Part shown: piece after piece, positions 1 to 64,000 of the stretch
How the letters are laid out: every line of letters begins with the position of its first letter
How positions within the stretch are numbered: position 1 is the first letter of the stretch
IMG/VR virus record: IMGVR_UViG_3300020577_003313
From: a virus
Lineage: Duplodnaviria; Caudoviricetes
Direction: 5' to 3' (one strand)
Length of the DNA stretch: 64,000 bases
Position numbers and translations under genes: made by a program
Notes under the pieces: generated by a model
Database searches by the model: none
The model's input: the letters and a program-made list of their open reading frames with translations, nothing else
What the model was told of the DNA's origin: nothing

Positions 1-104
1 TGCTTTAAGACTCCTACCTCAAAGTGCTTAGTCCTTAAAATATTAGGCTCAAAGTCACCGATTATCCACCCGCGATGGAAGTCTTTAAGGTTCGCGTGCT
101 TCAT
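1..104 (-). CDS. Cupin-like protein, N-terminal part (runs off the window)
   Basis: Own translation from ATG at 104: MKHANLKDFHRGWIIGDFEPNILRTKHFEVGVLK. The GWxxGDFEP motif is typical of small cupins next to sugar NTP-transferases. Confidence 0.65.
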   Translation of the reverse strand, partial: MKHANLKDFHRGWIIGDFEPNILRTKHFEVGVLK

Positions 105-825
105 TAAGATATTTTCTTAAGTCTTCTGGAGTTCCAACAGGCCAGAACGAAGATACGGGTATATGGTAAGAACCCACTATCTGTTTCCGTTTGATCATAT
201 AATTATACGACTTAGATATGTAGTACTCTCCGTTAGGAGCGGTATCTTTAGCCATAAACATATCTTCAGCACTTCTACAGAAGTACTTAGCTTTTCTCCA
301 GAAATGGATACCGGTTAAAGCTGTATTGCTTATCTTAACTTTCTCGGTTAGCTTTACAGCATGACCATGGTTATCCAATTTTATGAAGCTGTGCGCTTCA
401 TTTCCACCTTCAAATGTATTTACTATACCATCAAACCAATCACAGGTATTGCAGAAGGTATGGAAGGACATACCTGACCACTTCATTATCTGGTCGCAAT
501 TAGCAGTAAATAATTGTTGTTCTTCATCAATGTTGAAGTGCATGATAGCGTTATACACGGTAGTAGCAGGACCGCTAGTTACTGTGTCGAAAGTATAGAT
601 GTTCGGATTCTTGTACTCCGACTCAAGTTCTTTTATCAAGTCAAGATAGCCGTCAAACTTTCTAATAGCGAAGTAGATATTGTCTACCGGGAACTCTAAA
701 GAGTTCACTGATGCAATAAGCATCGGCGCGCCATCTATATTTATCAAAGGCTTTATCTTGCTAAAACCTTGGTTAACAAATCTAGATCCCAGTCCTCCGA
801 CTGGGATGATTAAGTTGCTAGTCAT
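85..825 (-). CDS. Sugar-phosphate nucleotidyltransferase (NTP_transferase/GT-A fold)
   Basis: IIPVGGLGSRF...KPLI N-terminal motif, ANCDQ, EKVKIS, NGEYY, GTPEDL. Confidence 0.85.
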   Translation of the reverse strand: MTSNLIIPVGGLGSRFVNQGFSKIKPLINIDGAPMLIASVNSLEFPVDNIYFAIRKFDGYLDLIKELESEYKNPNIYTFDTVTSGPATTVYNAIMHFNIDEEQQLFTANCDQIMKWSGMSFHTFCNTCDWFDGIVNTFEGGNEAHSFIKLDNHGHAVKLTEKVKISNTALTGIHFWRKAKYFCRSAEDMFMAKDTAPNGEYYISKSYNYMIKRKQIVGSYHIPVSSFWPVGTPEDLRKYLNEAREP

Positions 826-1420
826 TAGTAGGTGGATAGATGTAAAGCGGATCCGTCTCCGCGTACGAGACTAGCTCTAACTTCCACTTAAGGCAATGAC
901 AGGCTATACCTAGACGTTTCATAAGAGGTAGTAAGTAGTCTACCTTACTTACGTTATGCTTAGCATATCTTTCCATCAGTTGCCTTTCTGTAGGCTTAGC
1001 CTCAGTAGAGGTATCCTCGTCCATGACTTTAGTCATTAAATTGACTGGCAGCCCTATCGCGTAGTCTATGTAGTAGCCTCCGTCCCAGTTATGATAAGCT
1101 AGTACAGAAAGCTTAGTAGGATCTATGTTGTCCATTAGTAAGTCAGGATTACTAATGATCATGTCCGCGCGGATCTTAAGTAAGTAATCTATTCCCTTGT
1201 CCTCGGCAAGCTGGCACCCAGCCAGCGCACCTTCGAACTGTAAGTTGGAATTACCATAGCCTGGATTGTTTGGCTTTTGAGACCAGATACTCATGACAGG
1301 ATTAGGACCAAGAGTACCATTCCATAGTGAATATAAAACTGGTGTCTTGTAGTTCTGGTAGTGACTATGGAGCTGATCTAAATATTGATCAGTACCTTGT
1401 ACTAAGATTGCTTTTCTCAC
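818..1420 (-). CDS. Putative WavE-like polysaccharide synthesis protein
   Basis: ILVQG start, NxNLQ and LKIRADM motifs; located in the sugar cluster. Confidence 0.45.
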   Translation of the reverse strand: MRKAILVQGTDQYLDQLHSHYQNYKTPVLYSLWNGTLGPNPVMSIWSQKPNNPGYGNSNLQFEGALAGCQLAEDKGIDYLLKIRADMIISNPDLLMDNIDPTKLSVLAYHNWDGGYYIDYAIGLPVNLMTKVMDEDTSTEAKPTERQLMERYAKHNVSKVDYLLPLMKRLGIACHCLKWKLELVSYAETDPLYIYPPTND

Positions 1421-2088
1421 GTCCAGCCTCTTAGACCAAAATTAAATTGCGGAGCTAGACTTATGAGTTCTTGCTTATACTCTAAGTTCCATTTGCCCTT
1501 GCATACTGCGGTAGCAGCACAAGGAAAGACTGCTGAATCAAAATGGTTGACGCCTCTCTTAGGTTCTCCAGCATACCAGTAGAGTCCGTTGGTATGATTA
1601 TTCTTCTCTTCGGATTCTAACTGCCAGATATTATGCTGGGGATACTTATCTAAGTATCCCAGTATAAAGTCTTTATTGAACAGAGAGGCTTGTATAGCAA
1701 AATTATAGTCTACCTTATACAGGTACTTATGTGCAGTACTCTTAGCAGAAGATTCTGCTTTCATAAATCTTATGAAGTCTATATTATTCTCCATAACGTC
1801 AGCACAGTATAGTAAAAGGTTCCTATTAATGTTCCTATATAGAATAAAGTCTTCGTGGACAAATGCAAAATATTTGTTTTTTACTGTAGCTCTAATACCA
1901 TTTGCAAGTCTTCTTGAGTATGATAAACTATTATCATATTCCTGAAATAGATATCCAGGTATCTTGGGATCTTTGTCCGATAGAATTATCGGATTAAGAT
2001 CTCTAATTCCGTACTTTGCATAAGCAGAAACAAATAGATCTAGTACATCACGATACTCTGAGTTTGTATATATTAGCAGATCTATCAT
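1417..2088 (-). CDS. Putative glycosyltransferase (GT-A-like)
   Basis: FVHEDF DxD-like motif, IWQLE; cluster context. Confidence 0.55.
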   Translation of the reverse strand: MIDLLIYTNSEYRDVLDLFVSAYAKYGIRDLNPIILSDKDPKIPGYLFQEYDNSLSYSRRLANGIRATVKNKYFAFVHEDFILYRNINRNLLLYCADVMENNIDFIRFMKAESSAKSTAHKYLYKVDYNFAIQASLFNKDFILGYLDKYPQHNIWQLESEEKNNHTNGLYWYAGEPKRGVNHFDSAVFPCAATAVCKGKWNLEYKQELISLAPQFNFGLRGWT

Positions 2089-2723
2089 CTTACTTCTACT
2101 ATCTTGAAGGTCTTATTGTAATGCTTGTCGTCGTTTTGGATCGGTCTGGATCCGAAGTTTTTAGCATGTATAGCATCTGGTGGTAAAAATCTGCTGTCGT
2201 TACAAAATTCTGTTATTATTGAGTAACCTAGATTGCGATTTAACTCAGTTCCAAACTCAGTATAATGATCATAGTCATCAATCAGTATTATTGTGCCAGA
2301 CTTTACTACTGGCCCTAGCTTAGAATACCATCTAGCTCTAGCTATTCCGTCTGGACCATCTATGCTAATGAAGTCTGCCTTTGGTAAGTGTGTTAAGTCT
2401 ACTTTATCTATGTAGTTGAATACATCTTTATCTTTATGATTGTCTACAAACTTTCTCGGAAGATCATAGTTAATGTAGTTGACGTTAGGCAAATCATAGT
2501 AGCAGTACTCTTTATTGTTTTCTATACAATTAAATATGTAAGATTTGTAATTAGTTCTGAGGATGTCGTTAAATATTTTCGTAGACATTCCTCCTCCTAT
2601 TTCTAGGAACACCGGAGTCTCTATATTCTTATTAATAGACTCTAGAGCTATTCTAACAGAAGCCTCAGAAAGAGAAACCCCGCCTGTGAACAGCTTGCAC
2701 AAATCTAAGTTTAGGTTTATCAT
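2085..2723 (-). CDS. Class I SAM-dependent methyltransferase
   Basis: FLEIGGGMST motif I; DFISIDGP; GTIILIDD. Confidence 0.75.
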   Translation of the reverse strand: MINLNLDLCKLFTGGVSLSEASVRIALESINKNIETPVFLEIGGGMSTKIFNDILRTNYKSYIFNCIENNKEYCYYDLPNVNYINYDLPRKFVDNHKDKDVFNYIDKVDLTHLPKADFISIDGPDGIARARWYSKLGPVVKSGTIILIDDYDHYTEFGTELNRNLGYSIITEFCNDSRFLPPDAIHAKNFGSRPIQNDDKHYNKTFKIVEVR

Positions 2724-3709
2724 TTTACAGAACTGATGTAGTCTCTGAAGGTATTATGCTCGTCATAGAATGACGGACTGCTTAGTACTTTATTTCTATC
2801 TAGATCTAGTTCTAGCTTATCCCACTTAAAATCCTCAAGCGGAGTATAAGTAATGCCAACCCATTCAGGCTTTTCATGGTCTGGAACATGAGTGGCAAAA
2901 CTCTTTAGGCCATTAAGTCCGTGCTTTAAGATCTTATCAAGCATTAAGATTTTCTCATCTAGACCACCTTCTAACTTATGACCTAGATATCTATTCTGTT
3001 TTAGGTGACCACCTACAAAACCAATATGATTGGTTCTAGCTTGGTCTGGCTTGATAGCATAAAGATTGTGAGCTTCTATGATTCTTTCTATGGCGCCATC
3101 ATGATCTATGTGACCGTGTTCTGGCCTGATCCTAGAGTTAGGATAATACCTAGCAAAGAAGGAAGCTGGATCTTCGAAGTATCCAGGCATCTCCATGACT
3201 GGAAGCATATACTTCTCTACCGCCTCACGTGTTATGCACGTCGGAGATGTACATTGAGGATCCCCAATAAGGAGTGAAGGATCACCTGGAAGGTGAACGA
3301 CATGCCGCCGCTTATGAGCAGCACAAAATATTCTTGGATACTTAGTAAGATAGCGAGTATAGCATTCATGGTTAAATCTTAGGAAGTCTGGAGACACTGG
3401 AGTGTCTTCCTCTCCTATGACTAGATACGGAGCATCGCTTTCTTTAAGCGAAATTCTGTAGCTATCCATGATATTGTAGCTAGCAAGCTGAGCATTCTTT
3501 CTATGGTCTTTCACGAATGTCTTCACATTTGTTTTGACCAAAGTCTTAAAAAACTCAATTACTTTGTGAGTATCTGGATCGTGTCCGTGATCAGGAAAAA
3601 AGAATATATCGTAATCGTTAATTTCCTTACACTTAAGATAGCTATTTAGAGTTACATAGAGAAACTCTGGACGCTGATAGCAGCTAATTGCAATTACTGG
3701 TTTTCTCAT
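2720..3709 (-). CDS. Glycosyltransferase (GT-A fold)
   Basis: ISCYQRPE, IGEEDTPVSPDF, RTNHIGF. Confidence 0.75.
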   Translation of the reverse strand: MRKPVIAISCYQRPEFLYVTLNSYLKCKEINDYDIFFFPDHGHDPDTHKVIEFFKTLVKTNVKTFVKDHRKNAQLASYNIMDSYRISLKESDAPYLVIGEEDTPVSPDFLRFNHECYTRYLTKYPRIFCAAHKRRHVVHLPGDPSLLIGDPQCTSPTCITREAVEKYMLPVMEMPGYFEDPASFFARYYPNSRIRPEHGHIDHDGAIERIIEAHNLYAIKPDQARTNHIGFVGGHLKQNRYLGHKLEGGLDEKILMLDKILKHGLNGLKSFATHVPDHEKPEWVGITYTPLEDFKWDKLELDLDRNKVLSSPSFYDEHNTFRDYISSVK

Positions 3710-4726
3710 TTATTGCCAAATATTAGGTGTTCTCGGAATTACGATCGGCCGTTCATTTGTTGATTTGACTGTATTGTATACAGGTATGAATCCAGTTGAG
3801 ATACAATTGATCAACTGAATAACATCTTCTTGTTTAATACCCTTAGACACATACTCATAAAGGTAATAGAACTTGGACATAGCTTGTCCAAGATGATGTT
3901 TAAACTGAAATACAAAATCTCTAAAGTCATCTGGCCATGCCGATGCCTTGGTCATTTCTAAGAACTTGGGAATATTCTTTAGATCATATTTAACCACGAG
4001 ACGGTTAAATTCTTGCTCTTCTTCTTGAGTTAAGAGCCGTGCCCCAGGTCCAGATTCGTGAATAGGATTAGAAACATTGTAGACACATTCATTGTAAATG
4101 AATGACTCGATAGTCTTCATGTGATAGAAGAAGCATCTATGATCGCCGATAGGGGCCTCAATCATTTTAGGCGAAGGACTATAGATGCTGTCTACCTGAG
4201 TTGGAGTAACATGCATCCCGCACGGACTATGGATGAAGTAGTTATGCTTGGAGCTTTTTCTATAGAAGATCCTCTTGGATCTTCTTAGGTAATCCTCTTG
4301 AGAAGGACTCTCTTGAACTCTCCAGAAGTTATTGCTACTATCTACAGCAAGATATGTTAGAGAAGGGATATAGACTATATTAAGTTGCGGCAGCTGGCTA
4401 ATTACTTTGTCTATGTTAGATACAACAGACATTAGGTTTTCACTTGGAAACTCGTCATCATCAAGAGCAAGTATCCAGTCGCCGTCTTCTACTACAGAGT
4501 TTCTCTTGTAGTACTGATCTACATGTCTTCCCTTCCACGGGGAATCTACTACTCTAAGATTAGGTATGCCACTGTAGAATGCTTTCGCGCTCTCAGTTAA
4601 GTTCCCGTCGACGACTACTGAATAGTCAAATCGGTGAGCATAATTTTGAAGAGCCCACTTTAATATGGAACCCGGAATGCCGTCTCCAGCATTCATAGTA
4701 ATATAGCCAAGTACAGTTTTGGTCAT
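3710..4726 (-). CDS. Glycosyltransferase family 2-like
   Basis: VVVDG and WILALDDDE motifs. Confidence 0.7.
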   Translation of the reverse strand: MTKTVLGYITMNAGDGIPGSILKWALQNYAHRFDYSVVVDGNLTESAKAFYSGIPNLRVVDSPWKGRHVDQYYKRNSVVEDGDWILALDDDEFPSENLMSVVSNIDKVISQLPQLNIVYIPSLTYLAVDSSNNFWRVQESPSQEDYLRRSKRIFYRKSSKHNYFIHSPCGMHVTPTQVDSIYSPSPKMIEAPIGDHRCFFYHMKTIESFIYNECVYNVSNPIHESGPGARLLTQEEEQEFNRLVVKYDLKNIPKFLEMTKASAWPDDFRDFVFQFKHHLGQAMSKFYYLYEYVSKGIKQEDVIQLINCISTGFIPVYNTVKSTNERPIVIPRTPNIWQ

Positions 4727-4968
4727 TTTTCTCTCTTATTGAATCCTTTGTGCCATATATAATGGGTAATCGTGTTACCAATTTTTAGGATTCTAGTCTC
4801 AGACTCTTCGGGCCAGAAGATGTGTAGTAGCTCGTGTATTAATGTTCCAAGGTAAAGTCTGTCCGGCATGCCAGAGCGAAGTTCTATTTTGTCTTTGCCT
4901 ATGTAGGCATAGCCATAGTACTTTCGTAGCTTCCTTTCTTTTATCTTTACCCTATGAAGCTTAACCAC
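4723..4968 (-). CDS. Small HEXXH zincin-like protein
   Basis: TLIHELLH. Confidence 0.6.
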   Translation of the reverse strand: MVKLHRVKIKERKLRKYYGYAYIGKDKIELRSGMPDRLYLGTLIHELLHIFWPEESETRILKIGNTITHYIWHKGFNKREK

Positions 4969-4983
4969 GTTAGCTCAGGCTTA

Positions 4984-5697
4984 TCACTTTAGTCCGTGGC
5001 AAATCATGTTCTGCCACGTCGGATGGTGATGGTATATTCTAGTTGATCCGTGAATATAAGGATCTACGACTGATCCTATATCAATGTAGGAATTTCTTGG
5101 GTTCCTCTGGAACATAGATTTAATTACTATTTTGCTAATAGGCCCCACAGAAATCAAGAAAATCTTATCGCTATACTTACTGGCTATATGTTCACAGATT
5201 CTCTTTAGGCCCTGCATTCTGTTCTCGTCGTTGAATAGCTCAACGCTATTCGCCGGGAAGTATGCTGCGTCAATAACTTTAAATGGAAGGTTAGTGGCTC
5301 CTCTGAGCTTATCATTTCCAAAGATAATTACTTCCTTATCTTTTAGCCATGATATAACCTTGCTGTAGTTTCCGTTGACAAATATATTGGAGTAGGTTAC
5401 TCTATCGTTCCATATAGTACCCAACTCTTTTCTATAGTACTCAGACTTTTCTTTATCACAGCAAGGACAAGAAACGCCGAAGTAATAATTTGAAGCTCTA
5501 TATCCAAGAGCTGCTTCTAGTTCTCTAGATACAACTTCAAACTCTGGCGCCATGCGCCAGTCATATCCAGTAAGAGGTGTCTTAGTTAAGACAGCATGCT
5601 CACCATCAGCGAATCTACTAAAAGCAAAATGATCACGTCGATCTGCGGCACTTAGAATTGAGTCCAGATCTTTTACAAAGTCTTTAATTAGAAGCAT
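4984..5697 (-). CDS. GT-D fold (DUF1792-like) glycosyltransferase
   Basis: SRFADGE, LISVGP and IDIGS motifs characteristic of GT-D. Confidence 0.75.
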   Translation of the reverse strand: MLLIKDFVKDLDSILSAADRRDHFAFSRFADGEHAVLTKTPLTGYDWRMAPEFEVVSRELEAALGYRASNYYFGVSCPCCDKEKSEYYRKELGTIWNDRVTYSNIFVNGNYSKVISWLKDKEVIIFGNDKLRGATNLPFKVIDAAYFPANSVELFNDENRMQGLKRICEHIASKYSDKIFLISVGPISKIVIKSMFQRNPRNSYIDIGSVVDPYIHGSTRIYHHHPTWQNMICHGLK

Positions 5698-5703
5698 ATT
5701 ACT

Positions 5704-6483
5704 TTACTGAATTCCTTTCAGGGTTTTCCATCCTACATTCAGGCACTTACGGATAGCTTCATCTCTCTCAGAGAAGAACTGAGTGTGGCTAATAACTTTG
5801 CCATTAGACATGGCAACGTCATCTACACCTAGCTCATATGGTTTAGTAGAGCCCCACACATTTGGTAGTGAAGTAGGGTGAGGAGGACAGAATGTTTGGG
5901 TGCCGTATAATTTTTGAGCAAAAGCTGAAAGCTGTATATCCTCGGCATTCTGAAGAGTAACAGGATCATATGCCCAGAGGGCATTTAGTACTTTTCTATT
6001 AAAGAACCAAGCGTGACCAACCAGGTCAACGCGCTCTATCTTCTCGTTTCTAGATGGCCATCCGACTCTTACATGATCGGCATACTTCGAGGAGTTAAGA
6101 ATAACTCCAGCAGATCCTAGAATAGGATTTATTACTCCGGCAGTAGCTAGTCTACTAGTAGTGAGTAAACAATTTGAGTACCAATCTGGACCAGGAATAG
6201 TATCATCGTCTAGATAAGAAAGGTACTCAGTATCTGCTAATAACCCTAACGCGAATCTACCGTGGAACTTAAAGTTCCTAGAAGACCAGACGACAACGTC
6301 GACGCCGTCAATTCTTATATCTGATTCTTCATTGTCTTCATGATAGTTACACCATACCCATAGCTCATGGTTTATAGCCTTGTTATTAAACAAGGACTGT
6401 CCTCTAACTGCCTTTACCTGGGCCTCAAGATTTTGAGGTCTTCTATAGCAGTTGAGGATTGTTACTATGTGATTCTTAGTCAT
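5704..6483 (-). CDS. Glycosyltransferase family 2
   Basis: LNCYRRP, YLDDDTIPG, AEDIQLS. Confidence 0.8.
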   Translation of the reverse strand: MTKNHIVTILNCYRRPQNLEAQVKAVRGQSLFNNKAINHELWVWCNYHEDNEESDIRIDGVDVVVWSSRNFKFHGRFALGLLADTEYLSYLDDDTIPGPDWYSNCLLTTSRLATAGVINPILGSAGVILNSSKYADHVRVGWPSRNEKIERVDLVGHAWFFNRKVLNALWAYDPVTLQNAEDIQLSAFAQKLYGTQTFCPPHPTSLPNVWGSTKPYELGVDDVAMSNGKVISHTQFFSERDEAIRKCLNVGWKTLKGIQ

Positions 6484-7084
6484 ATGTTCTTCCTGTTATC
6501 TTTCTAAACTGTTCCTTCATACTATCCATAGTAACTCCTTCCGTGCCCAAGATAGAGGCGATCAAAGCTCGATCGGATAGTAGTCTTGCTTCCTTAGAGT
6601 AGTCTAGACCTAGCTGATTAGCTAGGACATGAACTCTTCTCATGAACATCTTATCTACAGTCTTACCAATGCTGATGCTTTCTCTATAGGCATAGAGCAA
6701 CATAGCTAACCGCGCTGTCATATCCATAGACAGCATCCCAAAGAGTGCTTCTTCTGGAGAGTTATGGTACCAGTCAGCAAAGAAATGATCATTAGTTTCG
6801 GCGCTTAGGATGCTAATCTCATCTCTAAAATCGTCGAGCTTACCAGATATGATCTCAAATAAATTAGCATCGCTAAACATTGTTAGCTCTACATGTGGCT
6901 CAAAATGATGCCACAGTAAATCTTCTGGCTCTCTGTATTGATATATGATCTGCAAGATCTCGAAATACCTAGGAAGATACTTCTCAAGTGAGTCTTTCTT
7001 TTCCGCGTGTTCGGTAAGGATAAAGTTTATTCGGTAGTTCTTTTTACCGAGATCTTCGTAAGTTATTTTAGTCATTTTTGACAA
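6476..7084 (-). CDS. Hypothetical protein resembling the lantibiotic dehydratase C-terminal (elimination) domain
   Basis: EPHVEL and HVLANQLGLxxxxE resemble the PHLRL and HMxxNRLG...E motifs of Lant_dehydr_C. Confidence 0.4.
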   Translation of the reverse strand: MSKMTKITYEDLGKKNYRINFILTEHAEKKDSLEKYLPRYFEILQIIYQYREPEDLLWHHFEPHVELTMFSDANLFEIISGKLDDFRDEISILSAETNDHFFADWYHNSPEEALFGMLSMDMTARLAMLLYAYRESISIGKTVDKMFMRRVHVLANQLGLDYSKEARLLSDRALIASILGTEGVTMDSMKEQFRKITGRTYD

Positions 7085-7899
7085 TTCGCGTGAATGAGAT
7101 CTAGGTTCTCTCTTGTTCTCTTTCTTAGGAACTCAACGAGTTCTATACCATGCATGCCATCGCAGTACCACTGTTCTTTTACTGCACCATATCTTTTATT
7201 AGTGATTACATTTAGTCTCATGCATCTAGCTTCCACAACTAGCCTACAGAAAGATTCTCTAACATTAGGAAAATAGACAAGCGTTGAGTACTTTGAAAGA
7301 ACATCATAGAACTGACGCTGTGGCACTTTCGGTAGGATTTCATAATCCAGAGTGTTCATTTTACAGAACCCAATAGCATTCTCTTGGCCCTTATCAGGGC
7401 CAGTATCTCCTATAATCGCGAACTTTGTACTTCGTTTTGCTTCAAATGACAAATATTGAAGAGCTCTTAGTTCTGCTTCGTCCCATATTGAAGTAGAAAG
7501 ATTAACAAAGTTTGCTTCAATACCATTAGCCCGGTAACATTCTAGGTGATCTGTTGACTGGAGATAGACAACTCTAGCGCGTCTAAAGAATCCAAGATTC
7601 ACTAGTTCGTTCTTTGGGAACACTCCATTAGGATATCTATGAGGCTGTCTTGTAGGATGAATCTTATAGTCGTGTTCAAAGATAGAATAATTGCCGTTGT
7701 CCATTAGAAGTTCTTTGAACTTCTCGTTCAACATTGTAGCGTTACTGACTATGTAGTGATGATCATATCTATAAGATACTACATCGCGGCTCTTTATAAC
7801 CTCGTAGTTGAGGGCTTTGTAGATATTTCTATCTACCATTTCTCCCCCAGCTTGATAGTCTTCGACTGTATAGTCGGCAATATATTTAACTTCTCTCAT
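7072..7899 (-). CDS. Glycosyltransferase (GT-B/GT4-like)
   Basis: DKG, ESFCRLVVEA (E-x7-E) motif. Confidence 0.75.
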   Translation of the reverse strand: MREVKYIADYTVEDYQAGGEMVDRNIYKALNYEVIKSRDVVSYRYDHHYIVSNATMLNEKFKELLMDNGNYSIFEHDYKIHPTRQPHRYPNGVFPKNELVNLGFFRRARVVYLQSTDHLECYRANGIEANFVNLSTSIWDEAELRALQYLSFEAKRSTKFAIIGDTGPDKGQENAIGFCKMNTLDYEILPKVPQRQFYDVLSKYSTLVYFPNVRESFCRLVVEARCMRLNVITNKRYGAVKEQWYCDGMHGIELVEFLRKRTRENLDLIHANCQK

Positions 7900-7902
7900 A
7901 GA

Positions 7903-8682
7903 TCAAAAAGGTATCTCAAAGTGATACTCATTATTATCCCAGAGTTCCTCATATGAAAGATAAGGACTCATAGTAGATTCATACTGATAGTGATGTCCTA
8001 GAGAAGGCATAGGAGAGAAGCACGGAATCTTACTATAGATAGTGTTGATTGTGTTGTCTTCGTTAACTCCGGGAACTGTACCATACTGCGTGAACATTCC
8101 AAAAGCGTTTCTAAATGCTTTGAATGCTTTAGAGGAAATCATTAGAGTTCCAGTAGTATGCCCTACTGTTCTCCAGTGTCTGTGCCTTCCGAGTACAATA
8201 TATGAAGAGTAGAGTTTATCCGGACTATATCTGTCTGGATAATCTACTGGATGAGTTACTACTTCATCCTGACGAATACTAGGTCCAACTTCGTTGTGAA
8301 TATCTACCATCTCTGATAGAGCTTCGGGACATAGTAAATAGTCGTCTTCTAAAAAGAAGATCAAGACATCATCAGGTAGTGAATCTGCTATCTGGTAGCA
8401 AGCAGCCAGAGATGCTCCATTACCTGTATCTTTAGTTAAGGATACAAACTTAGCTCCGGTCGGAGCATTTTCTTTTAGAAAATGAACTGTTTCTTCAGAA
8501 GAATGATCATCCACAATGATCAGCTCTGTTTTAAATTCTTTGAATCTTATGTTTGAAAGTAAAGAATTAAAGCATCTTCTGATTACTTCACTCTTCTCAT
8601 TAATTCTAGGATGTCCGGAGACAGCGTTTACTCTATCACAGGTCCTAAGGATGACAACAACTTTATTGTACTTGGCGCTCAT
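7903..8682 (-). CDS. Glycosyltransferase family 2
   Basis: IIVDDHS, FFLEDDY. Confidence 0.8.
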   Translation of the reverse strand: MSAKYNKVVVILRTCDRVNAVSGHPRINEKSEVIRRCFNSLLSNIRFKEFKTELIIVDDHSSEETVHFLKENAPTGAKFVSLTKDTGNGASLAACYQIADSLPDDVLIFFLEDDYLLCPEALSEMVDIHNEVGPSIRQDEVVTHPVDYPDRYSPDKLYSSYIVLGRHRHWRTVGHTTGTLMISSKAFKAFRNAFGMFTQYGTVPGVNEDNTINTIYSKIPCFSPMPSLGHHYQYESTMSPYLSYEELWDNNEYHFEIPF

Positions 8683-9014
8683 GACTCGGAGAACTCCCCT
8701 TCTAGGGTTATAACAGAATCTTCTGGGAAATGGTATTCGACTCTGGTGTGATTCTTTTCAAAAGATTGGTCAATAGGAAAGTTAAGAGGATGTTCATTTT
8801 TAGATATAGTATTGTATGCTATTGCGAATACCCATCTAAATTCATAGTCGTCATAGATGCAGTAAATTCTTACAGACATCTTAGTCTTTTCTGATGTTAC
8901 CAGAATAGATCCCGGTAGCTTGTCTACCGATATAGCTTCAATCTTCTGGTTTCTGCCAAAGCCTTTTAGCAGAATAGACTTTTCGTCTAATGCTTGCAGT
9001 ACAAGTGATCTCAT
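8679..9014 (-). CDS. Hypothetical protein
   Basis: ORF coupled to its neighbours by ATGA overlaps. Confidence 0.6.
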   Translation of the reverse strand: MRSLVLQALDEKSILLKGFGRNQKIEAISVDKLPGSILVTSEKTKMSVRIYCIYDDYEFRWVFAIAYNTISKNEHPLNFPIDQSFEKNHTRVEYHFPEDSVITLEGEFSES

Positions 9015-9250
9015 CTTAGTATTGTTATTTCTAGTTTTTCGATTCTGTGAGTATCTATAAGATGGTACTCTTGTAAATACTCCATTACATCTTTTCTTCT
9101 ATAGAAGAAAGGTACAAATTTATTCCAAGAATTTGTGTGAAGTTTATTGGTATGTCTATCGAATATAAACCAATATCTTTTCTTGGTAATAGTCTCTACT
9201 TCTGGTGACTTGTTGGTATTAGAAAATACCTTCCGTCTTCTGTGTGACAT
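9011..9250 (-). CDS. Hypothetical protein
   Basis: ORF in operon-like packing. Confidence 0.55.
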   Translation of the reverse strand: MSHRRRKVFSNTNKSPEVETITKKRYWFIFDRHTNKLHTNSWNKFVPFFYRRKDVMEYLQEYHLIDTHRIEKLEITILR

Positions 9251-9253
9251 ATG

Positions 9254-10288
9254 TTACCACTGGATATTTATTGTTCTAGCAGTTTTCTGAGCTTCTTGTT
9301 TAGTTGGTAGATTAAACTTAGATCTAGTTGCAGTTACCTTAGGTAATCCCCAACATTCTTCTTTCCAAGGACAAAGCTTACATTCGAAATCTCCCATCTC
9401 TACTTTAAGCTTATCCTTCTGTGCTCCTTTAGCTAGCCACTTATCCACAGCTTCCACATCTGCCTTTCTAGTAAGTAAACCTAGTTGGTGCAGAGTAGTA
9501 ATCTTTTCCTCCGAGTACTTTATGTCAAAGTCTCTAGGAGGTAGTAGTTTGTTGTTAATGAAATCACTAAGCTGATGGTATCTAGCATGAATATTCTTTA
9601 CAGCTAGGTGCGCCATCTTTATATTCTTAGTAGAAGTGTGAACGGTTGGAATACCTTCGTCATCCAAAGTTACGTAATAATCCCATAACATGGTTAAAGG
9701 ACTATTGTGCTTTTTTGATTTGATCTGATAGTTTTCTGTTCTAGAGACATACCAGATATACCACTTCTTAGGTAGTGCGTTGTCCTTGGGCATAAATGTC
9801 CTGTAGTAATCTAGGTACAGGACAGCCTGCATAACATGTTCTTCTGCTGGCTCTTCTATTGTCTTAGATGCCTTGTATTCCCCAACGGACTTTATTTCCA
9901 GCCCTACTGGTTCGTTACTATTGTAGTCCCAAGCAATGATATCACATCGACCAGATACATTGATTCTAGGATCAAAAAAGCTATGCTCTACGGCAAGTCT
10001 TTGAAGACCCATCTTGAATCCGTGTGTATCTATTAGTTCAACAACTAGCTCAGAGATCTTATCTCCAATCATTGCTGATATGGAGTAGTCTACTTCTCCT
10101 ACAGAAGTAGTAGGCTCATCTGTAACTCTGTAATACTGCTCTCTTAGGCAAGAGCCTATTACCTTTCTCCCTATGGGAGAAGAAACTTCCACCGAAGCCG
10201 AGCTAGGATGGAAGAATACACTTTTTCTAATGCCCTCGAAAGAGGGCTGAGCTAGTGCTGATTTAAGTCTAGTCGATAAATCGTTCAC
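9254..10288 (-). CDS. Cas4-like PD-(D/E)XK exonuclease with Fe-S cysteines
   Basis: N-terminal Cys (GSCLR), SGRCD...EIKS, QxxxY, C-terminal CKLCPWKEEC. Confidence 0.8.
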   Translation of the reverse strand: MNDLSTRLKSALAQPSFEGIRKSVFFHPSSASVEVSSPIGRKVIGSCLREQYYRVTDEPTTSVGEVDYSISAMIGDKISELVVELIDTHGFKMGLQRLAVEHSFFDPRINVSGRCDIIAWDYNSNEPVGLEIKSVGEYKASKTIEEPAEEHVMQAVLYLDYYRTFMPKDNALPKKWYIWYVSRTENYQIKSKKHNSPLTMLWDYYVTLDDEGIPTVHTSTKNIKMAHLAVKNIHARYHQLSDFINNKLLPPRDFDIKYSEEKITTLHQLGLLTRKADVEAVDKWLAKGAQKDKLKVEMGDFECKLCPWKEECWGLPKVTATRSKFNLPTKQEAQKTARTINIQW

Positions 10289-10300
10289 AACATAGATACG

Positions 10301-10708
10301 TCATATCTTTACACTAGCTAGCCCTGAATTTCTAACAACATTAAAAGCAATAGCTTTAGGAGTATCTGGTTCTTTTGGATCCACATCGTTGATTAGGTAT
10401 CTAGGACCTAGACCTACGCCCATGACCATAGCATCATAGACTATACCGGCATTACTTAGCTGTTTTGCCGTTAACTCTCTTGTGCATTCAGGTCTAGCTG
10501 TGGTGATAATAATTTTGAATCCTCGGCAGTGCCAGTCTGTAATCTTTTGTACAGCTTCTGGTAACGCTGGAAGTGTATCAACAGATACACTGTAAAGAAA
10601 TTGCTCTTTGTGTTCTAGGATGGTTCCGTCGATATCACAAAAAATTACTCCAGGCAATCTTGCCGGAGGATTATTCTGGCCATTCGGTGACTTCATTTGA
10701 TTCTCCAA
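10301..10708 (-). CDS. HAD-superfamily phosphatase
   Basis: FCDIDGT, ITTAR, LIND. Confidence 0.8.
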   Translation of the reverse strand: MENQMKSPNGQNNPPARLPGVIFCDIDGTILEHKEQFLYSVSVDTLPALPEAVQKITDWHCRGFKIIITTARPECTRELTAKQLSNAGIVYDAMVMGVGLGPRYLINDVDPKEPDTPKAIAFNVVRNSGLASVKI

Positions 10709-13199
10709 TGTTGTCTTCGTTTGTAACTATACTTCCGTTTACGTCAAACTTTAGTCCGGTGGATGTCTCTATTCCTACTAGAGGTCCAGTCTTAGCTTCT
10801 AAAGTAGAATAACATCCTACTATTCCTGTAGTTTCATTATCATACTTGAAGTAGACAGAACCACGCTCACCGGCGCCTGATTTATTCTTCTGGAAGTCTA
10901 GCTCGATAATTGGTTTATACTTTCCAGGAGTGCCCCACTTAGCTTTAACTAGTGGATCTTTAACTGAAGTATACATACCAACTGCTTCGTTCCAGACTAC
11001 GCCTACAGTATCCATATCGAATTCGATCTTGCCTGATTCAGAAATAGATGTCAGAGTAGGTTTCTCACCTCTAGTTCTATTCTTTACCATTTCTAGGGTC
11101 ATCATTACTGTGCAAGGAACTTTAGCGCACAATGATTTTGCCCAGATAGATGAGGTAAGAATCTTGATTCTGGTATCAGAATCTGAATCATTCTTCACGT
11201 TGTGAAGAGAGTCAATACAGAATAGGATTGGATTACCTGTGGCATCCTGAGTATCTTTGATCCACTCTTCAGCTCTATTGATACTTCTGCCATACTTATC
11301 GTCTTTGAAGACGAGCTTTCTTTCTGAGGTTAAGGATCTGATTAGATCCTGCGCCTGTCTCATTTTAATGATGTCTTCTGCTGATCTCTTGACGTTATTA
11401 ATAACTTTCTTCATTGGCACACCGCTGATCATACTGACCAGTCTGTATGCAATAGACTTTCTGTTATCGTCAATAGCCCAGTAGCAGATAGCTATATCGT
11501 TATTCTTTTGAGCCATGTTAACGGCTAGGTTAAGCATGATAGCAGACTTGCCGTGCTGAGGAGCACCAGCAAAAGCAATAGCTCTACCAGCCTTCAAAGG
11601 CTTAGGAATACCATCTAGCATGGTGTCTAGAGGATCAAATCCAGTTACCCATCCGTGGATGCCCTCCTTATGGGCATTCATTTCCACGAATACATCGTCA
11701 AGGAATTCAATAGTCTCATTGACTGAGACTAGATGTCTATCCTTTTTAGTTGTATGGCTTGTCTCGATATTAGACAGAGTTTTAGATAGAACGATCTGAA
11801 GATCATCAGAGGTCTTTACTCTCTTTAGGTCCTTTAAGAGGTTCTCTCTAACTCTTTCTGCATCATTCTTTTCAAGGCGATCAATCTCTGCCTTGATATC
11901 GTCTCTTTCGATCTTTGTGTACTTGGCTAGAGTACTAATCATTTGACCGCGCTCTATCTGATCTGGCTCATTGATAATGAGCTTGATCATATTCTTGGCG
12001 AAGTTGTTAGTAAAGCCAGGATTCTGTTCAGTATCTAGGGCAGCAGAGTGTTTCTTAATTAGGTGTTCAAAAACACCTACTGGTTTTAGCTTTCTGTATT
12101 CCTGAATACCATACTTTCTGATATAGAAGTCTGGGTCATTCTGACCCTTTACTTTTCTATCTTCCTCAGACAATGGAAGATCCATTGTCGTTACCTTAAG
12201 ACCACTATACCCGGAGAACTTTTCAATATACTTCTCCATATTATTCTGGCCAGTAGAGTCTTGATCTAAGACCAGATTGATGTGCTGGAATCCTAAGTTT
12301 CTGATAATCTCTACATGGTTATCAGTTAGAGCAGTTCCGCCCAGGGCTACACAATTTCTATAACCTTCTTGCTGAGCTGTTACTGCACTACCATAGCCTT
12401 CAAAAATATCCAGTCTCATAGATCCCATCTTCTTGGCGAGATCTAGGCAGTAGAGTAGCTTATCCTTATGGTAGTAAGGGTTATCCTTGATAGAAGTATT
12501 TCTGTACTTCGGGATCTTAGATCCCTCTGTAAATAAGATGTATCTAGCCACTACACCTTTCATTACTCCGGTGTAATCTCTGATGCAGAAAGTAATAAAG
12601 TCCGGACCAAATAATTCATCCGTGATGCCCATCGACTTTAGTTCTTCTTCTGGAAGTCTAGTAGTCTTGGACAGATCTGTTAGGAACTTGGCATAGTTTT
12701 TGATAGATCCAATTCCTAAGCTCTTGCAGATTTCTCTGTTCCATCCTCTCTTTACTGCATGAGAGATGTCGGTATGAACAAAATCGTGGCTGTCTTTATC
12801 AAGACAGGTCATCAATTTATACACAGCTTCGTAGACACTATCGTACTTAAAATTAGAAAGCTGTTCGTCTGTAAACTCAATAGGCTCATACTCTACTGAA
12901 TACTTTTTGAGTATGTACTCTAGGTTGTCTCTTACAAACCCTACTCCTTGTAGTGGCTTGTCTTCTAGACAAGCTGCGGCTCCATAAATATCTGCCGACA
13001 TTCCACAAGAGAAACACTTAACATAAGTTTCATCACTATCTGGAACAAATGCACACGAAGGATTTTTATCATCATGGTCTGGGCTTATGCAACACATCCA
13101 ATCATTTGTTCCCTTCCTTACAATATTTACTCCCATGTCTTCTAGGTATTGACGAAGAAATGGTTTTCCTTTATCTACTAAGTTTTTGATATCGTTCAT
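10671..13199 (-). CDS. DNA primase-helicase fusion (CHC2 Zn finger + TOPRIM + DnaB-like)
   Basis: C-x-x-x-x-H...CFSC finger, EG...DQD TOPRIM, Walker A GAPQHGKS, ESGKIEFDMD. Confidence 0.9.
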   Translation of the reverse strand: MNDIKNLVDKGKPFLRQYLEDMGVNIVRKGTNDWMCCISPDHDDKNPSCAFVPDSDETYVKCFSCGMSADIYGAAACLEDKPLQGVGFVRDNLEYILKKYSVEYEPIEFTDEQLSNFKYDSVYEAVYKLMTCLDKDSHDFVHTDISHAVKRGWNREICKSLGIGSIKNYAKFLTDLSKTTRLPEEELKSMGITDELFGPDFITFCIRDYTGVMKGVVARYILFTEGSKIPKYRNTSIKDNPYYHKDKLLYCLDLAKKMGSMRLDIFEGYGSAVTAQQEGYRNCVALGGTALTDNHVEIIRNLGFQHINLVLDQDSTGQNNMEKYIEKFSGYSGLKVTTMDLPLSEEDRKVKGQNDPDFYIRKYGIQEYRKLKPVGVFEHLIKKHSAALDTEQNPGFTNNFAKNMIKLIINEPDQIERGQMISTLAKYTKIERDDIKAEIDRLEKNDAERVRENLLKDLKRVKTSDDLQIVLSKTLSNIETSHTTKKDRHLVSVNETIEFLDDVFVEMNAHKEGIHGWVTGFDPLDTMLDGIPKPLKAGRAIAFAGAPQHGKSAIMLNLAVNMAQKNNDIAICYWAIDDNRKSIAYRLVSMISGVPMKKVINNVKRSAEDIIKMRQAQDLIRSLTSERKLVFKDDKYGRSINRAEEWIKDTQDATGNPILFCIDSLHNVKNDSDSDTRIKILTSSIWAKSLCAKVPCTVMMTLEMVKNRTRGEKPTLTSISESGKIEFDMDTVGVVWNEAVGMYTSVKDPLVKAKWGTPGKYKPIIELDFQKNKSGAGERGSVYFKYDNETTGIVGCYSTLEAKTGPLVGIETSTGLKFDVNGSIVTNEDNIGESNEVTEWPE

Positions 13200-13911
13200 G
13201 AGTTATTTTTCTAGTTCTCAGATACTAAACTACGCCGAGTGCCCTGCTCGATCTTATTATCAGGCCAATCCAAAGTTGTTTGATACTAGAGAAGCTATCA
13301 CTGCTTATCTAGTTGGTAATCTATTAAAACACTTAATCTCAGAAGCTCAAAATGGAAAAGTGCTCTCTGAGGAAAAAGCTAATAAGGAGCTTAACATTTT
13401 GTGGAGTAAGATCCACAAAAAGATCACGTTTAAGTATAGTCCTAACGACATGATCATCTTTCAGTCTTATATCAAAAGACTGATGCTGCACTTCTACGGT
13501 CACGAGAAAATTGAAGTATTAGTCAGTGACCAAAATTTTGAATACCAGATCGAGGACAATGTAATAACTATACCTCTTTCTGTCTTCAGAGTTTCCTCAT
13601 CTGTCTACGTCTATTACATAGACATGGATATTTTCGTAGACGATACTCCTGTAGGCTACACTTTCATAGAACATATCGTGTATAGGTTAGGGAGAGAAAT
13701 TTGTAAAGGACACACCTATGCTATGAAGCCTGTAATCTACCGAGCCCAAACTCTAAGAACTTATCAATGTATTGATAACTCGCGCGTAGATAATGCACTA
13801 GACTCCATGATGCAGTCGATGACTAAAGTATTCTATCCTAGAATAACTGATAACTGCAAATTTTGTAACCGAAAAGAATCGTGTAGATGGTATGAACAAA
13901 AAACCAATTAA
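13198..13911 (+). CDS. Degenerate Cas4/PD-(D/E)XK-like protein
   Basis: SSSQILNYAECP N-terminus and CKFCNRKESC C-terminus; catalytic motif not evident; ATG at 13198 preferred as start. Confidence 0.55.
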   Translation: MSYFSSSQILNYAECPARSYYQANPKLFDTREAITAYLVGNLLKHLISEAQNGKVLSEEKANKELNILWSKIHKKITFKYSPNDMIIFQSYIKRLMLHFYGHEKIEVLVSDQNFEYQIEDNVITIPLSVFRVSSSVYVYYIDMDIFVDDTPVGYTFIEHIVYRLGREICKGHTYAMKPVIYRAQTLRTYQCIDNSRVDNALDSMMQSMTKVFYPRITDNCKFCNRKESCRWYEQKTN

Positions 13912-15343
13912 GATACTAATCAGTACTCATTCGCCACAAACCCCAACGGGGTTAGGAGCTACTGTAAGAAACATATTCAAGCCATTGATTCAGCACTATC
14001 CTGGGAAATATGATATTAGCCAGCTAGGTTACTTTCATATTCCTGATCAGCAGTTTCATATGTTTGATATTCCTTGGCCTATCTATCATACAAAGATCAA
14101 TAGAAAGCCAGACAATAGTTTAGAACATGATCCTGCGGATATGTATGGCCAACAATCATTTACTGAAGTAGTAAGTAGAGTTAAGCCAGACATTGTATTT
14201 GGTTACGGAGATATGTGGCACTTTGACCATCTGTTGAATTCTCCTTTGAGAAATTCTTTCAGACTTCTAAGCTACTACACCATCGACGGCCAGCCCTACT
14301 ACGGCAATCTTGAAGCAGATGGAAGTACAGAGTGGGGTAAGAAATTAACAAAGACAGATCGTCTTGTAGTGCTGTCACACTTTGGTGTGAAGTCTTTGAA
14401 GGAATCTTGTCCGGAGTTATCTAGTACACCTATTGATGTTAGGTACCATCCTCTCGATTTTAAGATGCACAAATTCCTGTCACCACAGGATAAGATGAAA
14501 TTTAGAAAGCAAGTTTTTGGTAATAATTTACCAGATGATGCTTTCATTATAGGCTGGTGCGGAAGAAATCAGTTCAGAAAACAGAACTATAAACTATGGG
14601 AAGCTCTGCACTACATGGTCTACGGAGACTATATTGAGTGCAAAGACTGTGGAAGAGTAACTCTAAAAGAGTTTAACCATTCTACTCGACAGACCCGCGC
14701 TGTCGGTGAGCTTACTATGTACGATGCCAACTATGATTACTCAGAGTGCTGGCATTGTAAGTCTAAGAACATTGTGAGCGGTAAACCGCTCAATAATGTA
14801 TTCATGTGGTTCCATATGTCGAAGGGAGAGAACTTCTACTCTCCAAACTTCCACGAAAGAATGTGGAACGTCAGTAATCGCTGCATCTGGACCAACGGAC
14901 TAGAAGGTGTTAGAGGTCTACCTGACCAATCAGTCTTTGATACAATGGCCCTATGGGACTGTATGTATTATCCTACTGGCGGAGAAGGGTTCAGTAACCC
15001 AGCTTTCGAAGTTCTAGCTTGTGGAGTTCCAGTTGTCTACGCCAACTATTCTTCTCATGCTGAGTTCTGTTCTCAAGGCGGACTTCCAGTCCGTGTTAGC
15101 TACATCCCTGAGCCAGTAATTGGTATTCAGAGATCTATCGTAGATACTGGACATGCTATCGAACAACTACTTAAGCTCTATAGAGATCCAGAGTTAAAAC
15201 TAAGACTGGGCGTCTCTGGTAGAAGTTATGTCTCTCAGTTCACTACTGACACCATGCCTATGGCATGGGATAGCATCTTTACTAGCATGATGAAACAACC
15301 ACTACCTGCTGAAGGTTCAAAAATATACACAACGGTGCTCTGA
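13892..15343 (+). CDS. GT4 glycosyltransferase with inserted Zn ribbon
   Basis: TGLG, GRNQFRK, EGFSNPAFE; CKDC...CWHC insertion. Confidence 0.85.
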   Translation: MNKKPIKILISTHSPQTPTGLGATVRNIFKPLIQHYPGKYDISQLGYFHIPDQQFHMFDIPWPIYHTKINRKPDNSLEHDPADMYGQQSFTEVVSRVKPDIVFGYGDMWHFDHLLNSPLRNSFRLLSYYTIDGQPYYGNLEADGSTEWGKKLTKTDRLVVLSHFGVKSLKESCPELSSTPIDVRYHPLDFKMHKFLSPQDKMKFRKQVFGNNLPDDAFIIGWCGRNQFRKQNYKLWEALHYMVYGDYIECKDCGRVTLKEFNHSTRQTRAVGELTMYDANYDYSECWHCKSKNIVSGKPLNNVFMWFHMSKGENFYSPNFHERMWNVSNRCIWTNGLEGVRGLPDQSVFDTMALWDCMYYPTGGEGFSNPAFEVLACGVPVVYANYSSHAEFCSQGGLPVRVSYIPEPVIGIQRSIVDTGHAIEQLLKLYRDPELKLRLGVSGRSYVSQFTTDTMPMAWDSIFTSMMKQPLPAEGSKIYTTVL

Positions 15344-15344
15344 A

Positions 15345-16529
15345 ATGGATTACTCTGATTTAACGTTTGATTGGGTAGGAGAGATCACCGCGATACGCGG
15401 TTATGGGCTACAGGCAAGAAGAATCTTGAGACCTCTTATTGAAGGCGGAGCCAACGTCAAATTAATTCAAGACGAGGACTATGTCCCTCAAGACAGAAGA
15501 ATCACTGACCCATGGTGGTTAGACCAAATCGAGAAGAGTAAAGCTAAACCAGATTCTCCCGTGAGAATCTGCTACTCGATTCCTAACCTCTACAAACCAA
15601 ACCCTAAGGCTATTAACATAGGCTACACTATGTGGGAGACCGATGAGTACCCGCGCGAGTGGGTACCACTTATAAACCAGATGAATAGATTCTGGGTAGG
15701 CACTCCTAGCTTAGTTCAAAGCGCAATCAAGGCTAAGGTAACAGTACCTATTGATACAGTATCAGCCACTATTGATCTGACCGAATGGTCACCAACAGGA
15801 CCCGTTAGTAAGGTAGCGGAGATTCCTGATGGAACAGTCAAGTTCATGTTTGTGGGTGACTGGATTCCTAGAAAGAACTACCAAGACCTAGTTATAGCCT
15901 TCGGACACGCCTTTTCAGGCGTGGACGATGTAGCACTAATCATCAAGACCTGGTCCTCTAGCTCAAACCCAGAGGATAGAAAGCAGATCGAGAGAGGGGT
16001 TAGATTCTTCATGGACAAGCTAAAGGGCCTAACAAGGCCCAAGATCTACCTACTCGCAGATATGATCGAAGAGAAAGCTCTCATCAATTTAATGAGAGGC
16101 GCGGATGTGTATACTACAGCATCACACGGAGAAGGATTCGATCTACCTATGTGCCAGGCCATGGCATTAGGTAAAGTAGTAGTAGCAACCAACTACTTAG
16201 CCCATGCTGACTACATGGATGAAACTAACAGCATCCCTGTAAAGTATACTAAGCGCCCGGTTACATTCGCCTCGGCGCCAATGTATGATGCTTACCAGAT
16301 GTGGAGTGCTCCAGACATGGAGGACTACATAAACAAGCTAAGAATAGCTTACCATGTGGTAAAGTCTAAGCAGGCGCATCTTCTCGGAGAGAAGGCACGA
16401 AGCACGGTAACAAACTTGTTCTCACCAGAGAACAACACACCTAAGATAGCTCAGGTGATAAGAAAAGCACTAGGCAAAGATGCTAGTAGCAAGGGCATCC
16501 TAGAGCTAATCAACTCTATTCTTCCTTGA
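15345..16529 (+). CDS. GT4 glycosyltransferase
   Basis: GYG, TMWET, RKN, EGFDLP. Confidence 0.85.
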   Translation: MDYSDLTFDWVGEITAIRGYGLQARRILRPLIEGGANVKLIQDEDYVPQDRRITDPWWLDQIEKSKAKPDSPVRICYSIPNLYKPNPKAINIGYTMWETDEYPREWVPLINQMNRFWVGTPSLVQSAIKAKVTVPIDTVSATIDLTEWSPTGPVSKVAEIPDGTVKFMFVGDWIPRKNYQDLVIAFGHAFSGVDDVALIIKTWSSSSNPEDRKQIERGVRFFMDKLKGLTRPKIYLLADMIEEKALINLMRGADVYTTASHGEGFDLPMCQAMALGKVVVATNYLAHADYMDETNSIPVKYTKRPVTFASAPMYDAYQMWSAPDMEDYINKLRIAYHVVKSKQAHLLGEKARSTVTNLFSPENNTPKIAQVIRKALGKDASSKGILELINSILP

Positions 16530-17025
16530 TGGGAGGCTCGGGATTCGAGCCTTCCTGTGCATCAGCGATATCCTCGCCGATCTCCAGAGTAGCTAAGGCT
16601 AGGTTACCGAATATATCTAGAAGGGGGAAGCTGTCGATCAGTCTTCCCCATAGCTGTAAAGCTATTTGAATAAAGATAATGATCTCGATGTCACTATTCT
16701 TTGCTGCAAAATCTTCTATTTCGGAACCATCTGTTGACTCTCCAGTCTCTGGATCTATCATTGACAAGACTGAATGGAAAGTCATCGAATAGAGTTCTTT
16801 TTCTGGGTTAAAGTCTGCCCAGATCTTGTCATTATCAAATCCTAATCTGGAAGTCTTGGCATCATAGCGACTAGGAAACCTAACCGCTACAAAGTCTACC
16901 TTCCTCTCAGAATTTTGATTCGTTACTATACCGTAGGACATTTCAATCTCTGGTATATTCAGAGATGCGTCTTCTGGTATAGTAATAGAACCTGTTATTG
17001 ACTTGGGATAAACAGAAGCTGTCAC
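16516..17025 (-). CDS. Hypothetical acidic protein
   Basis: 169-aa ORF coupled to orn. Confidence 0.6.
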   Translation of the reverse strand: MTASVYPKSITGSITIPEDASLNIPEIEMSYGIVTNQNSERKVDFVAVRFPSRYDAKTSRLGFDNDKIWADFNPEKELYSMTFHSVLSMIDPETGESTDGSEIEDFAAKNSDIEIIIFIQIALQLWGRLIDSFPLLDIFGNLALATLEIGEDIADAQEGSNPEPPIKEE

Positions 17026-17606
17026 GTGGATGTCTGAGCCTTTACAGAACCGTTGACTAGCTCGATCATTTTTCTGTAAATGCTGATCGAGTATTCTAGG
17101 TCAGATATTGCTCTATGATTCTTAGAAGGGCTTTCGCCTTCTAGGAAAGTCTTGAAAGCAAGTCTGAAAACACTTACATCAAAGTTTCTGTAGTGAAGCC
17201 TAGAGTAGATGTTTGGCCAATCTATCTTTACCCACTCCTTATCGAAGTGGATAGAAGAACCTGCTATGATTAACTGATGGTTCGGCGGTAGCTTAGTATC
17301 AATCAATTGAGCAATCGCGGCCTCTTCTGTTACTATAGAATCCTCGTAGTAACAGTTCCTGCTCTCAATAGTGAGTAGGTCGAGAAGCCTATTCTTAGTA
17401 TGCATCTCAACAATATCTGGATGCATTAAAGACTTAGCAGATTCGACATTCTGTCGAATTAGGTTATCCTTTCTGAAGATCTCTCTTAGATTTAAGTCTG
17501 TACAGATACAGGCGTATTCTAAGATTCGACCGTTGTCTACATCGAGACCCGTGGTCTCTAGATCAATCCAGAGTAAGAACTGCGGGATATCAGTTTTATT
17601 TGTCAT
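17022..17606 (-). CDS. orn: Oligoribonuclease (DEDDh)
   Basis: WIDLETTGLD, GSSIHFD, HYRNFDVS, HRAISD. Confidence 0.85.
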   Translation of the reverse strand: MTNKTDIPQFLLWIDLETTGLDVDNGRILEYACICTDLNLREIFRKDNLIRQNVESAKSLMHPDIVEMHTKNRLLDLLTIESRNCYYEDSIVTEEAAIAQLIDTKLPPNHQLIIAGSSIHFDKEWVKIDWPNIYSRLHYRNFDVSVFRLAFKTFLEGESPSKNHRAISDLEYSISIYRKMIELVNGSVKAQTST

Positions 17607-18133
17607 GACAATTCAGCCTTAACCTTCATTAGTAAAGAATCTATTTCCCTTCTAGGAATGTTCATCTGCTCGGAAACTTCTTCAACACTTTGTTTGTCTA
17701 TGGCTATCCTAGTAAGGATAGCTTTCTCAGTATCATTAGAAGTTAGATCCTCAAGAATAAACTCCAGGCTATGGGCAATACCGTTAGTATGGGTAACTAC
17801 CATAGATTTGAAGTCAGTTTCTCGACGGCGCCTAACTGCAACTTTTCTGTATTCATCAATACAGAAATTCTTCACTGCATTAGTAATGTAAGAAAGTACA
17901 TTCTTATGCTTCTGAAGAATGTCGATGTTGTTAACTATCTTGGTCAATGTCCAGTTGATAGAAGACATTAACTCATAGTTAGTTATAGATAACTTCGAAG
18001 ATACCTTAACCTTCCAGGTTAAGAAAGGAGAAAGTATTGCTACAAACTCTTCTCTAGAACCTGGAATTCCATTCTTGATGTCATCAATTAATTGATGAAT
18101 CCTTACTTGGACTTCTTTCTTATCAGAGAAAGG
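17603..18133 (-). CDS. Sigma-factor-like protein; first ATG at 17968, but the frame is open up to 18133
   Basis: C-terminal region-4-like HTH (SVEEVSEQMNIPRREI), YITNAVKNFCIDEYRK region 2-like; upstream extension LIDDIKNGIPGSREEF resembles an ECF sigma N-terminus. Confidence 0.55.
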   Translation of the reverse strand, partial: PFSDKKEVQVRIHQLIDDIKNGIPGSREEFVAILSPFLTWKVKVSSKLSITNYELMSSINWTLTKIVNNIDILQKHKNVLSYITNAVKNFCIDEYRKVAVRRRRETDFKSMVVTHTNGIAHSLEFILEDLTSNDTEKAILTRIAIDKQSVEEVSEQMNIPRREIDSLLMKVKAELS

Positions 18134-18467
18134 TTATTGGGGCAGCGCCCCCATTTGTCACTGCTGGGGCCTTGCTAGAAGTTTCTACTTCAGGCGTAGG
18201 ACTGTCTTTCTTAGTTTCAGTCTTGATAACTGGGCTTCCGCCCACCTCAATACTCATACCAAGAGCAGACGCTACCGAGATGTAGCTAGCAATGTTAGCA
18301 GTTTCACCCTTCAAGATGGTCTTGATGGAGTTAGAAGACAATCCAGTCTCCTTAACTAGGGTACCCATTGAGATGTTCTTGGAAATAAATCCAGCACGAA
18401 GTGCTACGGAAATTTCCTTTACCTGCTGCAAAACTTTATCAGAGTGTGTCTTTGTCTTATTAGCCAT
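18123..18467 (-). CDS. XRE-type HTH protein
   Basis: LVKETGLSSNSIKTILKG...IASYISVASALG. Confidence 0.75.
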   Translation of the reverse strand: MANKTKTHSDKVLQQVKEISVALRAGFISKNISMGTLVKETGLSSNSIKTILKGETANIASYISVASALGMSIEVGGSPVIKTETKKDSPTPEVETSSKAPAVTNGGAAPITFL

Positions 18468-18502
18468 AATTTTGACCTTTATTTATTGAGTAATACGGTT
18501 CA

Positions 18503-19225
18503 TCACAAATTAATGACAACCGGCGGCTGTAGTGTTTTGTAATCTCTTTTCAAAGAGCAAACATTATACAGATCCACATTGCCTAACTTGGTGCTACCAT
18601 AAGCTTCGTGGATATGTCCAAATATCCCCGCCTTCAGCTTAGGTAACTGCTTAATTCTTTCTAGTAATCTAGTAGAGCCTACACGATTGCCTTCTAGGCA
18701 ATGATCTAGTGGCGATAACCTAGGAGGACCATGACAAACAAGTACTTCAGTATCATCTTCTATAGCAGAGTAAATCTTTCTTAGAAGAGGATGGTTAGTA
18801 TCTGGTTCAGCAGAAGGCCCTGGACCTCCGTGGTATGCATTATCCTTACCAGGATCGTGCTCTAGTCCATTAAACGCCCAATCAAAAAAGAAAGGTGTCC
18901 ACGGTGTACCATATACCTTTAGACCTTCTAAAGTAACGCTCTTATCTACAAGATAGTGAACATTACTAGGAATGTAATCCTTTATTTCTTTATTGGTATA
19001 CTTATTGGTTAAAGTTTTACCAGTAAAAAAGAAATCATGGTTACCAGGTATAAAGACTTTATGCTTAGCTTGATCTAAGCTAGAAAACCAGTTCAAGAAA
19101 CTTGATACTTCCATTTCAGATCCATGAAGAGTAGCATCTCCTGCATGAATTAGAATGTCGCATTCCTCTATTTGAATTCTGGAATGATTGTTGTGAGTAT
19201 CACTGATACAAACTAGCTTAGTCAT
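18503..19225 (-). CDS. Calcineurin-like metallophosphoesterase
   Basis: SDTH, HAGD, GNHD, HGPP, GHIHE. Confidence 0.9.
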   Translation of the reverse strand: MTKLVCISDTHNNHSRIQIEECDILIHAGDATLHGSEMEVSSFLNWFSSLDQAKHKVFIPGNHDFFFTGKTLTNKYTNKEIKDYIPSNVHYLVDKSVTLEGLKVYGTPWTPFFFDWAFNGLEHDPGKDNAYHGGPGPSAEPDTNHPLLRKIYSAIEDDTEVLVCHGPPRLSPLDHCLEGNRVGSTRLLERIKQLPKLKAGIFGHIHEAYGSTKLGNVDLYNVCSLKRDYKTLQPPVVINL

Positions 19226-19230
19226 GTTAT

Positions 19231-19623
19231 TTATGGTTGCTGAGTGTTACTAGGATCGGTATACTTACCGTGATTAACTAAATCTTCTCCTAGTTCTTTT
19301 TTAAGAGCTTCTAACTTCTTCTGCTTTCTCTTAAGAGCAGCAGCAGCTTTTTGTTTCTGGCGCTTAGCTTCAAGTTTTTCAAACCTTTTTTCGCGCTCTT
19401 TTTCTTCTGCGTAGGCTTCTTTAGCTTTCTCAACAATACTGGCATAGTCTATTTGTTCAGCTAATCTTAGCCCAAACGATTTATTGGACGAGCAGTAGAA
19501 TTTAAGAATCTCGTATTCCTCATCTGTTACCTCTTCCCAACTACCTAAAGATGTAACCACATCAATATTTTCATAATAAGTTGATGGTAGAGGGGCAGTT
19601 TGATACAAGATGATTCTACGCAT
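19231..19623 (-). CDS. Hypothetical protein with charged coiled coil
   Basis: ORF packing. Confidence 0.6.
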   Translation of the reverse strand: MRRIILYQTAPLPSTYYENIDVVTSLGSWEEVTDEEYEILKFYCSSNKSFGLRLAEQIDYASIVEKAKEAYAEEKEREKRFEKLEAKRQKQKAAAALKRKQKKLEALKKELGEDLVNHGKYTDPSNTQQP

Positions 19624-19846
19624 CTTCGTCTACCTTATATAGCCAAGGATTACTATAGAAAAATTCTGTAATGTTTAGAGCACTCTTAATAGCCTTACTA
19701 ACTTTTGCGTGGAATAAGGTATAGTCTAAACCAATGTCCTGGCAAACTGCGTCAGTACAATACTCAACTATTTGATCTCTAAACTCATTGAGTTCTTTTC
19801 TATTTATCTTCTTGAATTTTTTAGCAGCCATCTGATGCCTCATCAA
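19616..19846 (-). CDS. Hypothetical protein
   Basis: ORF packing. Confidence 0.5.
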   Translation of the reverse strand: MMRHQMAAKKFKKINRKELNEFRDQIVEYCTDAVCQDIGLDYTLFHAKVSKAIKSALNITEFFYSNPWLYKVDEDA

Positions 19847-20123
19847 ATTTACTAGGTCTTAGGGATAAATTAAACTCGTGAGCCTGCTCACTAGTTAACT
19901 CTTGTACATTAAGTACATCTCTGTAAAAGTCAATAGCGTTCTCACCTATTCCAGTTGATGATCCTGCATTGATACAGTTCTCAATATAGTCCATAGTTTC
20001 TGGATCTGATGAATGAACCATATCAATAAGTTTATTGAACGCGCTGTCTGTATCCTTAGCTTCAATGACTACATCAAAGTCGTGAGTAGTAGGTATCCAG
20101 CATGGTATTTTGAAAAAAGGCAT
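19821..20123 (-). CDS. Hypothetical protein
   Basis: ORF packing. Confidence 0.55.
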   Translation of the reverse strand: MPFFKIPCWIPTTHDFDVVIEAKDTDSAFNKLIDMVHSSDPETMDYIENCINAGSSTGIGENAIDFYRDVLNVQELTSEQAHEFNLSLRPSKFDEASDGC

Positions 20124-20124
20124 A

Positions 20125-20601
20125 TCAAGACTCCGGTAAGAACGTGTAGGTTGTTCTAAGTAGCTCTTGAGCTAGCTTGTATTTATCAAGCTTAGCTCCT
20201 TTCTGAAGCTCTACAGAGTTATTCTGGATGTCAAAATATTTGACAATCGCGACGATCTCGTTATTAGAGTCAATTATACCTCTAATGTACTCAGTGTAGT
20301 CGCCGTAGTTCTTCTTATTAAGAACATTACAGTTCACAATGACTGAAGGTCTTACATTGAACTTAGTTCTTAACTCTTCTTGAGTAACTTCACAATCTTC
20401 TAGCACGTCATGAAGAATAGCAGTCTGGTATACTACATCTTCGTCTACATCTAGGTAGGCACAATTATTGACAAAGCTTAGAGCCTCCTTAGCTACTGCT
20501 ATAGGATGTACTATGTAAGCTTCTCCGCCCCATCTAGTTTGACCAAAATGTAAACTGGCGGCTATGTTCAGGACTTGTGCGTTTGTAGCGTATTCAGTCA
20601 T
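20125..20601 (-). CDS. HD-domain hydrolase, RelA/SpoT (small alarmone hydrolase/Mesh1-like)
   Basis: HFGQTR..G..YIVHPIAVA, ILHDVLED, VKYFD..NN. Confidence 0.8.
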   Translation of the reverse strand: MTEYATNAQVLNIAASLHFGQTRWGGEAYIVHPIAVAKEALSFVNNCAYLDVDEDVVYQTAILHDVLEDCEVTQEELRTKFNVRPSVIVNCNVLNKKNYGDYTEYIRGIIDSNNEIVAIVKYFDIQNNSVELQKGAKLDKYKLAQELLRTTYTFLPES

Positions 20602-20753
20602 TGTTCCTCGGGGGGAGTTAATTCGGTAACCCAGTATTCAGAATTTCTGATGCTGTACTCAGCATCAGCGTACTCTAATGCTTGCTCTGCATCCTCGAAA
20701 GGACCGTAATAGAAGAATCCGTCTACTGGATTACCGGAGATAATAATATGCAA
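20598..20753 (-). CDS. Small hypothetical protein (51 aa, not in ORF track)
   Basis: TTG start, MHIIISGNPVDGFFYYGPFED...; TGA overlaps the next ATG and the ORF fills the gap. Confidence 0.55.
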   Translation of the reverse strand: MHIIISGNPVDGFFYYGPFEDAEQALEYADAEYSIRNSEYWVTELTPPEEQ

Positions 20754-20756
20754 GCG

Positions 20757-21158
20757 TCAATCCTTAAAGATTACGTCCACATTAATTCTACCAAACAATT
20801 TTTTAAGAAGCTCTTCTCTTTCCTTACCCTTAGGCTCCGCAGCATCATTGATCCTGATAGCTTCAGATTCTATCTCGACCAATTTATCATACATCTTTTT
20901 TGCTTTCTTATTTTCTTTTAGATTAACTGTTTCGACATAAGTTAACTCGGAAGGAACTCCATATCCTTCTATGTCATTATTTTCTAGCTCGCAAAGCTGC
21001 TTGCAAGCAAAGCCTAGACAACACATTGATCCATATTCATTTCTTAGTGTTGAGTTGCAGAATCCTGCGCGATCTTCTCCACGCAGCCACTTCTTACGTC
21101 TAATAACTAACTTATTCTTTTTAGCCATGTTTTGTTTCCTCAGTAAATCTTTCGTCAA
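20757..21158 (-). CDS. Hypothetical phage protein (CCLG motif)
   Basis: WLRG...MCCLG...IND. Confidence 0.6.
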   Translation of the reverse strand: MTKDLLRKQNMAKKNKLVIRRKKWLRGEDRAGFCNSTLRNEYGSMCCLGFACKQLCELENNDIEGYGVPSELTYVETVNLKENKKAKKMYDKLVEIESEAIRINDAAEPKGKEREELLKKLFGRINVDVIFKD

Positions 21159-21417
21159 AAACTATTCTTTCTATCTTCGTTCTCTTAATAAAGATGTTTC
21201 TAGCTTTAAGAACGAACATTAACTGACTCATTTTAGAGCGAGCAATATCAAATTGCTTCGCGTGAGTAGTGAAATAAAAGTTATCACCAGATCCTAAAAT
21301 AGGATCATCTGTAATAGAACTAGTGTGCCATCCATAGGTCTTTGCTAGCTTAATGTACTCTTTCCTAGCAAGTTCTACAGAGTAAGGAACTGTAATATGT
21401 ATTTCGTAAGTGTACAT
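21121..21417 (-). CDS. Hypothetical phage protein
   Basis: YEIHITV...KIERIVFD. Confidence 0.6.
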   Translation of the reverse strand: MYTYEIHITVPYSVELARKEYIKLAKTYGWHTSSITDDPILGSGDNFYFTTHAKQFDIARSKMSQLMFVLKARNIFIKRTKIERIVFDERFTEETKHG

Positions 21418-21421
21418 TTAT

Positions 21422-21892
21422 TTAATCACACCTACCAAAGTCATCAGCGAGTCTGACTATATCAGACTCAGATAGAGTAGAGTACATATCTGCTCTTCTC
21501 CATACTTCAATTATCTCTAGCTCTTGCTTATTGCTGATGTTCTCTAATCTATGTAAGCATTTTCTACCTAATTGAAGTGTACTATGAACTTCATTGATAA
21601 AAAAGCTAGATATTACGAAGTCTGAAATAGTTGGATGTTTTAAGTTAGGATGAGTTAAATGTCCTACTAAGACTAGACCCTCGCCGGACTTATGTATCCA
21701 AGTCTCTGTTCTGTCTTTGTGATACTGGAGACTAGTCCTCGCTTTAGCGAAGACCTTTATTGTCTTAACGACAATCTCAGGGGAAACGTGAATAACACGC
21801 ATTTCACCCCATGGTCTATTTATTTGCATTCCGACTTTTAAATTGTCAGTCATCTTTTTTCTCAGTATGATATTGTGATATAAGGACCACAA
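21422..21892 (-). CDS. Cupin, mannose-6-phosphate isomerase type II C-terminal-like
   Basis: RPWG, SLQYH..RTETW, HRLEN, ESDIVRLADDFGR. Confidence 0.85.
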   Translation of the reverse strand: MWSLYHNIILRKKMTDNLKVGMQINRPWGEMRVIHVSPEIVVKTIKVFAKARTSLQYHKDRTETWIHKSGEGLVLVGHLTHPNLKHPTISDFVISSFFINEVHSTLQLGRKCLHRLENISNKQELEIIEVWRRADMYSTLSESDIVRLADDFGRCD

Positions 21893-22089
21893 GGAGGCAA
21901 GATCATAGGATCTTTTCTTTTAAAATCGCACTCCACTGTTCTGTAAGCTTCTACAGGTTTATCTCCAGGTTCGTAACCAACATAGTCTATTCGACTTCCT
22001 GTGGGCCATTCCCCATATAACCTTACATCTAAGTCTCCATACTTATACTTGAGGTTATTAAGCTTTTCTACTAGTTCTGTGATAGTCAT
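21862..22089 (-). CDS. Hypothetical protein
   Basis: MTITELVEKL...YGDLDV, a common phage small-protein start. Confidence 0.55.
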   Translation of the reverse strand: MTITELVEKLNNLKYKYGDLDVRLYGEWPTGSRIDYVGYEPGDKPVEAYRTVECDFKRKDPMILPPCGPYITISY

Positions 22090-22265
22090 TGTTGAGCTGA
22101 TTCAAGTCTTTCTACCCTATACTTAAGTTCTAATATCAAATCTACAAGCTCGCAATAGTTTCTTTCCATTTGATAAAAAGTCCTAGGGTCTTTTCTTTTG
22201 AGTTCAATATCAGCTAATCTTTGTTTTTCACGGTCTGCTTCAATTAAGTCGTCGTAATGTCCCAT
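22086..22265 (-). CDS. Small hypothetical protein (59 aa, not in ORF track)
   Basis: MGHYDDLIEADREK...; ATGA overlap with the next gene. Confidence 0.55.
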   Translation of the reverse strand: MGHYDDLIEADREKQRLADIELKRKDPRTFYQMERNYCELVDLILELKYRVERLESAQQ

Positions 22266-22302
22266 TTAGTCTTTTGCCCTCGGATACTATGTCTAAAGTA
22301 AT

Positions 22303-22331
22303 AAAAAAAGAGCACCATTTCTGGTGCTCTT
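22303..22331 (-). terminator. Intrinsic terminator after nrdJ
   Basis: AAGAGCACCA-GAAA-TGGTGCTCTT hairpin followed by a T run. Confidence 0.85.
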
Positions 22332-22364
22332 AAAGTGACTCCCCACTAAGGTTACTTTTTACTT

Positions 22365-25316
22365 TTAAATGGAGCACGAGTCATTCGTGCAAAATCTTTC
22401 GCCTTTGCTCTCTTCTTTACCATCTCTCAGGTCTAATTCTCCTAGAGAATTAACATATTCATCATACTCTTGTTCTGTACAAGTTTGATACGGAGCCTGA
22501 GGATAGTTGTGATTATCCAATGGTAGGAAAGACAGAGTCTTTACATAAGGAGCGAAATATTCAATCGCGCCTAATAGATCTTTCACCTCTTCAGGTTTAA
22601 AAGTTATCGTGCAAGACACTGAGTTATCCGACCAATAATATTGTAGTTCTTTTACTAGAGTAAGCTGTTCCCATAGAGAGATGTCATACTTGCTCTTAGT
22701 AAAGTTACTTTCCCTTACAGGGAAGTAAACTACCATTGTATTCTTGTCCGTTAAAGAAGGTTCTATTCTATACCTTGCTGCTGCTAGTTTCTTTAGCAGT
22801 GGACTATTTGCGGCAACTCTAATAGTTCTCATATAGAACTCACTGTGGGTACAGTGTACACCAGGAGTCGCGCCTGCTAGTAAGCTAATAGTTCCACTAG
22901 GCTTAATAGTAGTAATCTTAAGTGATGTAGGTACGCCTAACCATCTAGAATAGATGGTATCCCAGTAATCTACAGTCTCGTAACCCTTGTCACAGAACTC
23001 AGATAGATACTTCTGAATACCAAATTTCTTAATAGCTTGCTGAATACCTGACTGAGAAGTTCCAATGCGACGATTACGGAGCATTACTTGATTAGTAGCT
23101 TCGCAGTGAGTAGGCACAAGAGTTACACTCTTCGCATACAGATACGCATACTTTAGCGTCTCGTGATAGTCTTCTGAGTTATCATGATTAGCCGGGAAAG
23201 TCTCTACTAAGCAGCACATCTCTTTGTCGTGTAGAGTCATCTCCGCGCACGGATTTACTCCAACACAATCGTCATACTTCGGATGCTTAATTTCTCTTCT
23301 TCCATCCTTAACTCGTCCAAAATGTTGGCAGTTTTCCAGTAGAATAATTCCTGGCTCACCATTCTTAGTGATGTTACCAATAATTCTGCTGAAGTTTGAA
23401 TCAGGATTTGCAGTAACAGAGTTGTTACTCATCCATCTTCTATCAGCACATTCGTCTGGATACTTTGTATAGTCTTTCATTTCTATGAACTTAGTATCTT
23501 CGATACGACCCATAGAAAGTTCGGCGCTTCTTCTTACATTACCAGCTACAACAAACTTACCGATATAATTCATGATATCGGTAATACCTACAGAATCTAA
23601 TATCTTACCATCATAGCTATCTAATAGTTTTGTGATGTTTGCGTGCCCTTCCCTTAAGGGGGCAGGACCGCTAGCTGTTCCGCCAAAGCCTTTAATAGGC
23701 GCACCTGGTCCTCTTATTTGATCATAATTGAATATGAACCATTCTTTTCTATCTTTCTGTATGTAATTATTTAGTAACAGTCTAATAGATTCTACCCAGC
23801 CTTCTCTTGAATCTGGTATAACGTAAGTAGTTAGAGGTATAGCTACATTGTAATCAGTAGGACACTTACTTATTTGTACCTTACCAGCGCCGAGTGTATC
23901 ATATCCTACACCAACACCAAGCATTAGCATGTCACAGGCCCATGCAAATGGGCCAGCAAAGTCCTTATCTATATCCTTAGTGCTAACAGTCGCACAATTA
24001 GATGTTAGTATATTATCAGCAAGAGTAAATTTTTGATATCCTGGAACAGTTGCACAATATACTATCTCTTTTCTATCTGTTTTCTCTACAGATATAACAG
24101 TCCAATATTGTAATTTTACTTCTGGATTATCTAAAAATCTTTCTCTGTGCGAATCTATTAAAAAGAAATCTTCAGTAAGTGCATTTCTATGCAAAACTAT
24201 GGACCATAACCTAGAAGGTTTGTTAGTTAAGTTAGATATTCTATCTTCTTTAGTTGGTCCATATATAGGAATACCTAAAACTGAACAAAGTTCTCTTACC
24301 TTTAAGATATTATTTTCATTTGTACTCTCTATAGAACAGCATCCAGACTTAGATACTGTACCATCAGCAGCAAAATATCCTGCTAAGAATCCATACAGAT
24401 AAGATTTATTTTCTTCTAAAGATGGAAATTCTTTAAAATAATTTGGTAGTCCGACTACTCTAATATCCTGACCTGCCTTCTGGCGGTTACAATTATTAAA
24501 ATAATCTAATAGCTGTAAGTTCTTTTCTCCACACAAAGTAACTCCGGCGGTAGCTCTTAAAGAAGCAGAAGAAAGGTTACCGTCTCCATATGTAATGCCA
24601 TGGGCTATTCCAAATGCAGAAGGGGTAATATCTTTTACTCCTTGTCCAAAGCAATATTGTAGTCTATGTATTCCCGGTCTTAATTCTACTGTAGTGAATC
24701 TAGAATAACCTTTACTTCTATATTCCTGTCTTCTATCTTTAGCAAACCAGCCATGGTCTGCTGTGGCAAATATTTCCTTTCTTAATCCAGAACGACTAAG
24801 AGTTATTTTATATAGTTCTTGGGATCCAAATGCTGTAATTGGAGCTTTTACCCACTTGCCGCCTTCTGTTAAAAGTGTAGGCTCAGTTCCTTGTAACTGA
24901 GATATTTGTTTAATGCCTTCTGAAGTAATAACTTCAGTCTCGGCAGCAAAGCAGTTATTTAGTGCAGCAGAGCCAATCCTATCTACAATAGGAGTGCCCA
25001 TAATCCACAGTCCTCTGCCAGGAGGTAGGAACTTAAAGTTCCACATCCTCTCGAACATAGCCTGTGCAGATTTTTGAGCTTTAGCAGCATCCCAAGGTAG
25101 ATGAGAATTTTTACAGTGTCTCATCTGGATAGTGAAAGAACCTTCTACACAACGCTTAATCGTGTCAAAAAATTCTTCACTAGTTCCATCTTCTTTGAGT
25201 CTTGAGTAGGTTCTCTTATAGGTAAAGTAACTGAGGGTTCCAAACCCCCAAGATGGTTGCTTACCTTGATATTTTCTTAGAAAATTTTCAGTTAATTTGA
25301 ATCTAGTTTCGGTCAT
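22365..25316 (-). CDS. nrdJ: Class II (B12-dependent) ribonucleoside-triphosphate reductase, intein-containing
   Basis: PPGRGLW, NNC, GVG, GNVRRSA, NPCAE, TIKPSGT, C-terminal CxxxxC. Confidence 0.93.
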   Translation of the reverse strand: MTETRFKLTENFLRKYQGKQPSWGFGTLSYFTYKRTYSRLKEDGTSEEFFDTIKRCVEGSFTIQMRHCKNSHLPWDAAKAQKSAQAMFERMWNFKFLPPGRGLWIMGTPIVDRIGSAALNNCFAAETEVITSEGIKQISQLQGTEPTLLTEGGKWVKAPITAFGSQELYKITLSRSGLRKEIFATADHGWFAKDRRQEYRSKGYSRFTTVELRPGIHRLQYCFGQGVKDITPSAFGIAHGITYGDGNLSSASLRATAGVTLCGEKNLQLLDYFNNCNRQKAGQDIRVVGLPNYFKEFPSLEENKSYLYGFLAGYFAADGTVSKSGCCSIESTNENNILKVRELCSVLGIPIYGPTKEDRISNLTNKPSRLWSIVLHRNALTEDFFLIDSHRERFLDNPEVKLQYWTVISVEKTDRKEIVYCATVPGYQKFTLADNILTSNCATVSTKDIDKDFAGPFAWACDMLMLGVGVGYDTLGAGKVQISKCPTDYNVAIPLTTYVIPDSREGWVESIRLLLNNYIQKDRKEWFIFNYDQIRGPGAPIKGFGGTASGPAPLREGHANITKLLDSYDGKILDSVGITDIMNYIGKFVVAGNVRRSAELSMGRIEDTKFIEMKDYTKYPDECADRRWMSNNSVTANPDSNFSRIIGNITKNGEPGIILLENCQHFGRVKDGRREIKHPKYDDCVGVNPCAEMTLHDKEMCCLVETFPANHDNSEDYHETLKYAYLYAKSVTLVPTHCEATNQVMLRNRRIGTSQSGIQQAIKKFGIQKYLSEFCDKGYETVDYWDTIYSRWLGVPTSLKITTIKPSGTISLLAGATPGVHCTHSEFYMRTIRVAANSPLLKKLAAARYRIEPSLTDKNTMVVYFPVRESNFTKSKYDISLWEQLTLVKELQYYWSDNSVSCTITFKPEEVKDLLGAIEYFAPYVKTLSFLPLDNHNYPQAPYQTCTEQEYDEYVNSLGELDLRDGKEESKGERFCTNDSCSI
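23997..24953 (-). mobile_element. Intein (319 aa) with LAGLIDADG homing endonuclease in nrdJ
   Basis: Starts CFAAETEV after AALNN, ends ILTSN before C+1; blocks GITYGDG and LAGYFAADG. Confidence 0.9.
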
Positions 25317-25345
25317 TTTATTGTTAACAACTATTGAAAGGTTAC

Positions 25346-25798
25346 TTATTTGTTCGGTTCTTTTTCTATTTGAAAGTAATCAATCAAATCCCCAGTCGCA
25401 ATCAGAACTCTTTCTGGAAGAGAAAAGTACGTGTCAAGAAATGCTTCTATATAAGCAGTTTTCCAAGTATAGTACATATCAATCACGTCTGGCGTGGTAT
25501 ATGTCATATCCTTGTATTTAGAATAGTCAAATATTTTACCACAATGATAACATTTTGATGCAGTAAATTGCGTCTTATTAATCCTTATTGCTTTCATTTC
25601 ATAGTGCTTACAACAATAAGGACAGATGACTTTAACATCTCTTATGGCATTATAGTCGTAGTCATCGTCTTGTGAATTATAACACTTAGTAATCTGAACT
25701 ATACTATCTAAGTTTATACCTTTAGTAAATTCTCGAAACTGGTCTAGAGTGTTAAATAGACAGAATTTGTTTTTCTGTTCTGGAGTTCTTAGAGTCAT
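25346..25798 (-). CDS. Zn-ribbon hypothetical protein
   Basis: CPYC...CYHC. Confidence 0.6.
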   Translation of the reverse strand: MTLRTPEQKNKFCLFNTLDQFREFTKGINLDSIVQITKCYNSQDDDYDYNAIRDVKVICPYCCKHYEMKAIRINKTQFTASKCYHCGKIFDYSKYKDMTYTTPDVIDMYYTWKTAYIEAFLDTYFSLPERVLIATGDLIDYFQIEKEPNK

Positions 25799-26138
25799 TG
25801 TACATAATAGCCATTATGGTGTAAACGATAGCCCCGATCGCATCTGTGCGCCACTTGTTACAGCTTACATTAAACTTCTCGATAGAACCATCTTCTAAGG
25901 CTTCATCAATGTTTTTTGAATGGGTCTTAAGTTCCATTAACTTTTTAATGGCTTGACCAATTGAAAATCCATTGCCTACATTATCTGCAATGATTCTCCA
26001 CGGCTGATCTTTGAAGTCACAGTTATGCCCGTGTCTTTCTTTGCCTTTTCCTCTAGTAACTTGATTTAATACTTCAGAGAGTATGCTTTCAAAATGTTTC
26101 TCCGAAAGCAGCTCAATCTTATCCTGTGCCTTGTCCAT
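25752..26138 (-). CDS. Conserved phage hypothetical protein
   Basis: GKGKERH...F.DQP...GQAIKK...GAIVY. Confidence 0.65.
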   Translation of the reverse strand: MDKAQDKIELLSEKHFESILSEVLNQVTRGKGKERHGHNCDFKDQPWRIIADNVGNGFSIGQAIKKLMELKTHSKNIDEALEDGSIEKFNVSCNKWRTDAIGAIVYTIMAIMYNDSKNSRTEKQILSI

Positions 26139-26139
26139 T

Positions 26140-26541
26140 TTATTCTCCGGGCCTAATAATCATCTCGTCACATTTTCTAATGAGAATGTAGAATTGTTCT
26201 CTAGGTTTATTATTCTCATTGAGGTTCAATTCAATGAACCAATTAGGAGCTTTATTTAGAATATCTTGTAGTGTCTTAGACACCTTGTCTCCTATTTCTA
26301 TATCCAGAAAGAGATCAGCTTTTGTAAAATCTTGTTCTTCATTTCTGTCAAGATGATCTCCTATTGAGGAGATCACAATACGCTGGAAGTTAGGAGCTCT
26401 TCTAGCATAGCGCATAAACATATTATTGATGTAGTATTGTTTAATAATATCATACATCTCTGCTTCCTTCTCGACTTCTTTAGAGAAGTCAAGAACTAGA
26501 GAGAAATGTTTAGTATCAAATCTACCCGTTATTTTATGCAT
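26140..26541 (-). CDS. Hypothetical protein
   Basis: ORF packing. Confidence 0.55.
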   Translation of the reverse strand: MHKITGRFDTKHFSLVLDFSKEVEKEAEMYDIIKQYYINNMFMRYARRAPNFQRIVISSIGDHLDRNEEQDFTKADLFLDIEIGDKVSKTLQDILNKAPNWFIELNLNENNKPREQFYILIRKCDEMIIRPGE

Positions 26542-26558
26542 TCATCCCATGTTGTTCA

Positions 26559-27167
26559 TCAGAAACTCTGATCAAACTGTTTCGCAAAAAAACAAGCTAA
26601 GCGAACAGGATCATTTTTCTGTGCTATCACAGCGATAGAGCGGTATGTTTCAAATGGTGGTCGCGCTCTATCTTTTACCGCTTTATAGTAAAGCAGCTGA
26701 ACCTGGTCTCTGATATCTAAATCAGAGATATACTTGATAGACTGTTCTGCATAATCTTTCAAGTATCCAGGTAACTTTAGTTTTAGATTTGACACAGTCT
26801 GAAACATGTCTGCTCGTTTATCAAACCAATCCTTCAGATTGGCTAAAGGCATGATAACAAACTGATCGTCAAACGTTGTAATTGGATTAACTATTTGGAG
26901 AGACAGCACAAGAAACTTTACATCCTTATGCCGTCCCTTCATCAAATTTTTATACTTGTTGATCCAAGGTTGTTTTGCTCTATATTTACATTCTGCTACT
27001 AGACCTACAGTTGGAAACGCCTTAGTCATTGTCTGATCTAAAGGAGCAATCACGTCAGGCAAGGACTCACTAAAGTCCCCGCCTCTGTGAATTCTTATAC
27101 CCTTCAAGATCTCGGCCGTTGTCTTTTCAAGGTTTTTCCAAGCTGTAGACCTAGGCATAGCTATCAC
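26559..27167 (-). CDS. PD-(D/E)XK nuclease, Holliday junction resolvase-like
   Basis: WKNLE...PDV...ECKYR. Confidence 0.6.
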   Translation of the reverse strand: MIAMPRSTAWKNLEKTTAEILKGIRIHRGGDFSESLPDVIAPLDQTMTKAFPTVGLVAECKYRAKQPWINKYKNLMKGRHKDVKFLVLSLQIVNPITTFDDQFVIMPLANLKDWFDKRADMFQTVSNLKLKLPGYLKDYAEQSIKYISDLDIRDQVQLLYYKAVKDRARPPFETYRSIAVIAQKNDPVRLACFFAKQFDQSF

Positions 27168-27565
27168 CAGTCAGACTTGGAAGAAGTCTTTGAGCTATTT
27201 TTAGCAGGAGTGCTATTAGAGTTGCTTGGCTTAGTATTGCTACTATTCTTAACAGAACCTCCAGCATCGCACTCTCTCTTTACTTGTTCAATAATGGCTT
27301 TTACAGATTCACTATCTCTTTCTGAAGGAAATAGCTTGATGAATTGGATCTTAGCATCCTCGCCATCCTTAGTCTTGAAGTCTCTGTAAGGAGACGATAC
27401 ATATAAGGCGCCAGCCTTAGACTTAGATAGCTTAAGATCTGAGAGAGCCACGATGCAGGTACCGTCTACATAGACTTCTAGTCCGAATGTAGCTAGGATA
27501 CCGAACTTTCTTTGATTCTCATTGCCAGATCTGGCTTTGACTACTTTAAACTCAACGTCACTCAT
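27164..27565 (-). CDS. SpoVG-like nucleic-acid-binding protein (possible SSB)
   Basis: LKLSKSKAGALYVSSP..FKTKDG; low-complexity tail ending in DW. Confidence 0.5.
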   Translation of the reverse strand: MSDVEFKVVKARSGNENQRKFGILATFGLEVYVDGTCIVALSDLKLSKSKAGALYVSSPYRDFKTKDGEDAKIQFIKLFPSERDSESVKAIIEQVKRECDAGGSVKNSSNTKPSNSNSTPAKNSSKTSSKSDW

Positions 27566-27573
27566 GGTATTAA

Positions 27574-28084
27574 TTAAATTGCTTGTTCTTCTGTATCTTC
27601 TGCATCATCTTCAGATAATGCTTCTTTGATTACACCTTTTTCAAGGCTAACCTTGTCAACTAACTTTCCAAGTTCAGCCAGCAAATTGCTATCCTTGGAA
27701 AAAATTGATATTACTTCCTCTTTGCCCTGTACTTTTTCACTAAAGAGAGGACACTCATAGTAAGCTCCTCGTCTTGTAATGATATCAAGTCCCATGGCAG
27801 CAGAGATAGTACTTAGTACGGAATCAAATCCTCTTCCGTAGTAGAATGGAAGTAGAATCTCTTGAGATTCTGATCCATTAAGTCTTGTCTTATCTACCTT
27901 TAGGGCGCAGGCCCAGCCTGGATGTTTCTCTCTAACTTTACCGTCTAGTCCAGAAACTTTGATTGGCTTCGGCCAATCATTCTTAGGACCTCTGCGCATC
28001 TTAAGTCTTAGATGTGCCCAGTGCTTTACTGAGTTACCACCCTTGACTTCCTCAAGGGACACATTTGCAGATGGTACAGTGTAT
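27574..28084 (-). CDS. recA: RecA-like recombinase, exon 2
   Basis: (V)YTVPSANVSLEEVKGGNSVKHWAHLRL, VDKTR, GAYY, QGKE; in frame with exon 1 after intron removal. Confidence 0.88.
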
Positions 28085-28922
28085 CATTTATGTTCAGTAA
28101 AGCTCGTTAGTTCTTTACCCGGATAGTTAATCCAGCTATACATTACTGTATAGATCAGACTATATCTTGATCCTTTCGGATCTCTTCCATTTCGGATCAC
28201 TTGATCCTACTCCCTTTCGGGATAGTCGTTGAAGTTTCTAAGATACACTTTTTTAATCCATTCCTTCCATTCCGTCAGCGACATATCATTTTTTGAGATG
28301 TTACAGATAGAACAACAAGGAACGCAATTTTTAATTGTGTAGCCAACTGAAGAATCTATTCTGTCTATTCCTGAATAGATAAAAGTCTGAGACCTTTCAG
28401 GTCTAAATATTCTACCTTTTCGTTTTTTAGAAGATACCTTATTTGAAGGTGCTGATCCACAGTATGAGCAATTTTTAGATAATATATCTAATATCTGTTC
28501 TTCTGTGAGATCAAACTGTAATCCTTTTTTACTAGCGTTAGCTTTGTAAGATAGTATCACAGATCTTTTTAGCGAAAGTTGATTTGGTAGTGTATTTAGT
28601 ATCAAATGTGAGCAGCCACAGCTAGGGTACTTAGTAGTTTTTAGATTTGTAGATGATCGCATGGTTATTTTGCCACACTTACATCTACATCTCCATAAAG
28701 ACTTACTAGTATCGTAATCTAGTACAGTAACTGCTCCAAAAATTTGATTAGGCTGTATAGAACGTTTGCTCATTGGTTCAGATACCTCTGTGCCATTTGC
28801 AACTGTTCTATTCATCTTAGCTTACCTGCTGATTGTCCCAAGTTTGTACCTACTTTCTTGGGAGTTTCCAGCAATTAAAAAGAATTCACGCAGCACATTT
28901 CTGTACTGGTGGGCAATTATTT
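28085..28922 (-). mobile_element. Group I self-splicing intron (838 nt) in recA
   Basis: P1 GGU^AA-AUAA-UUGCC with U.G at the splice site; P AAUUGCUGGAAA; Q AAUCAGCAG; R UUCAACGACUA; S AAGAUAUAGUCU; terminal G; splicing restores a 376-aa ORF. Confidence 0.92.
28207..28815 (-). CDS. Intron-encoded HNH-type homing endonuclease
   Basis: WRCRCKCG...SCGC, CSYCG, GIDRIDSSVGY..NCVPCCSICN; its 3' end overlaps the intron R element. Confidence 0.85.
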   Translation of the reverse strand: MNRTVANGTEVSEPMSKRSIQPNQIFGAVTVLDYDTSKSLWRCRCKCGKITMRSSTNLKTTKYPSCGCSHLILNTLPNQLSLKRSVILSYKANASKKGLQFDLTEEQILDILSKNCSYCGSAPSNKVSSKKRKGRIFRPERSQTFIYSGIDRIDSSVGYTIKNCVPCCSICNISKNDMSLTEWKEWIKKVYLRNFNDYPERE

Positions 28923-29542
28923 ACCTGGCCAATCATTACAACGGCGCAGCCTTTGTACCCACTAGACAGATTTCTATTGACGATAACGTTAGCCTTTCTA
29001 AAGAACTCGCCGAGCTTTCTCTGAAGATTCAACATGTTGTTGTCCTCTAGAGACTTTTCTTCCTTACCTGACATCACGTCTCCCTTAGGGAGCATGGCTC
29101 CAATGGAGTCAATTACCCACATGTCAATGGCTTCGCTCTTTAGAAGTTCAAGAGCTATGTCCATCATTTTTTCCATAGTATTGATTTCTTTGGTATACTG
29201 ATGGAAAATAGTTCTCTCTAGATCCAGACCTAGCTTTGCGGCCCAGCTTTTATCAAAGCTGTTCTCAAAGTCACTCCACATGACTACGAAATTTGGATCA
29301 ATAGATTGATTGTGCGCAGCTAGCTGTACGCAGAATGCGCCCTTACCAACGTGCTCTGGGCCAGCTATGACAGTATAGCGTCCTCTCGGGACGCCTTTTA
29401 TCAAGGCGTTTACAGAAGCAAACGGTGTTGAGATTGTTTCAAAATCAGAAAGCTCTGAACCTAGAACTAGAGTCTTAGCTTTATGTTTTGTGTTAAGCTT
29501 TTCAGCTAACTTCGCAAGTTTATTTTGTTTATCTTTATCCAT
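28923..29542 (-). CDS. recA: RecA-like recombinase, exon 1
   Basis: GVPRGR, Walker A GPEHVGKG, DFENSFD, VIDSIGAMLP, ends MIGQ-V. Confidence 0.9.
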
Positions 29543-29547
29543 AATGA

Positions 29548-30048
29548 TTATACGAAAACTGTTGCGTTGATTATTTCTGAAGAAATCGACGCGCTTTGAA
29601 ATCCTTTTTGCTTATGCAACAATACATGGCAAAGAGTTAGTAGTAGCTCTAATAAGCTGGGTGTTATCTTATTCCTAATGTAGAATAATTTTGCTGCCAG
29701 TAAAATTTCATCTGGTCCGAATCCTGTATCACAACGACGGCACAATCCTTTATGAGCTAAGTATATGCCATTTGGCAATGGGTGCCTGCTGTACGCTACT
29801 TCTCTCAGAAGTAAATCTAAATTCTTTTCTACTCTAGTGCCACTATAAAATGTTGCGTAATTTGCACTACAATATTTACATACAATCGGTAGATTATATA
29901 TTATTTCGTGGTTCTTTCTATATGTATAACTATTGTATAGGTCTATCAAATTATACTTCGATCTATAGGGAAAATCACTACCTAGGAAATGCTTATCGTT
30001 AAAACAATAGTCAATATTATCTACACTAAGTTGTTTAGTTTTACCCAT
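29548..30048 (-). CDS. Cys-rich hypothetical protein (possible divergent member of the Zn-ribbon array)
   Basis: FLGSDFP, CKYC, CRRC, TPSLLE. Confidence 0.55.
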   Translation of the reverse strand: MGKTKQLSVDNIDYCFNDKHFLGSDFPYRSKYNLIDLYNSYTYRKNHEIIYNLPIVCKYCSANYATFYSGTRVEKNLDLLLREVAYSRHPLPNGIYLAHKGLCRRCDTGFGPDEILLAAKLFYIRNKITPSLLELLLTLCHVLLHKQKGFQSASISSEIINATVFV

Positions 30049-30053
30049 AACAT

Positions 30054-30350
30054 TTATGATTTATGGTTTTTAATGATATGAAGAGCTCTGTTCCTCTGTG
30101 CTTCGTCTGCTTTTTCTAGAATCCAAGTAGAGTCATTACTTGGTCTCTTAGCACATACTACATCGTAGCTGAGATAGTTTAGGTTCTGTTTGTCATAGAC
30201 AGATACATGTCTTACTTTCTCTTCGTTAAATGTGATAAATATTAGACCGTTCTTTACGGTCTTAGAATTGATAATGAAATTAATCATATCATCTACAGAT
30301 GAGAATCCATCTTTGTTTATTCTTTGAATAACTTCGTCTACTGTATTCAT
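30054..30350 (-). CDS. Hypothetical protein
   Basis: ORF packing. Confidence 0.55.
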   Translation of the reverse strand: MNTVDEVIQRINKDGFSSVDDMINFIINSKTVKNGLIFITFNEEKVRHVSVYDKQNLNYLSYDVVCAKRPSNDSTWILEKADEAQRNRALHIIKNHKS

Positions 30351-30652
30351 TGGAACCTAACATTAACTAGGTAATCTCCAATTTTAGGAGTACCAATTAT
30401 TGCACTTCTTATACATTCGCCACTATCGTCTACTTCTTTAGCTAAAGCAAATATGTTAAAGTTGCAAGTGACGCAGACACTTTTTACTATAACATTATAG
30501 AGACAGTCACAAGTCCCAGATTGGCACGGGCAGTAGTAACTATACACTATATTAGATACTTCTCTATAAGTTTTGCAAGAACTACAGTACATTAAATCCC
30601 GAATTATTCCGGGAAGATTTTCTCTCAAGATATCGAAAAGAGTACTAGACAT
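30347..30652 (-). CDS. Zn-ribbon microprotein, array member 8
   Basis: ILRENLP, YCSSC, CVTC, PKIGDYLVNVRF. Confidence 0.7.
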   Translation of the reverse strand: MSSTLFDILRENLPGIIRDLMYCSSCKTYREVSNIVYSYYCPCQSGTCDCLYNVIVKSVCVTCNFNIFALAKEVDDSGECIRSAIIGTPKIGDYLVNVRFQ

Positions 30653-30920
30653 ACATGATATTATTTATGTACTCAGAAACGGTAGGTAAGGCGCTCATAT
30701 CTATTTTTGAGAATGGACTAAACTCCATAATTATGATTCTCGAACCACAATCAGGACAGCTAAAGCTTGCAAAGAATAAATAAGAAGGCGGAATCTTTTT
30801 GTGTTCTTTACATACATTGCAATAGCTAGTCCCTAGACAAACTACTTTGTGATTATTAATAATCTCCTCTACATAAGTAGTTCTTGGTAATTTCTGCATT
30901 AGAAATGGTACCTTATTCAT
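30645..30920 (-). CDS. Zn-ribbon microprotein, array member 7
   Basis: FLMQKLP, YCNVC, CPDC, LPTVSEYINNIMY. Confidence 0.7.
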   Translation of the reverse strand: MNKVPFLMQKLPRTTYVEEIINNHKVVCLGTSYCNVCKEHKKIPPSYLFFASFSCPDCGSRIIIMEFSPFSKIDMSALPTVSEYINNIMYV

Positions 30921-30966
30921 ATTTAATACTGTTTATATATTGAGATAAAGGAAGAAACAAAGACTT
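30913..30966 (-). pseudogene. Orphan C-terminal remnant of an array paralog
   Basis: Translates KSLFLPLSQYINSIKYE*, matching LPSFYQYINSIQYA of member 5. Confidence 0.6.
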
Positions 30967-30967
30967 C

Positions 30968-31240
30968 TTACAAAAATTTTGCACGAATAATTCTTTCCTC
31001 TATAGTAGGCAGAGATGTGGGAGCAATGTACTTATTATCTTTTTCGTATAGCTGAATCCTAAGTTTACAATGAGTACACCAATATTCAAATACAGAATTT
31101 TCTTCCTGTACCCCTAGGTACTTAGTTGTTATGTAAGACATAGGAGTATAATCATGGCATCTACTACAATATATTTTTGGTTTACCGAAAGTTCCTCCTA
31201 CTAAAACTGGAGGTATAGTTTCCTTTAAAAACTTAGGCAT
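30968..31240 (-). CDS. Zn-ribbon microprotein, array member 6 (start moved to MPKFL)
   Basis: FLKETIP, YCSRC, CTHC, LPTIEERIIRAKF. Confidence 0.7.
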   Translation of the reverse strand: MPKFLKETIPPVLVGGTFGKPKIYCSRCHDYTPMSYITTKYLGVQEENSVFEYWCTHCKLRIQLYEKDNKYIAPTSLPTIEERIIRAKFL

Positions 31241-31565
31241 ACTGTATAGAGTTAATGTACTGATAGAAGCTGGGGAGCTTAAAGTTACTAACATATTCTA
31301 TACTTGTTTCTTTATCTATAAGTCTAATTTCATCAAACAATGTTTTTTTACTACAATCTTTACATGTATACCTATATTTAGTTACTATGGTAAGCCGAGT
31401 AAGACCAGTCTTCAAGACTTTTGGGTCATCTAATGCATAAGCATAAATAGGATAATATTTTACGTATCCTATACAATGAACACAATATATTTTGCTTCCA
31501 TCTGGTGCGCCGTAGATGAAGAAAGGTATATCTTTAGACAAGAAAGGTACATTAGAGTTGTTCAT
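31233..31565 (-). CDS. Zn-ribbon microprotein, array member 5
   Basis: FLSKDIP, YCVHC, CKDC, LPSFYQYINSIQY. Confidence 0.7.
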   Translation of the reverse strand: MNNSNVPFLSKDIPFFIYGAPDGSKIYCVHCIGYVKYYPIYAYALDDPKVLKTGLTRLTIVTKYRYTCKDCSKKTLFDEIRLIDKETSIEYVSNFKLPSFYQYINSIQYA

Positions 31566-31567
31566 AC

Positions 31568-31933
31568 TTACTTAAAGTCTATAGAATTAATGTACCTACT
31601 ATAAGTAGGCATCTCGAATTCAATCGGTGAGTATCTTATACTGAGAACAGCTTTTAACTTGAGGCAAAAACTGCAAGTTTCTAAGTAGCGCCCTGTCTTT
31701 TTACAACAATTACATAAGTAATCAAATTGAGTTATAGTAACTTTATTATCGTCAATGGTCTTTGTTTCATTTATTCTAGGCACAATATTTTTGAAGTCAT
31801 AATTAGTATAAGTCTTGCAGAGTGAACAGTATATAGTAGTATGTCCGTAGCCAATAGATGTAAAACCCCTTTTTCCATCATAAGAAAATATTGGCATTTC
31901 TTCTTCTAGAATAGAGTATTTGTTGTTATTCAT
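31568..31933 (-). CDS. Zn-ribbon microprotein, array member 4
   Basis: ILEEEMP, YCSLC, CNCC, MPTYSRYINSIDF. Confidence 0.7.
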   Translation of the reverse strand: MNNNKYSILEEEMPIFSYDGKRGFTSIGYGHTTIYCSLCKTYTNYDFKNIVPRINETKTIDDNKVTITQFDYLCNCCKKTGRYLETCSFCLKLKAVLSIRYSPIEFEMPTYSRYINSIDFK

Positions 31934-32258
31934 ATTTAGCAGCGCAAATGTATTCCATTACAGTCTGTACTACTTCTTCTACTATTCTGTTTCCTACTCC
32001 AGATATAATCTCTATTCCGAATTCTCTGTTACATTCTTTGCATGTATAAATATAGTTATCCGGCATAAATATACCGTATCTTTCAAATCTATGTAGTTTA
32101 TTAACCAGATATATACTATAGTCTTTGCAGTGAGGGCAGTAAACAAAATATCTAGCACCTCCGTCTACTCCTTTTAGTATAAAAGTAGGCATATCATCTT
32201 CTAAAAACTTCATAGACCTTTCTCGAACTTCGTAGCCTCTTGGGATCACAAGTTTCAT
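31926..32258 (-). CDS. Zn-ribbon microprotein, array member 3 (start at the ATGA overlap)
   Basis: FLEDDMP, YCPHC, CKEC, QTVMEYICAAKY. Confidence 0.7.
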   Translation of the reverse strand: MKLVIPRGYEVRERSMKFLEDDMPTFILKGVDGGARYFVYCPHCKDYSIYLVNKLHRFERYGIFMPDNYIYTCKECNREFGIEIISGVGNRIVEEVVQTVMEYICAAKYE

Positions 32259-32515
32259 AAAAACTTTACAGATATAATGTGTTCCTGAATTGTAGGAATT
32301 GGGTAATTCTCGCACTCTACTGCTTCTTCTCTGTACATATCCCATCTTATAGTAGCAGGACTAGAGCAGCTAACACAACTTACATAATAAATAATAGAGT
32401 TATATTGCTTAATACTATGAGTGTGCTGTTTGTATCCTCTGTAGGTACTGCATTTTGTGCAGTAGAAAATACTTCTTCTAGGTATATAGGGTATAATTTT
32501 TTCTAAAATGAACAT
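32255..32515 (-). CDS. Zn-ribbon microprotein, array member 2
   Basis: ILEKIIP, YCTKC, CVSC, IPTIQEHIISVKF. Confidence 0.7.
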   Translation of the reverse strand: MFILEKIIPYIPRRSIFYCTKCSTYRGYKQHTHSIKQYNSIIYYVSCVSCSSPATIRWDMYREEAVECENYPIPTIQEHIISVKFL

Positions 32516-32516
32516 T

Positions 32517-32891
32517 CTAGAAGAAGCGAATATTTGTAATTTTTTCTTGAACTGTGAGAGGGACGGGTCTTTTCAGTGAGTTAGCTTGGTATTCGCTAAT
32601 CTTTCTGAGATCAGATAAAATCTGTCCGTTAGTATTTATAAAGGATGCTGTGTAGTATTTACAGTGGTTACAGGTTAGATAGTATACAGGGCTATCAATA
32701 CTGTTCTGAGATACTTTAGTGTAAAAACTTATATTGTAATTAAGATTTTTCTGTAGCGCCAGTCTGTTATACTCACTAAGTATAGTGTAACGTTCGCAAC
32801 GTACACAAAATATTAGGGTATCAGAGTTCCACTTTCTAGGGATAACGATTATATATTCGTCTAAGAATGATCTGGATGTTTTGCTTTCCAT
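32517..32891 (-). CDS. Zn-ribbon microprotein, array member 1
   Basis: FLDEYI, FCVRC, CNHC, PLTVQEKITNIRF. Confidence 0.7.
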   Translation of the reverse strand: MESKTSRSFLDEYIIVIPRKWNSDTLIFCVRCERYTILSEYNRLALQKNLNYNISFYTKVSQNSIDSPVYYLTCNHCKYYTASFINTNGQILSDLRKISEYQANSLKRPVPLTVQEKITNIRFF

Positions 32892-33175
32892 AGTTTCAAG
32901 AAGAGTTCTATGTCGACAAGAACCTGTATCCCCCCGTCAGTTTTCTGTATATATAGCCAATCTTTAAATCTTTTCTGAGCTTGCTCTTTTAACTTATTGA
33001 GTTCTTTATTGTCTACATGGAAGTTCTTCTTTCCATTCTTTACTTTACATTCAACTATGTAGTCATAGTCACCCATGTCTGCATTGTTAAACATTGCCCC
33101 GGAGTTCGCGGTCTTTCTAAGACCGAGTAGCTGGGCAATCTCATCTTCTAGCTCATCCCCGATTTTTCTAGACAT
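32861..33175 (-). CDS. Holliday junction resolvase (Hjc-like PD-(D/E)XK)
   Basis: GDELE, NSGA, D...VECK. Confidence 0.7.
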   Translation of the reverse strand: MSRKIGDELEDEIAQLLGLRKTANSGAMFNNADMGDYDYIVECKVKNGKKNFHVDNKELNKLKEQAQKRFKDWLYIQKTDGGIQVLVDIELFLKLWKAKHPDHS

Positions 33176-33255
33176 AAATCAAAATCCAAAATTTTTTCTC
33201 ATTGCAAAAACGATTTTTTCGGTCTATTTGCAATTTTTTGACAATACTGCGCATT

Positions 33256-33304
33256 AAAAAAATAAGCTAGATTAGCCATGTATTTCTACATAACTAACCT
33301 AGCT
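33256..33304 (-). terminator. Intrinsic terminator
   Basis: AGCTAGGTTAG-TTATGTA-GAAA-TACATGG-CTAATCTAGCT hairpin then TATTTTTTT. Confidence 0.75.
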
Positions 33305-33309
33305 CAAAA

Positions 33310-33588
33310 TCAGACTTCCATCGTCTGTAGCTGATTTATCCAGTTCTTGCTATATGCAGCCTTCATGAGGCTGTCAATAGACATTGTGCGCTGGATCTTG
33401 TTACCGTGCTTATCTCTCTTGTAAAGAGACACGCGGCCACTCCCGTGATTGAAATCCTTAGGAGTTAAGCAGTAACCAGTTGTCAGATTAATGACAACTC
33501 CAAACGCCGAAATCCCGTAATTAGTAAAACCAGGGACTTGACGATACCGAGAACCATTAACACGAACTGTCTTTGGATTATTAGCCAT
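33310..33588 (-). CDS. Stand-alone NUMOD4-like domain protein (start at MANNPK)
   Basis: YRQVPGFTNYGISAFGVVIN...VSLYK; no HNH follows. Confidence 0.55.
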   Translation of the reverse strand: MANNPKTVRVNGSRYRQVPGFTNYGISAFGVVINLTTGYCLTPKDFNHGSGRVSLYKRDKHGNKIQRTMSIDSLMKAAYSKNWINQLQTMEV

Positions 33589-33674
33589 ACTATTCTTAAC
33601 CATTTTATTAGGGGTTCCATTGGAAACATATTGATAGAGACCTCGCGGCACATAAGTGCCGTTTAGTCTAAATA

Positions 33675-35522
33675 CTAGTGTGCGTCTTTCCAAGACTTAC
33701 CAAGTCTACCGTCTACTTCCATTGGAACTGAAAGTACAATAGCATTTCTCATAATTTCAGTAATATCTGGTAAGATAGACTCTTCGCTAGGATGAACGTC
33801 AAGCACGAGCTCATCGTGAACTTGCATTATCATCTTGGATCTTAAAGACTTCAGGTATTTGTCAATACCGATCATAGAGATCTTGGCTTGATCAGCAGCA
33901 GTACCTTGCACTATGGCATTAGGACCCTCTCTGAGAGCCTCGGCTCTGATGAATCTTATCGGCGAGAATACCTTGGGTATGTATCTACGTCTACCCGTCA
34001 GGGTAGAGACGAATCCGTGCTTTGAAAGATAAGTGCGCGACTCTTTTATCCAAGAAGACACATGAGTCATCTTGCTCATGTACTGCTCGATAAGAGCTTT
34101 GGCCTCTTCTACAGTGATTCCTAGCTCATTACTGAGCTTCTCTGCTTCCATACCATAGATCAGACCATAGTTAATAGTCTTGGTCTTATTTCTTTGATCC
34201 TTCGTTACCTTGTCTTCGGCTACTCCAAAGATTGAAGATGCCACAGTAATGTGGACGTCCTTATTATTGTTATAGGCCGTTACAAGTGAAGGCTCTTGGC
34301 TTAGATGAGCCATGATTCTCAGCTCCTGCTGAGAATAGTCAAACGATGCTATCTTGCCATTCTCGAACCTAGATACAAACGCGCCTCGGATTCTTTCTCC
34401 AAGAGCTTCTCTCTTGGGAATGTTCTGAAGATTAGGATCAGAAGACGCCAGTCTTCCAGTAGAAGTTACATGCTGATTGAAGCTAGCGTGTAGCATCTTA
34501 TCATACTTACTGATAGCCTCTGGAATAGGCTCTACATAAGTAGACATAAGCTTATTCAGCTTCTTGACCTGCAATATATTACCTACCACTGGCTCATCCT
34601 TGATGAGCTTTAGGGTCTTCTCGTTGGTAGATAACTTTCCGGTCTTGGTCTTCTTTACTTTAATGCCTCTTTTATCAAAGAGGTTAAGCTGATTATATAC
34701 TAGCTCTCCGATCTGATTAGCATTAGTAATTGTGATCTCTTTGCCAGCAATGTCATTTATTTGAGACTTGAGTATATTGATCGAGCTGATTAGCTCTTCC
34801 TTGAGTTCTGAAAGAACTCTAGTATCTATTGATACTCCGTTACACTCCATCTCAGCTAGGATGGGAGTCAGCTTACTTTCAATCTCGTTAAATAACTTCC
34901 GAGCATACTCATTTTCTGGAAGAGTAAACAAGTATGAATAATACTCATACAGACGCATCGTGAAGTCAACGTCTTCCATGCAGTAAACGCCGACCATATT
35001 GACAGGACTGTCCAACATAGTTGGACTTTCTGCTTTTGGTTCTCCTCGTTTCTTCGGCTTTTTAGCAGGAATTACAGACTTGGTCCTAATCTTAATATGA
35101 CCAAAATGGTTCATAGCCATTTCGTCTAATTTATGAGAAACCTTATCACAAAATAGACAATAACTGGCTACCATCGTGTCCATCTTTATATTCTTGATTT
35201 TTATGCCAAATCGAGAATACACACGATAGTCATACTTTATGTTCTGACCTATCTTTCCAAGATTTTCGTCCTCCAGAGGGACTGAAATAGCCGAAATTAT
35301 ATCTTCTATCGAAAATTCAGCTGTGGGATCATTGAATGGGATATAAAATGCTTCCCTAGGTTTTACAGAAAATCCCGCGCCGACTATCTTGATCTTATCG
35401 CTATGAGTTTCTAAGCTAGTAGTTTCTAAGTCAGTACAAAACGATTCATTTCTGTACAAATAGGAAACGAGCTCAGAAAGTTCACTCTTTTTCCTGATTA
35501 TCTTGTAATTCAGATTCGTCAT
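33675..35522 (-). CDS. polA: DNA polymerase family A (3'-5' exonuclease + polymerase, no 5'-3' exonuclease)
   Basis: DLET exo I, TGRLAS.PNLQNIP, DYSQQELR, KTINYGLIYG, VHDE. Confidence 0.95.
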   Translation of the reverse strand: MTNLNYKIIRKKSELSELVSYLYRNESFCTDLETTSLETHSDKIKIVGAGFSVKPREAFYIPFNDPTAEFSIEDIISAISVPLEDENLGKIGQNIKYDYRVYSRFGIKIKNIKMDTMVASYCLFCDKVSHKLDEMAMNHFGHIKIRTKSVIPAKKPKKRGEPKAESPTMLDSPVNMVGVYCMEDVDFTMRLYEYYSYLFTLPENEYARKLFNEIESKLTPILAEMECNGVSIDTRVLSELKEELISSINILKSQINDIAGKEITITNANQIGELVYNQLNLFDKRGIKVKKTKTGKLSTNEKTLKLIKDEPVVGNILQVKKLNKLMSTYVEPIPEAISKYDKMLHASFNQHVTSTGRLASSDPNLQNIPKREALGERIRGAFVSRFENGKIASFDYSQQELRIMAHLSQEPSLVTAYNNNKDVHITVASSIFGVAEDKVTKDQRNKTKTINYGLIYGMEAEKLSNELGITVEEAKALIEQYMSKMTHVSSWIKESRTYLSKHGFVSTLTGRRRYIPKVFSPIRFIRAEALREGPNAIVQGTAADQAKISMIGIDKYLKSLRSKMIMQVHDELVLDVHPSEESILPDITEIMRNAIVLSVPMEVDGRLGKSWKDAH

Positions 35523-35922
35523 CGTTTTCTTCTTCTTCGTCTTCTTCCAAGATTTCAGCGTAGATTACGTCTAGCACATCTTTAGGAGTAGAATCAAGAG
35601 ATTCTACCATTTGTAGTAAATCTGGCTCTATTTCTACCAAATCACCGGAATCCTGTGACTTCATAGAGCTAACTTGAAAGAATTCGTTTATAACTACTGA
35701 CTTTACATCTTGCTCGTTTTTTATAACTGAAGCATAGCAAAGTAATAGACTGCCAAGCGGCAGAGGCTTATCAGAGGTTACAATTCTAGTTGTAGACTCA
35801 TCGTCTGACGGCATTCTTAGTAGATCAGACGAGTTGACACTTATCTTATAAGTGTTATTCTCCTGTATCTGAACTACCTGACACAGAAATCGAAGACTTT
35901 CTGCTTTCTTTTTGGTGGTCAT
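35482..35922 (-). CDS. Hypothetical protein with acidic tail
   Basis: ORF packing. Confidence 0.55.
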   Translation of the reverse strand: MTTKKKAESLRFLCQVVQIQENNTYKISVNSSDLLRMPSDDESTTRIVTSDKPLPLGSLLLCYASVIKNEQDVKSVVINEFFQVSSMKSQDSGDLVEIEPDLLQMVESLDSTPKDVLDVIYAEILEEDEEEENDDESELQDNQEKE

Positions 35923-36469
35923 ATTCTTGCTTTCTGCCTAAATCTGCGCCAAGGCTGAACATTCTTTGTAGTGCTTTGTCTAAATATTGAACATGATCTT
36001 TAAGTGCATAGTATACATACTTAATAAAAGTACTAGCAATCTTTAGATCTTCATACTTAGAAGATAGCTCTTCTGTAAGAGCTATGGAAGCATCTTTAAT
36101 ATCATCGGCAGTAATTTTAGTCGGAGTAGTAGCATCTGCGCGATTTTTTAGTTCTTTAAGAGCTAATCTAACTTTTGATCTAGCTACCTTTACTTTATCT
36201 TCTTCAGATTCTTGAAAAGAAGATGCCATAGATAGCTTTTCTGCGAGCATTAGAATAATTCCCTGGATCTGGATAATATCTGACTGAATCTCAGATTCAG
36301 AGATGTCGGCCATCCATAAAGGATTTCTATACTTGGTAACTATATCAAAAGCTTCCTTGATTAGTAAATAATCTGCATCTTCTAAGAGCTCTCTGGGCGC
36401 TTTAAGTCTTAAACTGCTATCCACTTGAATAGCTTTCATTAAATCGTGGATAGTAATTTGTTGGCTCAT
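35855..36469 (-). CDS. Helical hypothetical protein (possibly UvsY-like)
   Basis: Coiled-coil pattern, replication-module context. Confidence 0.45.
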   Translation of the reverse strand: MSQQITIHDLMKAIQVDSSLRLKAPRELLEDADYLLIKEAFDIVTKYRNPLWMADISESEIQSDIIQIQGIILMLAEKLSMASSFQESEEDKVKVARSKVRLALKELKNRADATTPTKITADDIKDASIALTEELSSKYEDLKIASTFIKYVYYALKDHVQYLDKALQRMFSLGADLGRKQEYDHQKESRKSSISVSGSSDTGE

Positions 36470-38439
36470 ATATTTTCTCTTAGTGTGCCGAACTCGTAGC
36501 TAAAGGTAGCCATAGCATAGTCTACGTAGTTTGATATGTTTTTGTTTTCAGGACCTTCGGTTTTAGTCTTAGGAGACTTTAGAGTCGGAAACTGAAGACG
36601 CTGGAACATACTACCGACTGTGCCAAAAAAAGCATCCTGATTATATACTCGTGTTATGTCCTGGGCATCGGCTCTGAATATGTTTTTTTCTTTACAGAAA
36701 GTATACTGAGAATCTACTATCGACAATAGATACCCATTCATATCATCGGTAGTTTCTTTTACATTTACTCTAGATCTATTGAACCCAAAACTCATAAGGC
36801 TCCCTAAATACAGAGACATAAGAGGAGATTCCTCCATGTCTGTTTCGCCGAAACCAAAACTTTCCATAAACTTGTAATACAAGTAGAACTTACTAGTATT
36901 GGTCTCTGCTGCTTGTTTTTCTAAACTCTCTATGTATTTAGTAGAAAATTTACTAATCCAAGTATCAAAATCTTTGTAAGACTTATATCTAGTTTTTATG
37001 TTAGCGAGAATTGCTCTTGCTATTGGAGGAGGAACTGAGCATGGCTCATTGCCAAAAACTAAAGTAGAGACTACTTGTGAACTGAACTTGTTGAAGTAAT
37101 TACTAGTACCTACAATAGGAGAAATCTTCTTAAGAAGAGATTTCTCGCACATGAAAAAGTTTCTAACTTTTTGATATATTATGTCTAAAGATGGTAATTT
37201 TTGTTCTAAGTTGGAAAGCAGATAAGAACTACCATAAGAAAATATAAGAGTAGGAATTGCGTGCTCTTCTATCTTATATGTTACTTTCTTGTAGCAAGGA
37301 GCTTTGAAAAACTCTATTTTCTGTTTGTCTTCTGGGTAGAGTAGCGCAGACAGTGTTATTAGGTTTTCCCTCTGTACATATGAGGGATGTACATAAAGAG
37401 TTTCAGCGTTAATCCAGTGAGACAAATAAGAATTAGATAAATACCTAGGAGCTATTTTCTTAGTTTTCTTTTCGATTTCATACCCTAAGCTTTCTAGATA
37501 GGTTTCTTCATTAAACAGTAAACGAAGTACTTTTTCTAGATTATTTATCTTAATTGAGTAACAACCTACAAGGTCGCACCCTTTTGTACTTAGATCTGGA
37601 TCATCATCAATATGTTGCGGAGAAGTGTTAATGAATTTACCAGTATACTCTTCCTTCAGTATCTTTCTAATTACAGAAATATCCAATACACTATCCACGC
37701 AGATAAATTGATTATCCCTATTGTATCTTATGCTATACTCAAGTGTTTTACCGTCAACAATTGTCTTTAGCCTTATAGGAACATAATGTTCTGGGGAATC
37801 ATAAGAAAATACAAAATTGATTCCTCCAGGCTCACCTGCTGCTAGCGGGAATCCGCCAGAGAATTTTTCTAGAGTTTCTTTGTTAATCTTATCGAGAAAA
37901 AATCTCGAAAGATTTGATTTCTCATGTGCAGAGAGATTTAATACAGTTCTAGAACCAACAGGTGGAGTCGCTTTTTTTAGAAATTCTTCGTTATAGAAAA
38001 ACTTATTCTTAAGAAGAGTTTTCTCTTCTGCGGTTACAGAAGGATCAAGCAATAGGTCTAATATTTCTCCAATAATATTCATCCACTCTTTAACCATATG
38101 GTTATGAGTATTTTGAAAAGTGGCACCCTTATGGGAGAACATTAATACAACTTCTGTTCCTGCCAAAGCAGGCCCCAGAATACTATTTAAGCAGTTTACT
38201 GTATAGTTTGTTATGTTTCTTGAAGATCCAGGATTATCCGGATACATCGAGCTTTCTTCACTATTCTTTAGATAGTTAAGAATATCATCCACACCCCCAG
38301 GTTCTCCTGGGGGATTTCTTTTCTCTCTAGCTAGGAACGAAACACCAGAAATATTAGTTGTTCGTACTGTTTTCAGTTTGAGAAGCAGATTCTTCTGTAT
38401 CTTTGGCAGAGTTTTCATTCTTTGTCTGTCCTGATTCAA
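36466..38439 (-). CDS. Large hypothetical protein downstream of the MoxR/VWA pair
   Basis: 657-aa ORF; GEPGG occurs twice. Confidence 0.7.
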   Translation of the reverse strand: MNQDRQRMKTLPKIQKNLLLKLKTVRTTNISGVSFLAREKRNPPGEPGGVDDILNYLKNSEESSMYPDNPGSSRNITNYTVNCLNSILGPALAGTEVVLMFSHKGATFQNTHNHMVKEWMNIIGEILDLLLDPSVTAEEKTLLKNKFFYNEEFLKKATPPVGSRTVLNLSAHEKSNLSRFFLDKINKETLEKFSGGFPLAAGEPGGINFVFSYDSPEHYVPIRLKTIVDGKTLEYSIRYNRDNQFICVDSVLDISVIRKILKEEYTGKFINTSPQHIDDDPDLSTKGCDLVGCYSIKINNLEKVLRLLFNEETYLESLGYEIEKKTKKIAPRYLSNSYLSHWINAETLYVHPSYVQRENLITLSALLYPEDKQKIEFFKAPCYKKVTYKIEEHAIPTLIFSYGSSYLLSNLEQKLPSLDIIYQKVRNFFMCEKSLLKKISPIVGTSNYFNKFSSQVVSTLVFGNEPCSVPPPIARAILANIKTRYKSYKDFDTWISKFSTKYIESLEKQAAETNTSKFYLYYKFMESFGFGETDMEESPLMSLYLGSLMSFGFNRSRVNVKETTDDMNGYLLSIVDSQYTFCKEKNIFRADAQDITRVYNQDAFFGTVGSMFQRLQFPTLKSPKTKTEGPENKNISNYVDYAMATFSYEFGTLRENI

Positions 38440-40003
38440 TCTTCTTTACTGCAATAACTTTTTCAGTCTTTGACAAGAAGTTTCTTAGAGAGTTGATTCC
38501 AATCAACGCTTCGTTGTCGTTAGAAACAGTTCTATTCAAATAATTAATTACAAGGACCGCGCAAGTGTGTAAGAATGCACTCTTGCTAGCATATTGATTT
38601 CTAAGAGTTAGAATTTCTTCAGACCACTTTTTCAAAGTGGGATTGAACTCTTGTACAGCTTTGATAGAACTTGCTACGAAATTCTTGGCCTTAGTTCTTC
38701 GATCTTCGTTTACAACGTGCTCCGGAATTGTATTACCTAGAGCATCGTAAAAGCTGCAAATAATTACATTAACTTCGGGGTCTTTTTCTACAATCTGATT
38801 CCAGGTAGTGTTTACTACCAGGTTATCAATGTTTGGATGCTCCAATAACATGGAGATCTTGTCAATCGGATTTGTAGTGTGATACAAATCGTGCGAGAAA
38901 TTGGTATGCTTGTCATCATCTGTTAGCACAGATGTCGACCAGAAGTCAATCACATCCTTGACAATCTTGTTGATTCTAGTTACAGTATCGCTAGTAGCAG
39001 GCTTGTCAATGCCGTAAGGCAGTGACGAGGTGATTACAGTTGTCAAACTGTTAGCGATTGTTTGTGGCTTGACATTGATTTCCTTAGCACGAGCAATGTC
39101 TACTGCTCTATAGGCAATGAAAGCTCTGGCCATCTGGCCAGCTCTACGACCAGAGATATTCAGGTCTCTGACCTTGCCTTCCTTCTCTCCCTTAATCTTA
39201 GAGACTACGGAGCAGATAAGAGAACAGATAGAGTTGTGATACTGCTTATATAGATCTTCATAGATCGAAGCAGCATTCTCGATAATTCTGATGAGACGAT
39301 CGCCCTGATCGGCTAGGTAATCATTGATGATTACATTACCTTTTTCATCATAATCCTTAAGAGCGTCAAACTGGTACTTCTTTCCAGTCCAGTATCTGAT
39401 ACCGATACTGTCGAAGTTACCGACGCGCTTCATAATCTTGACTTGCTGTTCTGCATCTAGCTCATCAAATGGCTTAAAATGGATGAAGAACGTGTGACGG
39501 TCAGCTAGAGCTTCGCTCATATCGTTGGTACCGTTATCACCGAACGGATTGATACCGCTCATGATGAACTTACCACGAATGGGCTTGCCCATGCAGGTTC
39601 TATGACGAAGAACCTCTAGCACGTTTGCCTGACGATCAGACGCGCATCTGTTTAGCTCGTCTAAACCAATGAAATCCTTATCCCAGATAGTGGTCGGAGA
39701 CTGAATAAAGTCTACCCTATCTTCATTCAAAGCCTTCGGAGAAGGCCATCCAATTAGATCTTCAAAGTTCAGCTTGGAAGTATCGTAAATGTTGAAATTG
39801 AACCACTTAGAACTATCTTGTGGGTTCTTTCTCTTAGAGCTCTCTCTGAAGAGAAGAGCTGTCATATACATGATTTCAGTTTTTGCAGTTCCAGGAGGAC
39901 CGATAAATAGAATCGGCTGAGCATCCAATAGGCTGCTCAGAATGCAGGTTTCATCAGATTCGGGGATGGCAAAAATGCCCATGTCTTCAAAAATCTTGCT
40001 CAT
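38354..40003 (-). CDS. MoxR-type AAA+ ATPase
   Basis: GPPGTAKT, EDLIG, LDELNR, INP, ALADR. Confidence 0.85.
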   Translation of the reverse strand: MSKIFEDMGIFAIPESDETCILSSLLDAQPILFIGPPGTAKTEIMYMTALLFRESSKRKNPQDSSKWFNFNIYDTSKLNFEDLIGWPSPKALNEDRVDFIQSPTTIWDKDFIGLDELNRCASDRQANVLEVLRHRTCMGKPIRGKFIMSGINPFGDNGTNDMSEALADRHTFFIHFKPFDELDAEQQVKIMKRVGNFDSIGIRYWTGKKYQFDALKDYDEKGNVIINDYLADQGDRLIRIIENAASIYEDLYKQYHNSICSLICSVVSKIKGEKEGKVRDLNISGRRAGQMARAFIAYRAVDIARAKEINVKPQTIANSLTTVITSSLPYGIDKPATSDTVTRINKIVKDVIDFWSTSVLTDDDKHTNFSHDLYHTTNPIDKISMLLEHPNIDNLVVNTTWNQIVEKDPEVNVIICSFYDALGNTIPEHVVNEDRRTKAKNFVASSIKAVQEFNPTLKKWSEEILTLRNQYASKSAFLHTCAVLVINYLNRTVSNDNEALIGINSLRNFLSKTEKVIAVKKIESGQTKNENSAKDTEESASQTENSTNN

Positions 40004-40006
40004 TTC

Positions 40007-41554
40007 TTAGCCCTTAATAACTTCTTCGAGATCGTGAGTATTTTCGTAATTCTTAGAAAACCAATTTTCTTTAGTTGATTGGTCAGTTAATACTGTAACA
40101 ATGCTGTTTATGTTAGGATGTTTTCCTTGAACTGGGAAATCTCCATAACCATCTGTAACAACCATAATATCTTTGAATTCATTCTGTACTGCGTGATCTA
40201 CAACGCACTTAAATGAAGTGCCACCTGTTGTAGTAATCTTTCTTTCTATAAGATCATCAATTGTATGTCTCACTACAACAGTAGAGAAGCACCATACATG
40301 GTTAATTCTTCCGTCGATGTTACAGATCAAATCAATGATCATAGGAATATATTTATCCATACTTCCAGATACATCGAAGTAAATAGGTACCAAATTAGGC
40401 ACAAACCTATTGACTTCTTTGTAGTGCTTCCAGAGAAGAATTGGTATCCCTGCTGCAATCTTTACTATATCTGGTCTAGTAAACTTTGGCGGCATTACTG
40501 GACTTGTATTCCATTTACCTTCTCTTACAGTAGAAGAGAGAAGCATATTTGCAGCTAGGTGTCTAATGGCTACTTTCTTAAGAAAAGCAGCATTTATTGT
40601 CTTGTTCTCATAGCCTTCTGTTTCTTCAATAATTCTGGTAGCTATAGAACTACCACTTCCGCCTTCTTTCCCGGCGTAACTTCTTTCTTCATCTTCTTCT
40701 CCTTCTGCTAGCTTTCTACCATAAGTACCTTTTTCTATTTCGTTACGGATGTTTCTTCCAATTTCTTGACGGATCTTTTCAATCAGATCCTTCATTTCTT
40801 CGGGTATGTCACCGTGGTTACCGATGAACACGAACTTATTTTCAGGAGGAGCATTCTTTCTGAAATACTCTAGTAATACAGTATAGAGAGCAAAGTAATC
40901 TTTGATCTTATTGCTAAGATTGATCTTCTCGTAAAGATCTGCTGCTTCCGCGCCAATTTCTTTCTCAATCAGTTCCTTATTGGAAGGATCGAAATACAGT
41001 AGAGCATGAAGTGGTTCCTTATGGGGAGGCTCTCCCTCTTTAGTTCTGCTCTGATCTATTCTCTTATAGATGGACGCAATATGAGTCCCGGCGTTTATGC
41101 TCTTGTATAGATATCTAATAGCAGAATTGATTCTGCAATCCATAGCAAGATTAGCTGCCAGTTTCTTGATCTTGAATTCTTTATCTTCAGGATCTAGAGA
41201 CTTAATAATATTGACGTCTCCGAGAGACGAGTGAAATAGCTCGTGTACTAATAGAGCCGATAGTTCTTCATTGCTTTCTACATACTTTTCAAGAAAGCCA
41301 GGATTATAGTAGATAGTTCTACTATGATCAATGCCGATAGTGGCAATTGAATTATCTTCGACTACTTTCTTAATCAAGGTAGGCAGCACGAAGCTATGCC
41401 TACCGAGTACCTTTTCTAAATTTTTATATACGACTTTTAGATTCAGCTTGTTAATCTTCATTGAATCGACCAACGGCCTTCGCGTTGTCTTTAAGTTCGG
41501 CTTCTCTGATAAGATCTCGTAAAAACTGTTCAGTTGAGCTATACTTGTAAGCAA
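40007..41554 (-). CDS. Metallopeptidase-like (HEXXH) + VWA domain protein (DUF2201-like)
   Basis: YYNPGF, HELFH, NLAMD..IN, MIDAS DVSGSM, GGTSF, TDGY. Confidence 0.85.
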   Translation of the reverse strand: MLTSIAQLNSFYEILSEKPNLKTTRRPLVDSMKINKLNLKVVYKNLEKVLGRHSFVLPTLIKKVVEDNSIATIGIDHSRTIYYNPGFLEKYVESNEELSALLVHELFHSSLGDVNIIKSLDPEDKEFKIKKLAANLAMDCRINSAIRYLYKSINAGTHIASIYKRIDQSRTKEGEPPHKEPLHALLYFDPSNKELIEKEIGAEAADLYEKINLSNKIKDYFALYTVLLEYFRKNAPPENKFVFIGNHGDIPEEMKDLIEKIRQEIGRNIRNEIEKGTYGRKLAEGEEDEERSYAGKEGGSGSSIATRIIEETEGYENKTINAAFLKKVAIRHLAANMLLSSTVREGKWNTSPVMPPKFTRPDIVKIAAGIPILLWKHYKEVNRFVPNLVPIYFDVSGSMDKYIPMIIDLICNIDGRINHVWCFSTVVVRHTIDDLIERKITTTGGTSFKCVVDHAVQNEFKDIMVVTDGYGDFPVQGKHPNINSIVTVLTDQSTKENWFSKNYENTHDLEEVIKG

Positions 41555-41921
41555 TAATCTTATACATCATTGCCTTGAGCTCTACATAGCGCCTGATAAT
41601 CAAAGAAGTATCAGACCCAAGAGACTTAATCTCTTCATACAAATATCTGTATGAATCCTTTAGGTCAATAACTTGAACAGCGCCATAATTATTAGGATTG
41701 AAATTTTCAACCTGTCTAGTTGAATATGCTGAAACAGTAATTTGATCAATCTTAGTATTGATCTCTATATTGATTAAATCAAGTAATTGAGATCTAGTTA
41801 GAGAAGTTAGAGGAAGATTAAGAACACTGCTGGATAAACCGTCCAGCTTCTCTAAAATTCCTTTCTCTAATACCTTGACATCAATGTCTTTAATTAGTAG
41901 TAAGTTGCTTGAGTCTTGCAT
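41451..41921 (-). CDS. Hypothetical protein
   Basis: ORF packing. Confidence 0.55.
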   Translation of the reverse strand: MQDSSNLLLIKDIDVKVLEKGILEKLDGLSSSVLNLPLTSLTRSQLLDLINIEINTKIDQITVSAYSTRQVENFNPNNYGAVQVIDLKDSYRYLYEEIKSLGSDTSLIIRRYVELKAMMYKIIAYKYSSTEQFLRDLIREAELKDNAKAVGRFNED

Positions 41922-43119
41922 ATTCGTCTGCCTTATTTTTTACTTCAATGAATCTTTCTAGATAATCTTGTTTGATCAGATCCTTCTTATCAGGATCTCG
42001 TTCAAAATTTAGCTGTCTAATAATGTAGCTAGGATGATACATCATATAAACAGAGTAATCGCCAGTTACCGGTAACCATCCTAATGCGTTACCGATAGGT
42101 CCTTTTAGGAATCTACCAAAGAATGCTTTATAGGCTACAGCTCCTAAGAGAACAATAACCTTAGGCTTAAGAATAGCTAGCTCAGTCTTTAGCCTAGAGC
42201 TACAGAGAGAAAGATGATCGTCGCCAGGCTTACCGTTCTTACTGGGATTATCATCTTCTGCTGGAGGCCAGCACCAAACGGAGTTTGTGATGTAGCAGTC
42301 AGTATCTTGATTGAGGCCCGCCCTGTTCATGACTCTGAAAAGAGTCTCTCCAGCGGGCGCAGAAGGATTAAAAGGAATCCCTGTGTCTCTCTCAGTAGTG
42401 CCAGGAGCTTCTCCGATGATGAATACCTTAGGGTTAACCTTGTTACCTCTACCGAAGGTAACATTGCATCCGAGCTTTATTCTAGTATCAGAGAGGCTGC
42501 AACGCTTACAGTTCTTATACTCTTTTTCTAGAGTAGCTATTGACTGCTTAGATTTGTCCTCAGCAACAATAGGCTCTGGAGTTTGAATAGTATATGTATC
42601 TTCTAGCTGATTAGTAATCCTGCATATCCTCTTGGAGACTTTCCCAAGGACTGGCAAATTTTTGATAACTTCCCAGTCTGTGTCTGGTCTTTCAAGGATG
42701 GAGGACAATTCTGGAATTGTCCAATTGACGCCCTTGTATGCTTCAAAAACCTTGATTACATCCTGTAAAGCAATAGGCTTTCCGCTCACTGGCTTTGCAT
42801 TTGGAACAACAGTAGTTGCTTCTTCTGAAACAGTTTCCATGTTTACCTTAGTAATTCGGCGCCTAGATTGAAAAATATGATCAACTGGAACTACTACCGG
42901 TTGCTGAATGAATGGAGAGTCAAATGTATACCATACATTGACCTTAATAATAGCTCCCGGAGCTCTCTTTTTAGGAGAGTAGAGAAGACCTTCAACTATG
43001 TATTTAGTTTTTGGATCTAAAAAGCTAACTGGAATGCCGTAACCAGACCATTTTGCTTTTTCCTGAAAAAGAAAATCATAATAAAGTTCAAGAGGAGCTT
43101 CGACTTTTGCTTTTGCCAT
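41890..43119 (-). CDS. Family 4 uracil-DNA glycosylase with ~190-aa N-terminal extension
   Basis: CKRCSL, IGEAPG, ITNSVWC, LLGAVA, YHPSY. Confidence 0.85.
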   Translation of the reverse strand: MAKAKVEAPLELYYDFLFQEKAKWSGYGIPVSFLDPKTKYIVEGLLYSPKKRAPGAIIKVNVWYTFDSPFIQQPVVVPVDHIFQSRRRITKVNMETVSEEATTVVPNAKPVSGKPIALQDVIKVFEAYKGVNWTIPELSSILERPDTDWEVIKNLPVLGKVSKRICRITNQLEDTYTIQTPEPIVAEDKSKQSIATLEKEYKNCKRCSLSDTRIKLGCNVTFGRGNKVNPKVFIIGEAPGTTERDTGIPFNPSAPAGETLFRVMNRAGLNQDTDCYITNSVWCWPPAEDDNPSKNGKPGDDHLSLCSSRLKTELAILKPKVIVLLGAVAYKAFFGRFLKGPIGNALGWLPVTGDYSVYMMYHPSYIIRQLNFERDPDKKDLIKQDYLERFIEVKNKADEYARLKQLTTN

Positions 43120-43121
43120 TA

Positions 43122-44447
43122 TTAACCATCAGCTACTGCTATAGCTTCTGCAATTGCATCCCAATTACCATATAATTTGGAAACCATAGCTTGTTCTTTA
43201 CTTACTTCTCTACCATATGCAGTATACTCTACCTTAGAGTCAGGTAATAATTCACCTGGATTGTTTGTACCGGTGAGGACTGATTCCCAAAAACTTGTAG
43301 CCACTGTATGATACCTATATCCTATAGGATCGTAGCTTGATACTTGGTTAATTGCTTTTATATATTCATTTTTATCTAGAACGGCCCAATCTCCCTTATC
43401 ACCGAGGAAGAATTGCCCGTCATATGCAATTTCCCAGCTCAATGGAAGGATAGTGCGATTGCCACCAGATCTTGGACAGTCACTATTGGCTGTATGATCT
43501 GTGAAGATAAGCGGCATTCCAAATCTTGCTGCCTCTCTTAAGGGCAGATTATATCCTTCTGCTTTTGAAAAGCAGACATATGCGTGAGTATGATACATAT
43601 CTCTGTATACTACTTCACGTGAAGGAGTAGGCGGCATTAGAACAATATTCTTTTCTCCTTTGGAGAAAATCTTAATTGATGGATCTACAGAAGATACTGA
43701 ACTAGCCCAATTAGCTGCAATAAGTTTGCTATAAGGCATTGGTACTTTCTGAAATGGATTATACCAGTAAGCTATTAGTGTAACTTTGCCTTCGCAATTT
43801 TCAATAATTTCAATAGCTTCGTCAGTTCCTTTTCTTGCTTCATACTTTCCAATATTGCAGATAATTCTGTGATCTGTGAGACTTAAGCCAATTCTTGCTT
43901 TCCAGTAAAACTTGGTGTGAATTGATTTTTTCTTTAGCTCAAAGAATTTAGGCCAGAAATAAGTTGCGTGCTCAATAACTTTATTGTTTACTCTGATTGG
44001 ATTTTTTGTTTGAAGGTGAACAGATGAGTCATTACAAAAAACGCTATGGTTAAACTTACAACAAGCTATATACTTAATAGGTTGTGTCACATAATGTGAT
44101 AAATCTACTAAAGATTTCTTCTCTCTCTCTGAGAGAAGAGTTTCAAAAGTAGACATAAGCAGTATCTGTTTAGTGTCTTTGTATGGGCCTACTTGCTCGT
44201 TGATATGAGAGATATGCCAAAATATTAACGTGGATGCTTCATTATTAATAGGTCTGGCAAGAGTCTTTTTTAGATTTTCCTTATAGAATCCGGTGAAGAT
44301 CTCAGATCCATCATCATGGATTCCTCCAATTGGTCTGAAGATTACTTCATACTCTTGGCTATACTCTAGAGCATTAAGATAACCAATGACCGCATGACCG
44401 TACCCTGTGTTGTTGTACGGTCCTACTAGATTTATCTGCTTTTTCAT
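43122..44447 (-). CDS. GT4 glycosyltransferase
   Basis: TGYG, GKYEARKG, EGYNLPLREA. Confidence 0.8.
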   Translation of the reverse strand: MKKQINLVGPYNNTGYGHAVIGYLNALEYSQEYEVIFRPIGGIHDDGSEIFTGFYKENLKKTLARPINNEASTLIFWHISHINEQVGPYKDTKQILLMSTFETLLSEREKKSLVDLSHYVTQPIKYIACCKFNHSVFCNDSSVHLQTKNPIRVNNKVIEHATYFWPKFFELKKKSIHTKFYWKARIGLSLTDHRIICNIGKYEARKGTDEAIEIIENCEGKVTLIAYWYNPFQKVPMPYSKLIAANWASSVSSVDPSIKIFSKGEKNIVLMPPTPSREVVYRDMYHTHAYVCFSKAEGYNLPLREAARFGMPLIFTDHTANSDCPRSGGNRTILPLSWEIAYDGQFFLGDKGDWAVLDKNEYIKAINQVSSYDPIGYRYHTVATSFWESVLTGTNNPGELLPDSKVEYTAYGREVSKEQAMVSKLYGNWDAIAEAIAVADG

Positions 44448-44452
44448 TGTTC

Positions 44453-44698
44453 TTATGAGTTAATACTTTCTACTACTTCTTTAGTAGCTTTAGCTACTAC
44501 CATACTTTCTTTAGAGATTCTTACAAACCAATGGTTATCTTCTTTGCCAGCTTCATAAAGATACCAGACCACTCCGTCTCTTTTTATTCCTTTCAGGAAC
44601 TTTACTTTATTGGCAGATTTATCCAATTCTGTTACTTGGCTAGTTACCTTATCTGTGATAAATTTTATCTCTGGTAACTGTTCGTTATTGTTTGTCAT
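44453..44698 (-). CDS. Hypothetical protein
   Basis: ORF packing. Confidence 0.55.
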   Translation of the reverse strand: MTNNNEQLPEIKFITDKVTSQVTELDKSANKVKFLKGIKRDGVVWYLYEAGKEDNHWFVRISKESMVVAKATKEVVESINS

Positions 44699-45321
44699 AT
44701 GATCTTAAATACTTCTTTTGTCCAGTTCTCAAAATTTAGACCACTTGTTTTAAGTGATTCTAAGCTCATCATAGAGCCAGAAATCTTTTCTGTTTCTTTA
44801 GGAGTTACGGAGCTATAAGGAGTATCATACAAAAATACCACTCCAAGATGCACTTGTCCGACTGCATTACTATCATCATAGATGATAGCTCCGTCTACTT
44901 TAGACAGATGTTTTACGTCACTTAATCCTGGTCCAATCTTAACTTCTTCGTTAAGTTCTCGCATGCATCCATGCAATACAGCAGACCAGTGATCCATACC
45001 TTCTATGGAGTCTCTGCTTTGTTCTATATGACCGCCGATACCTACTGAATACTTACTGTGTAATCTTGCTTCTGTACCAGCTTTAAGTCTCTTGTAAGCA
45101 AAGACTTCTGGATAGCTTTTCTTGTCTTTATCAATGGTAGGAGCGTTGTTAATAATAACAACGTAAGGTATAATCTGAAGGAAATTTGGATTCTCTTCAG
45201 CATTAGATCTTACTAGATACTTACCATGATGATTGATAATAGACTCAATGCTACTGCCCTTCTTTATGGAAGATAGCTCTTCCTTCGGAATAACGAGAAC
45301 ACATTCTTGTAATTTGTCCAT
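44695..45321 (-). CDS. NUDIX-family phosphoesterase
   Basis: QIIPY, SVGIGGH, RELNEE, VHLG. Confidence 0.85.
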   Translation of the reverse strand: MDKLQECVLVIPKEELSSIKKGSSIESIINHHGKYLVRSNAEENPNFLQIIPYVVIINNAPTIDKDKKSYPEVFAYKRLKAGTEARLHSKYSVGIGGHIEQSRDSIEGMDHWSAVLHGCMRELNEEVKIGPGLSDVKHLSKVDGAIIYDDSNAVGQVHLGVVFLYDTPYSSVTPKETEKISGSMMSLESLKTSGLNFENWTKEVFKII

Positions 45322-45715
45322 CTAATATTTCTCCTATGCTATTGATTTCTTTTTGTTTTATTCTGGAGAACAGAGATTGTTTCTTTTCTTCATCATAGAA
45401 GTCACTGATTTTATCAGTCTCGTCTGATTTGTATAGTTTGTGCTCAATAAATAACTGGAGCACATTACCTACATCATTTAGGGTATCTATTTTATGCTCT
45501 GAGAGCACAAGATCCCAGAGAAAACCAAAGTTAAAAAGTATTAGCTTTGGTATATCTTCTATGATTTCTGAAGAAGTTAACTTCTTTTTCTCTGTTCTTA
45601 CACAAATTGTGTAGACAATACTATCTACTAACGCGAATGACTTGTAGTTATACTTAAGACCTAAATTTTCACAATGAGTTACCAGAGCTTGATAGTCTTC
45701 AACAACATTGCTCAT
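45251..45715 (-). CDS. Minf_1886-like (PVC-conserved) protein
   Basis: FG.L...V....I.T..DVG..L...I.......E.D.ISDF pattern. Confidence 0.55.
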   Translation of the reverse strand: MSNVVEDYQALVTHCENLGLKYNYKSFALVDSIVYTICVRTEKKKLTSSEIIEDIPKLILFNFGFLWDLVLSEHKIDTLNDVGNVLQLFIEHKLYKSDETDKISDFYDEEKKQSLFSRIKQKEINSIGEILDGQITRMCSRYSEGRAIFHKEGQ

Positions 45716-46134
45716 TTAGCTACTGCGTTTAGTTCTTTAATTATCATCTGGGCATAGCCCGGATCTAGCATGCCGTGTAGAATTCCGTAGGTATGTCTAT
45801 CCTTCCAGAGAAGACTGGCCCATTCTTCTGGTACATAGGTAAATCCATTATCTTCTGGTAGGATATCGAACTGTCTTTGCAAGATAGTATGTAGTCTGTG
45901 CTTTAAAGGATAGACCACGCTCTTGTCACTATCAGGTGTAGGATTGTAGTTAATGGCTACAGCCACAAGTAGCTTGCCAGTAAATTTACATATAGCTACA
46001 GTTCGATCTCCGTAGCCCTGAAGCTTTGTATTACTTTGTCTATATATTTGACCGTAATCATCGACGCCAACCATCTTGATGTAGTCTTTGTATAGAATGA
46101 CGTCGCCTAAAATCTTATCGTTAAACTTCTTCAT
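45712..46134 (-). CDS. Hypothetical protein
   Basis: ORF packing. Confidence 0.55.
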   Translation of the reverse strand: MKKFNDKILGDVILYKDYIKMVGVDDYGQIYRQSNTKLQGYGDRTVAICKFTGKLLVAVAINYNPTPDSDKSVVYPLKHRLHTILQRQFDILPEDNGFTYVPEEWASLLWKDRHTYGILHGMLDPGYAQMIIKELNAVAK

Positions 46135-46135
46135 C

Positions 46136-46822
46136 TTAGATGTTCCAGCTGTTTTTTTCTAGTGCGCTAATGGCCAAAGGTGCTATATTTTTACTTTTAA
46201 CTTGGTCCATCATGAGTTGAGCTATTAGCTGTATCTCTTTCTGAGCATTAGGCTTTGATCTAAGTCTGTAATAATTACAGAATGATCTTAAGTTTATGGT
46301 AGTGACTCTTTCAGTCATGTTGTGCTGAGGTAACATTCCTCTATAGAACTCTCTAAGACGTTTATATTCATCATTAGTAATGAGTCCTTTATCTTTGAGA
46401 TCCTTAAATGAAGTTATACTATCTTGGTACGCTTCATTAGCTAGCTCACAAATCTCAGAATATACTGCACCAGTTTTGTCGAAGGCACCTTTTGATAGTA
46501 TATTTCTAACATCTTCTGGGATAGAAAGATATTCGGAAGGCATAGTTCTATACCTCCCAGACATCCCAGAATGGGACGCAATTCTATGCGTCATGTGCTG
46601 TCTATCAATTGCTACAGGCAATCTTATCCAGAATCTAAATACTACCGATTCGAATGGTGTAGAATGCTTCTCATGCGCGAGAAGCTCTATAACCCGTTTA
46701 ACGTCGTCATCGGTTCTGCTAATTTTTTTGATTAAATCAGCAGAGCTAGTCCATGCTGCATCGGCTATAGCTCTGTCGCTTCCCATCCATTCTTGCAGCT
46801 CTACTTTTATTTGATCAGTCAT
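46136..46822 (-). CDS. thyX: FAD-dependent thymidylate synthase
   Basis: HSTPFE, RQHMTHRIASHSGMSGRY, NLRS, AQKEI. Confidence 0.9.
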   Translation of the reverse strand: MTDQIKVELQEWMGSDRAIADAAWTSSADLIKKISRTDDDVKRVIELLAHEKHSTPFESVVFRFWIRLPVAIDRQHMTHRIASHSGMSGRYRTMPSEYLSIPEDVRNILSKGAFDKTGAVYSEICELANEAYQDSITSFKDLKDKGLITNDEYKRLREFYRGMLPQHNMTERVTTINLRSFCNYYRLRSKPNAQKEIQLIAQLMMDQVKSKNIAPLAISALEKNSWNI

Positions 46823-47187
46823 GTCTTATTTTTATCTGAGTAGAACACTTTAGAGATACCAGCTTTCTTAAGAAGTTCCATGCAGTATTTACATGGCTTA
46901 GAAATGTTCTGCCGTTCTCTGAATATGTACATTACGAGACCCTTGGTCTTAATCCCAAGTTTCTCGCAAGCCCAGAGGGCGTTGCCCTCGGCGTGCAGCA
47001 TTTTATAGGGACCAGAACCCCATCTTGGATGGGTAGAGTGCCTATTGTAGCCTGTGGCTACGATCCTGCCTTTTCTATCACAGACCAGCGCGCCAAATCG
47101 GAATGCCTCGTCACTTCTCTCTGCGAGCTTTACGGCGATCCCGTTTGGGTCTACTGTTTCCCAATTTTTTATCGGTATCAGTTCCAT
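46819..47187 (-). CDS. Cytidine/dCMP deaminase-family protein
   Basis: GYN, HAE, PCKYC. Confidence 0.8.
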   Translation of the reverse strand: MELIPIKNWETVDPNGIAVKLAERSDEAFRFGALVCDRKGRIVATGYNRHSTHPRWGSGPYKMLHAEGNALWACEKLGIKTKGLVMYIFRERQNISKPCKYCMELLKKAGISKVFYSDKNKT

Positions 47188-47335
47188 CTGGATATCTAAT
47201 GACGCCTTTCTTGTCAGTATAGAAGCACTCAGAGCAGATATAATTCTTGTTATACAGCTTCATTGACCTGGGATTCCCACAGGCCGCGCATCTCTTGTCT
47301 AGGCAGTCTAATTTATTTATTGTAACCTGGTCCAT
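47111..47335 (-). CDS. Small Zn-finger protein
   Basis: CAAC...CSEC. Confidence 0.55.
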   Translation of the reverse strand: MDQVTINKLDCLDKRCAACGNPRSMKLYNKNYICSECFYTDKKGVIRYPDGTDTDKKLGNSRPKRDRRKARREK

Positions 47336-47336
47336 A

Positions 47337-47358
47337 GTACACCTTTATATAGGTGTAC
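47337..47358. promoter_or_regulatory. Inverted repeat in the divergent intergenic region
   Basis: GTACACCT-TTATAT-AGGTGTAC; covers the likely RBS of the 47335 gene. Confidence 0.5.
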
Positions 47359-47407
47359 GCTAATAAAAATACTCGCAAAAACAATAGATCTCTATTATGT
47401 CCAGACC

Positions 47408-47986
47408 ATGATCCTAGAAGAACTCACCAAGAACGAATTTCCAAGTTTACTTGAAGCAGTAATATTCGTTCTCACTTCTGTAGCTGTATCTGTAATAGTT
47501 TCTCTCAGAGAGAGAAAACTGAAAAAAATGACGGATACAGTCAATACTCAGCTAAACAATAATGGCGGGTCTTCTTTGATAGATAAGTTAGACCTAATCG
47601 TCAAAAAAATTGACGATCTCGCCACCTCTGTAAGTAAGCTTGAGGTTTGGAAGACTGCATGGATGCAGCTATATGAGCATCCTATATTCATCACCAATAC
47701 AAAAGGGTTCTGTACTTGGGTGAATAACGAATATCAAAAAATTACTGGATGTACTTTTGCTGAGTTAGAAGGAGCTAACTGGTCAAAGATAATACATCCA
47801 GAAGATAGAGATCAAGTTACCAAAGAATGGCAAACCTGTGTAGACACAGGTACCCTCTTTGATAAGAAGTATAGAATAATAAACCAGCAGACTCTCACAG
47901 TTCATAATGTGAGATGCAAGTGCAAACCTCTAACCAGGGGGCTAGAGGTTGTCGGGTTTATAGGTATCTGGGAAGTCCAGACCTAA
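47408..47986 (+). CDS. Membrane-anchored PAS-domain protein
   Basis: N-terminal TM, NGGSSL.D linker, PAS (G.CTWVN...ITG...G.NW..IIHPEDR). Confidence 0.8.
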   Translation: MILEELTKNEFPSLLEAVIFVLTSVAVSVIVSLRERKLKKMTDTVNTQLNNNGGSSLIDKLDLIVKKIDDLATSVSKLEVWKTAWMQLYEHPIFITNTKGFCTWVNNEYQKITGCTFAELEGANWSKIIHPEDRDQVTKEWQTCVDTGTLFDKKYRIINQQTLTVHNVRCKCKPLTRGLEVVGFIGIWEVQT

Positions 47987-47988
47987 TC

Positions 47989-48435
47989 TCACTCGTAGAA
48001 GTTGCCCAACTTAAAGGCAGTGAGAATTGCCTCTAGCATATCCTTCTGAGTCACTTCAGACTGGCCAAAGACCATAATCTCGTAGGCAATCTCTCCATTC
48101 TTTGGATGGAAGTAGCACTTAATAGTCAGCGGAACTGACTTTGTACCACCATCCGGGAGCTTGACTACGGAGATATAATTAGAAGTGGTTCTGATGTGGT
48201 AAGCACCAGAGTGGGCGATACATTCTCCGTGAATGTACTTTCTAAAGTCAGCTTTACTTCTACCAGAGTCTCGTCTAAACTGATCGAGAGTAGAGCAGAC
48301 AGCCTTAGTGACTAGGAAGCAACGCTCGTCGGTCTGCTCAATTCGCAATGTCATTCTATTGCCGGTGAGCTTAGAGTTGATTCCATTGTAGTGAATACTG
48401 TGACAGTATTGAACGGGAAGCAGAGTCGTGTTCAT
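47989..48435 (-). CDS. Hypothetical protein
   Basis: ORF packing. Confidence 0.55.
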   Translation of the reverse strand: MNTTLLPVQYCHSIHYNGINSKLTGNRMTLRIEQTDERCFLVTKAVCSTLDQFRRDSGRSKADFRKYIHGECIAHSGAYHIRTTSNYISVVKLPDGGTKSVPLTIKCYFHPKNGEIAYEIMVFGQSEVTQKDMLEAILTAFKLGNFYE

Positions 48436-48899
48436 GATGTAGCAACGATTACGGTTGGTTCTTCTTCAGCAGCCACGATAGTGGCATAAGGTAAGCAAAC
48501 AGAAAGGATAACGTCGGTAATGATAAATCCTAAGCCTAGGACTAATCCGGTTCCAAGGAATGTACCAAGACCAGCAGTGGCTAAGCCAGAGATAACCAGA
48601 TCAGAAACGAGCGGATTATCGTGGATAACCTTCTTTAGTCTATTAGGTAACTTTTCAATTAAGAAAAGCACGCTAACTGAAAGCAAAATACCAATTATTG
48701 CCGCAGGCAATAGGATATAGCTTGCGGTAAATGGTAAGATAGCTACAGCGATACAGCTAAGGATTACTCTAGGCTTAGAGTAATCTAGATTGATTAGCCA
48801 ATCAAGTAGTTTGAGGGCTTTTGTTGTCAGATCGTTCAGAAGTATTTGTAGATTCATTGTTTTGTCCTCTTTGTTTCTCGAAGAACAGGATCTTGTCAT
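48432..48899 (-). CDS. Membrane protein
   Basis: Several hydrophobic segments. Confidence 0.65.
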   Translation of the reverse strand: MTRSCSSRNKEDKTMNLQILLNDLTTKALKLLDWLINLDYSKPRVILSCIAVAILPFTASYILLPAAIIGILLSVSVLFLIEKLPNRLKKVIHDNPLVSDLVISGLATAGLGTFLGTGLVLGLGFIITDVILSVCLPYATIVAAEEEPTVIVATS

Positions 48900-49245
48900 A
48901 GACAGCTTTGATCATATTCTTCGTGAATTCCCTTCTAAGTTCCTTAGACTTGGGATTATCTCCAGGAAAAAATGAAGTGTAGTAAAGAGGCTTTACTGCT
49001 TCATTGTCTGGGATATCTTCTGGAGCATACTCATCATAGATTACCTTAAACGGGCTTGAGATCATTTTAGTCTGACCCGCGCCTCGTCTAATGGTAAAAT
49101 GGTTGTTAGCAGATAGGACTATTCCAGATTCATGCACTACGTTAAAAGAAAACCAGGCAAGAAGACCTTGGTTTATTTGTGCTTGGTTAGCTCTAAATGC
49201 TCTTGTAATGACTATGTTTAAGTCAAGTGCTTTAAAGCTACTCAT
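48802..49245 (-). CDS. Hypothetical protein (weak SpoVG-like)
   Basis: LAWFSFNV...FTIRRG...MISSP. Confidence 0.45.
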   Translation of the reverse strand: MSSFKALDLNIVITRAFRANQAQINQGLLAWFSFNVVHESGIVLSANNHFTIRRGAGQTKMISSPFKVIYDEYAPEDIPDNEAVKPLYYTSFFPGDNPKSKELRREFTKNMIKAVYDKILFFEKQRGQNNESTNTSERSDNKSPQTT

Positions 49246-49964
49246 TATGAATTGACTTCCTCAATTCTCTTTCTGAAAGAGTCCTTAACAGCAGAGATAT
49301 TATTGATTAGTTCTTTTCCATTCTTGCAAGAACTGATAATATTCTTGATTATCGTGTTCTTCATGCTCTTCTTAGAAGACATGAATTTATTAAGTTCTAA
49401 TCTAGCTGCTCTAGCTTTAGCAAAGCACTCTACCTGTTCTTTTCTAAGTCCACCAAAAGGACTGTTAGGCTCCGGTACTTGACGTATAGTAGCAGAAAAA
49501 TACGTGCCAGATCTACTGGTACCAGGTCTAGAATCAAATTCTATTAAGAATGTTACCAGTACATTTTTGTACGCGTCTTCGTCTGTATTGTAAGTAGTAC
49601 AGAATTTCTTCTTTAGAGAAGCCTTAGAGTTTTGTAGCTCCAAAGCCTGAGAATCGTTAAGTAAAGCCGAGAATTTCTTTGCTATCTTTATATTCTCTTG
49701 AGAGAACCCAAGAGCAGGCATAGCCTTAATAGCTTTATCTAGATCATCGAATTCACATTCTGTGTATTCTTTAAAGAACTTATTTAAAGCTTCTTCAGAA
49801 TCTTTTTGTTCCTTTTCTGCTTTTTCACACTTAGAGGTTAACTCCTGCTCGATGTCATCAATAATTAGATCAATGACCTCTTGCTTGGTAAGCTTAAAAT
49901 CTTCTGTATGAAGTAAGCTAAGGTTAGGAGACTCGGCAGAAGGAATAATAGACTTGTTAGACAT
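49245..49964 (-). CDS. Hypothetical coiled-coil protein
   Basis: ORF, TAATG coupling. Confidence 0.6.
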   Translation of the reverse strand: MSNKSIIPSAESPNLSLLHTEDFKLTKQEVIDLIIDDIEQELTSKCEKAEKEQKDSEEALNKFFKEYTECEFDDLDKAIKAMPALGFSQENIKIAKKFSALLNDSQALELQNSKASLKKKFCTTYNTDEDAYKNVLVTFLIEFDSRPGTSRSGTYFSATIRQVPEPNSPFGGLRKEQVECFAKARAARLELNKFMSSKKSMKNTIIKNIISSCKNGKELINNISAVKDSFRKRIEEVNS

Positions 49965-50545
49965 TATACTGCATCCTCATGAACAGAACTTTTTGAAGCT
50001 TCCAACTGAAGTTTAAGACTGGCGACTTCTTCTTTAAGCTCGATGATCTTCTTATTAAGATCAGCGTTGATTGGGTTCTCTACTGGAACTTTAAGGACAT
50101 CAGGATTTAGCTTAGCTAATCCTAGTTCTTTTACTTCTACAACAACTAATTTTCCAGTAGCAAAAGCGTCTCTGACGAATTCTTGCAAAGATCTAAGAGT
50201 ATCACCGTGTATCTCGTGTATATCACTTATCTTCTTAGACATCGGATAAGCTGCTATGTTCTTATCAATTTCTTCGTTGTAGAAGCTTATGAATGCAGAA
50301 GCCATGTGTCTATACAGATGCTCTCTGATACCTTTTTCTACATTGTATTTAGACACTCCAGTTAGTTTCTTAGCAGCAACTATACTGTTAGTCTTGGTAT
50401 TGACACAAACATATCCATCAAGAAATGGATACTTAGTGTTGATAAAGCTAGATTCTCTAGTCTTATCAATTAGCTTAGCTGCTATTTCTTTATCCGCTAA
50501 TGGATAATATGCTAGCGGTTTACCATCTTGAGTTTCGTCAGTCAT
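49964..50545 (-). CDS. Hypothetical protein
   Basis: ORF, TAATG coupling. Confidence 0.6.
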   Translation of the reverse strand: MTDETQDGKPLAYYPLADKEIAAKLIDKTRESSFINTKYPFLDGYVCVNTKTNSIVAAKKLTGVSKYNVEKGIREHLYRHMASAFISFYNEEIDKNIAAYPMSKKISDIHEIHGDTLRSLQEFVRDAFATGKLVVVEVKELGLAKLNPDVLKVPVENPINADLNKKIIELKEEVASLKLQLEASKSSVHEDAV

Positions 50546-50575
50546 ATGTTTTATTTAATTTCTCTATACTACAGC

Positions 50576-50609
50576 AAAAAAATAAGGGAGAGGGCCGGAA
50601 CCCTCTCCC
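50576..50609 (-). terminator. Intrinsic terminator
   Basis: GGGAGAGGG-TTCCGG-CCCTCTCCC hairpin then TTATTTTTTT. Confidence 0.85.
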
Positions 50610-50620
50610 ATCTACATCAA

Positions 50621-51265
50621 TCAGATGATGTCACTGATATCCGCACCCTTGGTCTTCGTTGCCGAATCCAGGGACTCGCGGGTGACTCCGCCCATCTTGG
50701 CGTAGCTCCAGTATTGGCTGGAACCTTGAGAGCCCGAAGTGACATTGAGGATAATGCACTTTCTCGGGTTCATGAACGCCAGCTCCCCATCAGCAGTGGG
50801 AACCTGGACACCTTCCAGGGTCTGAAGCTGAGGAACCTCGTCGATGATATCGACGACAGGGGCAATGTAACCCTTGAGCTCAGGGCAGGCTTCGATGATT
50901 CGATCAGCGAACGCCTTAGCGTCGCTGCCACCTTCCCCATACTGAGTGTACAGCATGAGACCGGAGTTAGCGCGCTGGTTCTTGTCGGTGCCAGGCACCT
51001 TGAGGGGCTTACCGTCGTCTCCGAGACGGATACGGTTCAGGGAGAAGAGAGTCGCGCCGAGTTCACGAAGAACTTTGCCGAACTTCTCGTTGTTGAACAC
51101 GATGGGACTCTGATTGGTCTTCCAGCGAGCAAGCTGGAAAACCTGAGCACCTCCGATGTTCGAGACGCTCTTGGTCTCTCGATTGTAGGTCTCGATGCCA
51201 CGGGCAAAGAGAGTCTTGGAGTAGGTGATAACAGGATTGACGGGATTGGACATATTAGTCAGCAC
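50621..51265 (-). CDS. Hypothetical protein with high-GC3 codon usage
   Basis: 214-aa ORF, C/G-ending codons, own terminator. Confidence 0.75.
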   Translation of the reverse strand: MLTNMSNPVNPVITYSKTLFARGIETYNRETKSVSNIGGAQVFQLARWKTNQSPIVFNNEKFGKVLRELGATLFSLNRIRLGDDGKPLKVPGTDKNQRANSGLMLYTQYGEGGSDAKAFADRIIEACPELKGYIAPVVDIIDEVPQLQTLEGVQVPTADGELAFMNPRKCIILNVTSGSQGSSQYWSYAKMGGVTRESLDSATKTKGADISDII

Positions 51266-52643
51266 TTCTTTCTATGAAACGTTGTTTAGCAGTTAACAGA
51301 TCATTCCTAACGAAGGAATACACGATAGCACCGAAATCATCGTGAGATGATTTAGATGCAAAAACATAACCGAGATTTTTGATTTCTGTAATCTTCTCTA
51401 TGAGTTTAGATTCCAGTAGTCTATTGAATGGCTTCTCTGCCTCACTTGGATCAGAAGATCTGATCTTGTAGGCAACGATATACCTAGCGCCAGTCTTGTA
51501 AGTCTGATCCCAGACTTCGGTGACTTGAGGCCAGATGACTCTTTTTCTTCCGAACTTCTTTTTACTGATGTCTCTGTCAGAGACATAGACCCAGTAGACA
51601 CCGTTATGGACTTTTCTAGAGAGAACGACCTTCTTGGTCGCTGCTCCATTGTCAATCCATTCCCACGAGGATTCTTCCCATTCGTGATATGGATTTTCTT
51701 TCAGAGATATGATCAATCGACGCCCGACTGGGCTATCGTTATCTATCTTGATGTAGTTGACAGGATCAGGCTGAAACTTCTCATTGACAGAAGGTGTAAA
51801 TCTTAAGTCATACTCCCATTTGATGCTATCTTCTGGAGTAATACATTCTACAGTGAAGTTACTACAGCCTCTGCTTCTAAGCAAATATTTGAGATCTTGC
51901 TCAGTAGTGTAGTCTTTCTGATCTTTGCTTTTCTTTTTAGGTCTAGAGATATAGCTCTTTTCATTGCCTTTATCTGTGATCTTAATAGAAAAGGTCAGAT
52001 CATACGGACGACTCGCTGGAAGGATGAGGAACCCGCCCCTGCTCTTATTACTAAGAGAAAGCGGATTCATGAAGTCAGGATCCTGCGAAGGATCCATGAA
52101 CGCCCAGTCAGATGCAAAGCTGTCTAGGTTCCTACCAACCATCTCAAGCGTGCGCTTGTCTGCAAATTGATCAAGCTCAACTATGCTTCTACCAGAGGTA
52201 GAAGGAGCAAGATCAGTGATCTTTGCTTCGGTAAACTTAGGAGTAGAACTAATGACCAAGAATTGATCAGTTCTTTCCCTAGAGTTTTCTTGATCTTCAA
52301 TTTCTTTTACTAGTGTAGTGTAGGTCTTGAATTCCTCAAGCTCTTCAGATGTAAAAAATAGAGAAGCTAGATCGTCTACTTCTAAAGACTCGATCCACTC
52401 AACCCAGATCTTCTGGGCCTGCTTGCTTTCCTGCATCATAAAGAGACTAAGATTAGTAGACATCTTATCAATGTCTAGGTCATCTTTTTGAACATAATCT
52501 CTTCTAGGAATAAAGATCTCCGGGGCGGAGATCATAGCAACCATGTCCTGATACTTTTGTCTTGCAATAGCATCAGAAGGTAGTTTTAGTTCTTTAGCTT
52601 CGACTCTTGCTCTAGCTGGACGATCAATGATGTCATCAGACAT
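51255..52643 (-). CDS. Hypothetical protein
   Basis: 462-aa ORF. Confidence 0.7.
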   Translation of the reverse strand: MSDDIIDRPARARVEAKELKLPSDAIARQKYQDMVAMISAPEIFIPRRDYVQKDDLDIDKMSTNLSLFMMQESKQAQKIWVEWIESLEVDDLASLFFTSEELEEFKTYTTLVKEIEDQENSRERTDQFLVISSTPKFTEAKITDLAPSTSGRSIVELDQFADKRTLEMVGRNLDSFASDWAFMDPSQDPDFMNPLSLSNKSRGGFLILPASRPYDLTFSIKITDKGNEKSYISRPKKKSKDQKDYTTEQDLKYLLRSRGCSNFTVECITPEDSIKWEYDLRFTPSVNEKFQPDPVNYIKIDNDSPVGRRLIISLKENPYHEWEESSWEWIDNGAATKKVVLSRKVHNGVYWVYVSDRDISKKKFGRKRVIWPQVTEVWDQTYKTGARYIVAYKIRSSDPSEAEKPFNRLLESKLIEKITEIKNLGYVFASKSSHDDFGAIVYSFVRNDLLTAKQRFIERSAD

Positions 52644-52905
52644 TGCAGTTGTTGAAGTTATTGCCGAAAGTACGGTTAAGTTCTTGTGTTAAAGCGTAAA
52701 CCTGTACTGCGTCATAGACAATGAATGATGTGTCTATGATAATTGGAAGAATTACTAAGATAGCAGAACAAATGAGACCGTAGGATGCAAAAATATATCC
52801 AAGTCCCAAGAGAGTGGTTAATTTAAACCAATAAGACCAAGTCTCTAGAAACTGTCTAATTAGAACAAACCAGTTTACTTTTAAGTAGCGAAATATTTCT
52901 CTCAT
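52636..52905 (-). CDS. Small membrane protein
   Basis: Two hydrophobic helices. Confidence 0.6.
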   Translation of the reverse strand: MREIFRYLKVNWFVLIRQFLETWSYWFKLTTLLGLGYIFASYGLICSAILVILPIIIDTSFIVYDAVQVYALTQELNRTFGNNFNNCNV

Positions 52906-53335
52906 TTGTTGTTACTGTATCTTGTAGCTTAAAATTAGCTCGCAACCTCTGAGGAATTACCTTAAAAGCATTGACATACTCTTCCAGTAGCTTAACTGTG
53001 AAGACGTCTAGTTCTTTATCTTTGCTAAGCGTTACAATATTTCTAATAGCTGCTTCAGCAGTAAACAATACTGCATTCTCAATAATTAGAAATCCTTCAT
53101 CGACATCTTTAGTGTCGATATTTATCTCTTCTTTCCTTAAGTCTTCTTCAATGTAGACTACTGTAACAAACAGATTAGCCAGTGATTTAAGCTGGTCAAT
53201 TGTTTTAATTGTTTGCCTATAGATTGGAGCGACTAACAAATCTGAGACCTCTCCCAGCCTGAATATTCGTCTGGTGTTGCAAGATTCAAATCTGAAAGGA
53301 ACTCTCTGAACTCTTCGGCATTTTCTCTTTTCCAC
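52856..53335 (-). CDS. Hypothetical protein (start uncertain)
   Basis: ORF packing. Confidence 0.5.
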   Translation of the reverse strand: MEKRKCRRVQRVPFRFESCNTRRIFRLGEVSDLLVAPIYRQTIKTIDQLKSLANLFVTVVYIEEDLRKEEINIDTKDVDEGFLIIENAVLFTAEAAIRNIVTLSKDKELDVFTVKLLEEYVNAFKVIPQRLRANFKLQDTVTTNERNISLLKSKLVCSN

Positions 53336-53586
53336 TTCTCAAAGAAAGATTGAGGAGTGTACTTATTGCCTAGCAGACAGACTGTAAAGTCGTAAGCAAT
53401 TCCTTCTTCGTCGCAAATCTTTATGAGACCTTTGATGTCGTCAATGATCTGATTTTGTTTTTCTTCAAGTATTTGTGATACTCTATGATATGCCTCAACA
53501 TACTTAGCAGAAGTATCATCTACATTGTCTAATATAAGCTTTTCCGGATCTTCTGGCTTTTGATCTTCGGGTTCGTTGCTGTTCAT
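53233..53586 (-). CDS. Hypothetical protein
   Basis: ORF packing. Confidence 0.55.
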   Translation of the reverse strand: MNSNEPEDQKPEDPEKLILDNVDDTSAKYVEAYHRVSQILEEKQNQIIDDIKGLIKICDEEGIAYDFTVCLLGNKYTPQSFFEKWKRENAEEFREFLSDLNLATPDEYSGWERSQIC

Positions 53587-53596
53587 CTTTTATCCT

Positions 53597-53800
53597 TTAG
53601 CATCCGCTGGAATACCAACTTTCACTCTCTTCGTCGATTATATCTTGTCTATATTCTTTCGCAACAGTTTTTAGATTTTCTGTAGTTTCTCTTATCTTAC
53701 TAATGATTTTACTTTTGTCAACCACACTAATAGTTGTGCATTCGAAGATAAAATCTTCAAGAGCATTCATATGCTCTCTAATCTTAACATTGACGTCCAT
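53597..53800 (-). CDS. Hypothetical protein
   Basis: ORF ending in SWYSSGC. Confidence 0.55.
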   Translation of the reverse strand: MDVNVKIREHMNALEDFIFECTTISVVDKSKIISKIRETTENLKTVAKEYRQDIIDEESESWYSSGC

Positions 53801-53853
53801 TTTTTAAATCTTGGCTGGAAACTTGAAAATTTTTCTTCTTTTAGAAGAGGAAA

Positions 53854-55056
53854 TTAAGGGTTATTTGCAATTTTTTGATAACGCCTGACCTTCCCTCGCG
53901 AGATAGCGTCTTCAAATTTTCTTACATAGTTATGGTTTTTTGCTTTTTTAAGCAAAACAGGAATGTGCTCATATGCAAATTCTCTAAACCAGCCTCCAGT
54001 AATGCTACTGGAAACTTTGCTTAGAGCAACTTTAAAAGCTTGATGATGATCTAGGACACCTCTAAAAGGTACTATGCTTCGCTCTATAGCTAGAACAAAG
54101 CATTCTTCTAGGACGCCGTTTAGTCTTGTCTCTAAGGGAAGAGACAAGAACTTTTCTTTATCGCACATGACCTCTTGGCCTTCCTTCATATACAGAGTAT
54201 ATGCTGGAACATTGCCAATCTTTACAGCTTCGTGAATATCGTCATGCTCGTAAGTGTAGTTTACATTACTAGTAAAGAATTTATTTTTAGCTACATTGAG
54301 CGCCGGAGTAGTATGGGTGTAGCTTTCTCTTTCTCTAAGCCTTAAGAACTTTTCAGCATATTTCGGCACTTCTGCGCCGAAATGTTTCATTGTGTGATAG
54401 TCTTTAGCAGTCTTCCAGAAGTGAGGCGAATCTTTCTTGAATCTATGAGATTTCTTTATAGTATACAATAGATCCAAAGAAGGAACATACGTGTCCTTAA
54501 ATGGTCCAATGTTACTACCAGAATCAACATAGATAGGATAAGGGAAACCATTCTCCCTAAAGAAATCCTTCTTGTGTTCTTTTAGAATATTGAATAGCTC
54601 GTCATTAGACGAACCATCACCTGGCTCGAAAGTTTCAACCTCGTAGATTAAGGAAAAATTGAATACGCAAGATCTAAATTTAAGAATCCACTTATTAGCA
54701 GAATCTTCTAAAATTTCTGGAGCTGAATTAGTATATTTTCCTAATTTATCTAAATAGTCTTTAGACAAAAGGGCTAAATCAGCATTATTTTTCTTAATAA
54801 AGCAGTCAATGATATATTGTTTTGTTTTTTCTAGCTTTTCCTTGGTCATGATCAAGTCTGTATCACTTTCAGGACCATAAGCTCTTTGCATTAATTTATT
54901 AAGCAAGTCTGACATTCTCTTTATAAGAGAATCTGGTTGGCCATAATTTTCAGCAATAGCCTTCATTAAAGCCATTCTAGAATAGAATGCCTTACTGCCA
55001 ATAAGGATAATGCTATTGTATAGCGGACTATCTACGCTTGGATATGATTCTTTCAA
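53854..55056 (-). CDS. Conserved phage protein with Pol-beta-type nucleotidyltransferase-like N-terminus
   Basis: LIGSKA...SDTDL; KKSHRF, YEHDDIHE, EECFVLAIER, TGGWFR. Confidence 0.6.
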   Translation of the reverse strand: MKESYPSVDSPLYNSIILIGSKAFYSRMALMKAIAENYGQPDSLIKRMSDLLNKLMQRAYGPESDTDLIMTKEKLEKTKQYIIDCFIKKNNADLALLSKDYLDKLGKYTNSAPEILEDSANKWILKFRSCVFNFSLIYEVETFEPGDGSSNDELFNILKEHKKDFFRENGFPYPIYVDSGSNIGPFKDTYVPSLDLLYTIKKSHRFKKDSPHFWKTAKDYHTMKHFGAEVPKYAEKFLRLRERESYTHTTPALNVAKNKFFTSNVNYTYEHDDIHEAVKIGNVPAYTLYMKEGQEVMCDKEKFLSLPLETRLNGVLEECFVLAIERSIVPFRGVLDHHQAFKVALSKVSSSITGGWFREFAYEHIPVLLKKAKNHNYVRKFEDAISRGKVRRYQKIANNP

Positions 55057-55312
55057 TCTGCTTAAGTATCCTTTGTACTGTTAATTTTTCATTATCAGAA
55101 CAATCATCTAAGAGTTCTATATTTGGAGGAATATAGTCCTTAGAATCGTTTACTCGATTAAGGATAAAGTATACTAGCGCCAAACCTTCGTTGCCTGAGA
55201 TTCTTACTTTTTGAACTATGTCAGGAAACTTTTTGAGCAGAACAATAGCAGGCTTAGATTCCTGAAAACTATTGTTATCTGGTTTTGCATTCTTCGATAC
55301 TGTGATTATCAT
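55028..55312 (-). CDS. Hypothetical protein
   Basis: ORF packing. Confidence 0.5.
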   Translation of the reverse strand: MIITVSKNAKPDNNSFQESKPAIVLLKKFPDIVQKVRISGNEGLALVYFILNRVNDSKDYIPPNIELLDDCSDNEKLTVQRILKQIERIISKRR

Positions 55313-55565
55313 GTCCTTGCAGCAATCTCTTTTCTTCTTCTCTTAGGAACTCTAGAACTGTATTCCACTTTCTAATTAGCCCCCCTTGTAGGGGGGCCTT
55401 ATTTCCGTCCTGATCTATGTAATTTACTTCATAGTCAGTAATTTGCCTGTAGTACTGACTAAATAGCTCATAAACAAAAGTGTCTATGAATCTTATTCCA
55501 GTATTACTGAATGTTCTTTTTACAGTTTTACCAGATAAGTTGTATTGTAGTTCCCAGTAACCCAT
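55275..55565 (-). CDS. Hypothetical protein
   Basis: TAATG coupling to the NAMPT-like gene. Confidence 0.55.
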   Translation of the reverse strand: MGYWELQYNLSGKTVKRTFSNTGIRFIDTFVYELFSQYYRQITDYEVNYIDQDGNKAPLQGGLIRKWNTVLEFLREEEKRLLQGHDNHSIEECKTR

Positions 55566-57022
55566 TAGTCTCTAATTCTATCTCTAATTTCCTGTAGAGA
55601 AAGAGGATAAAGCATGTTACCATTGATAAACACTGGCTGGAGCATGTTCTTACCACTATAGAAAGCTTCAGGAGTTGCTTCATCCATATAGGCAATCTTA
55701 CCATTAGTGTCTCTGTAGACAACTGGCAAGCCCTTGATGCTATTCTTAGTTCCATCATCAGTCTTTGGCTTCTTGAAGATGTTATAGCCTTGACCGTTGT
55801 TGATACAGTGAGTAGCTTTAATTGCAGAACCGAGCGTGTCTCTAGTATTGTACTGGTAGCTATAGCTACCAATTCCTAGAACAATGTTGGTACTGGCAAA
55901 TCCCTTCTTCTTCAAACCTTCGAGGATGTTAATCTGGCGTTCCAGTGTAATGCTATCTCCGTAGATAGCACCGATGTGCTGATCGAGCACCTTATAACCC
56001 TTGGAGTTCACGTATCCTCCAAAGATATTGAAAAGAGTCTCAATCAACCCAGCCCGAACCGCAGGTTCGGTAGAAGTTGGATCACCAATCAAAATCTTGA
56101 CAGGATCGCCGCTGTCTGGACGGATCACAACCTTACCTTCTCTAGACATAATTTCAGTCTTGAGAGCAGGAAGATACTCAGTGACGAGCTTCCAGAAGTC
56201 AAAGCTGTCAGAAACAACAGAGACAATACCAGTTGGGTGTGTCTTAGTGATAAGTCTCTGAATGCTATTGAGTTCTCCTTCAACGCTTGCACTAGCACAC
56301 ATGACTGCGTGCTCTGTTGCAGGAACAGATCCAGCTACCAGTTCTGTAGGGCTAGCACCATAGTACTTCCTCAGATAGGCGATAGCCGGTAGCGTATCGG
56401 AACCGACAAAGCTAGTAAGGTGAGCCATAGCAGAAGTGATGGCCGCCTCAATGCTAAACATACCTCTAAACGAGAAGTCGTGGCCCTGCCACGCACAGAA
56501 CGACTGGTCATCCGAAGTCTCTTTAGCGTAGTAATCAAAATTTCTACGGTAAATAGTAGCAATTGTGGCAGAATTCATCATTCCCCACAATGTTGCAGAC
56601 ATCTGGGTTTCCAAAAAGTTAGGAAGCCAGAAGAAATCTGGATGAGTATTAGCAATCGTGTAGAGAGGAACTCTGATAGGAACTCTTGTTCCTTCCTTCA
56701 AAGCTCTGATCTCAATTGGCATGTAGCCAAGCTTATGAAGTTTCTCTAAGTGAGAAACATCATTCTTAACAGAGAGATAGGAATCAATGTAGTCCTTGTA
56801 TTCCTTGACAGCATCCTTGTTATCAAAGAAGTTTGTCTGCCACTGATTCAGCAAGTACTCAGAAATGTAATACTGAAGACCGAAGAATATGGCTTCATTG
56901 AATGGCAGTCTCGTACTACGGCAAACCCAGTTGCTAGTAATAAAGTTTGTGCCAGAAGGATACTGATGGACGTGGCCAATCTTGTATCCATCAATAAGAA
57001 GCGAAGGGTTAAGGTTGAGCAT
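55565..57022 (-). CDS. nadV: Nicotinamide phosphoribosyltransferase-like enzyme (probable Namat of NARP1)
   Basis: DGYKIGH, HDFSFRG, GSDT, ATEHAVM, SVVSDS, IRPDSGDP, YGDSIT, TRDT. Confidence 0.9.
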   Translation of the reverse strand: MLNLNPSLLIDGYKIGHVHQYPSGTNFITSNWVCRSTRLPFNEAIFFGLQYYISEYLLNQWQTNFFDNKDAVKEYKDYIDSYLSVKNDVSHLEKLHKLGYMPIEIRALKEGTRVPIRVPLYTIANTHPDFFWLPNFLETQMSATLWGMMNSATIATIYRRNFDYYAKETSDDQSFCAWQGHDFSFRGMFSIEAAITSAMAHLTSFVGSDTLPAIAYLRKYYGASPTELVAGSVPATEHAVMCASASVEGELNSIQRLITKTHPTGIVSVVSDSFDFWKLVTEYLPALKTEIMSREGKVVIRPDSGDPVKILIGDPTSTEPAVRAGLIETLFNIFGGYVNSKGYKVLDQHIGAIYGDSITLERQINILEGLKKKGFASTNIVLGIGSYSYQYNTRDTLGSAIKATHCINNGQGYNIFKKPKTDDGTKNSIKGLPVVYRDTNGKIAYMDEATPEAFYSGKNMLQPVFINGNMLYPLSLQEIRDRIRD

Positions 57023-57023
57023 T

Positions 57024-57830
57024 TTACGACTTTACTTTAACTGTGTAACTGTCTGTGGTATAAATATTACCAAAATATCTGTATAATTCTTCCATTCCTT
57101 TGGAATAGATACCATGCGTGGTATACAGATTCAGCGTAGCGTTCTTATATTTTTCTTTGATGACTTTTGCTGCGCCAATGAAGGTTCCTCCTCCATCGCA
57201 GATATCATCCAAGATTAACATAGTATGAAATTCTTGTTCTGTACTACCCATAGCACCATCATCAAGAATCTTGAATTGACTAAGATTCCCGGTCGCCGGG
57301 TCTCTAACTTTGCACATTACAATGGTTCTCATAGAACCAATGAATGGTTTGTATCTCTTGGCAGCTCCCTCATCTGGGAGAATAATACAGTCTGCGTTAG
57401 TCTCTTTGATAACCTTATTGATGATAAGGGTCAGAAGATCTCTTCGTACAGAAAATACAGATTTGTCGAAGCAAGCAGCAAGAACATTAGAATGAGGATC
57501 AATTGTAGCAATCTCTTTAACACGACCATCAAAAAGCTTGGCGATCGTTCTAACAGATAATCCGGCTCCGTCTTCTGTGGCTCTGTCTTGTCTTGCATAA
57601 GGAAAATATGGAATGAACAGAGTCTCTACGTCTAAGCCCTTATCTTTTAGGATATCCAAGGCTAAAATTGCCCGCATAATTTTAGTTGGATTTTCAATAT
57701 CAATCCTAATAGTATAAGGAATTTCGGCTACTTCACGGAGCCGCGCTCCTATCTCTCCGCCAGGAAATTCCCAGAATTCAAACATCTCTTCAAGACGACA
57801 GGTATTTCCTAGACCGATGACAGATTTCAT
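57024..57830 (-). CDS. prs: Ribose-phosphate pyrophosphokinase-like enzyme (probable Adps of NARP1)
   Basis: FPGGE, PYFPYARQDR, DPHS, PDEGA, DDICDGGGT, THG. Confidence 0.88.
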   Translation of the reverse strand: MKSVIGLGNTCRLEEMFEFWEFPGGEIGARLREVAEIPYTIRIDIENPTKIMRAILALDILKDKGLDVETLFIPYFPYARQDRATEDGAGLSVRTIAKLFDGRVKEIATIDPHSNVLAACFDKSVFSVRRDLLTLIINKVIKETNADCIILPDEGAAKRYKPFIGSMRTIVMCKVRDPATGNLSQFKILDDGAMGSTEQEFHTMLILDDICDGGGTFIGAAKVIKEKYKNATLNLYTTHGIYSKGMEELYRYFGNIYTTDSYTVKVKS

Positions 57831-57832
57831 AG

Positions 57833-58051
57833 TTAATTAGAGAGAGGATTGTTGATTAGATTAGTTAGAGCTTCAACCACAAGACTAGCTTGCTCTTTTG
57901 TCATAATCAGCCTAAGACTTGACTGACTAGAATCATTGATCTCAATCAAGTCAAGCCCGTCACGATCGGGCATAACTGTAATATGAGTTCCGTTTTTGTT
58001 ATCAAAAATTCGGTAGTGAGTCTCAAGCTCAAAATTAGGAACGTTTGTCAT
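57833..58051 (-). CDS. Hypothetical protein
   Basis: ORF; DRDGLDLIEI. Confidence 0.55.
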   Translation of the reverse strand: MTNVPNFELETHYRIFDNKNGTHITVMPDRDGLDLIEINDSSQSSLRLIMTKEQASLVVEALTNLINNPLSN

Positions 58052-58217
58052 TTAATTTCTTATTAGGTGGTGATATAACTTTATAGCACATTCCGCACTC
58101 AGGACAGTAGGCTATATTTGGGGTATCCTCTATCATCTTAGTATTTCTAAGACCACAGTAAGTACACATATACCCCACTTCATCTATTTCCGGTATTTCA
58201 TCTTCTTCTTCGTTCAT
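58035..58217 (-). CDS. Small Zn-ribbon protein
   Basis: CTYC...CPEC. Confidence 0.55.
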   Translation of the reverse strand: MNEEEDEIPEIDEVGYMCTYCGLRNTKMIEDTPNIAYCPECGMCYKVISPPNKKLNDKRS

Positions 58218-58235
58218 AGAAAGTCAAGATTTAGA

Positions 58236-58312
58236 TGGTGGCTCGGATGGGACTTGAACCCATACTTGACTGATTTTAAGTCAGTTGCCTCTGCCAATTG
58301 GGCTACTGAGCC
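58236..58312 (-). tRNA. tRNA-Leu(TAA) with short variable loop
   Basis: GGCTCAG...ACTGA-CTTAAAA-TCAGT-CAAGT-ATGGG-TTCAAGT-CCCAT-CCGAGCC-A-CCA. Confidence 0.85.
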
Positions 58313-58313
58313 A

Positions 58314-58419
58314 TGGTAGGCCGGGTGGGACTCGAACCCACGATCATCCGCAAATCAGGCGGCTCCATTTCTGGGCCGGATTATAAATCCGGTGCATTAA
58401 CCAACTATGCTACCGGCCT
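58314..58419 (-). tRNA. tRNA-Ile(TAT) with a 34-nt two-hairpin variable region
   Basis: AGGCCGG acceptor, GCAT/ATGC D stem, CCGGA-TTTATAA-TCCGG, GTGGG-TTCGAGT-CCCAC, ACCA. Confidence 0.8.
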
Positions 58420-58457
58420 TTATTTCCGGTCAATGCACCCGAGCAGTTGAAGCTCTA

Positions 58458-58685
58458 TCAGTCTCTAGAACGCTTAACTATATCTCTACCAGCAAGAAGA
58501 ACTGAAACATTCAATCCTATTACAACTAATGTAACCATACAAAATGATATGAATTCGTTAGAAAATTCAATTTCTGGAATTCCTAATCTATGTAAGGTAT
58601 GTACATATATTCCATTGGTAAAAGCAGTTAATGTCCCTACTAAGGCTAGATAGAATAGCCAAGGATGATTAGTAGCTTTCATCAC
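58458..58685 (-). CDS. Small two-TM membrane protein
   Basis: Hydrophobic helices. Confidence 0.55.
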   Translation of the reverse strand: MMKATNHPWLFYLALVGTLTAFTNGIYVHTLHRLGIPEIEFSNEFISFCMVTLVVIGLNVSVLLAGRDIVKRSRD

Positions 58686-58939
58686 TCTTTTAGAACTTCT
58701 TTAAGAAAGTCTACGAAAATGTTTAAGTGATCTTCTGCGAACTTTCTGTCAATTTCTTTCGCTTCTTCAGAAAGTTCTGAGTAAGGCTTGAAATATCCTT
58801 GCCATCTAGTCACTATACTTGGGTTAAGTTCTGGATGTGCTTTTAGCACAGTCTCTGCCCAAAACCACCAGTGCTCATGAACTTTCTTTGCTAGTCTTTC
58901 TTTTAGAACTTCTTGGATAGGGTTCTTCCACTTCTTCAT
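58682..58939 (-). CDS. Hypothetical protein (RyR-repeat-like PYSELSEEAKEIDR motif)
   Basis: HE.W...PY.EL.E..K..DR. Confidence 0.55.
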   Translation of the reverse strand: MKKWKNPIQEVLKERLAKKVHEHWWFWAETVLKAHPELNPSIVTRWQGYFKPYSELSEEAKEIDRKFAEDHLNIFVDFLKEVLKE

Positions 58940-59574
58940 TGTAGTAATTTAATAGTTAACCGATCGCTCGCATAGATAAATCCATTAAGAGGATCAACTC
59001 TTAATGCTTGAGCTTCTACGAAACAATCTAAAAGCGCCGGATCCGGATACACTTGCATTACTACTGAAAAGATATCATGAAGGTAAGGACCAACCTGAAC
59101 CTGCTGCACTACCATAGGTAGTGCTAGAACATAATCCTGTGCAGAATTGACAAAAAACTCGTCGAATCCAGGAAATCCACCTGGTATTAGAGTAGAATAA
59201 GCAATAGGATAGCAACCCCAGGACCATGGTTGGTTAAACCCTATAGCAAATACAGGCATGTAAATGCCTGAAGTATTGCAGTTCAGGTAAGGACAGATAA
59301 ACCCCATACTGTAAAAGTATAGTAGACCGCCCAGGGACACCCCAAGATGTTGGGTAGGGCACCCTACAGGAGCTGGAGTATCTGTATAACACTGAATAGT
59401 CTGGGCACCAGCAATATTACTAGTTATGTATTGATGATTAGTTATCATCCCTACAGAAGTTAAATTATTCTGTGCTGAGCATGTTATTGCCAAAACTAAC
59501 GATAGAATCAATTTATTGATCATTGTATTATTCCAATTTATTCCCAGCACAAAAGAAAGCTCACTCAGGCTCAA
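58936..59574 (-). CDS. Secreted protein with a Planctomycetota-type C-terminal motif
   Basis: Signal peptide MINKLILSLVLAITCSAQ; C-terminus PDPALL...AQA..VDP...SD.L. Confidence 0.55.
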   Translation of the reverse strand: MSLSELSFVLGINWNNTMINKLILSLVLAITCSAQNNLTSVGMITNHQYITSNIAGAQTIQCYTDTPAPVGCPTQHLGVSLGGLLYFYSMGFICPYLNCNTSGIYMPVFAIGFNQPWSWGCYPIAYSTLIPGGFPGFDEFFVNSAQDYVLALPMVVQQVQVGPYLHDIFSVVMQVYPDPALLDCFVEAQALRVDPLNGFIYASDRLTIKLLQ

Positions 59575-59879
59575 GCCTGAGGAGCAGCAGCTACAGCACT
59601 AGAGAGTGAATCCGTGATTGACTGAAGACTCTGTGTAACAGAGTTGATTTCAGCTGGGCTTGGAGCACTAGCTAGCTTAGCTGTTAGACTCTGAAGGGTA
59701 GCTACAGCTTGGCCTACTGTGGCCTGTAAGGCTGTAACTTGGCTTACTAACGCTTGAAGTTCTGTGGTCATGGTTTGATCTCTTTTTTGAATTTCCCTAA
59801 GTGCTTTGAAAATATTGTCTAATCTTCTCCCAAGAGGAGCGATTAGCCAACAATACTTAGGGTTATTAAATTTGCTCAT
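59571..59879 (-). CDS. Ala/Gln-rich coiled-coil protein
   Basis: Heptad pattern. Confidence 0.6.
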   Translation of the reverse strand: MSKFNNPKYCWLIAPLGRRLDNIFKALREIQKRDQTMTTELQALVSQVTALQATVGQAVATLQSLTAKLASAPSPAEINSVTQSLQSITDSLSSAVAAAPQA

Positions 59880-59895
59880 GTTTTACTTACTGAAA

Positions 59896-59969
59896 TGGTG
59901 CCGGATAAAAGAATCGAACTTTTGATTGAGGTTTACAAAACCACTGGTATGCCACTTACCTAATCCGGC
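59896..59969 (-). tRNA. tRNA-Thr(TGT)
   Basis: GCCGGAT...GTGGT-TTTGTAA-ACCTC...AAAAG-TTCGATT-CTTTT-ATCCGGC-A-CCA. Confidence 0.85.
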
Positions 59970-59978
59970 GCAGTTAAG

Positions 59979-60170
59979 CTAGTCTATTAGAAATTTACCC
60001 GAAATCCCAAAATAATCAAGAATAGCTCTTCTAACTTCTGGAGACTGTTTTTGTGCCCATTCAATTAATTTGATTTTCTCTTTATTGCGTCCGATATCAC
60101 TAGCAATAACCCAGACACATAAGGCTGCCATAGCCACCATGAATATACAACATAAAAGCTCAATCCCCAT
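59979..60170 (-). CDS. Small membrane protein
   Basis: N-terminal TM. Confidence 0.5.
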   Translation of the reverse strand: MGIELLCCIFMVAMAALCVWVIASDIGRNKEKIKLIEWAQKQSPEVRRAILDYFGISGKFLID

Positions 60171-60351
60171 AAGGTTTTCTACCTACTTCGTATTGAAGCG
60201 CAAGAATAGGCCATGTAAAAAAGATTACAATTGATATAGCAATTAGCTCATAAACAGGAACTTTCTTATACTTTGTTTCATCAATAATTATGAAAATCGA
60301 ACTAATTAGCCAACCAAGAATCCAGACGGCCAGTCCAATGTAAAAAAGCAT
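60160..60351 (-). CDS. Small two-TM membrane protein
   Basis: Hydrophobic, FFTWPI. Confidence 0.55.
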   Translation of the reverse strand: MLFYIGLAVWILGWLISSIFIIIDETKYKKVPVYELIAISIVIFFTWPILALQYEVGRKPYGD

Positions 60352-60617
60352 TATGTTTTCCAGGTAGTGTCTGCTAGTTGTTTTCTGTCGATCCAGGGAT
60401 TTCTTCCATCACCTGATCCCCAGCATTGATTGCAGATATCCATAGTAGGTTTACTAACACCCATGCCACCTCTCCAGGTGGCACCATTTGGATAGCAACA
60501 AACACCAGATCCAAAACACTTCAAACAAGGATGCTTGATATTTCTAAGAGCCAAAAGATCATTGTATGAGTAGTTCTTATCATCTGGATTTGAAGGTATT
60601 CTAGTAAAGAATCTCAT
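60351..60617 (-). CDS. DnaJ-type CxxCxGxG Zn-finger protein
   Basis: CLKCFGSG...CNQCWGSG. Confidence 0.65.
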   Translation of the reverse strand: MRFFTRIPSNPDDKNYSYNDLLALRNIKHPCLKCFGSGVCCYPNGATWRGGMGVSKPTMDICNQCWGSGDGRNPWIDRKQLADTTWKT

Positions 60618-60633
60618 ACGGATTAAGAATTAG

Positions 60634-60860
60634 AAAAAAATAGATCGAAGCTAAATCAGTGCTAAAACTAATTTTTGAGGAATGAGTTTTAGTTGCGCAC
60701 AGGAACCGGTGAGCTAATTTCGGTGTTTATGAGATTCTGAATCATTTTACATCCTCGCCGAACGGCGATTATGCTGGTTTATTCAGATATCGTATATCAT
60801 TTATTTTTATCTAGCTTTTTCAAGCTAAATAGAAATAAGCACCGACTAGCTTCGATCTAT
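60634..60860 (-). ncRNA. Predicted structured RNA (~225 nt) closed by a ~23-bp stem and U tract
   Basis: Terminal arms 60838-60860 and 60640-60663; internal GAAA-capped hairpin and further stems; G.U pairs only on the minus strand. Confidence 0.65.
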
Positions 60861-60868
60861 AGATGTTG

Positions 60869-61309
60869 TTACTCGATATGAGTCACAACATTGTACTCGT
60901 CAATCTCGTCTTGAAGCGCGGCAATTCGCGCCTCGATATCCGAGATCATAGATGCTTGGGTTGCCTTGTCGATACCGACAAGGACATCAACATAGACTTC
61001 ACTGGAATAACTACCCTTCGGCACTGGAGTGCCACTAGTAGTCAGGCCCTTGATCAGTCCCAGGGTAGATCTAAGCTGGTCCATCCTGGCCAGCTTTTCG
61101 GCAATAGGAGCCGACGCCTTGGCAATTTTGCCCTTTAAGGTAGCCAGCTGAACACTGGCTTCTGTGTAAGAAGCATATGCCTTCTTAATGTCGGTCTTTC
61201 CGCCGACATCGTCCACTCTCTGGACGTTTTCCTTGGTAATCAACTCCTTGAGAGAGTTGATGGCCTTGAGATAGCGATTCTTTTCTTTAAGAGCTCGTGC
61301 GATGTTCAT
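60869..61309 (-). CDS. DIP1984/septicolysin-like helical protein
   Basis: MNIARALKEKNR...LATLKGKI...IAALQDEIDEYNVVTHIE matches the family N- and C-terminal pattern. Confidence 0.55.
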   Translation of the reverse strand: MNIARALKEKNRYLKAINSLKELITKENVQRVDDVGGKTDIKKAYASYTEASVQLATLKGKIAKASAPIAEKLARMDQLRSTLGLIKGLTTSGTPVPKGSYSSEVYVDVLVGIDKATQASMISDIEARIAALQDEIDEYNVVTHIE

Positions 61310-61341
61310 ATAAACGTGATATGTGTATATTATTATTTATG

Positions 61342-61421
61342 TGGTCCCTAGGGTGGGAATTGAACCCACATGTATCCAATTAACCTTTCTATCGCGTATC
61401 AGGCGAAGGGTATACCTAGGG
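61342..61421 (-). tRNA. Atypical D-armless tRNA-Ile(GAT)-like gene
   Basis: CCCTAGG/CCTAGGG acceptor, TCGC-CTGATAC-GCGA, GTGGG-TTCAATT-CCCAC, A-CCA; no D arm 5' of the anticodon. Confidence 0.65.
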
Positions 61422-61428
61422 TAAAACT

Positions 61429-61899
61429 ATGAATCAATGTCAAAATAAAGACTGCAACAAAGAGACTAAAAATCCAAGATTTTGCTCAAAATCCTGTTCT
61501 GCAATAGTAACAGGATCAGAAAGTCATAAACGAAAAAGAACTAAAACTTGTAAAGTATGTAGTGCTTTAATTACGTCAGAAAAAACTTTCTGTAGTAATC
61601 TCTGTTACTCTAAAGGTAGAGCAAAACGAAGAACTACTAAGCCAATTGGTTATGAGAGAGTAAAAAATTTCAGAGCTAGATTGAAGCAACAAAGTATTGA
61701 CTACAAAGGCGGAAAATGTAGTATTTGTGCTTACTCTAAATGTACAAAAGCTCTTGAGTTTCACCATTTAGATCCTACTCAAAAGGATTTTGTAATCAGT
61801 AGTGTTTCTAAATCATTTGAAGCAATAAAATATGAACTAGATAAGTGTATTTTAGTTTGTGCAAATTGTCATAGAGAAATACATGACAAAATGCTCTAA
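61429..61899 (+). CDS. Free-standing HNH endonuclease
   Basis: FCSKSC/FCSNLC fingers, GGKCSIC, LEFHH.DP..K, CILVCANCHREIH. Confidence 0.88.
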   Translation: MNQCQNKDCNKETKNPRFCSKSCSAIVTGSESHKRKRTKTCKVCSALITSEKTFCSNLCYSKGRAKRRTTKPIGYERVKNFRARLKQQSIDYKGGKCSICAYSKCTKALEFHHLDPTQKDFVISSVSKSFEAIKYELDKCILVCANCHREIHDKML

Positions 61900-61918
61900 C
61901 CAACTGAGCTACCCAGGG
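61892..61918 (-). pseudogene. Orphan 5' half of a canonical tRNA (acceptor strand + D arm)
   Basis: CCCTGGG-TA-GCTC-AGTTGGTTA-GAGC-A; pairs with the 3' acceptor strand at 61346-61352. Confidence 0.75.
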
Positions 61919-61932
61919 TTAAGAAGAAGTCC

Positions 61933-62523
61933 TTAGACTTCTTCGATCACTTCGAAACTGTCATTGTCGAAGATGGTAAGACTAACGTTCTTAGTCTTAA
62001 GTTCGTGAAACCTTCTGAAGGTATTGATGATACTCTTCAGTTCCTTCATCTTAGCTTTGATGAACTTTTCTCCCTTTACCTTTTCCTTAAGGTTCTTGGA
62101 GACATAGTTAGTTCGCTCATATCCGAGATCATCGAGCATGATCACGAAATCTGAGTGAGACATTCCACTGTTCAAACAATTGAGAATTGTAGCTTGATTG
62201 TTCTTGAAGAACGTGCTGTGCTGAATCTTAGCACAGATCTCAATGCAGCTAAGCTTAGCTGCGTTGTAGTTTACCTTGTGGTCATTGAGGAACTTACCCC
62301 AAATATAACAACGAGGCGCGCTGATCTTGTACCTAGCCTGAAGGGCTAGACACAGCGAATTAACAGTGTGGGGGGTTTGACCTTCGAGCATACCTTCAAC
62401 GAAGGTATAGACTGCCGTGCAGAGGGTACGCCAAGAATTACGCTCCTGTCTATGCGCAACCTTGTAAATTCGTGCAGCGTCTTCGATCTTAGTTAGAAGT
62501 TCGTTCTTAACGAGAGTCGTCAT
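61933..62523 (-). CDS. Hypothetical protein
   Basis: 196-aa ORF, elevated GC3. Confidence 0.65.
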   Translation of the reverse strand: MTTLVKNELLTKIEDAARIYKVAHRQERNSWRTLCTAVYTFVEGMLEGQTPHTVNSLCLALQARYKISAPRCYIWGKFLNDHKVNYNAAKLSCIEICAKIQHSTFFKNNQATILNCLNSGMSHSDFVIMLDDLGYERTNYVSKNLKEKVKGEKFIKAKMKELKSIINTFRRFHELKTKNVSLTIFDNDSFEVIEEV

Positions 62524-62526
62524 ATT

Positions 62527-62721
62527 TTAAGTATCTAGAAATTTCTCTATATCGTTGATAGGAATGTATCCTAAATGATAAAGCCTATCAGCAATTACCT
62601 TTTTAACAGCATTAGCATCTAGGTTCCTTTCAGATAGATATTCATAAATATCTAAAAGTTCTTCCTTGATGTCTTGAGGCTTATTGAAAGGCCAATTGTG
62701 ATCTTTATCCATTAGGTCCAT
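62527..62721 (-). CDS. Hypothetical protein
   Basis: ORF packing. Confidence 0.5.
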   Translation of the reverse strand: MDLMDKDHNWPFNKPQDIKEELLDIYEYLSERNLDANAVKKVIADRLYHLGYIPINDIEKFLDT

Positions 62722-63053
62722 AAGTGAAAGAAAATTTCTGAAAAAGCTTGCAGCCCTTCGTCAATTTCTTTATTTCCTGCTTTAACGAGAGGATCATAGT
62801 AATTTTCCATTGAGTTCAGAAAATTAAACACTCTCTTGGCTAATTTTAGCTTTCTTTGAAACTCTGGATCTGGGCATGCATGTTCAAAAGCATTCAATCT
62901 TGGAGCGATGAATCTGACGAAAGTTTCATCAAGATTCCATAGCTCGGTATCATCAAAGCCGCGCTTCTTTAGTTGCTTCCTATATTTCTTGATTCTTTTA
63001 TCATTCTTTGGAAGGGTATGGAGATACCCATGGTATCTAACTGGCTTTTTCAT
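62712..63053 (-). CDS. Conserved phage hypothetical protein
   Basis: RGFDDTELWNLD..FIAPRL...LW. Confidence 0.65.
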   Translation of the reverse strand: MKKPVRYHGYLHTLPKNDKRIKKYRKQLKKRGFDDTELWNLDETFVRFIAPRLNAFEHACPDPEFQRKLKLAKRVFNFLNSMENYYDPLVKAGNKEIDEGLQAFSEIFFHLWT

Positions 63054-63054
63054 T

Positions 63055-63477
63055 TTACTCTGATTTCCATTTGATAAACTTTCTGATGGATTTAGCTACT
63101 TCTTTGGCAGTAGTTTTGTTGCTCATAGGAATCATCTCTTTAGCCCATGGCATATAGAGAGTTCCAGGAACAAATAGCCCATTCAGCTCGCTGCCGGTAA
63201 TTCCAAAGAAATCACATACTTGCTCATGCCAATCTTCACCTCTTTTTTCAGGAAGATCCTTACGGGCTACTAGAAGGAAGTCGTAGTACTCTTCCCATTT
63301 CCAAGTCTTTGGGAAGACTTTTGGAGTCCAGCCAATAGCGCAGCATACTGTGCCGCACTCATGGCCTCTGACCTTCTTACTGAAGGTTACGATTTCAGAG
63401 AAATCGAACTTACTTGCTGGAAGCTTCTCAAGAAATCTTGCGAGCTTTAGAAGTCTTCTTCTTTGTGTCAGGTTCAT
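63055..63477 (-). CDS. Hypothetical phage protein (CGTVCCAIGW)
   Basis: CGT..CAIG...FFG....LF motif. Confidence 0.65.
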   Translation of the reverse strand: MNLTQRRRLLKLARFLEKLPASKFDFSEIVTFSKKVRGHECGTVCCAIGWTPKVFPKTWKWEEYYDFLLVARKDLPEKRGEDWHEQVCDFFGITGSELNGLFVPGTLYMPWAKEMIPMSNKTTAKEVAKSIRKFIKWKSE

Positions 63478-63838
63478 GTTTCACCAAAGACAGATATGCG
63501 ACGCGCCTGACGTTAAGGTCAAGCTCTTCTCTAAGCTGATAAGTACTTAAGTAACTCAGAAGACTTTTACCAATTTTTAGATAAAGGTAATCGTTATAAC
63601 CTGGTCTGCGTTCAAATTTTACACAGAACCCCTTTGGTTTTCTGTTAGAGATTCTAACTTTGAACCCTGTTGGATTCTTTTCCAAGGACTTCCAAATTCT
63701 TTTTGGAAGATATTTTTTTAGCCCTGCTGCACAAAAGCTTTGAATACAGTCATTAGGTTTAACGCCCAGCTCCCAGAATCTAAGCTTGCAAATATTATCA
63801 TTAATGTATCTAAAATCTACAAGAATTTGATTCTTCAC
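63428..63838 (-). CDS. Hypothetical protein
   Basis: ORF packing. Confidence 0.55.
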   Translation of the reverse strand: MKNQILVDFRYINDNICKLRFWELGVKPNDCIQSFCAAGLKKYLPKRIWKSLEKNPTGFKVRISNRKPKGFCVKFERRPGYNDYLYLKIGKSLLSYLSTYQLREELDLNVRRVAYLSLVKHEPDTKKKTSKARKIS

Positions 63839-64000
63839 TAGATTTCCTTCTTCTTATTCCAAGAAATCTTTAAGATATGCTGTTGACGTATACTAGGATC
63901 GTCTAGTACTGCTCCATCAATTACATTATATCCAAGTTCTTTCAGTTTTTGTGATACATTATTTGTGATGATTAGAATATCATCAGAAAAAAGATATTGC

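Follow-up and report, generated by a model that had tools for sequence, protein, structure and literature searches.

Is the long folded RNA that directly follows a small gene of a large phage the partner of the encoded protein, or just the end of its mRNA? The window analysed here, a stretch of 64,000 nucleotides, lies on a 176.6-kb contig and carries primase-helicase, ribonucleotide reductase, DNA polymerase, NAMPT and tRNA genes, i.e. it is a replication and nucleotide-metabolism region, and the locus itself sits in the tRNA region of the phage. An earlier note on this DNA had described a 146-aa gene of the DIP1984 type followed by a multi-stem RNA and had read the two as a protein-RNA system. 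Our analysis confirms the observation and partly supports the interpretation. On balance we think it probable, with much room for doubt, that the gene and the RNA behind it form a single two-part module, in which the RNA would be the co-transcribed non-coding partner of the protein and both together would make a ribonucleoprotein.

The ORF-free gap that holds the RNA had been counted among the longest non-coding gaps of the window, and with ORFs of at least 60 aa it indeed ranks second by length; the longest gap is an ordinary terminator region (fold z -0.75). The C/G-rich codons of the gene, from which high expression had been suggested, are likewise real (GC3 0.56 vs a median of 0.35 in long minus-strand ORFs), yet this compositional bias is no demonstration of high expression. 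Coordinates of all features are given in Table 1.

Table 1. Features of the locus and of its wider surroundings; positions are those of the window.
Feature	Position	Strand	Remarks
196-aa ORF	61933-62523		GC3 also high (0.54); parted from the 146-aa gene by the HNH/tRNA stretch
HNH/tRNA stretch	61342-61918		immediately upstream of the 146-aa gene; tRNA-like gene (Rfam 31.5 bits), HNH endonuclease ORF, 5' half of a tRNA
HNH endonuclease ORF	61429-61899	+	
146-aa gene	60869-61309	-	
stop codon of the 146-aa gene	60869-60871	-	TAA
ORF-free gap	60618-60862		second longest in the window
folded RNA, about 221 nt	60640-60860	-	plus U tail
P1 closing helix, 5' arm	60838-60860	-	AUAGAUCGAAGCUAG-UCGGUGCU; begins 8 nt past the stop codon
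hairpin A, GAAA loop	60808-60831	-	UAUUUAGCUU-GAAA-AAGCUAGAUA; MFE and centroid folds
AAUAAAUGAUAUACGAUA	60788-60805	-	weak counterpart of the family's tandem GAUAAYG units; placed by MAFFT and in the R2 alignment
segmented arm	60736-60787	-	UCUGAAU/AUUCAGA + GCAU/AUGU + UCGCC/GGCGA; MFE and centroid folds
extra segment	60705-60724	-	possible ACCG/CGGU stem (absent from MFE); insertion relative to the family model
CUAAAACUCAUUCCUCAAAAAUUAG	60668-60692	-	sole block resembling the family's heptad rail (local alignment); its UUAG end adjoins the P1 3' arm
P1 closing helix, 3' arm	60640-60663	-	AGCACUGA-U-UUAGCUUCGAUCUAU; 174 nt downstream of the 5' arm
U run, seven U	60634-60640	-	first U doubles as last base of P1
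88-aa cysteine-rich ORF	60351-60617	-	begins 16 nt past the U run
103-nt tRNA	58317-58419	-	Rfam, 65 bits
tRNA-Leu(UAA)	58236-58312	-	anticodon loop CUUAAAA
ribonucleotide reductase ORF	22365-25316	-	983 aa; PHROG match begins at residue 440
longest ORF-free gap	22090-22364		

The RNA is closed by P1, a helix of 23 bp with two G.U pairs and one bulged U, which encloses 174 nt of hairpins. This long closing helix with a U tract behind it had been proposed from the letters, and it holds up well: the RNA has an MFE of -76.8 kcal/mol vs -40.3 +/- 4.5 in dinucleotide shuffles (z -8.2), and 0/200 shuffles are as good. Of the inner helices proposed along with it, hairpin A, the segmented arm and the AAAACU/AGUUUU stem (CUAAAAC with GUUUUAG) are present in both the MFE and the centroid fold, whereas the ACCG/CGGU stem is possible but lies outside the MFE fold. 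Within the segmented arm, UCUGAAU/AUUCAGA encloses GCAU/AUGU and hairpin B (UCGCC-GUUC-GGCGA). Hairpin A repeats the P1-arm words AAGCUAG and UUUAGCUU, with two occurrences each, which allows two alternative ways of pairing, one nested and one side by side; since this word repeat is absent in two related loci (L033, L038), it may have arisen by local duplication or may act as a folding switch. The element has no second copy within the window, TRF at a minimum score of 30 finds no tandem repeats in the RNA, and Rfam 15 at gathering threshold reports only tRNAs in the window.

The main rival explanation is a purely cis-acting 3' UTR: clamp and U run would terminate the transcript and shield the mRNA from 3' exonucleases, the protein might bind its own message and so regulate itself, and there would be no free RNA and no particle. 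We consider this unlikely, though by no means negligible. The start of P1 right behind the stop codon, the U run that follows and the lack of room for a separate promoter all suit a UTR, and the U run is probably a 3' end or a terminator tail. On the other side, the window RNA does not have the make-up of a simple intrinsic terminator (short G+C-rich hairpin, loop of 3-8 nt, U run), and a consensus terminator scan makes no call at 60634-60640 because the 'loop' would be 174 nt.

Proteins of the DIP1984/DUF6847 family have a solved structure and no known function; they occur in bacteria, on plasmids and in many large phages and are often annotated as 'septicolysin'. An AF2 model of the 146-aa protein (83 relatives, pLDDT 96.5) predicts three long helices along with a small beta hairpin. 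Its best solved match in Foldseek is 3kdq_A (TM 0.81/0.78, probability 1.00), from the Corynebacterium diphtheriae crystal structure 3KDQ, and the profile of the protein is collinear with the 3KDQ chain from end to end (1-145 to 4-153). NCBIfam NF038048 (DIP1984 family) gives a full-length match that at 25.3 bits (E 1.3e-5) stays below the curated cut-off of 70 bits, and PF20935 (DUF6847) gives no match; beyond this, Pfam and PHROGs hold nothing significant for the protein itself. The family assignment made earlier thus stands at the level of the fold but not at that of the curated sequence models: judged by its modelled fold, the protein is a remote viral-branch relative of the DIP1984 family, outside the curated sequence thresholds.

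Its relatives agree with this placement. NF038048 is matched by 19/19 of the relatives examined and PF20935, at E <= 1, by seven of these; the clusters closest to the window protein in the ESM Atlas are viral, and 19-23% of their members have PF20935 assigned. An exhaustive search at E <= 1e-3 yielded 663 representative relatives, the closest of which (P0002 and P0020) are 42-43% identical to the window protein. All invariant or near-invariant residues of the family (K8, K10, N28, K59, Q133, D134, D137, N140) are kept in the window protein, and the antiparallel three-helix topology of the model would bring the conserved polar residues close together in the fold. Searches by tblastn against GenBank phages found a relative in one uncultured huge phage only, and among the GTDB species genomes only three MAG contigs carry relatives. 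In phage T5 (NC_005859) no relative was found by PF20935 or by the 83-sequence profile, both of which a fold-level relative could escape.

If the RNA belongs to the protein, it should accompany homologous genes. Loci were drawn from IMG/VR (26), MAG contigs (3) and metagenomes (41), and after redundant and truncated ones had been dropped, 61 non-redundant loci remained, whose homologous genes are 23-37% identical to the window protein. The genome of one of them (L034) is flagged as unpublished, and no statement made here rests on that locus alone. Of the neighbouring gene families none is found in more than 11 of the 61 loci. The one neighbour that is conserved is a stretch of non-coding DNA behind the gene and on its strand, typically 150-680 nt long and present in nearly all loci, so that the linkage of gene and RNA is exclusive. 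In nearly every locus a helix starts 0-20 nt past the stop codon and its partner ends at about +170 to +260. The sequences of the P1 arms are unrelated between loci, but their pairing is preserved: the first 60 nt past the stop codon pair with the downstream region of their own locus at a mean of -29.3 kcal/mol vs -21.4 with that of another locus (Wilcoxon p 2e-10).

Between the arms the relatives share a core. In a MAFFT alignment of 34 end-trimmed RNAs it consists of two or three GAUAAYG-type units, a short hairpin and about eight A-rich units at a spacing of 7 nt, which we call the rail. The spacing is also evident from counts of AA dinucleotides that co-occur in 43 RNAs (370 at lag 7 vs 122-197 at lags 3-5 and 9-12), with lag 7 being the strongest in 30 of them. 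A sequence-only model of the core built from 29 loci (R1) finds the core in 22/28 held-out loci, with every best match located behind the gene and on its strand. A full-length sequence-and-structure model of 213 positions built from four close loci (R2) recovers 14 further loci. In the R2 alignment (14 rows) 85% of the cells are paired vs 63% in shuffles (0/500 as high) and 36-48% in slid controls, and changes on both sides are found in 28/36 modelled pairs, including 14/14 in the outer helix and 7/8 in the next; as the alignment is model-fitted and has just 14 rows, these covariation counts lean towards structure. Column statistics give at most 0.67 pairing for a universal inner helix P2, the support for which is limited to the model-fitted R2 alignment. 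RNAalifold reports no structure for a plain MAFFT alignment of the 34 full RNAs, because the unrelated arm sequences misalign. Rfam at permissive E-values has nothing that covers the RNA region in 19 phage loci, and a further search of 20 loci at gathering threshold finds only tRNAs. A structured region downstream of homologues had been named in the earlier note as a test of its reading; as the region found there is conserved, non-coding and covarying, this test comes out in favour.

The same data bear on the 3' UTR. Linkage to the gene suits a UTR as well as a partner RNA, and the same conservation would be expected of either. However, termination needs far less than an RNA of 220 nt that has conserved inner motifs and a 7-nt rail, and a U run follows P1 in only about one third of the loci (as read from the listed tails). 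In addition, tRNA genes stand directly behind several copies, which suggests processing rather than termination.

A further alternative would place the function in the DNA, as origin iterons, a recombination site or a small mobile element with 23-bp terminal inverted repeats. Short direct and inverted repeats are typical of origins, the window lies in a region of replication genes, and the opposite strand of the window RNA folds almost as well (-75.3 kcal/mol, z -5.9). The sense strand is just 1.5 kcal/mol more stable, and energy alone is therefore weak strand evidence in the window copy. Across the loci the sense strand is favoured, folding better than antisense in 29/44 RNAs (p 0.007). Because the orientation of the motif is fixed to the gene in every R1 best match among the held-out loci, G.U pairs are used and the arms covary with their pairing kept, we regard a DNA-level element as very improbable; its single occurrence in the window argues in the same direction.

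Two loci show unusual arrangements. In L037 (1950-2760) the rail core lies about 750 nt past the gene, preceded by folded G+C-rich sequence, a hairpin resembling a T-arm and a gene for tRNA-Lys, and the module can therefore be split by insertions. In L064 (2193-2586) ARAGORN makes a tmRNA-like call directly downstream of the DIP1984-like gene, and R1 finds no rail.

How well does the window copy itself fit this family? It shares with the family its position, strand and length, a clamp that starts no more than 8 nt from the stop codon, and the order of the elements: the clamp is followed by hairpin A, a UAAYG-like stretch, the arm that bears hairpin B and an A-rich block with UUAG at its end, and then by the clamp again. 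It thus follows the gene immediately on its 3' side and in the same orientation, with ends that form a long closing helix, and it lacks both the A-rich units at 7-nt spacing and a match to R1. Over the 64 kb R1 has no match; with filters off its best hit (4.8 bits, E 0.16, on 60669-60690) is not significant. Periodicity is absent as well, lag 7 being observed twice vs 2.9 times in shuffles. What is left of the rail is the block CUAAAACUCAUUCCUCAAAAAUUAG, of which about 24 nt align to the rail of one relative (L031; z 6.6, 0/200 shuffles); with the rail of L007, the closest protein relative among the loci, it agrees at 17/20 positions, which is not significant (z 2.1). R2 misses the window RNA under default filters. 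With filters off, 60635-60858 (minus strand) comes out as its best match within 59000-63000; the alignment covers 1-213 of 213 positions at a low score of 12.5 bits, which corresponds to E 0.08 for the 8 kb searched, R2 E-values being rough; as place and strand were fixed beforehand, we read this match as moderate support. In the same alignment UCUGAAU/AUUCAGA of the segmented arm falls on the family's P2.

It might be argued that the window element is not homologous to the heptad-rail RNA at all, but a structured insert or terminator of unrelated origin that stands at this place by chance. The failure of R1, the missing lag-7 signal and the confinement of sequence similarity to one block of about 24 nt are what such a scenario predicts. 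It would, however, leave the agreement in position, strand, length, closing-helix design and element order to coincidence, and it must also face the end-to-end R2 match as the best of the region, the block match to L031 and a protein that is intact and conserved. We hold it to be quite improbable. To judge from the aligned sequences, the window RNA is probably a strongly diverged family member whose rail has mostly been replaced by an extra hairpin region (60705-60724 and surroundings). With clamp and position kept while the rail is nearly gone, this copy helps to tell which parts are essential.

Among known systems, the protein side leads to the DIP1984 family (NF038048/PF20935/3KDQ), with which the window protein shares the fold and a collinear full-length profile alignment and whose Clostridia members also have a downstream RNA stretch; it differs in falling under both curated cut-offs and in belonging to a viral branch. 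On the RNA side, the closest design is that of Ro60 (Rsr) with bacterial Y RNAs such as YrlA, where the RNA gene adjoins that of the protein partner and the RNA ends form a long stem (PMC4201824). Y RNAs hold a functional module inside the stem and occur in phages and near tRNA-related genes (PMC4201824). Clamp-plus-module design, neighbouring protein gene and phage/tRNA setting are common to both systems, and Clostridia RNAs carry a T-arm-like GGUUCGAnUCC. In contrast, the protein here is a helical bundle instead of a TROVE ring, and no tRNA-like domain is visible in the window copy; Y_RNA and YrlA models at E <= 10 have no match in 60560-60900, and there is no TROVE (Ro60) protein among the neighbouring ORFs scanned (58936-62523).

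Regularly spaced sites are known from TRAP, whose ring binds 11 (G/U)AG repeats (PMC3064811), and from HutP, which binds two XAG-rich sites (PMC2425495). The YAA-containing units of the family, repeated about eight times at a fixed spacing of 7 nt, are similar in kind, with one site per oligomer subunit to be expected. Unlike TRAP and HutP, the family uses another triplet, an unrelated protein fold and a 3' element instead of a 5' leader attenuator, and the window copy is without periodicity. The module of DIP1984 gene and RNA accordingly fits none of TRAP, HutP and Ro60-Y RNA, each of which fails a defining test. ROOL and GOLLD, ornate conserved RNAs of phages and prophages with uncatalogued function, are likewise often found near tRNA genes (PMC5737381; bioRxiv 10.1101/2024.12.08.627333). 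They measure 580-800 nt vs about 220 nt here, however, and the RNA of the present family is bound to one specific protein gene and has no Rfam match.

The earlier note had also suggested a type III-like RNA antitoxin, i.e. a pair in which the RNA would neutralize a toxic protein. In type III toxin-antitoxin systems (ToxIN class) the antitoxin, encoded upstream of the toxin gene, is built of tandem repeats of about 34-45 nt, and the toxin is an endoribonuclease of the ToxN/AbiQ type. Only the general layout, a small protein gene that adjoins a structured RNA, is alike. Repeat structure, gene order and protein family all differ: tandem repeats are absent, the RNA follows the gene instead of preceding it, and the helical-bundle protein has no ToxN/AbiQ-type match in Pfam, PHROGs or PADLOC, the last giving a single row, a weak partial LmuB match (E 0.005), and thus no defence-family match. 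The suggestion is not supported by our data, and we rank it as the least probable explanation.

The partner-RNA reading, which we prefer, can be put as a sequence of steps. The RNA would be made on the transcript of the 146-aa gene; the 23-bp P1 would clamp its 5' and 3' ends and, with the U run, set and protect the 3' end. The folded body, presumably released as a discrete RNA, would then be bound directly by the DIP1984-fold protein to give a ribonucleoprotein. In most relatives the A-rich units, about eight of them exactly 7 nt apart, may offer an oligomer a series of identical docking sites; by analogy, such even spacing is the layout to be expected for repeated docking of identical subunits. 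In the window copy this rail would be reduced to one 25-nt block.

A gene-plus-RNA pair that recurs in dozens of distant phages and belongs to no catalogued RNA family is probably an undescribed protein-RNA particle. In titles and abstracts of the literature, DUF6847, DIP1984 and septicolysin serve as annotations only and are not linked to RNA, and Rfam 15 holds no corresponding family; as far as these sources go, the module therefore appears undescribed. Should the proposal be true, a dedicated covarying RNA partner would be the first functional handle on DIP1984/DUF6847 and a new RNA class among the few bacterial and phage ribonucleoproteins. We offer a wider reading only tentatively, as possible rather than probable: a widespread undescribed ribonucleoprotein of large phages and bacteria, with subunits on spaced units, which may act on tRNA, translation or RNA repair or serve as a decoy for a host factor.

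The bacterial side of this reading draws on a sample of 300 Clostridia genomes, 12 of which carry the gene above the NF038048 cut-off. A conserved non-coding stretch of about 200 nt follows the gene in 11 of these 12 loci, and the linkage of gene and RNA therefore reaches bona fide members of the family. The RNA sequences differ between the phage and the Clostridia branch: R1 finds nothing in the Clostridia loci, and Rfam at permissive E-values has no matches at all in the 12 loci. The Clostridia RNAs (L078-L088) instead show UAAAGUN-type units and, on the 3' side, the G-rich motif GAGGGUGGGnnnGGGG; several of these loci also have the T-arm-like GGUUCGAnUCC.

The immediate surroundings of the window copy hold several further peculiarities. 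This diverged phage example lies within a tRNA cluster and comes right behind an HNH-plus-tRNA cassette. The 196-aa ORF beyond this cassette is unrelated to the upstream ORFs of about 190 aa in other loci. On the far side of the RNA, the 88-aa cysteine-rich ORF has no family match in Pfam, PHROGs or PADLOC, and Pfam and PHROGs give no match for either of the two 63-aa ORFs that come after it. At the DNA level, only a tRNA-like piece is similar to GenBank phages. Elsewhere in the window, about 440 N-terminal residues of the ribonucleotide reductase ORF are unexplained by its PHROG match, and the 103-nt tRNA, which ARAGORN does not call, apparently has a long insertion or variable region.

Transfer RNA genes are a recurrent feature near the module. 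They occur on the same strand within 1.5 kb in 14/59 loci scanned, the window included, and in L037 five tRNA-Leu genes lie just upstream of the DIP1984-like gene. It is only this neighbourhood that suggests a role in tRNA-related or RNA-quality-related work. The common rail units CUUAAAA and CUCAAAA have the very sequence that the 7-nt anticodon loop of a tRNA-Leu(YAA) should have. This match of short sequences is a resemblance only; from it, one could imagine that a nuclease or a modification enzyme takes the rail for anticodon loops. The phage's own tRNA-Leu(UAA) carries one of the two heptamers as its anticodon loop (Table 1).

What the first reader, a model, noticed from the sequence alone, without database searches (positions are those of the whole stretch)
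61342..61421. D-armless tRNA-Ile(GAU)-like RNA with its D-loop motif moved to the variable-arm side
Seen: minus strand reads CCCUAGG UAUA CCCU UCGC-CUGAUAC-GCGA UAGAAAGG UUAAUUGGAUACAU GUGGG-UUCAAUU-CCCAC CCUAGGG A CCA. The acceptor stem, T arm, A73, CCA and an Ile GAU anticodon loop are intact, but there is no D arm. Instead the 5' linker CCU can pair with AGG 3' of the anticodon arm, and a D-loop-like AAUUGG follows it. Inference: this is a topologically rearranged tRNA in which the GG that docks onto the T loop comes from the 3' side. It could be a functional tRNA that evades host anticodon nucleases or the neighbouring HNH, or a tRNA decoy.
Basis: partly seen in the sequence, partly recalled or inferred. 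Interest (0 to 1): 0.85.

Follow-up and report, generated by a model that had tools for sequence, protein, structure and literature searches.

The report
Rewired phage isoleucine tRNA, HNH cassette
This 80-base gene is a real, conserved phage isoleucine tRNA whose D-arm pieces are joined in a different order from textbook tRNAs, and here it sits beside a homing-endonuclease gene that has broken an ordinary tRNA gene.

Summary
Window 61342-61421 (minus strand) has a 7-bp acceptor stem, a canonical T arm, A73, an encoded CCA and a GAU anticodon loop, but no D hairpin.

It is not a decayed gene. All share the layout, with anticodons for Ile (GAU, UAU, CAU) or Arg (ACG, UCU, CCU).

- **Structure:** across 93 distinct sequences every helix covaries. 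This includes a 3-bp helix (61409-61411 with 61383-61385) that encloses the anticodon arm.
- **Mapping (inferred):** canonical segments 10-21 and 22-47 have swapped places, keeping U8, A14, G18G19 and position 48.
- **Identity marks:** A73 occurs in 80/80 Ile-type members, and an A20 equivalent in 13/13 Arg-type members.
- **Context:** copies lie in tRNA arrays, and ARAGORN finds 2 of 93.
- **Local setting:** the gene lies 7 nt head-to-head with an HNH gene whose stop codon falls inside an orphan canonical tRNA 5' part (61892-61918). A near-identical strain has two sister HNH cassettes carrying Arg(UCU) and Lys(UUU) tRNAs beside broken resident genes of the same anticodon.

Earlier reports of this scan describe the same class on other DNA. 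I found no paper on it.

The parts
61342..61421 (-). Rewired tRNA-Ile(GAU) gene: 77 nt to the discriminator plus an encoded CCA
   Evidence: Sequence. Rfam tRNA 31.5 bits. Family covariance model R1 94.5 bits, E 1e-23.
61415..61421 (-). Acceptor stem 5' strand (positions 1-7), pairs with 61346-61352
   Evidence: 7 of 7 pairs here. All 7 pairs covary in the family, 95% of cells paired.
61412..61414 (-). U8 A9 U10 linker. U10 is read as the partner of U40 (a 13-22-like mismatch), which is inferred.
   Evidence: Alignment A1. These columns were fixed by the search pattern, so their invariance is not evidence.
61409..61411 (-). 5' strand of the 3-bp helix that encloses the anticodon arm. It plays the role of canonical D-stem positions 23-25.
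   Evidence: Pairs with 61383-61385. 100% paired in 93 sequences. Pair types are CG/AU/GC/UA and CG/UA/GC/AU at columns left free in the search pattern.
61392..61406 (-). Anticodon arm: a 4-bp stem (61403-61406 with 61392-61395), a 7-nt loop at 61396-61402 and anticodon GAU at 61398-61400. It is flanked by a conserved U.U (61407, 61391) at the 27-43 position.
   Evidence: All four stem pairs covary, 98.9% paired. The loop has U33 and A37. Divergent family members have C-G in place of U.U.
61386..61391 (-). UAGAAA connector between the anticodon stem and the helix 3' strand. It is read as positions 43, 44 and a 45-47-like bulge (inferred).
   Evidence: Alignment A1. The columns were fixed by the pattern. 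The motif also appears in model hits that do not match the pattern.
61383..61385 (-). 3' strand of the 3-bp helix. It plays the role of canonical D-stem positions 10-12.
61370..61382 (-). D-loop-like segment and connector: U, AAUUGG (A14 A15 U16 U17 G18 G19 equivalents), A20 equivalent, U, A21 equivalent, then CAU (U = position 48 equivalent)
   Evidence: The CAU before the T stem lay outside the search pattern and is conserved at 90% or more. The residue after GG is A in 13/13 Arg-type and 2/80 Ile-type members.
61353..61369 (-). Canonical T arm: 5-bp stem and UUCAAUU loop
   Evidence: 97.8% paired, 4 of 5 pairs covary.
61422..61428 (.). 7-nt spacer between the tRNA 5' end and the HNH start codon (head to head)
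   Evidence: Sister cassettes in L166 show the same 7 to 8 nt spacing.
61429..61899 (+). HNH homing-endonuclease gene (156 aa), antisense to all neighbouring genes. Its last codons and TAA stop (61897-61899) are the complement of the orphan tRNA's D loop and D stem.
   Evidence: phrog_2255 HNH endonuclease, E 1.3e-24. 37% identical to two paralogues with a shared HNH motif. Coordinates.
61892..61918 (-). Orphan 5' part of a canonical tRNA gene: acceptor strand, U8 A9, a full 4-bp D arm with a GG loop, and A26. It is followed by HNH antisense sequence instead of an anticodon arm.
   Evidence: It lies outside every ARAGORN call. Its acceptor strand pairs 7 of 7 (one G.U) with the rewired tRNA's 3' strand.

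Best explanation
Window 61342-61421 (minus strand) encodes a working elongator tRNA-Ile(GAU) of a phage-specific class with a rewired core.

Compared with a cloverleaf, the block holding D-stem strand 10-13 plus the D loop (10-21) has changed places with the block holding D-stem strand 22-25, the anticodon arm and the variable nucleotides (22-47). The RNA therefore runs in this order: acceptor strand, U8 A9, the 22-25-like strand, the anticodon arm, the 10-13-like strand, a D-loop-like AAUUGG, a short connector, the T arm, then the acceptor strand.

The two D-stem strands still pair, now as a 3-bp helix stacked on a 4-bp anticodon stem. That gives about ten stacked layers, as in a normal tRNA. 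U8, A14, G18G19, A21 and U48 equivalents are kept, so the molecule can still fold into an L. It should be charged by host IleRS and read AUC/AUU, which make up 71% of this phage's Ile codons. The helices and conservation are shown. The three-dimensional mapping, charging and decoding are inferred.

Locally the gene is the tRNA half of a roughly 560-bp homing cassette, with a divergent HNH gene 7 nt away. The cassette landed in a resident canonical tRNA gene just after position 26 and left that gene's 5' part as an orphan. Most likely the cassette supplies a same-function tRNA whose gene no longer carries the endonuclease's target. I put this second layer at about 0.55.
For: About 37 Streptomyces phage records, a crAss-like Bacteroides phage and a 462-kb uncultured phage also carry it.

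**2. Covariation.** In 93 distinct sequences, 97.5% of cells are paired and the covariation score is 0.897 against 0.224 in shuffles (0 of 500 reach it). Slid registers reach at most 0.16. The new 3-bp helix is 100% paired with four pair types at two positions. RNAalifold predicts the same structure unaided.

**3. tRNA-like identity logic.**
- Only Ile-type (GAU 27, UAU 51, CAU 2) and Arg-type (ACG 10, UCU 2, CCU 1) anticodons occur, always with U33 and A37.
- The discriminator is A in 80/80 Ile-type members and G in 9/13 Arg-type members.
- The residue after GG, the position 20 equivalent, is A in 13/13 Arg-type against 2/80 Ile-type members, p = 4e-14.
- A20 is the main bacterial ArgRS determinant and A73 is an IleRS determinant (PMC9976931).
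- Under my mapping this gene also has the bacterial Ile determinants U12-A23 and C29-G41.

**4. Context.** 95 of 150 copies lie within 100 nt of a canonical tRNA gene, and 109 of 109 within 300 nt are on the same strand.

**5. Phage restriction.** Only 21 hits occur in 185,579 prokaryote genomes, all on MAG contigs.

**6. Transfer or strong selection.** L033 shares a 78-nt, 93.6% identical copy with the window and nothing else at DNA or protein level.

**7. Cassette.**
- The orphan canonical 5' part lies at 61892-61918, with the HNH stop codon inside it, and its acceptor strand matches 7 of 7.
- A 98-100% identical strain (L164/L166) has two paralogous HNH genes 7 and 8 nt head to head with tRNA-Lys(UUU) and tRNA-Arg(UCU).
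- The Arg cassette sits inside a split resident tRNA-Arg(UCU), and the Lys cassette is followed by a resident Lys(UUU) 3' half.
- In IMG/VR locus L116 an unrelated NUMOD4/HNH_3 gene plus a rewired tRNA-Ile(UAU) split a resident tRNA whose halves pair 7 of 7.
Against:
- The Rfam score is only just above threshold.
- Several E. coli Ile determinants are absent here (C4-G69, A38, G16, U20). The A at the position 20 equivalent is otherwise the Arg-type mark.
- Some phages carry a canonical tRNA-Ile(GAU) as well as the rewired one: 7 loci and Streptomyces phage EGole genes 108 and 159. The rewired copy can therefore be redundant.
- For the cassette layer, the resident 3' half is missing at this locus, so the resident gene's anticodon is unknown.
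- HNH genes abut canonical tRNA genes about as often as rewired ones.
- In L116 the resident gene's anticodon could not be read with confidence, so same-anticodon replacement is not shown there.
- Most family members have no HNH neighbour.
Confidence: 0.78

Rival explanations
1. It is a tRNA-shaped decoy or regulator that is not used in translation. For example, it could act as bait for a host tRNA nuclease, a synthetase or a modification enzyme.
For: Some phages carry both a canonical and a rewired tRNA-Ile(GAU). The odd core could spoil ribosome or EF-Tu use while keeping the recognition surfaces.
Against: The anticodon repertoire tracks discriminator and position 20 identity marks, as in real Ile and Arg tRNAs. 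The anticodon loops keep U33 and A37. The acceptor/T branch keeps the standard 7 + 5 pairs. The genes sit in line with ordinary tRNA genes on the same strand. In many contigs the rewired gene is the only Ile(UAU) or Ile(GAU) gene in the fetched stretch.
Confidence: 0.1
2. It is debris: a canonical tRNA gene damaged by the HNH insertion, or a chimera of cassette and resident pieces, that merely still looks tRNA-like.
For: It lies next to an orphan tRNA half and an HNH gene. The Rfam score is marginal and ARAGORN is silent.
Against: The whole 77-nt layout, including the unpaired motifs, recurs in more than 100 unrelated contigs with compensatory changes in every helix. A 93.6% identical copy sits inside a normal tRNA array in an otherwise unrelated contig. 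No truncated or split rewired copies were found in 1.38 Mb of loci.
Confidence: 0.03
3. It is a working tRNA, but the rewired core is kept because it escapes RNA-level attack, such as host anticodon or D-arm-directed tRNA nucleases or the phage's own host-tRNA shut-off. DNA-level homing would then be irrelevant.
For: Phage tRNAs are known to counter tRNA-cleaving defences. One example is Septu cleaving the variable loop of tRNA-Tyr, with T6 escaping through its tRNA locus (abstract of PMC13096335). The window also carries a NAMPT plus PRPP-synthetase-like pair typical of counter-defence.
Against: The anticodon loop, the usual nuclease target, is fully canonical. No nuclease specific for Ile or Arg tRNA bodies was identified here. 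Nothing in the data distinguishes this from neutral inheritance of an old rearrangement.
Confidence: 0.15

Closest known systems
Canonical bacterial and phage tRNA-Ile(GAU), Rfam RF00005 cloverleaf
   Same: It has a 7-bp acceptor stem, A73, CCA, a 5-bp T stem with a UUCRANY loop, and a 7-nt anticodon loop with U33, GAU and A37. Total length is about 77 nt. A GG motif is available for the T loop. Copies are placed in phage tRNA arrays.
   Different: No D hairpin lies between position 9 and the anticodon arm. The D-stem strands lie on either side of the anticodon arm, and the D-loop motif lies between that arm and the T arm. The anticodon stem has 4 pairs plus U.U. ARAGORN misses it, and Rfam scores it 31.5 bits against 60-65 bits for the window's ordinary tRNAs.
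D-arm-lacking mitochondrial tRNAs: mammalian mt-tRNA-Ser(AGY) and nematode mt-tRNAs (review PMC7609411)
   Same: Both are non-cloverleaf tRNAs that still work in translation, with an anticodon-side helix extended to keep the anticodon-to-acceptor distance.
   Different: Those tRNAs have truly lost the D stem and loop, are shorter and more flexible, and are confined to organelles with adapted partners. This class keeps both D-stem strands, the GG loop and full length, and must work with ordinary bacterial synthetases and ribosomes. The review mentions no phage or bacterial case.
Circularly permuted tRNA genes of the red alga Cyanidioschyzon merolae (from memory, not checked here)
   Same: The order of tRNA segments in the gene differs from the cloverleaf order.
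   Different: In that case processing restores a normal cloverleaf RNA. Here both RNA ends are at the normal acceptor positions, so no simple cut-and-join would restore the canonical order. The mature RNA itself should be rewired.
Phage T4 SegB, a free-standing homing endonuclease in the tRNA gene cluster (PMC2330249)
   Same: It is a homing endonuclease gene lodged among phage tRNA genes. It recognises a conserved tRNA-gene motif as DNA (for SegB, the T-arm motif) and drives inheritance of its own tRNA region.
   Different: SegB is a GIY-YIG enzyme, sits between genes and carries no spare tRNA. Here HNH enzymes sit inside broken tRNA genes, at the D-arm or anticodon-stem junction. They are paired head to head, 7-8 nt apart, with an unusual tRNA of the same anticodon.

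Membership tests
tRNA (Rfam RF00005, cloverleaf) | Score at or above the family's gathering threshold | tested here: met
   31.5 bits against a threshold of 29, reached only by deleting the D arm and inserting 18 nt.
tRNA (Rfam RF00005, cloverleaf) | Acceptor stem of 7 bp, discriminator, T arm of 5 bp with a 7-nt T loop | tested here: met
tRNA (Rfam RF00005, cloverleaf) | Anticodon arm with a 7-nt loop, U33 and a purine at 37 | tested here: met
   The loop at 61396-61402 reads C U G A U A C. The stem has 4 pairs plus U.U.
tRNA (Rfam RF00005, cloverleaf) | D hairpin (stem 10-13 with 22-25 closing the D loop) between position 9 and the anticodon arm | tested here: not met
   Only 6 nt lie between A9 and the anticodon stem. 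The Rfam alignment deletes 15 model positions.
tRNA (Rfam RF00005, cloverleaf) | Aminoacylation and use on the ribosome | not testable with these tools
Rewired (block-swapped D-arm) phage Ile/Arg tRNA class, defined here by model R1 | Full-length match to the class covariance model | tested here: met
   94.5 bits, E 1e-23, model positions 1-77. The sequence was in the seed alignment. Its closest relative L033 scores 93.2 bits.
Rewired (block-swapped D-arm) phage Ile/Arg tRNA class, defined here by model R1 | 3-bp helix enclosing the anticodon arm, with covariation | tested here: met
   61409-61411 with 61383-61385. The family is 100% paired with four pair types.
Rewired (block-swapped D-arm) phage Ile/Arg tRNA class, defined here by model R1 | AAUNGG motif and CAU connector between that helix and the T arm | tested here: met
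   61370-61382.
Rewired (block-swapped D-arm) phage Ile/Arg tRNA class, defined here by model R1 | Ile or Arg anticodon with a matching discriminator | tested here: met
   GAU with A73. 80 of 80 Ile-type members have A73.
Rewired (block-swapped D-arm) phage Ile/Arg tRNA class, defined here by model R1 | Location in a phage tRNA array on the same strand | tested here: inconclusive
   Three other tRNA genes lie on the same strand within 3.2 kb, but the nearest is 1376 nt away. Here the immediate neighbours are an HNH gene and an orphan tRNA half.
D-arm-lacking mitochondrial-type tRNA | Loss of the D stem and of the D-loop/T-loop GG contact, with shortened length | tested here: not met
   Both D-stem strands and the GG motif are present, and length is 77 nt.
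Free-standing HNH homing-endonuclease cassette | HNH endonuclease ORF, orientation or placement foreign to its neighbours, and an interrupted target gene at its border | tested here: met
   phrog_2255, E 1.3e-24. In this module 71 of 77 long ORFs lie on the other strand. An orphan tRNA 5' part lies at its 3' end.
Free-standing HNH homing-endonuclease cassette | Site-specific cleavage of the uninterrupted target, and homing | not testable with these tools
   This needs an enzyme assay or co-infection crosses.

The most novel reading that the evidence does not exclude
Rewired tRNAs are homing-proof spare parts. HNH endonucleases of phage tRNA arrays recognise, as DNA, the conserved run from the D loop through D-stem strand 22-25 and position 26 into the anticodon stem of canonical tRNA genes. 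They insert there. They also carry, 7-8 nt from their start codon, a tRNA of the same anticodon whose gene no longer contains that contiguous site.

On this reading the block swap of the Ile/Arg class arose and spread between unrelated phages under DNA-level selection, not for any RNA-level reason.
Probability: 0.25. Interest if true: 0.92.

Novelty: new variant of a known kind. Interest (0 to 1): 0.85.

Why it matters
Outside mitochondria, every tRNA used in translation is taught as a cloverleaf with one fixed chain order. This class would show that ordinary bacterial synthetases, EF-Tu and ribosomes accept a tRNA whose core strands are connected differently. That makes the question of which connections in the tRNA core are actually required directly testable.

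There is also a practical consequence. These genes are missed or mislabelled. ARAGORN finds 2 of 93. About 36 of 37 Streptomyces phage records leave the gene unannotated, and the remaining one calls it tRNA-Leu. Phage tRNA inventories and codon-supply analyses are therefore biased, especially for AUA and AGA.

The local finding adds a second idea worth testing: homing endonucleases that break a tRNA gene while delivering an unusual replacement for it. The scaffold could also interest people who design orthogonal tRNAs.

Tried and rejected
- **Close relatives of the window.** Megablast of 57500-63000 against 50,697 phage records gave no match. The DNA polymerase is at most 38% identical to any record. 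The phage is new and its host is unknown.
- **Neighbouring proteins as anchors.** The 196-aa upstream protein has no relative in IMG/VR. The 146-aa downstream protein has relatives at only 29-33% identity, and their loci lack the element.
- **Single-sequence folding.** The z-score is -1.5, so it is not informative.
Rejected by pair counts.
- **ARAGORN in mitochondrial mode.** It of 93 members, with wrong anticodons.
- **Is the HNH specifically tied to rewired tRNAs?** No.
  - The window's HNH family occurs in 34 of 148 loci.
  - Within 300 nt it is nearest a canonical tRNA 31 times and a rewired one 9 times, against 5.5 expected.
  - A crude HNH motif count gives 5.5% of ORFs flanking rewired genes against 3.7% flanking canonical genes.
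- **Split or truncated rewired genes.** None were found in 1.38 Mb. The expected number is only about one, so this has no power.
- **Isotype of the orphan half.** Its D arm is generic and shared by Asn, Lys, Met, Ile, His and others.
- **The 103-nt tRNA at 58317-58419.** It has no full-length relative in the phage records. A pattern scan of IMG/VR found nothing. ARAGORN's intron mode gives only a forced solution.
- **Literature.** Eight full-text searches found no description of this chain order. The same holds for the review of non-canonical tRNAs (PMC7609411) and a 2026 paper on 4-bp anticodon stems. Papers outside the held library cannot be excluded.

Full report
**What is at the coordinates**

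It has these parts:
- a perfect 7-bp acceptor stem;
- U8 A9;
- six more bases;
- a 4-bp stem with the 7-nt loop C U G A U A C;
- 21 bases that include AAUUGG;
- a canonical T arm;
- the acceptor 3' strand;
- A73;
- an encoded CCA.

Rfam's tRNA model just passes its threshold (31.5 bits against 29). It does so only by deleting the D arm and opening an 18-nt insertion. ARAGORN is silent.

The window is a replication and nucleotide-metabolism module of a novel large phage at about 39% G+C. It encodes a family A DNA polymerase, a primase-helicase, a ribonucleotide reductase, NAMPT and a PRPP-synthetase-like protein. Three other tRNA genes lie on the same strand within 3.2 kb.

**It is a family, not an accident**

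blastn showed the interior of the element at about 83% identity in dozens of Streptomyces phages and at 80% in a 462-kb uncultured phage. The acceptor stems differ.

I then scanned IMG/VR with a pattern that fixed only the unpaired motifs. It left the anticodon, all stems and both variable positions of the new helix free.

The same scan of 185,579 prokaryote genomes gave 21 hits, all on MAG contigs. One of those contigs has the same 362,763-bp length as an IMG/VR phage contig. The class is in effect phage-only.

**Structure**

I aligned 93 distinct members (A1). My structure has four elements:
- the acceptor stem;
- a 3-bp helix, columns 11-13 with 37-39;
- a 4-bp anticodon stem;
- the T stem.

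The pair counts are as follows.

| Measure | Result |
|---|---|
| Cells paired | 97.5% |
| Covariation score | 0.897 |
| Same score in shuffles | 0.224 (0 of 500 reach the observed value) |
| Same score in slid registers | at most 0.16 |
| New helix | 100% paired; CG, AU, GC, UA at one position and CG, UA, GC, AU at the next |

RNAalifold finds exactly this structure on its own.

Many invariant columns were fixed by my search pattern and carry no weight. The CAU before the T stem was not fixed, and neither were the helices.

Model hits that do not match the pattern keep the layout. In some of them a C-G pair replaces the U.U that flanks the anticodon stem, which fits a 27-43 pair.

**My reading of the topology (inference)**

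| Window coordinates | Canonical positions |
|---|---|
| 61412-61409 | 22-25 |
| 61408 | 26 |
| 61407-61391 | the anticodon arm, 27-43 |
| 61389 | 44 |
| 61388-61386 | a 45-47-like bulge |
| 61385-61382 | 10-13 |
| 61381-61373 | the D loop, 14-21 |
| 61370 | 48 |

In short, blocks 10-21 and 22-47 have changed places. The stack of D-like helix plus anticodon stem keeps about ten layers. U8, A14, G18G19, A21 and U48 equivalents are all present. 'D-armless' is therefore the wrong word.

**Signs that these are real, charged tRNAs**

- Only Ile-type and Arg-type anticodons occur, always with U33 and A37.
- The discriminator is A in 80 of 80 Ile-type members and G in 9 of 13 Arg-type members.
- The base after GG is A in 13 of 13 Arg-type members but in 2 of 80 Ile-type members, p = 4e-14.
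- A20 is the main bacterial ArgRS determinant and A73 is an IleRS determinant (PMC9976931). The D-loop-like segment is therefore under the constraint expected of a D loop.
- 95 of 150 copies lie within 100 nt of an ordinary tRNA gene, and all 109 within 300 nt are on the same strand.
- This phage uses AUU plus AUC for 71% of its Ile codons. Ile is 7.6% of all its codons.

ARAGORN finds 2 of 93 members. Of about 37 Streptomyces phage records, only EGole annotates the gene, and it labels it tRNA-Leu.

Two caveats apply. No expression or charging data could be obtained. Some phages, EGole included, also carry a canonical tRNA-Ile(GAU).

This member and its closest relative L033 are also odd in carrying the Arg-type A after GG. 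Their bodies resemble Arg(ACG) members, which suggests anticodon switching within the class.

**The surroundings change the local story**

First-stage notes on the same genome led me to check the flanks myself.

- On the minus strand, 61918-61892 is a flawless 5' part of a canonical tRNA. It has an acceptor strand, U8 A9, a 4-bp D arm with a GG loop, and A26. HNH antisense sequence follows it in place of an anticodon arm.
- The HNH gene (61429-61899, plus strand; phrog_2255, E 1e-24) ends with a TAA that is the complement of the orphan's D loop.
- The HNH gene starts 7 nt from the rewired tRNA's 5' end.
- The orphan's acceptor strand pairs 7 of 7 with the rewired tRNA's 3' strand. By chance that would happen about once in a thousand.

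Logan contigs of a 98-100% identical strain let me read beyond the window's end. Two paralogous HNH genes lie there, each 37% identical to this one. Each sits 7 or 8 nt head to head with an unusual tRNA:

- **Lys(UUU) cassette.** The tRNA has a long variable arm. A resident Lys(UUU) 3' half follows the cassette.
- **Arg(UCU) cassette.** This tRNA also has a long variable arm. The cassette sits inside a split resident tRNA-Arg(UCU) whose two pieces pair 7 of 7.

In IMG/VR locus L116 an unrelated NUMOD4/HNH_3 gene plus a rewired tRNA-Ile(UAU) split another resident tRNA. In L050 an HNH gene alone splits one.

L033 and the window share nothing except the 78-nt tRNA gene, at 93.6% identity. This points to horizontal transfer of the gene.

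**Limits of the cassette idea**

- HNH genes abut canonical tRNA genes about as often as rewired ones.
- Most rewired genes have no HNH neighbour.
- The resident 3' half is missing at this locus.
- No test here had the power to show that rewired genes resist invasion.

T4 SegB is a precedent for a homing enzyme that reads a conserved tRNA-gene motif as DNA (PMC2330249). A cassette that brings its own replacement tRNA is, as far as I could find, not described.

**Verdict**

The element is very probably a working tRNA-Ile(GAU) of a widespread, unannotated, phage-only class with a block-swapped core.

At this locus it is the tRNA half of an HNH homing cassette that broke a resident tRNA gene. I give about one chance in four that the swap exists because it makes the gene immune to such endonucleases.

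Earlier reports of this scan describe the same class in at least eight other genomes. I reached the class independently, before reading them. I found no paper on it in eight searches and two reviews.

Noticed in passing
window 58317-58419 (-): A 103-nt tRNA scores 65 bits on Rfam but ARAGORN misses it. It is a normal cloverleaf with anticodon UAU (Ile, AUA). About 34 extra nt lie between the anticodon arm and the T arm, forming two hairpins. The second hairpin has an anticodon-like 7-nt loop containing GAU and shares an 8-nt run with the rewired tRNA's anticodon arm. No relative was found in the phage records or IMG/VR. It remains unexplained.
   Followed up: partly
L166:1296-1826 (same phage, near-identical strain, beyond the window's end): A resident tRNA-Arg(UCU) gene is split into a 5' piece (about 1296-1318) and a 3' piece (about 1783-1826). 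The insert carries an antisense HNH gene (1307-1654) and a complete tRNA-Arg(UCU) with a hairpin variable arm (1663-1747 plus CCA). The HNH stop codon lies in the resident D arm.
   Followed up: yes
L166:72-780: This is the third cassette. An HNH gene (72-602, antisense) lies 7 nt from a tRNA-Lys(UUU) with an 11-nt extra variable region (610-695 plus CCA). A resident Lys(UUU) 3' half running from the anticodon loop to CCA follows it. The piece upstream of the HNH gene does not match that half and is unexplained.
   Followed up: partly
L166:2875-4870: A Ro60-like gene (faint vWA_Ro60 hit) and a VWA gene are followed by a YrlA-like Y RNA hit at 4738-4870 (52 bits, below the gathering score of 69). 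Another tRNA-like hit lies at 4676-4733. Streptomyces phage EGole, which also carries a rewired tRNA, encodes a Ro-like protein too.
   Followed up: no
window 55565-57830 (-): Adjacent NAMPT-like (485 aa; phrog_448, E 6e-182) and PRPP-synthetase-like (268 aa; phrog_619, E 5e-60) genes. This pairing is associated with NAD+ reconstitution against NAD-depleting defences.
   Followed up: no
L021, L022, L042, L046, L048, L062, L084, L093, L099 (for example L084:5655-5810): In many marine contigs a canonical tRNA-Arg(UCU) gene lies directly beside the rewired tRNA-Ile(UAU) gene, a few nt apart. This looks like a conserved two-gene unit for the rare codons AGA and AUA.
   Followed up: no
Streptomyces phage EGole MK494112.1 75265-75341 (L019:1495-1571): The rewired tRNA-Ile(GAU) is annotated as tRNA-Leu (UUA). 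In about 36 sister phage records the same stretch has no annotation. EGole also has canonical tRNA-Ile genes for AUC and AUA, and a nucleotidyltransferase gene lies just upstream of the rewired gene.
   Followed up: partly
Alignment A1, columns 6 and 71 (acceptor pair 6-67): 21 of 93 family members have a mismatch, mostly U.U, at the sixth acceptor pair. Eight have one at the fifth. The other acceptor pairs are almost always intact.
   Followed up: no
L102:13013-13117 and L153:572-683: An orphan canonical tRNA 5' part (positions 1-26) lies only 2 nt (L102) or 9 nt (L153) upstream of a complete rewired tRNA, with no HNH gene between them. Its acceptor strand does not match the rewired tRNA's.
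   Followed up: partly
window 61923-61944 (-): A 9-bp hairpin lies immediately before the orphan tRNA half. Its loop holds the stop codon of the upstream 196-aa ORF. It may be a terminator or a processing signal.
   Followed up: no

What the first reader, a model, noticed from the sequence alone, without database searches (positions are those of the whole stretch)
61342..61918. HNH cassette inserted into a tRNA gene, leaving an orphan 5' half and a replacement 5' end
Seen: a clean canonical tRNA 5' half (CCCTGGG TA GCTCAGTTGGTTAGAGCA, 61918-61892) lies about 470 nt upstream of the rearranged tRNA and pairs with its 3' acceptor strand (7 pairs, one G.U). Between them is an antisense HNH gene. 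Its stop codon comes from the complement of the orphan D loop, and its ATG is 7 nt from the rearranged tRNA's 5' end. Known: free-standing homing endonucleases spread in phage tRNA regions (T4 SegB). Inference: a mobile unit of HNH plus a restructured tRNA front end cuts canonical tRNA-Ile genes and rescues function with an immune D-armless allele. Alternatively the insert is removed at the RNA level; both junctions share TT microhomology.
Basis: partly seen in the sequence, partly recalled or inferred. Interest (0 to 1): 0.8.

Follow-up and report, generated by a model that had tools for sequence, protein, structure and literature searches.

The report
Homing endonuclease with rewired spare tRNA
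A selfish DNA-cutting-enzyme gene in this phage sits between the leftover front half of an ordinary tRNA gene and a working-looking isoleucine tRNA of an unusual, rewired shape. The same pairing recurs in many unrelated phages, which suggests a mobile cassette that breaks a tRNA gene and brings its own replacement.

Summary
The minus strand carries three features:
- a 27-nt canonical tRNA 5' half (61918-61892);
- an antisense 156-aa HNH gene (plus strand 61429-61899), whose stop codon lies in the complement of the D-loop;
- 7 nt further on, a 77-nt GAU-anticodon tRNA with encoded CCA (61421-61342).

This "rearranged" tRNA was not rearranged at this locus. It belongs to a widespread, essentially phage-only family with Ile and Arg anticodons. 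In this family the D-stem strands pair around the anticodon arm and a D-loop-like segment follows it. The structure is 97.6% paired and all three new pairs covary. The "position 20" base is A in 15/15 Arg members.

The HNH belongs to a clade that lives in phage tRNA arrays (73/80 loci). It neighbours this tRNA family more often than it neighbours ordinary tRNAs (6/35 vs 8/315).

In other phages, HNH plus a spare tRNA lies between matching halves of a broken canonical tRNA. Related phages keep that tRNA intact.

Best reading: a homing-endonuclease cassette with a spare, rewired tRNA-Ile replaced a canonical tRNA gene. HNH specificity and immunity of the rewired allele are untested.

This scan noted both the cassette type and the tRNA family before on other DNA. 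I found no paper describing either.

The parts
61892..61918 (-). Orphan 5' half of a canonical tRNA: acceptor strand CCCTGGG, U8 A9, D-arm GCTC AGTTGGTTA GAGC, A26. It breaks off where the anticodon stem should begin.
   Evidence: Read directly. The 20-mer is unique in the window and absent from shuffles. Orphan halves with the same kind of consensus D-arm flank HNH cassettes in L002/L009, L077, L029, L082, L059, L064 and L007.
61429..61899 (+). HNH endonuclease gene (156 aa), antisense to the tRNAs. It has N-terminal CxxC zinc-ribbon motifs and a C-terminal HH...N...H core. Its last codons and TAA stop are supplied by the complement of the orphan D-arm.
   Evidence: ORF list. Matches phrog_2255 at E=1.3e-24 and seven further HNH PHROGs. 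Invariant H112 H113 C140 C144 C147 H148 H152 in alignment A2. Weak match to the McrA HNH (PDB 6ghc, E=0.0018). Low GC.
61422..61428 (.). 7-nt spacer (AGTTTTA on the minus strand) between the HNH start codon and the tRNA 5' end.
   Evidence: Read directly.
61345..61421 (-). Non-canonical tRNA-Ile(GAU) of the rewired (transposed) D-arm family. Coordinates: acceptor 61421-61415 with 61352-61346; U8 A9 61414-61413; helix ACC 61411-61409 with GGU 61385-61383, enclosing the anticodon arm; anticodon stem 61406-61403 with 61395-61392; loop CUGAUAC 61402-61396, anticodon GAU 61400-61398; D-loop-like UAAUUGGAUA 61382-61373; T-arm 61369-61353; discriminator A 61345.
   Evidence: Rfam tRNA 31.5 bits. Family model R1 96.9 bits, E=8e-26. 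Covariation on 37 distinct members. The minimum-free-energy fold reproduces all four helices.
61342..61344 (-). Encoded 3'-terminal CCA of the tRNA.
   Evidence: Read directly. Many family members also encode CCA.

Best explanation
A free-standing HNH homing endonuclease gene from a clade that lives in phage tRNA arrays sits here with a companion tRNA-Ile(GAU). The tRNA belongs to a phage-specific family with a rewired fold. In that fold the D-stem strands pair around the anticodon arm, and a D-loop-like segment follows it in place of the variable loop.

The HNH landed in a canonical tRNA gene. That gene probably had the same acceptor stem and so was probably a tRNA-Ile. Only its first 27 nt remain. 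The rewired tRNA supplies the decoding function.

Shown:
- the anatomy of the locus;
- the tRNA family and its structure;
- the link between the HNH clade and tRNAs;
- recurrent split canonical tRNAs around [spare tRNA + HNH] in other phages;
- intact alleles in relatives of those phages.

Inferred:
- the HNH cuts canonical tRNA-gene DNA;
- HNH and tRNA move together as a unit;
- the rewired tRNA is charged and used in translation;
- its missing canonical D-arm DNA makes it refractory to the nuclease.
For: (1) The tRNA family is real.
- The motif GAAAGGNTAAT..GGNTACATG gives 45 IMG/VR loci, with 37 distinct members.
- blastn finds it in about 85 Streptomyces phages, crAss-like phages and a 462-kb phage.
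- Only 7 hits occur in 185,579 prokaryote genomes, and all are on MAG contigs.
- The structure is 97.6% paired with covariation 0.918, against 0.22 for shuffles and at most 49% paired when slid.
- The new helix pair 13-41 shows AU16 CG12 GC5 UA3 UG1. The other two pairs covary in further members: TCTCC/GAGAG, TCGCC/AGCG, TCCGC/ACGG.

(2) It behaves like a tRNA.
- Loop positions U33 and A37 are invariant in the 37-member alignment, and many members encode CCA.
- Anticodons are restricted to Ile (GAU, UAU, CAU) and Arg (ACG, UCU, UCG).
- The base after GG (the "position 20" equivalent) is A in 15/15 Arg members and U in 20/22 Ile members. The discriminator is A in 22/22 Ile members. From my own knowledge of the E. 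coli identity rules, A20 marks ArgRS recognition and A73 IleRS recognition.
- In syntenic crAss-like arrays the rewired GAU member occupies the slot that holds canonical tRNA-Ile(GAU) in relatives.

(3) The HNH clade is linked to tRNAs.
- A profile search found 536 relatives. Of the best 80 loci, 73 have tRNAs within about 800 nt, mostly Asn(GUU) and Ile.
- Twelve of the 80 carry a strong R1 hit beside the HNH.
- In loci sampled through the tRNA motif, 6/35 family members adjoin a clade HNH against 8/315 ordinary tRNAs (Fisher p=0.001).

(4) Split canonical tRNAs bracket [spare tRNA + HNH] elsewhere.
- L002/L009/L013: a split tRNA-Ile(UAU) with a rewired UAU spare.
- L029.
- L059: the closest full-length homolog of the window HNH (51%), also antisense. 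It shows a split tRNA-Asn(GUU) with an Asn(GUU) spare.
- L082 and L132.
- L064 has the window's layout: a stub, an antisense HNH whose stop lies in the complement of TAGCTCA, then a tRNA.
- L096 and L092 keep the canonical tRNA-Ile(UAU) intact. L067 has [rewired UAU + HNH + 3' remnant] instead.

(5) The HNH stretch is AT-rich against its flanks.

(6) No intron ribozyme was detected.
Against: - No 3' remnant and no HNH-less close relative of this phage was found. The insertion event is therefore inferred for this lineage, not seen.
- Most family members (29/35) have no clade HNH beside them. L005 has an identical 52-nt core and no HNH. The tRNA therefore does not depend on the nuclease.
- The order and orientation of HNH and tRNA vary between loci. 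This is awkward for a fixed cassette.
- Clade HNH genes coexist with consensus-D-arm canonical tRNAs in the same arrays, as in L092 and L096. The D-arm sequence alone therefore cannot be the target.
- The HNH-core tree is unresolved.
- Many of the loci are related crAss-like phages or come from one sample, so the counts are not independent.
- There are no cleavage, expression or charging data.
Confidence: 0.6

Rival explanations
1. Neighbours only. The HNH inserted on its own into a canonical tRNA gene that happened to lie upstream of an already resident rewired tRNA-Ile. The two are not a mobile unit. The statistical association arises because this HNH clade homes into or next to tRNA-Ile and tRNA-Asn genes, and rewired members are just one kind of tRNA-Ile.
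For: L005 carries the same tRNA core without an HNH. Most members lack an adjacent HNH. The clade's neighbours are mostly ordinary Asn(GUU) and Ile(GAU) tRNAs. The arrangement varies between loci. L114 shows an HNH alone inside a split tRNA.
Against: In L002/L009/L013, L029 and L077 the rewired tRNA lies inside the broken gene together with the HNH. The junction "C T ATG" is conserved in L009, L067, L077 and L076. The anticodon of the broken gene could be read in three lineages and matches the spare tRNA each time.
Confidence: 0.25
2. The rewired fold exists for reasons unrelated to the HNH. One possibility is escape from host tRNA-targeting defences such as anticodon or other tRNA nucleases. 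Another is escape from a phage-made tRNA-degrading activity. HNH adjacency is then a side effect of both features living in tRNA arrays. This can be true together with the best explanation.
For: The family is widespread without an HNH and is restricted to Ile and Arg anticodons. Phage tRNAs are reported to evade tRNA-targeting defences by sequence change (PMC10264068, title and abstract only). Both tRNA-Ile genes of this window are non-canonical.
Against: No defence system specific for tRNA-Ile or tRNA-Arg D-arms was examined here. Enrichment next to HNH genes, including unrelated HNH families in Streptomyces and Microbacterium phages, is not predicted by this idea.
Confidence: 0.2
3. RNA-level removal. 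The HNH stretch is an intron or is otherwise excised, joining the orphan 5' half to the downstream tRNA body.
For: The orphan acceptor strand pairs with the downstream 3' acceptor strand. tRNA genes interrupted by insertions of group-I-intron size occur in related arrays (L007, L087, L088, L115, L120).
Against: No intron family matched in the window at E<=10, or in four cassette loci at E<=0.01. The 470 nt are almost entirely antisense coding sequence. A joined product would carry both a D-arm and the transposed D-loop. The downstream gene is complete on its own and conserved as such in about 50 loci.
Confidence: 0.03
4. The 77-nt gene is not a decoding tRNA. It is instead a tRNA-like processing signal, decoy or regulator.
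For: It has no D hairpin. ARAGORN misses it. The Rfam score is only marginal. There are no expression data.
Against: The anticodon loop is conserved with U33 and A37. Anticodon class goes with the aaRS identity positions. Many members encode CCA. The rewired member replaces canonical tRNA-Ile(GAU) at the same array position. E. coli translation accepts even a fully D-armless tRNA (PMC11551756).
Confidence: 0.08

Closest known systems
Phage T4 SegB, a free-standing homing endonuclease in the T4 tRNA gene cluster (PMC2330249)
   Same: It is a selfish endonuclease gene inside a phage tRNA array. Its 27-bp recognition site includes a conserved tRNA-gene motif (the T-psi-C stem-loop). It spreads itself together with surrounding tRNA genes in co-infections (abstract).
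   Different: SegB is a GIY-YIG enzyme, not an HNH. It sits between intact genes. No broken target gene with a same-anticodon spare is described, and its companion tRNAs are canonical. Cleavage and homing are shown for SegB but not for this HNH.
mobE insertion that splits nrdA of Aeromonas phage Aeh1 into two genes that still work (recalled from memory: Friedrich et al. 2007, PNAS; not read here)
   Same: A free-standing HNH-type endonuclease gene is inserted inside a conserved phage gene without an intron, and function is preserved by another route.
   Different: There the two protein halves reassemble. Here the broken tRNA gene looks dead, and function would come from a separate spare gene carried alongside.
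Homing endonucleases encoded in group I introns of tRNA genes
   Same: The insertion lies inside a tRNA gene at or near the anticodon loop or the D/anticodon junction, and the gene is flanked by its own halves.
   Different: No ribozyme is present. The insert carries a whole tRNA gene instead of a splicing RNA.
D-armless mitochondrial tRNAs of animals such as mt-tRNA-Ser(AGY) (review PMC7609411; PMC9427863)
   Same: There is no D hairpin between the acceptor and anticodon stems.
   Different: Mitochondrial forms have lost the D-arm. This family keeps a 3-bp D-stem equivalent and a GG-containing D-loop-like segment in a different chain order. It is used, by inference, with bacterial translation machinery, for which all known tRNAs are said to be cloverleaf (PMC11551756).
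Allo-tRNAs and other (8/4, 9/3) non-canonical bacterial tRNAs (PMC5389517)
   Same: They are non-standard tRNA architectures found by metagenome mining, and gene finders often miss them.
   Different: Allo-tRNAs change the acceptor/T-stem lengths and keep a D-arm. This family has the standard 7/5 acceptor/T geometry and a relocated D-arm.

Membership tests
tRNA (Rfam RF00005; functional elongator tRNA) | 7-bp acceptor stem, discriminator base and 3' CCA | tested here: met
   CCCTAGG pairs with CCTAGGG in 7 Watson-Crick pairs, followed by A and CCA. The acceptor helix is 97.7% paired and all 7 pairs covary across the family.
tRNA (Rfam RF00005; functional elongator tRNA) | T-arm with a 5-bp stem and a GTTCRANYC loop | tested here: met
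   GTGGG TTCAATT CCCAC. 95.7% paired across the family.
tRNA (Rfam RF00005; functional elongator tRNA) | Anticodon arm with a 7-nt loop, U33 and a purine at 37 | tested here: met
   TCGC CTGATAC GCGA: 4 Watson-Crick pairs plus a U.U at 27-43. U33 and A37 are invariant in the 37-member alignment.
tRNA (Rfam RF00005; functional elongator tRNA) | D-arm hairpin between position 9 and position 26 | tested here: not met
   The Rfam alignment replaces 15 model positions with 4 nt. ARAGORN makes no call.
tRNA (Rfam RF00005; functional elongator tRNA) | Score at or above the Rfam gathering threshold | tested here: met
   31.5 bits against 29, E=0.00094. This is marginal.
tRNA (Rfam RF00005; functional elongator tRNA) | Aminoacylation and decoding on the ribosome | not testable with these tools
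   Only indirect evidence: anticodon class goes with the position-20 and discriminator bases.
   ACC (61411-61409) pairs with GGU (61385-61383). The pair is 100% paired across the family with four Watson-Crick types. Covariation of the other two pairs appears.
   TAATTGGATA CAT at 61382-61370.
   96.9 bits, E=8e-26. The window sequence was in the seed alignment, so this is partly by construction. Members outside the seed score 81-95 bits.
HNH (beta-beta-alpha-Me) endonuclease | HH...N...H catalytic motif framed by CxxC pairs | tested here: met
   H112 H113, C140, C144, C147 H148 and H152 are invariant in A2. The motif reads CANCHREIH.
HNH (beta-beta-alpha-Me) endonuclease | Significant match to curated HNH profiles | tested here: met
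   Eight HNH PHROGs match, the best at E=1.3e-24. No Pfam HNH model reached E<=0.01.
Free-standing homing endonuclease gene | Present in some genomes and absent from the same site in relatives, with the target gene intact there | tested here: inconclusive
   Met for crAss-like relatives: L096 and L092 intact against L067 and L009 interrupted. No close relative of the window phage was found.
Free-standing homing endonuclease gene | Site-specific cleavage of the endonuclease-less allele and preferential inheritance in crosses | not testable with these tools
   Needs enzyme assays and phage crosses.
Group I or group II intron in a tRNA gene | Ribozyme core detectable between the exons | tested here: not met
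   No intron family matched in window 57500-62500 at E<=10, or in L009, L082, L132 and L059 at E<=0.01.

The most novel reading that the evidence does not exclude
Homing endonucleases that recognise conserved tRNA-gene DNA have driven phage tRNA genes to change their DNA sequence while keeping their 3-D shape. The result is a natural, translationally active non-cloverleaf tRNA: the D-stem strand and D-loop are moved behind the anticodon arm. This tRNA is refractory to the nuclease and now spreads as the spare part of HNH cassettes that overwrite canonical tRNA-Ile and tRNA-Arg genes.
Probability: 0.3. Interest if true: 0.9.

Novelty: new variant of a known kind. Interest (0 to 1): 0.78.

Why it matters
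Two textbook assumptions are touched.

First, tRNAs used with bacterial ribosomes are taken to be cloverleaves. A 2024 paper states that all known bacterial tRNAs are (PMC11551756). This family would be a natural exception. It appears to keep the L-shape contacts with a different chain order. That would make it a ready-made test of which parts of tRNA architecture synthetases, RNase P, EF-Tu and the ribosome really need. It would also be a possible scaffold for orthogonal tRNAs.

Second, selfish endonucleases are thought to invade essential genes safely only inside self-splicing introns or inteins, or by sitting between genes. A cassette that breaks the target and carries a same-anticodon spare would be a third solution.

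In practice, standard tRNA finders miss or mislabel these genes. Examples are "tRNA-Phe" in Mildred21 and "tRNA-Leu" in EGole. Phage tRNA repertoires and codon-usage analyses are therefore incomplete.

Tried and rejected
- **Close relatives of this phage.** megablast of 20 kb against 50,697 phage records gave nothing. Both flanking proteins and the HNH alone in IMG/VR gave either no relatives or only 29-33% identical ones without synteny. The pre-insertion allele of this lineage therefore could not be seen.
- **Sequencing runs.** The phage occurs at low depth in wastewater and river metagenome contigs. No contig skips the HNH and no RNA run holds the stretch. This gives no conclusion on an HNH-less allele or on expression.
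- **No whole genome is held for the window.**
- **Search for an intact tRNA starting with the orphan's 26-27 nt.**
  - L151 holds a canonical CAU-anticodon tRNA with acceptor CCCTGGG/CTCAGGG.
  - L150 holds another interrupted 5' half (CCCTAGG TA GCTC AGTTGGTTA GAGC A).
  - L146-L148 hold odd tRNA-like genes.
  - None is related to the window phage, so the identity of the broken tRNA here stays open.
- **HNH-core tree.** It used 81 columns and most forks are unresolved. It cannot say whether the association with rewired tRNAs arose once or many times.
- **Tertiary Levitt-pair (15-48) covariation.** Checked by eye and found inconsistent, so it is not used.
- **Anticodon of the broken tRNA in L029 and L082.** The junctions are ambiguous, so these are counted as undetermined.
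- **Hammerhead-like reading of CUGAU...GAAA.** Rejected because no stem II forms and the loop sequence changes with the anticodon.
- **Literature.** No description was found of this tRNA family or of HNH-plus-spare-tRNA cassettes. The library lacks most subscription journals, so absence is not proof.
Full report
**What is in the window**

On the minus strand the region reads in this order:
- a gene of unknown function ending at 61933;
- CCCTGGG TA GCTC AGTTGGTTA GAGC A (61918-61892);
- about 470 nt that are the antisense of one ORF;
- AGTTTTA;
- CCCTAGG TA TACCCT TCGC CTGATAC GCGA TAGAAAGGTTAATTGGATACAT GTGGG TTCAATT CCCAC CCTAGGG A CCA (61421-61342);
- the next gene, with its ATG at 61309.

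The first piece is a textbook tRNA 5' half: acceptor strand, U8 A9, a 4-bp D-stem with an AGTTGGTTA loop, and A26. It stops where the anticodon stem should start. Its 20-nt core is unique in the window and never appears in shuffles.

The ORF (plus strand, 61429..61899, 156 aa) matches eight HNH endonuclease PHROGs, the best at E=1.3e-24. It keeps the HH...N...H core and the CxxC pairs. No Pfam HNH model reached E<=0.01. The nearest solved relative is the HNH of McrA, at E=0.0018. The last codons and the stop (ATG CTC TAA) are the complement of the orphan D-arm.

GC falls to 0.30-0.345 over the ORF, against 0.40-0.51 on both sides.

The window itself is a phage. It encodes a class II RNR with an intein, a family A polymerase, a primase-helicase, NAMPT and PRPP synthase. 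No close relative was found among sequenced phages.

**The downstream tRNA belongs to a family**

ARAGORN does not call the gene. Rfam's tRNA model scores it 31.5 bits by deleting the D-arm and inserting 18 nt before the T-arm.

blastn of the 100 nt found the same odd gene in several places:
- 84 Streptomyces phages, such as Jay2Jay;
- crAss-like phages (cr130_1 and Kehishuvirus 'tikkala');
- a 462-kb uncultured phage.

It was almost always unannotated. In the huge phage and in Kehishuvirus it sits inside tRNA arrays.

An exact motif taken from the conserved part, GAAAGGNTAATN{1,3}GGNTACATG, hit 45 IMG/VR contigs. It hit only 7 contigs among 185,579 prokaryote species genomes, and all 7 are MAG contigs.

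The 37 distinct sequences align almost without gaps. They carry anticodons GAU, UAU and CAU (Ile type) or ACG and UCU (Arg type). UCG appears in Mildred21.

**Structure of the family**

With the structure acceptor(7) / NCC...GGN' / anticodon stem(4) / T-stem(5):
- 97.6% of cells pair;
- the covariation score is 0.918, against 0.22 for shuffles;
- sliding the partners drops pairing to 49% or less.

The new helix pairs the three bases after U8-A9-U with three bases after the anticodon arm. Its first pair shows AU 16, CG 12, GC 5, UA 3 and UG 1, with no mismatch. The two GC pairs that are invariant in the seed covary in members found later:
- TCTCC/GAGAG in L129, L092 and L080;
- TCGCC/AGCG in L076;
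- TCCGC/ACGG in L007's second copy and in L056.

Thermodynamic folding of the window copy alone gives the same helices.

After the helix comes UAAUUGG(A/U)UA. This resembles a canonical D-loop (A14...G18 G19...A21; compare AGUUGGUUA in the orphan half). Then comes CAU and the T-stem.

My reading, which is inference, is that the chain order has been changed. The strand that plays D-stem 22-25 follows A9 and runs straight into the anticodon stem. The strand that plays 10-13, plus the D-loop, follows the anticodon arm and leads into the T-arm. Coaxial stacking and the GG-to-T-loop elbow contact could then be kept.

Two observations support a working D-loop and a working tRNA:
- The base after GG is A in 15/15 Arg-type members and U in 20/22 Ile-type members. 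The two exceptions are the window copy and L005.
- The discriminator is A in 22/22 Ile-type members.

From my own knowledge of the E. coli identity rules, A20 is the main ArgRS determinant outside the anticodon and A73 belongs to the IleRS set.

Many members encode CCA.

In syntenic crAss-like arrays, the slot between tRNA-Trp and tRNA-Met holds a canonical tRNA-Ile(GAU) in L096 and L067. The same slot holds the rewired GAU member in L092 and in Kehishuvirus.

**The HNH clade and tRNAs**

tblastn with the window HNH found homologs (36-63% identity) within 500 nt of family members in L002/L009/L013, L022, L014, L028 and L029.

I then sampled from the protein side. A profile of ten homologs (A2) found 536 relatives in IMG/VR. 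The 80 best were kept with 1.5-kb flanks.
- 73 of the 80 have ARAGORN tRNAs within about 800 nt, nearly all on the HNH strand.
- The nearest neighbours are dominated by Asn(GUU), Ile(GAU/UAU) and the rewired family.
- The family model R1 hits at 81 bits or more beside the HNH in 12 of the 80 loci. Weaker hits (30-54 bits) in L065, L061, L117, L111/L113 and L135 look like divergent sub-families of the same design.

In loci sampled through the tRNA motif, 6 of 35 family members are direct neighbours of a clade HNH. The figure for ordinary tRNAs is 8 of 315 (odds ratio 7.9, Fisher p=0.001). Relatedness among loci was not corrected.

Junctions are tight:
- In L009, L067, L077 and L076 the tRNA's discriminator is followed by "T ATG" of the HNH ORF.
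- In L129, L094, L080 and L111 the HNH ORF ends inside or at the 5' end of the tRNA.

Arg-type members in Streptomyces phages Mildred21 and Persimmon, and in Microbacterium phage A3Wally, also lie 0-12 nt after annotated HNH genes. Those HNHs belong to other families.

**Broken canonical tRNAs around the cassette**

| Locus | Arrangement |
|---|---|
| cr130_1, L009, L013 (crAss-like) | 5' half (AGGTGTT TA GCTC AGT(C)GGTTA GAGC A GTTGT...), then rewired tRNA(UAU), then HNH, then 3' half (ATTATAC ACAAC CGGTC GGTGG TTCGAAT CCACC AGCACCT A). The acceptor strands and anticodon-stem strands of the halves pair with each other. This is a split tRNA-Ile(UAU). TTATA is present at both junctions. |
| L096, L092 | Related arrays that hold an intact canonical tRNA-Ile(UAU) |
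| L067 | Rewired UAU tRNA + HNH, followed by a 3' remnant resembling the 3' part of that canonical tRNA |
| L077 | Keeps only the 5' remnant |
| L029 | Matching halves (GGGCCCG.../...CGGGCCC A) around rewired UAU + HNH |
| L059 | Closest full-length homolog of the window HNH (51%) and also antisense. Halves TGCTCAG.../...GTTAA GCAGC ... CTGAGCA G CCA bracket a tRNA-Asn(GUU) plus the HNH. |
| L082, L132 | Halves around canonical-type spare tRNA-Ile plus HNH |
| L066 | A tRNA-Ile(GAU) 3' remnant after HNH + tRNA-Ile(GAU) |
| L064 | Repeats the window's layout: a stub ...CCAGGG TA GCTC A, an antisense HNH whose stop lies in the complement of TAGCTCA, then a tRNA-Asn |
| L028 | Antisense HNH directly 5' of a rewired Arg tRNA, next to a complete upstream tRNA |

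The anticodon of the broken gene can be read in three lineages: the crAss-like group, L059 and L066. In each it equals that of the spare tRNA.

Nearly all remnants carry the consensus D-arm (GCTC A..GGTTA GAGC). The spare tRNAs do not. They are either rewired or have divergent D-arms. This fits, but does not prove, a recognition site that includes D-arm DNA.

No intron ribozyme was detected in the window or in four cassette loci.

**Reading of the window locus**

The orphan half is most simply the remnant of a canonical tRNA gene destroyed when the HNH arrived. The rewired tRNA-Ile(GAU), 7 nt from the HNH start, is the functional gene.

The orphan's acceptor strand (CCCTGGG) differs by one base from that of the rewired tRNA (CCCTAGG), and both pair with CCTAGGG. 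Shared or near-shared acceptor stems between canonical and rewired tRNA-Ile also occur elsewhere. TGGGATG is found in L082's canonical spare and in the rewired members of L092 and L129. L096 has TGGCATA where L092 has TGGGATG in the same slot. I therefore take the broken gene to have been a tRNA-Ile of the same lineage.

L005 has a rewired tRNA whose 52-nt core is identical to the window's. It has a diverged acceptor (CGGTAGG/CCTGCCG) and no HNH. The tRNA lineage is therefore older than this HNH insertion.

I cannot tell which of two routes applies. The HNH and the tRNA may have come in together. Alternatively the HNH may have hit a canonical neighbour of a resident rewired tRNA. No relative with the pre-insertion state was found.

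**Comparison with what is known**

T4 SegB is the closest studied system. It is a free-standing endonuclease in a tRNA cluster, it recognises a conserved tRNA-gene motif, and it drags neighbouring tRNA genes along (PMC2330249). The differences are:
- the enzyme family;
- the broken target gene with a same-anticodon spare;
- the non-cloverleaf spare.

Reviews of non-canonical tRNAs do not mention phages (PMC7609411). A 2024 study states that all known bacterial tRNAs are cloverleaf, while showing that E. coli translation accepts a D-armless tRNA (PMC11551756). I found no paper on this family or on such cassettes.

Earlier notes of this scan, read after I had reached the same reading, describe both features on other genomes:
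- the rewired Arg/Ile family: e1-5643835, e1-5703332, e1-406721, e1-282655;
- HNH-plus-spare-tRNA cassettes in split tRNA genes: e1-4035916, e1-1920040, e1-5354406, e1-4039051.

What this window adds is the two together, plus the HNH-side sampling that ties this HNH clade to the rewired family.

**Verdict**

The tRNA family and the recurrent cassette architecture are well supported by comparative data. Still inferred are HNH specificity, co-mobility, charging of the tRNA and immunity of the rewired allele.

Noticed in passing
window 58317-58419 (-): A second non-standard tRNA-Ile, with anticodon UAU. It has a normal cloverleaf (Rfam 65 bits) plus a 33-nt insertion in the variable region. The insertion folds as a CCA-GAAA-UGG hairpin and an anticodon-arm-like hairpin, CCGC CUGAUUU GCGG. 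ARAGORN misses it. Both tRNA-Ile genes of this window are therefore atypical.
   Followed up: partly
window 22365-25316 (-): The class II ribonucleotide reductase gene carries an intein with a LAGLIDADG domain (Pfam). This is another selfish element in the same phage.
   Followed up: no
L065 714-801; L070 1098-1187; L103 1746-1830; L099 962-1050: ARAGORN calls tRNAs of 85-90 nt as Asn(GUU). They have a long variable arm and a Ser/Leu-like D-arm, so they are type-II-like tRNAs with an Asn anticodon. They often lie next to the same HNH clade.
   Followed up: no
L099 1764-1849; L094 1835-1920: tRNA-Ile(GAU) genes of 86 nt with a long variable hairpin closed by a GAAA loop. L099's acceptor (CGGTAGG/CCTACCG) nearly matches that of the rewired tRNA in L005.
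   Followed up: no
L065 804-887; L117 757-840 and 851-933; L111 1041-1124; L135 2329-2410; L061 2296-2377: Weaker R1 hits (30-54 bits) that look like divergent sub-families of the rewired design, with helices CAG/CUG or CGG/CCG and a longer tail ...GUUGAAAAY before the T-stem. Most have Ile anticodons and several lie directly after an HNH gene.
   Followed up: partly
L007 (-) oriented 11910-12207; L087 738-1047 and 2026-2290; L088 221-408; L115 919-1199; L120 869-1185: tRNA genes interrupted in the anticodon loop by 115-245 nt, the size range of group I introns. Several have a GUA or UAA anticodon context. They were not checked with Rfam.
   Followed up: no
L150 4168-4194; L146, L147, L148; L151: The 5' half CCCT(A/G)GG TA GCTC AG..GGTTA GAGC recurs elsewhere. 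L150 has it as another interrupted half. L146-L148 have it in odd tRNA-like genes whose anticodon arm is replaced by a long hairpin. L151 has it in a normal CAU-anticodon tRNA.
   Followed up: partly
L003 (Streptomyces phage Jay2Jay) 660-1272: The Ile-type family member lies 13 nt after a gene annotated as nucleotidyltransferase (gp110) and has no encoded CCA. The enzyme might be a phage CCA-adding enzyme.
   Followed up: no
L076 1250-1870; L077 1203-1750; L002 1501-1884 (-): The HNH ORFs of these crAss-like contigs contain in-frame TAG codons. L077 also has a CUA-anticodon tRNA, which is consistent with TAG recoding. This explains why the cr130_1 HNH is unannotated.
   Followed up: partly
L009 about 147-151 and 660-664; L002 equivalents: The pentamer TTATA (anticodon-loop positions 33-37) is present at both junctions of the cassette in the split tRNA-Ile(UAU). 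It looks like a 5-bp target duplication and may reflect a staggered cut.
   Followed up: no
L056 1503-1578 (Mildred21); EGole gene 108: Family members are mis-annotated in GenBank records as tRNA-Phe(gaa) and tRNA-Leu. In most other records they are not annotated at all.
   Followed up: partly
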